DNA of 8,517 nucleotides from Caedibacter taeniospiralis. GTDB lineage: Bacteria; Pseudomonadota; Gammaproteobacteria; Francisellales; Francisellaceae. The notes beneath the pieces are model-generated. The model had not been told where the DNA came from. It saw only the letters and a list, made by a program, of their open reading frames with translations, and searched no databases. The position numbers were made by a program, and so were the translations under genes. Within the stretch, counting starts at the first letter, position 1. Every line of letters begins with the position of its first letter. Where the stretch lies: contig NZ_PGGB02000017.1 in assembly GCF_002803295.2 (NCBI RefSeq), forward strand, positions 1,009-9,525. The letters are read 5' to 3'. Below, one piece after another: positions 1 through 8,517 of the stretch.

Positions 1-614
1 TCGGGTGAATAGATGATATACAAGGTACTGCCTGGCGATTCCCCAGAGGTACACCAGCCATACGGGCAATAAATTTCATTCGTGCCCGATAACGCACTAG
101 TAGACGATAACTGCAAAGTGCTAAGGGGAAGCTTCTGTGAATTCCAATAATCATCACCAAACAATGTCCACCACCAACCAGAGCCATTTGTCCCCAGTGA
201 AAATGCCAGTGAGCGTTCTGGTCGTTCGGTCGAGTGAACGGACATATGCATGACCGAATTCCTGGTGTCGCAAGTAGGGGTTAAATCACGTTCAAAATGC
301 CAAACCTGCCCATGATCATCTTTATCAACACAGACTAAACCTGCCTGGTTTGCGGGCACAGGGATCTTTACAATAACGGTCTTTTCTTGTTTGGGAAAGG
401 TACATTTGCCACCATCACACGAATCATCGCCGTCTGGATACATACATTGTGTACCAGGTGTCTGGGTAAACACAAAGGTTTCATCCTGCGTAGGCGCTAC
501 ACTGTTATAGACACAAAAACCGAGATTCCCCGTGGCACCTGCATAACCTCCATCAAACAACGCCACATTGCTGGCAATCACACCTAAACATTGTAATAAT
601 TTTATCTTTCTCAT
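1..614 (-). CDS. Hypothetical exported cysteine-rich protein, partial (N-terminal ~204 aa visible; 3' end lies beyond the left window edge)
   Basis: Absent from the supplied ORF track because it is open to the window edge. Hand translation of the reverse strand from ATG (614-612) gives MRKIKLLQCLGVIASNVALFDGGYAGATGNLGFCVYNSVAPTQDETFVFTQTPGTQCMYPDGDDSCDGGKCTFPKQEKTVIVKIPVPANQAGLVCVDKDDHGQVWHFERDLTPTCDTRNSV...GSGWWWTLFGDDYWNSQ...IYCPYGWCTSGESPGSTLYIIYSP. I checked every in-frame triplet down to base 3 and found no stop. There is an in-frame upstream stop at 629-627 and a GAGGA Shine-Dalgarno at 627-623, 8 nt from the ATG. The basic/hydrophobic N-terminus looks like a signal peptide and at least 9 Cys are visible. 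I recognise no family. Confidence 0.7.
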   Translation of the reverse strand, partial: MRKIKLLQCLGVIASNVALFDGGYAGATGNLGFCVYNSVAPTQDETFVFTQTPGTQCMYPDGDDSCDGGKCTFPKQEKTVIVKIPVPANQAGLVCVDKDDHGQVWHFERDLTPTCDTRNSVMHMSVHSTERPERSLAFSLGTNGSGWWWTLFGDDYWNSQKLPLSTLQLSSTSALSGTNEIYCPYGWCTSGESPGSTLYIIYSP

Positions 615-910
615 CTTGATGTTCCTCTAATAATTGGGTTGGAAATATACGAGATATAATATTTAATTATTTTGGCGAATCATAATAAAACGCCCCTATG
701 AGGTTGTTGGAAATTGCTTTAGATGCCAGATCTAAAGTCTAAAAACACGAACATCCCTGGAAGTTATGCTACAGATTGTTTTTTGTTTTGTCTATCATTT
801 TGTAAATAAAAAACAATAATTTTAACTAATTGTCATAAATTATTGTTATGAGTTTTAGCTCTGACCATCCTTCCTCCCGCTGTCATGGTGCTGAGCACCT
901 ATGCGCTTTG

Positions 911-953
911 AAAAACACCCCGCCTTGCAAGGCACCCCTCTTGAAAAGAGGGG
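911..953 (-). terminator. Putative intrinsic terminator region downstream of the large minus-strand ORF (two tandem GC-rich hairpins followed by T5)
   Basis: Read on the minus strand: CCCCTCT-TTTCA-AGAGGGG (953-935, 7-bp stem), then GCCT-TGCA-AGGC (933-922), then GGGGTG and TTTTT (915-911). It starts 36 nt after the TAA stop at 991-989. The T-run follows the weaker hairpin, so the geometry is not canonical. Confidence 0.4.
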
Positions 954-988
954 AATAACGGCTGGTGGGCGGAAAATATGCAGAGTTG

Positions 989-3900
989 TTATGAATAGGG
1001 TAAAAGAGCAGGTAACGGATAAGCAAATACTATGCTAGAAGCTATGGCACGATTAAAATCACTTGGGGTTCTGTCGCTTGCAGATACCCTGTCGTAGAAA
1101 TGGTGAGAACCAGCAGCAACTATGCCTGTCGCAGCTGCACCGCAAAGTATATGTGCTATATCATAAGAAGAGAGCTGCTTTTCTATTTTATACCCAAATA
1201 TGGCTGGAGACAGATACTGTTGAAAAGCCAACCTGGCAAGTTCTGATACCATTCCACGGACAAATCCGCAGATTTCGTGCCCATAATTTTCCTCAGGAAT
1301 ATATTTTTCACATAAATATGCACCTCCACCATCAATAAATCCATGTATCGCACCATTTAAAAGCGTCCCCATGAGCTTATTTGACCACTCTGAGTGTGAG
1401 TGATGATGCAGCTGGTTTGAAAACTCCCACAAAATATGTTCCATTACCCCACTTAATATTGCCTGAATCGACTTGTGATCCACAGCACTGGTCATTTCCA
1501 AATACTGGAATATACTGCTGAACATTCGACCGCCTAATTCAATAGACGGTTTTATTATCTTATCTGTCAAAGGTTCTTCTTTTGCTTCTGAGAAATAATC
1601 AACAATGGCATTTAAACTTGTGGTTGTAATAATAGAAAGTATCAGTGCATTAAGCATGACTCGCCGTTCTATAAGACCATTATTGTCCAGCTGACTTGAG
1701 TAAGCATCTTTGGTGTAAGCCAGATATATTACAGAGCTTGATATGGCAGGAACGATAAGCTCTTTAACTGCTGATTGAATAGTTTCATAAAAATCTGAAT
1801 CCTTAAGATTTATGATTTGATCGTTTAATTTTGAAGATACTCTACTACTTTGCTCATAGATAGCCTCAGGTTGGTTAGCCAATAATGCTTGAGGGTGAAC
1901 TGAAAACACATCCCCGTAGGGAATATTGAATACATCTAAGAAATAGCTCGTAATATCACCGCCTTGATCTATGGTGACAGCATTAAAGCCATTCTTTTCA
2001 AACGAAAAATAATCATAACTCAGTAGCGTCTGTGCGCTATCATCTATAGAAACTGGTCTCCTGCTTTCATCTAATTTAAACTTAACTGTCTGGTTGTTTC
2101 TATCATATAGAGTGAAATCACTGTATGAATTAAATACTAACTTAGACTCAAAATATTTATCATCGTCACCGTAGACCTTAGCAGTCAAGGCTTTATCCCT
2201 GAAGTCGTATTTATATGTTAAAGCTTGATGATTAAAATATGGTAACTTGATATTCTGAAAATAGTTCTCTGCATGGATACTGTCTAGCAAACCGTAATTT
2301 CCGTAATGGTATGCATATCTATTTAGACCCTCTTGTAATGTTGTTGTTTTATCTTCAGTTGTCATTTGCATTGACTTTCCTGATGAGAAATCAGCTGATA
2401 GCTTCTTATTGGCAATGTTATCAAAGTTAAACTTAATTCCCAATATTTGTTGTAACTGCGAAAACGTAACCGTGTCTGAGTGACCTTGGAAATTCACACT
2501 TATACTTGAAGCGGCATAGTCTATTGCATATGCCGAAATGGTTTTATATAAATTGCTAAGCCTAGTGCCAACTTTTGTCATGGCATTGTCTATTGCAAAC
2601 TGCACCACATTGGTAAGCTCGTCTCCTTGAGCATTTCTAATAGAATTTACCCTTTTTATTTCACATTTATTTTTTTCAGTGCTGAGATTGACATAGAAGA
2701 TATCAGAAATAAATTTTTGTATTCCGAGCATGCGATCAATCAAGGAGGTCGACTTGAGTATATCGTTATATTCATCGAAATATTGAAACTCTTTTTGCAA
2801 ACCTGAAGGGTAAGAAATAGAGCTGAGTTTATTAAATGGGTTATACGTAAATTTTGTTGTTTCAGATACAGGGTTGGTGACGGATTGAATTAATTTTTCC
2901 TGATTTACCTGATCTATCAGCACAGTAGCCATCTTCTGATCATTTTTTTTAATGATGACTTTATTATCCGTGGGGAAATATTCAAGCGTTATGTCCATTA
3001 AAATCTTTTCGCTCTCTGATAAGCTTCGAATACAAATGGTTGTCAGTGAGGACTTAGCATAAGAAAATTCGATGGTTATGCCGTTAAAGTTGTCTTCTAC
3101 TTTTACAGGATGTTGTCCACGGTCAAATGTAAAAGCTTTTTGTTCAGTAGAGTAAGTTGAGCTGATATCGTCATGCTTCTCACTGGTAACTTCATAGTAC
3201 TTTGAGTTGTATTCTATGGCGGTAACGTTCTGATTTTCATAGATAAGTCTTGGAAGTATATTTAAGCCCCATCCATAAAAATTACCTTCCTGTGAAGAGT
3301 CATAAGTTACCGAAAACATGCCTGTTTTGGTCGTATAAATTTCAATAGGAAAAATATCAATGCTTTCCTGGTTGTGTTTTAATCTCTTGTCAGCCTTATT
3401 TTTTTTCACCTGCTCTAGTAAGCATTGGGGCAGGTGATTACCAAGTTTTTTACTATCCATAAATTCTGCATAAATCTGATCAATGTTGTCAGGAGCTATT
3501 TGCTCAGTAAATGTATATTCTTCACCATCCTCTTCCAGGGCGAATGAAACATATAAATTTTTATACGCTTTTAAGGCATTCTCCATACGTCTCTTAGTCT
3601 CAGCTTGCAGCTCTGACTCGTCATCATAAAGATATCTCAGCTCTCTCCTCAGGGGCTCATAAGCCTCTGCAAAATATTGTTTTGCCATATCCTGTAATGA
3701 GGACCATGGATATTTACCCTCAGCAAACTCCTTAGGATTTATGATTGCCACCTCCCCAGTGTTATACAGCCAGTTTTTATAAGGAAATTCAGTAGCATTA
3801 AAGCCTGTATCCTTGTAATACAATTTTTTACGTATAGATTGGTCATTATTTAACAAGTCTGTAATACCAGCTGGCTTCACATAAAATATTGGTCCAGGGT

Positions 3901-4057
3901 AAACTCGTGGGCAAAGAGTATAGAATGCGCTCGGAGTGCTAGACACTAACCTGCCATTAATGTAGGTACACACGAATTTTCCAGCTGTTGTTGCATAACT
4001 CTGTAAGTAACAGAACAACGATGCAGGTACAATAATGGCTCGAAGAAATTTACTCAT
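989..4057 (-). CDS. Large (1022 aa) Sec-exported protein of unknown function, with degenerate YD/RHS-like beta repeats and a hydrophobic His-rich helical C-terminal module
   Basis: Longest ORF in the window (track 989..4108 using a TTG start). I prefer ATG 4057-4055. It gives a canonical signal peptide MSKFLRAIIVPASLFCYLQSYA|TTAGK with a K/R n-region, a hydrophobic core and a SYA small-x-small cleavage site. The alternative starts TTG-4108 and ATG-4093 fall inside the predicted promoter and Fur-like box. The Shine-Dalgarno is weak (AGG directly abutting the ATG). The frame is uninterrupted for 3 kb in AT-rich DNA, which makes it very unlikely to be non-coding. I see no catalytic motif (no HExxH, no convincing P-loop, no DPxGL Rhs core). 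Confidence 0.9.
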   Translation of the reverse strand: MSKFLRAIIVPASLFCYLQSYATTAGKFVCTYINGRLVSSTPSAFYTLCPRVYPGPIFYVKPAGITDLLNNDQSIRKKLYYKDTGFNATEFPYKNWLYNTGEVAIINPKEFAEGKYPWSSLQDMAKQYFAEAYEPLRRELRYLYDDESELQAETKRRMENALKAYKNLYVSFALEEDGEEYTFTEQIAPDNIDQIYAEFMDSKKLGNHLPQCLLEQVKKNKADKRLKHNQESIDIFPIEIYTTKTGMFSVTYDSSQEGNFYGWGLNILPRLIYENQNVTAIEYNSKYYEVTSEKHDDISSTYSTEQKAFTFDRGQHPVKVEDNFNGITIEFSYAKSSLTTICIRSLSESEKILMDITLEYFPTDNKVIIKKNDQKMATVLIDQVNQEKLIQSVTNPVSETTKFTYNPFNKLSSISYPSGLQKEFQYFDEYNDILKSTSLIDRMLGIQKFISDIFYVNLSTEKNKCEIKRVNSIRNAQGDELTNVVQFAIDNAMTKVGTRLSNLYKTISAYAIDYAASSISVNFQGHSDTVTFSQLQQILGIKFNFDNIANKKLSADFSSGKSMQMTTEDKTTTLQEGLNRYAYHYGNYGLLDSIHAENYFQNIKLPYFNHQALTYKYDFRDKALTAKVYGDDDKYFESKLVFNSYSDFTLYDRNNQTVKFKLDESRRPVSIDDSAQTLLSYDYFSFEKNGFNAVTIDQGGDITSYFLDVFNIPYGDVFSVHPQALLANQPEAIYEQSSRVSSKLNDQIINLKDSDFYETIQSAVKELIVPAISSSVIYLAYTKDAYSSQLDNNGLIERRVMLNALILSIITTTSLNAIVDYFSEAKEEPLTDKIIKPSIELGGRMFSSIFQYLEMTSAVDHKSIQAILSGVMEHILWEFSNQLHHHSHSEWSNKLMGTLLNGAIHGFIDGGGAYLCEKYIPEENYGHEICGFVRGMVSELARLAFQQYLSPAIFGYKIEKQLSSYDIAHILCGAAATGIVAAGSHHFYDRVSASDRTPSDFNRAIASSIVFAYPLPALLPYS

Positions 4058-4078
4058 CCTAAACGATCTCAATTTTAT

Positions 4079-4097
4079 GATAACGGTTATCATTATG
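4079..4097. promoter_or_regulatory. Fur-box-like operator overlapping the predicted -10 of the large ORF promoter
   Basis: GATAACGGTTATCATTATG matches the classical 19-bp Fur consensus GATAATGATAATCATTATC at 15/19 positions by hand alignment. It is embedded in a perfect 8-1-8 palindrome ATGATAAC-G-GTTATCAT (4077-4093). That palindrome also fits the 7-1-7 description TGATAAT-N-ATTATCA with one symmetric mismatch per arm. Confidence 0.5.
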
Positions 4098-4119
4098 CTT
4101 AAACACAATTAAATAGCAA
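4092..4119 (-). promoter_or_regulatory. Putative sigma70 promoter for the large ORF (-35 TTGCTA, 16-nt spacer, -10 CATAAT)
   Basis: On the minus strand TTGCTA is at 4119-4114, the 16-nt spacer at 4113-4098 and CATAAT at 4097-4092. This predicts a transcription start near 4085, about 28 nt upstream of ATG-4057. It is a hand motif match only and the region is AT-rich, so false positives are easy. Confidence 0.3.
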
Positions 4120-4255
4120 GCTTCAATTATCAGGAAACTGTTTCATAGGCTATACATGTGGTACGAGAAATAACTATATCTGATGCAAATGCTGAAACCA
4201 GCAGCAACCTCAGGCAGAAAAGGCGGGGCAGCCAACTGCTTAGAAGCGTGACCAA

Positions 4256-4280
4256 AATAAATTCATAAATAGAATTTATT
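4256..4280. promoter_or_regulatory. Perfect 9-7-9 inverted repeat containing a T-N11-A (LysR-type) motif; candidate binding site for the adjacent LTTR
   Basis: AATAAATTC-ATAAATA-GAATTTATT has 9-bp arms that are exact reverse complements. The core ATTC-N7-GAAT gives T(4262)-N11-A(4274). It lies in the divergent intergenic region, about 65-90 bp upstream of the likely lysR-family start and about 200 bp upstream of the large ORF start. Confidence 0.4.
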
Positions 4281-4317
4281 TTTACTAATTGTGAATGTTT
4301 TTTTACCTGTCAGTGGT

Positions 4318-4323
4318 TATAAT
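4318..4323 (+). promoter_or_regulatory. Candidate -10 element (perfect TATAAT) for the LysR-family gene
   Basis: TATAAT at 4318-4323 is preceded by GGT, a partial extended -10. There is no good -35 at 16-18 nt. If used, transcription would start near 4330, which excludes the track's GTG-4291 start. Confidence 0.3.
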
Positions 4324-4344
4324 GTACCCGAAGTAAACATAGAT

Positions 4345-5286
4345 ATGGGCGTATGTATGAGCTCTGCAGTGTACAATCTGAATTACTATCTGTTAAAGCT
4401 GTTTCACACAATATATGAAACAAAAAGTATTTCATCTTCAGCTGAGAAACTTTTTGTAACTCAGTCAACGGTAAGTAATGGGTTAAACAGATTAAGAAGT
4501 ATTTTTAATGATCAATTGTTTTATCGCAAGGACAATATGATGGTACCAACAAATCGTTCCATCAGCTTGTTCCCAGTGGTTACTCAAGCCATGGCGCAAT
4601 TTGAGCGCTTATCTTTTTACGAGCAGCCTTTTGATCCTAAAACAGTAGCAAGTCATTTTCGCATAGGTATTTCCCCCATTTTGCAGGTGCTTATTTATCC
4701 TGAACTGTTGATGCGTATGAAAAAATATAAAGTCACTCTGGATGTTGATGTACTAAGGGTTCCGAAGAACTCTATGGCTGTTGATTGGCATGAATATGAT
4801 TTTATACTTACGCAGATGGATTTTGTTCATGGTTACGAAAGAGCCTTTATGTATGAAGATGAGTTTCTTGTGCTGATGAACAAACATCATCCTCTTGCAA
4901 ATAAAGGTGTACTTGATATTAAGGACTATGCAAAGGCAACTCATGTAGCTACTCATTATTCTTCCCAAAACGATTCAGATCCATTAAATGCACTTCTTAA
5001 TAAGCACCAGATTAGTCGGAACATATTAGCAACCACAGATAATTTGGGAGCCATATATCAGTTAGTTCTGGATCATAACTGCGTGCTAACGTCAACGAGT
5101 AGCTTATACCAGATGTATAAGAAGCTTTTTTTTATGAATTTAGCCGCATTAAGGCTGAATGTTGAGCCAAACAAAATATCATACTATCTCTATTATTCGG
5201 ATAAGGTCATGATTGAGCCATCCCATGTATGGTTTAAGAATGAAGTGTTGTCCTTAGTGAAAGAAAAGCTTTGCCTAAAAACGTAA
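4345..5286 (+). CDS. LysR-family transcriptional regulator (LTTR), transcribed divergently from the large exported protein gene
   Basis: The N-terminal winged-HTH signature NLNYYLLKLFHTIYETKSISSSAEKLFVTQSTVSNGLNRLRSIFNDQLFYRKDNMMVPTNRS matches the LTTR pattern LNLLxxFxxVxxxxSxxxAAxxLxxSQPAxSxxLxRLRxxxxDxLFxRxxxGMxPT (LeuO/NodD-like subgroup). A substrate-binding-type domain of about 200 aa follows and the total length of about 310 aa is typical. The start is ambiguous: ATG-4345 (MGVCMSS...) or ATG-4357 (MSSAVYNLN...). Neither has a good Shine-Dalgarno. The track's GTG-4291 start is unlikely. Confidence 0.9.
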   Translation: MGVCMSSAVYNLNYYLLKLFHTIYETKSISSSAEKLFVTQSTVSNGLNRLRSIFNDQLFYRKDNMMVPTNRSISLFPVVTQAMAQFERLSFYEQPFDPKTVASHFRIGISPILQVLIYPELLMRMKKYKVTLDVDVLRVPKNSMAVDWHEYDFILTQMDFVHGYERAFMYEDEFLVLMNKHHPLANKGVLDIKDYAKATHVATHYSSQNDSDPLNALLNKHQISRNILATTDNLGAIYQLVLDHNCVLTSTSSLYQMYKKLFFMNLAALRLNVEPNKISYYLYYSDKVMIEPSHVWFKNEVLSLVKEKLCLKT

Positions 5287-5367
5287 AGCCCTTAACCGTT
5301 CTCCAAACGCTTATTACGCGAAAGGTTTCCACAGACCGATTGGTCGATAATCAGTCTGTAGCAAAAA

Positions 5368-5396
5368 GGGGAGGGCAGTTGCCCCAGTTAATTTTT
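5368..5396 (+). terminator. Possible intrinsic terminator after the LysR-family gene
   Basis: The GC-rich hairpin GGGGAGGGCAGTTGCCCC (5368-5385, GGGG/CCCC outer stem plus GGGC/GCCC alternative) is preceded by AAAAA and followed, after 6 nt, by TTTTT (5392-5396). The gap between stem and T-run makes it sub-canonical. Confidence 0.35.
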
Positions 5397-5464
5397 CAAG
5401 TAGTTCTTACGATGCTTCATTTAAGACGGTTTGTCTGTGGGTCATGTTTTGTATGTGTTGCTAA

Positions 5465-5493
5465 TTGACTTTTACTTTACCCCTACTTATTCT
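5465..5493 (+). promoter_or_regulatory. Putative sigma70 promoter for the adaptor/ABC operon (-35 TTGACT, 17-nt spacer, -10 TATTCT)
   Basis: TTGACT is at 5465-5470, followed by a 17-nt spacer and TATTCT at 5488-5493. This predicts a leader of about 155 nt before the GTG-5658 start. Hand motif match only. Confidence 0.3.
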
Positions 5494-5657
5494 GGTTGGG
5501 AGAAAAATGACTGTCTGGTCATTTCGTGCTCCGTTTCGCGCAGGATGACAGTGGGCTGAAAGTCTGTTTAAGCCTGGAATTCTGAAAGTTAATTGAAAAG
5601 GTGAAGTATTGTGCTAACAGGTGTAATCTGCCATACCGCTTGGCTAAGGAGAAGGAA

Positions 5658-6653
5658 GTGACGACGCGTCTAAAAACAATCATCAGTGGGCTGATTTTGG
5701 TATTGGTTGTGATCGCTTTAGCGCTGGTGTGGCGCTTTTCACGGGAAGATGCAACAGCTTTATCAGGGTATATTGAGGCAAATCTGAGTTATATATCCCC
5801 AAGTGTGTCGGGCAAATTGGTCACCCTGGCAGTGCATAAAGGGGAATATGTTAAAAAAGGGCAAGTGTTGTTTACGTTAGAAACCACACCATATCAGCTG
5901 AAATTTGAATCTGATCAACAGTTGACGCTTGCCGATAAATACAATTACGAGGATCTGTTGACGGGCAAACAACAGCCTTATATTAACCAGGCTGAAGCAG
6001 AGATTGCTAAGGCAAAAGCAGATTTAAACTACGCTCAACTAAGCTACCAGCGTGCAGCATCTTTACTTAAAACAGGGGATATCTCACAGCAGGAGTACGA
6101 TCTGGATCTGTCTCAATATGATCAGGCTCAGGCGCAGTTAGCAACGCTGAACGCGCAATTGGAGACCTATAAGATTAGTGCACGGGATAAACTGATCCAA
6201 AGTGCGGATGCCAGGTTTCACTCCAGTGAGAAAAATCAGGAATTATCGCAATGGAATCTGTCCGAGACACAGGTTTCCTCACCAGAGGCGGCGATGGTGT
6301 TTGATACCTATTATTGGGTGGGAGAACAAGTACAAAGTTTCAGACCAGTGGTATCTTTGCTGGTACCACATCAAATCAAGCTTATTTTCTATGTGACAAA
6401 AACGCAATTACATGAGATTGGCATTGGGCAAAAAATCTATTTTACGGTGGATGGTTCGGCGGAAAAGACAACGGCGACGATACGCTATATTTCGCCAGAA
6501 GCTGAATATACCCCGCCTGTCATCTATAGCCAGTCAACTCGTACAGATTTAAGCTACCGAGTGGAAGCGGCGGTTGAACCAGGTCTGGATAATGGACAAA
6601 AAGTATGGCACCCAGGACAACCTGTGAGCGTCTATCTTCAGGGAGTGCGGTAA
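5658..6653 (+). CDS. HlyD-family periplasmic adaptor (membrane fusion protein), YbhG-like, for an ABC-2 exporter
   Basis: It has a single N-terminal TM anchor (TIISGLILVLVVIALALVW) and a lipoyl/barrel-sandwich motif (SGKLVTLAVHKGEYVKKGQVLFTLE). A long Q/A-rich coiled-coil hairpin follows (AEAEIAKAKADLNYAQLSYQRA...QAQAQLATLNAQLE). The C-terminal segment ISPEAEYTPPVIYSQSTRTDLSYRVEA parallels E. coli YbhG as I recall it ([27 protein letters not shown]). I place the start at GTG 5658-5660, in frame with the track's 5601 start, because a strong AAGGAG Shine-Dalgarno at 5646-5651 sits 6 nt upstream. Confidence 0.9.
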   Translation: MTTRLKTIISGLILVLVVIALALVWRFSREDATALSGYIEANLSYISPSVSGKLVTLAVHKGEYVKKGQVLFTLETTPYQLKFESDQQLTLADKYNYEDLLTGKQQPYINQAEAEIAKAKADLNYAQLSYQRAASLLKTGDISQQEYDLDLSQYDQAQAQLATLNAQLETYKISARDKLIQSADARFHSSEKNQELSQWNLSETQVSSPEAAMVFDTYYWVGEQVQSFRPVVSLLVPHQIKLIFYVTKTQLHEIGIGQKIYFTVDGSAEKTTATIRYISPEAEYTPPVIYSQSTRTDLSYRVEAAVEPGLDNGQKVWHPGQPVSVYLQGVR

Positions 6654-7567
6654 TGACCTTTGTCATTGATGTGAAGAATATCAGTAAAAGTTTTTATGGA
6701 AGAAAAGTTGTTAATAATGTTGCGCTTCAAGTGGAAAAAGGCGATATCTACGGCTTTTTAGGACCTAATGGTTCTGGTAAAACGACGACGATTCGCATGA
6801 TTTGCGGGCTTTTGACGGCTGACAGCGGAGAAGGGACCTGTCTTGGGTATGACATCAGAACTGAGGGCTTTTTCATCAAGCAGAAAGTTGGTTACATGAC
6901 ACAAAAATTTAGCCTCTATAGCGATCTGACGATAGAGGAGAACCTTCATTTTTTTGCCAGGCTTTTTAATGTTGCAAATCGCAAAGAGAAAGTACAAAAA
7001 ATCATCGATCAACTGGAAATTGGTCGGGCGCGCAAAAGCCAGCTTGCAGGAACCTTATCCGGTGGCTGGAAACAAAGACTTGCCCTGGGCGTTGCGACAA
7101 TTCATGAGCCAGAGCTGCTCCTGCTGGATGAGCCAACGGCGGGTGTTGATCCAAAAGCCAGGCGTGATTTTTGGGATGAAATTTTCCGTTTGGCGCAGCA
7201 AGGGATCACGACATTAGTGAGCACACACTATATGGATGAAGCTGAACGCTGTAATAAGCTTGCTTACGTTGCCTACGGTAACTTATTAGTCAATGGCACC
7301 TGTGCTGAAGTCATCGATTCGGTGGGTCTTAGAACGTGGGTGGTGCGCGGGGAGAGCTTATCCTTATTGCAAAAGGGACTGCAGGAAAATGATAAAATTG
7401 CTCAAGTCTCGGCATTTGGTCTGGATCTGCACGTGAGCGCGTCAAAAAGTGTTGATATAACGGATATCATTAGGAGTAACAGCAGATATAACTGGCAAGA
7501 GATCAAACCCTCGCTTGAAGATGTTTTTATTCATTTAATGCAACAACATCAGGATAACTTTTCATGA
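6653..7567 (+). CDS. ABC transporter ATP-binding protein (single NBD, ABC-2/DrrA-type)
   Basis: The motifs present are Walker A GPNGSGKTT, Q-loop YMTQ, ABC signature LSGGWKQRL, Walker B LLLLDEPT with D-loop and H-loop STHYMDEA. I prefer ATG 6653-6655 (MTFVIDVKNISKSF) as the start. It overlaps the upstream TAA by one base (TAATG) and has a GGGAG Shine-Dalgarno at 6641-6645. The track's 6605 start would overlap the adaptor gene by 49 nt. Confidence 0.95.
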   Translation: MTFVIDVKNISKSFYGRKVVNNVALQVEKGDIYGFLGPNGSGKTTTIRMICGLLTADSGEGTCLGYDIRTEGFFIKQKVGYMTQKFSLYSDLTIEENLHFFARLFNVANRKEKVQKIIDQLEIGRARKSQLAGTLSGGWKQRLALGVATIHEPELLLLDEPTAGVDPKARRDFWDEIFRLAQQGITTLVSTHYMDEAERCNKLAYVAYGNLLVNGTCAEVIDSVGLRTWVVRGESLSLLQKGLQENDKIAQVSAFGLDLHVSASKSVDITDIIRSNSRYNWQEIKPSLEDVFIHLMQQHQDNFS

Positions 7568-8508
7568 AGCAGCCACGTATTTTTAGCCTGCAGCGCTATA
7601 TTGCAGTAATGACAAAAGAGTTCACTCACATGATCCGCGACAGGATCACTTTTGCGATGGTTGTGGGTATTCCGATAATTCAATTGATCTTATTTGGCTA
7701 TGCCATTAACAGCAATCCGCGGCATCTGCCGACGGTTTTGAACAATTATGACAATACGCCAGAGGTAAGAGCATTAGTCTCAGCCTTGCAGAACAGTCAA
7801 TATTTTGATATTACCCATGTCAATCTTTCTGAAAAAACGGCACAGACCCTGATGCAAAAGGCTGAGACTCAGTTTATTATTGAAATCCCGGCAGGATTCA
7901 CCCAAAAGATGTTACGGGGTGACAAGCCGAGCATATTGCTCGTTGCTGACGGGAGTGATCCTTCTGCCTCTGGCAATGCCATTAATGCCATCAACGAGCT
8001 GACAAATAGAGTGTTTCAGCGTGATTTCATGAAAAATGGACTGACCTATCTGCAAGCAGAAAAACCAGCCTTTAATGTAGTGGTGCATAATAAATATAAC
8101 CCCGAACAAATTACTCAGTACAATATAGTGCCAGGGCTCGCAGGCGTAATTCTGACCATGATTTTGGTGATGGTGACCGGGCTTGCTGTCACGCGTGAGC
8201 GTGAGGTGGGGACAATGGAGTCGCTTTTAGCAACACCCGTGAGACCGCTTGAAGTGATTCTTGGTAAGATCACGCCTTATATTCTTGTGGGTTATGTGCA
8301 ATTGCTGTTGATTTTAGTTTCTGCGATTATGCTTTTTAATGTGCCATTTTATGGTAATGTCATGCTGCTTGTTCTGGCGACATTCCCATTTATTGTGGCC
8401 AATCTTCTGGTAGGGATTACTTTTTCAACCCTGGCGAAAACGCAGCTACAAGCGATGCAGATGGCTATTTTTTTCTTTTTGCCCTCAATCACACTACATG
8501 ACACCTAA
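7564..8508 (+). CDS. ABC-2 type transporter permease (YbhS/YbhR-like), apparently truncated at the C-terminus
   Basis: The ATG overlaps the ATPase stop (ATGA, 7564-7567), indicating translational coupling. The topology is typical of this family: TM1 (FAMVVGIPIIQLILFGYAI), a large periplasmic loop, then clustered TMs after the REREVGTMESLLATP motif. The frame ends at ...AIFFFLPSITLHDT*. Homologues as I recall them continue after LPSxxLSGF for about 60 more residues (rest of TM5 and TM6). Confidence 0.85.
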   Translation: MKQPRIFSLQRYIAVMTKEFTHMIRDRITFAMVVGIPIIQLILFGYAINSNPRHLPTVLNNYDNTPEVRALVSALQNSQYFDITHVNLSEKTAQTLMQKAETQFIIEIPAGFTQKMLRGDKPSILLVADGSDPSASGNAINAINELTNRVFQRDFMKNGLTYLQAEKPAFNVVVHNKYNPEQITQYNIVPGLAGVILTMILVMVTGLAVTREREVGTMESLLATPVRPLEVILGKITPYILVGYVQLLLILVSAIMLFNVPFYGNVMLLVLATFPFIVANLLVGITFSTLAKTQLQAMQMAIFFFLPSITLHDT

Positions 8509-8517
8509 ATATCGCCT

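What the first reader, a model, noticed from the sequence alone, without database searches (positions are those of the whole stretch)
989..4057. Orphan 1022-aa Sec-exported protein with a three-part architecture: candidate novel secreted toxin or exoprotein
**Seen in sequence**
- A 3-kb uninterrupted frame encodes a protein with a clean signal peptide (MSKFLRAIIVPASLFCYLQSYA|TT).
- The first ~240 aa form a charged, mixed region with two early Cys.
- The next ~470 aa are Y/F/N/S/T-rich beta-type sequence with YD-like repeats.
- The last ~270 aa form a hydrophobic helical region.
- I recognise no enzymatic motif and no known family.

**Established knowledge**
- A delivery or shell region followed by a variable C-terminal effector is the layout of polymorphic and Rhs/Tc-type toxins.

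**Why this one is atypical**
- It is shorter than Rhs shells.
- It lacks the DPxGL core.
- It uses Sec.
- It has no obvious downstream immunity ORF.
- It has no cognate TpsB, T1SS or T6SS gene in the window.

**Inference**
- A standalone secreted effector, perhaps membrane-active and possibly aimed at eukaryotic or competitor cells.
- Control would come from the adjacent LTTR and iron (see other findings).
Basis: partly seen in the sequence, partly recalled or inferred. Interest (0 to 1): 0.8.

Follow-up and report, generated by a model that had tools for sequence, protein, structure and literature searches.

The report
Orphan secreted protein with vestigial YD repeats
This is a real 1022-residue gene for an exported protein found only in Caedibacter taeniospiralis (the Paramecium "killer" symbiont) and its closest uncultured relatives; it keeps only a short remnant of Rhs/YD toxin repeats, evolves fast, is broken in some relatives, and its function, possibly a host- or competitor-directed effector, is still untested.

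Summary
The ORF is real. It lies on the minus strand at 989-4057 and encodes 1022 aa, with a conserved Sec-type signal peptide that the NCBI annotation (WP_100550445.1) cuts off.

Searches of 5.8 and 1.8 billion proteins, PDB, Pfam, NCBIfam, PHROGs, PADLOC, plasmids, phages and viral contigs found relatives only in Caedibacter-like contigs. The one link to known proteins is a short Rhs/YD segment at aa ~306-446. It has one clear repeat at aa 390-419 (hhalign E = 3e-6). That is far too little for an Rhs shell, and there is no Rhs core or DPxGL motif.

So the "shell + effector" reading is not supported. "Fast-evolving, iron-regulated, lineage-specific exoprotein" is.

- **Selection:** dN/dS is about 0.35-0.55 for aa 1-710 and about 0.85-1.0 for the helical C-terminal 312 aa, against about 0.06 for the neighbouring transporter genes.
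- **Decay in relatives:** the gene is interrupted by a MITE-like repeat, an IS-type insertion and a third break in environmental relatives.
- **Regulation:** a palindromic Fur-box-like site, invariant in four lineages, overlaps its −10 hexamer.
- **Structure:** AlphaFold2 failed (pLDDT 30-38), so the fold is unknown.

Verdict: a moderately interesting orphan and a reasonable but unproven toxin or effector candidate.

The parts
989..4057 (-). Full coding sequence, 1022 aa plus a TAA stop at 989-991. It is WP_100550445.1 extended by 59 N-terminal codons.
   Evidence: the ATG start is conserved in P0002, P0003 and P0004
3992..4057 (-). Sec-type signal peptide, aa 1-22 (MSKFLRAIIVPASLFCYLQSYA, predicted cleavage after SYA)
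   Evidence: Sequence features and conservation in four lineages. No SignalP run was possible.
3143..3991 (-). N-terminal orphan region, aa 23-305. It is charged with mixed helix and strand, has Cys30 and Cys49, and has no homologue outside the family.
   Evidence: dN/dS 0.55
2720..3142 (-). Rhs/YD-repeat-like beta segment, aa 306-446. This is the only part with detectable relatives outside the family.
   Evidence: All phmmer hits to Rhs proteins fall here. hhalign core is aa 306-426, probability 88%, E = 3e-6, reversed control 0.5.
2801..2890 (-). The single clear YD repeat, aa 390-419 (IQSVTNPVSETTKFTYNPFNKLSSISYPSG)
   Evidence: Pfam RHS_repeat 22.6 bits, cut-off 22; 28.5 bits, iE 7e-11 against a repeat HMM built here
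1928..2719 (-). Middle orphan region, aa 447-710. It is rich in Y, F, N, S and T and has 'YD' dipeptides, but no significant repeat signal. The weak hhalign alternative at aa 650-683 has E = 0.02.
   Evidence: dN/dS 0.36, p = 4e-4 for a departure from 1
992..1927 (-). C-terminal orphan region, aa 711-1022. It is predicted all-helical and evolves fast, with conserved blocks between hypervariable ones.
   Evidence: low-confidence DSSP; dN/dS 0.85 and 0.99; clustering of variable columns p = 0.001; no relatives even at E <= 10
1592..1669 (-). Invariant hydrophobic helix, aa 797-822 (RRVMLNALILSIITTTSLNAIVDYF). It is the only TM-like segment.
   Evidence: KD19 peak 1.69; invariant in three lineages; Eisenberg <H> 0.56
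4079..4097 (-). Fur-box-like site CATAATGATAACCGTTATC. It matches 16 of 19 positions of the E. coli consensus and contains a perfect 8-1-8 palindrome at 4077-4093.
   Evidence: One match against 0.01 expected; palindrome; invariant in L001, L002 and L003
4092..4119 (-). Sigma-70-like promoter TTGCTA-16-CATAAT. Its -10 hexamer overlaps the Fur-like site.
   Evidence: invariant in four lineages
4254..4282 (.). Perfect 11-nt inverted repeat AAAATAAATTC-N7-GAATTTATTTT with a T-N11-A core. It is a candidate LTTR binding site.
4357..5286 (+). Divergently transcribed LysR-type regulator, 309 aa from the conserved Met
   Evidence: HTH_1 and LysR_substrate hits; same low GC3 as the target; absent from the Cysteiniphilum locus; carries an in-frame stop in L001
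911..934 (-). Terminator-like hairpin and T-run downstream of the stop codon, inside a GC-rich stretch of about 95 nt that L005 lacks
1..614 (-). 5' part of the next gene. It encodes a 240-aa Cys-rich orphan protein with its own signal peptide (WP_100550444.1). It is a neighbour, not an immunity-type partner.

Best explanation
The gene encodes an accessory exoprotein found only in the Caedibacter lineage.

**Shown**
- It is an intact gene in C. taeniospiralis and in one close relative.
- It has a conserved Sec-type signal peptide.
- Its only recognisable ancestry is a short Rhs/YD beta-repeat segment (aa ~306-446), flanked by N-terminal and C-terminal regions with no relatives anywhere.
- The first 710 aa are under moderate purifying selection.
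- The helical C-terminal 312 aa change at a near-neutral average rate, with invariant blocks between hypervariable ones.
- The promoter carries a conserved Fur-box-like palindrome over its -10 hexamer.

**Inferred**
- The protein is made when iron is scarce and is moved across the inner membrane by Sec.
- It then acts outside the cytoplasm, either on the cell surface or released into the Paramecium cytoplasm or the medium.
- It works as a host- or competitor-facing factor. The conserved N-terminal two-thirds, including the YD beta-sheet, would be the scaffold or binding part. The variable helical C-terminal domain, with one invariant hydrophobic helix and glycine/alanine-rich helices, would be the interacting and possibly membrane-active part.

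It is not an Rhs or Tc cocoon toxin. It is best seen as a stripped-down descendant, or a chimera, that kept a few YD repeats.
For: - **Real gene and start:**
- **Restricted distribution:**
  - only Caedibacter-like contigs among 5.8e9 and 1.8e9 proteins;
  - nothing in species-representative genomes, metagenome patterns, viral contigs, plasmids or phages;
  - the nearest genus, Cysteiniphilum, keeps the adjacent HlyD/ABC operon but has neither LysR nor the target.
- **Composition:** target and LysR have GC3 of 0.34-0.37, against 0.43-0.48 for the neighbours.
- **YD homology:**
- **Selection:**
  - omega is 0.57 overall, significantly below 1 (p = 2e-4);
  - aa 447-710 give 0.36, and aa 60-435 give 0.35 against L003;
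  - aa 711-1022 give 0.85 and 0.99 in two comparisons;
  - HlyD gives 0.059 and the ABC ATPase 0.058.
- **The C-terminus is not uniformly decaying:** variable columns cluster (p = 0.001) and the longest invariant run is 19 (p = 0.02). The frame is open in all four sequenced copies.
- **Iron control:**
- **Context:** the gene sits among other orphan secreted-protein genes. In one relative it lies next to a true Rhs toxin cassette, which marks a variable host-interaction island.
Against: - There is no functional, structural or expression evidence. AlphaFold2 gave pLDDT 29.9 (full length) and 37.7 (C-terminal domain), so no fold comparison was possible.
- Export was not tested. SignalP was unavailable, and no cognate secretion system for crossing the outer membrane is visible.
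- The gene is inactivated in environmental relatives by a MITE-like insert at codon 56, an IS-type insert at codon ~436-442 and a separate break at codon ~77. Omega near 1 in the C-terminus therefore fits relaxed constraint as well as diversifying selection.
- The Fur-like site is judged against the E. coli consensus. Whether Caedibacter has a Fur protein with that specificity was not checked.
- There is no immunity-type partner gene.
Confidence: 0.4

Rival explanations
1. It is a gene in decay: a relic of a once larger Rhs/YD protein that is still open in this strain but no longer has a selected function. This would be expected in a reductive endosymbiont genome.
For: - Three independent disruptions in close relatives.
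- Omega of 0.85-1.0 in the C-terminal third.
- Low GC3, consistent with AT drift.
- Only a vestige of YD repeats is left.
- The partner LysR gene is pseudogenised in L001.
Against: - A 3066-nt frame is open in the window and in L001, and the fragments in L003 and L005 have no frameshifts.
- Omega is significantly below 1 for aa 1-710.
- C-terminal substitutions cluster around invariant blocks.
- The promoter, Fur-like site and signal peptide are invariant across lineages.
Confidence: 0.22
2. It is a non-toxic envelope or surface protein, such as a periplasmic or outer-surface scaffold or adhesin. The YD beta-segment and N-terminal region would bind a ligand, possibly linked to iron or haem uptake given the Fur-like control. 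The C-terminal helical domain would be structural.
For: - Signal peptide with no immunity gene.
- Fur-box-like promoter, typical of iron-uptake genes.
- His-rich patches (HHHSHSEW, GSHHFYD) in the C-terminus.
- The acidic, mostly non-TM C-terminal domain.
- Purifying selection on the first 710 aa.
Against: - No similarity to any known adhesin, haemophore, receptor or lipoprotein family.
- Fast evolution and repeated loss are unusual for a nutrient-uptake component.
- No C-terminal beta-barrel or OMP signature.
Confidence: 0.2
3. It is a single-pass inner-membrane protein. The signal peptide is cleaved, aa 23-~796 lie in the periplasm, the hydrophobic helix at aa 800-821 acts as a stop-transfer anchor, and about 200 aa are cytoplasmic.
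For: The helix at aa 797-822 is the only TM-like segment (KD 1.69) and is invariant in all copies.
Against: - The helix is only marginally hydrophobic (Eisenberg <H> 0.56, below the roughly 0.68 expected of a lone anchor) and rich in T, S and N.
- Flanking charges (RR before it, D/E-rich after it) oppose the positive-inside rule for this topology.
Confidence: 0.08
4. It is a canonical Rhs/Tc-type polymorphic toxin, that is, an encapsulating YD shell plus a cleaved C-terminal toxin. This is the layout the first reader used as a model.
For: - One RHS_repeat hit at threshold, and weak whole-protein hits only to Rhs proteins.
- A true Rhs toxin gene follows the homologue in L001.
Against: - Only about three YD units are detectable.
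- No PF03527 core, no DPxG motif, no DUF6531, PAAR or other N-terminal plug, and no adjacent immunity gene.
- The C-terminal domain is not related to the toxin tip of the L001 Rhs protein (z = 2.9 and 0.9).
Confidence: 0.04

Closest known systems
Rhs/YD-repeat polymorphic toxins of Gram-negative bacteria (T6SS-delivered Rhs effectors; Pfam RHS_repeat PF05593 plus RHS core PF03527)
   Same: It shares detectable YD-repeat homology over aa ~306-446. It has a long N-terminal part followed by a distinct, more variable C-terminal domain. It lies in a variable island that carries a true Rhs gene in a relative.
   Different: - About three repeats instead of dozens, so no shell is possible.
- No Rhs core or DPxGL autoprotease motif.
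- No PAAR, VgrG-binding or DUF6531 N-terminus.
- A Sec signal instead of T6SS delivery.
- No immunity gene.
WapA of Bacillus subtilis (Sec-exported, wall-associated YD-repeat contact-dependent toxin; from my own knowledge)
   Same: Sec signal peptide, then YD-type repeats, then a variable C-terminal domain.
   Different: WapA is more than 2000 aa with many YD repeats, an Rhs-type core and a cognate WapI immunity gene, and it is anchored to a Gram-positive wall. None of these features is present here.
Tc toxin TcB/TcC cocoon and teneurin YD shells (PF25023 TEN_YD-shell; from my own knowledge)
   Same: The same repeat type in the short beta-segment.
   Different: There is no TEN_YD-shell hit for the target, while the L001 neighbour has one in precomputed Pfam. 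There is no beta-propeller, no TcA partner and no aspartyl-protease core, and the size is far below a cocoon.
Symbiont-encoded YD-repeat toxins such as the APSE phage toxin of Hamiltonella defensa (from my own knowledge)
   Same: The biological setting: a protective or 'killer' endosymbiont carrying YD-type toxin genes in variable regions.
   Different: Those are large, phage-borne, repeat-rich proteins. This gene has no phage, viral or plasmid relatives and only a repeat vestige.

Membership tests
Rhs/YD-repeat toxin family | Many tandem YD repeats (tens of beta-hairpins over about 700-1200 aa) able to form a closed shell | tested here: not met
   One repeat passes (aa 390-419). hhalign core is aa 306-426 only, and all other candidate repeats score at noise.
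Rhs/YD-repeat toxin family | Sequence homology to RHS_repeat (PF05593 / TIGR01643) | tested here: met
   - PF05593 scores 22.6 bits against a cut-off of 22, E = 1.4e-4.
- TIGR01643 is just below its cut-off, 14.9 against 15.8.
- Eleven Rhs proteins are the only remote hits among 1.84e9 representatives.
- hhalign E = 3e-6 against a reversed control of 0.5.
Rhs/YD-repeat toxin family | Rhs core domain (PF03527) with the PxxxxDPxGL autoproteolysis motif marking off the C-terminal toxin | tested here: not met
   No PF03527 hit at E <= 1 and no DPxG anywhere in the protein. The L001 Rhs neighbour does have DPTGH at aa 1142.
Rhs/YD-repeat toxin family | Cognate immunity gene immediately downstream | tested here: not met
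   The next gene is 375 nt away, beyond a terminator-like hairpin, and encodes a 240-aa protein with a signal peptide and tandem paralogues.
Rhs/YD-repeat toxin family | N-terminal delivery module (PAAR, DUF6531, VgrG-binding, or a TcB-type propeller) | tested here: not met
   No Pfam or NCBIfam hit in aa 1-305. A Sec signal peptide is there instead.
Sec-exported proteins | N-terminal tripartite signal peptide with a small-x-small cleavage site | tested here: inconclusive
   The sequence features are present and conserved in four lineages. No SignalP-type predictor or experiment was available.
Fur regulon | 19-bp Fur box overlapping the promoter | tested here: inconclusive
   A 16/19 match, unique in the window (0.01 expected), palindromic, overlapping the -10 hexamer and invariant in four lineages. 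Fur binding and the Fur specificity of this organism were not testable.
Pore-forming / membrane-active helical toxin domains (colicin-type, glycine-zipper type) | Helical bundle burying a hydrophobic hairpin, or a GxxxG zipper array; a confirmed fold | not testable with these tools
   AlphaFold2 models are unusable (pLDDT 29.9 and 37.7). The only supporting observations are one hydrophobic helix (aa 797-822) and Gly/Ala-rich helices with Eisenberg <H> of 0.5-0.62. There is no sequence match to any family.

The most novel reading that the evidence does not exclude
The protein is a new kind of Sec-dependent, iron-induced effector of a protist endosymbiont. Its orphan helical C-terminal domain would be a membrane-active or otherwise toxic module acting on Paramecium. 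At the extreme, it could be the long-sought toxin, or a component of the toxin, of the Caedibacter killer trait. That toxin is still unidentified according to PMC5773718 and PMC7297999, and my literature search to mid-2026 found no later identification.
Probability: 0.05. Interest if true: 0.85.

Novelty: new variant of a known kind. Interest (0 to 1): 0.38.

Why it matters
C. taeniospiralis is the classic "killer" symbiont of Paramecium. Its R-body delivery device is known, but the toxin and the immunity mechanism are not (PMC7297999).

This gene can be ranked among the roughly 54 uncharacterised predicted secreted proteins of that genome for several reasons:
- it has toxin-family (YD) ancestry;
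- its C-terminal domain is fast-evolving and mosaic;
- its promoter looks iron-regulated;
- it sits in a variable island where a sister lineage carries a true Rhs toxin.

The work also corrects the public annotation, whose start codon removes the signal peptide.

If it is only a decaying relic, it still shows how Rhs-type genes erode in reductive genomes.

Tried and rejected
1. **Structure route.** AlphaFold2 on the full length (three-sequence alignment) gave mean pLDDT 29.9 and pTM 0.26. On the C-terminal domain alone it gave pLDDT 37.7. I ran no fold search because the matches would be meaningless.
2. **Deeper alignments.** The family has only about four near-identical lineages, so no deeper alignment could be built.
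3. **C-terminal domain related to the L001 Rhs toxin tip?**
   - BLASTP gave E = 0.039.
   - A Smith-Waterman shuffle test gave z = 2.9 for the window protein but 0.9 for its 85% homologue.
   - I rejected this as compositional similarity.
4. **Shared N-terminal module with the downstream secreted protein?** BLASTP found nothing, with E above 10.
5. **More YD repeats in aa 447-710?** The repeat HMM and hhalign gave only noise, with a best E of 0.02 at aa 650-683.
6. **Plasmid pKAP, phage or viral origin?** No match in plasmids, phages or viral contigs.
7. **Is the 291-bp insert a known RNA or intron?** No Rfam match. It is a dispersed repeat.
8. **Expression data.** The secretome table of PMC7297999 lists genes only as 'Hypothetical_protein_CDS_n', so this gene could not be identified in it.
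9. **T1SS reading of the neighbouring genes.** They are HlyD plus a separate ATPase plus an ABC-2 permease, which I read from my own knowledge as the YbhGFSR efflux type. They are conserved next to housekeeping genes in Cysteiniphilum, so I do not count them as a secretion partner.


Full report
**1. The observation**

The window holds one long ORF, on the minus strand, at 989-4108. The ATG at 4057 gives a 1022-aa protein that begins MSKFLRAIIVPASLFCYLQSYA|TT.

The N-terminus has the parts of a Sec signal peptide: K3 and R6, a 12-residue hydrophobic core, S at -3 and A at -1, and no lipobox. I could not run a dedicated predictor.

The same start and signal sequence appear in three other lineages (P0002, P0003, P0004). 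The upstream region is nearly invariant, so the ATG at 4057 is the likely start. The public protein WP_100550445.1 (963 aa, Caedibacter taeniospiralis) starts at an internal GTG, codon 60, and so lacks the signal peptide. A 1022-aa version is also on record.

**2. What is related to it**

Almost nothing is.

- A word-indexed search of 5.8 billion proteins found only the protein itself and an 85% identical homologue.
- An exhaustive phmmer scan of 1.84 billion cluster representatives added two N-terminal fragments and eleven weak hits with E from 3e-5 to 8e-4.
- I scanned seven of those eleven against Pfam, and all seven are true RHS-repeat proteins.
- All eleven align only within target aa 241-557, mainly because one target repeat (aa ~390-430) matches many of their repeats.
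- Pfam gives a single RHS_repeat hit right at threshold, 22.6 against 22 bits, at aa 391-419. NCBIfam's YD model falls just below its cut-off.
- A repeat HMM I built from 226 repeats of the retrieved Rhs proteins finds one clear repeat (28.5 bits) and otherwise noise.
- Profile-profile alignment gives a confident core at aa 306-426: 111 columns, probability 88%, E = 3e-6. The reversed-sequence control gives E = 0.5.
- A profile of the C-terminal 580 aa finds only the family itself even at E <= 10.
- PDB sequences, PADLOC, PHROGs, plasmids, phages, viral contigs and species-representative genomes gave nothing.

The protein is therefore a lineage-restricted orphan with a short YD-repeat segment of about three units. 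It is not a 470-aa repeat region.

**3. Structure**

AlphaFold2 failed on the full length (pLDDT 29.9) and on aa 711-1022 (pLDDT 37.7), because the alignment has only three near-identical rows. I ran no fold search.

The low-confidence models are all-helical over aa ~765-1009. Hydropathy shows one marginal TM-like helix at aa 800-821. Several predicted helices have Eisenberg mean hydrophobicity of 0.5-0.62, which is hydrophobic but below the level of a lone membrane anchor.

**4. Context and distribution**

*L001 (85% homologue).* This metagenome contig is 94.5% identical to the window over 7.7 kb, from the ABC-2 permease gene through the target, ending 234 nt past the stop codon. Beyond that point L001 carries a true 1434-aa Rhs gene and a 121-aa ORF, followed by a rhomboid gene. 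The Rhs protein has seven RHS_repeat hits, DPTGH at aa 1142 and a Gly/Ala-rich hydrophobic tip.

*Window and L005.* Both instead carry genes for small Cys-rich secreted orphan proteins: P0016 in the window, and its orthologue plus a tandem paralogue (P0017) in L005. In L005 these are followed by the same rhomboid gene. This arrangement looks ancestral, and the Rhs cassette in L001 looks like a replacement.

*Cysteiniphilum (nearest genus in the genome collection).* It keeps the HlyD/ABC/ABC-2 operon at 64-84% aa identity, but has SIS, BamE and PilB-like genes upstream and no LysR or target homologue.

*Composition.* The target and LysR also have lower GC3 (0.34-0.37) than their neighbours (0.43-0.48).

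Together this places the target and LysR in a variable accessory island specific to the Caedibacter lineage. The HlyD/ABC-2 genes are not a protein-secretion partner.

**5. Evolution**

| Comparison | Region | dN/dS | p (different from 1) |
|---|---|---|---|
| Window vs L001 | whole target | 0.57 | 2e-4 |
| Window vs L001 | aa 23-305 | 0.55 | 0.087 |
| Window vs L001 | aa 306-446 | 0.39 | 0.23 |
| Window vs L001 | aa 447-710 | 0.36 | 4e-4 |
| Window vs L001 | aa 711-1022 | 0.85 | 0.53 |
| Window vs L003 fragment | aa 60-435 | 0.35 | 7e-4 |
| Window vs L005 fragment | aa 443-710 | 0.375 | 0.015 |
| Window vs L005 fragment | aa 711-1022 | 0.99 | 1.0 |
| Window vs L001 | HlyD | 0.059 | not tested |
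| Window vs L001 | ABC ATPase | 0.058 | not tested |

Within the C-terminal domain, variable columns cluster (p = 0.001). They sit between invariant blocks such as VMLNALILSIITTTSLNAI, DGGGAYLCEKY, PEENYGHEICGF and FAYPLPALLPYS. That pattern argues against uniform neutral decay.

The gene is nevertheless inactivated in related environmental strains, in three different ways:
- a 291-bp GC-rich insert at codon 56 (L003, L004), which is a dispersed mobile repeat with 99% identical copies elsewhere;
- an IS-type insertion at codon ~436-442, recognised from 27-nt inverted repeats at the two contig ends;
- a different break at codon ~77 in L002.

The LysR gene has an in-frame stop in L001, where the target is intact.

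**6. Regulation**

The sequence CATAATGATAACCGTTATC at 4079-4097 matches the E. coli Fur box at 16 of 19 positions. It is the only such match in the window, with 0.01 expected by chance. It contains a perfect 8-1-8 palindrome, overlaps the -10 hexamer of the best promoter-like site upstream of the gene, and is invariant in four lineages.

A perfect 11-nt dyad with a T-N11-A core lies next to the LysR start.

**7. Interpretation**

My best reading (confidence about 0.4) is an iron-induced, Sec-exported accessory protein that faces the host or competitors. The conserved N-terminal two-thirds, including a vestigial YD beta-sheet, would act as scaffold or binding part. The variable helical C-terminal domain would be the interacting, possibly membrane-active part.

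Export, location, activity and fold are all inferred.

The rivals are:
- a relic gene in decay (0.22);
- a non-toxic envelope or iron-related surface protein (0.20);
- a single-pass inner-membrane protein (0.08);
- a canonical Rhs/Tc shell toxin (0.04). This fails four of five defining features tested here.

**8. Novelty and interest**

No paper in the held library describes this protein or identifies the killer-trait toxin.

The protein is a new, strongly reduced variant within the YD-repeat world, with orphan flanking domains. It is a sensible candidate to test with the R-body co-expression feeding assay proposed in PMC7297999.

Three things temper the case:
- nothing here shows toxicity;
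- it is not on a known plasmid, whereas the plasmid pKAP carries the reb operon that builds the R-body delivery device (PMC7297999);
- it is dispensable in relatives.

I score interest at 0.38. For the most novel reading not excluded, that it is the killer toxin or a new effector class, I give a probability of about 0.05.

Noticed in passing
L003:10169-10459; L005:4132-4420; also L004, L006, L007: A 291-bp GC-rich element interrupts the target homologue at codon 56. It recurs at 99% identity in the opposite orientation elsewhere in the same strain's contigs, so it is a MITE-like mobile repeat. It has no Rfam match.
   Followed up: partly
L003:11592-11717 and L005:1-105: The two contig ends that break the homologue at codon ~436-442 carry 27-nt sequences that are reverse complements of each other (96%). 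This is the signature of the terminal inverted repeats of an IS element that split the assembly.
   Followed up: partly
L001:12940-17603: A true 1434-aa Rhs protein and an overlapping 121-aa ORF replace the small secreted-protein genes between the target homologue and the rhomboid gene.
- It has seven RHS_repeat hits, DPTGH at aa 1142 and a Gly/Ala-rich hydrophobic C-terminal tip of about 290 aa.
- Its reading frame opens exactly at the synteny breakpoint, so it may be 5'-truncated.
   Followed up: partly
window 1-614 (-) ; L005:2200-3816: The downstream gene encodes a 240-aa Cys-rich orphan protein with its own signal peptide (WP_100550444.1). A relative carries an orthologue plus a 58% identical tandem paralogue (P0017). 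This is a small Caedibacter-specific secreted family of unknown function.
   Followed up: partly
window 4057-3881 (-), codons 1-59: The NCBI protein WP_100550445.1 starts at GTG codon 60, which removes the conserved signal peptide. The 1022-aa form is better supported.
   Followed up: yes
L001:8350-9267: The LysR-type regulator has an in-frame stop (W to stop) in L001 and is called as two genes there, although the target homologue next to it is intact.
   Followed up: partly
window 4254-4282: A perfect 11-nt inverted repeat AAAATAAATTC-N7-GAATTTATTTT (T-N11-A core) lies just upstream of the LysR start and is conserved in relatives. It is a candidate LTTR operator.
   Followed up: no
window 870-966: A GC-rich stretch of about 95 nt with two hairpins lies just after the target's stop codon. 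It is present in the window and in L001 but is replaced by about 47 nt in L005. It may be a small inserted element that doubles as the terminator.
   Followed up: partly
L005:5575-8574 (-) and 9553-10188 (-): Beyond the rhomboid gene the relative encodes a 999-aa coiled-coil, Ser/Thr-rich protein with no Pfam hit, which looks like an effector, and a 211-aa hydrophobic protein. This suggests the wider region is a host-interaction island.
   Followed up: no
window 5601-8508; L009:8102-11150: The HlyD, ABC ATPase and ABC-2 permease operon is conserved with Cysteiniphilum at 64-84% aa identity and is under strong purifying selection (omega about 0.06). I read it as a YbhGFSR-type efflux system, not a type I protein secretion system.
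   Followed up: partly
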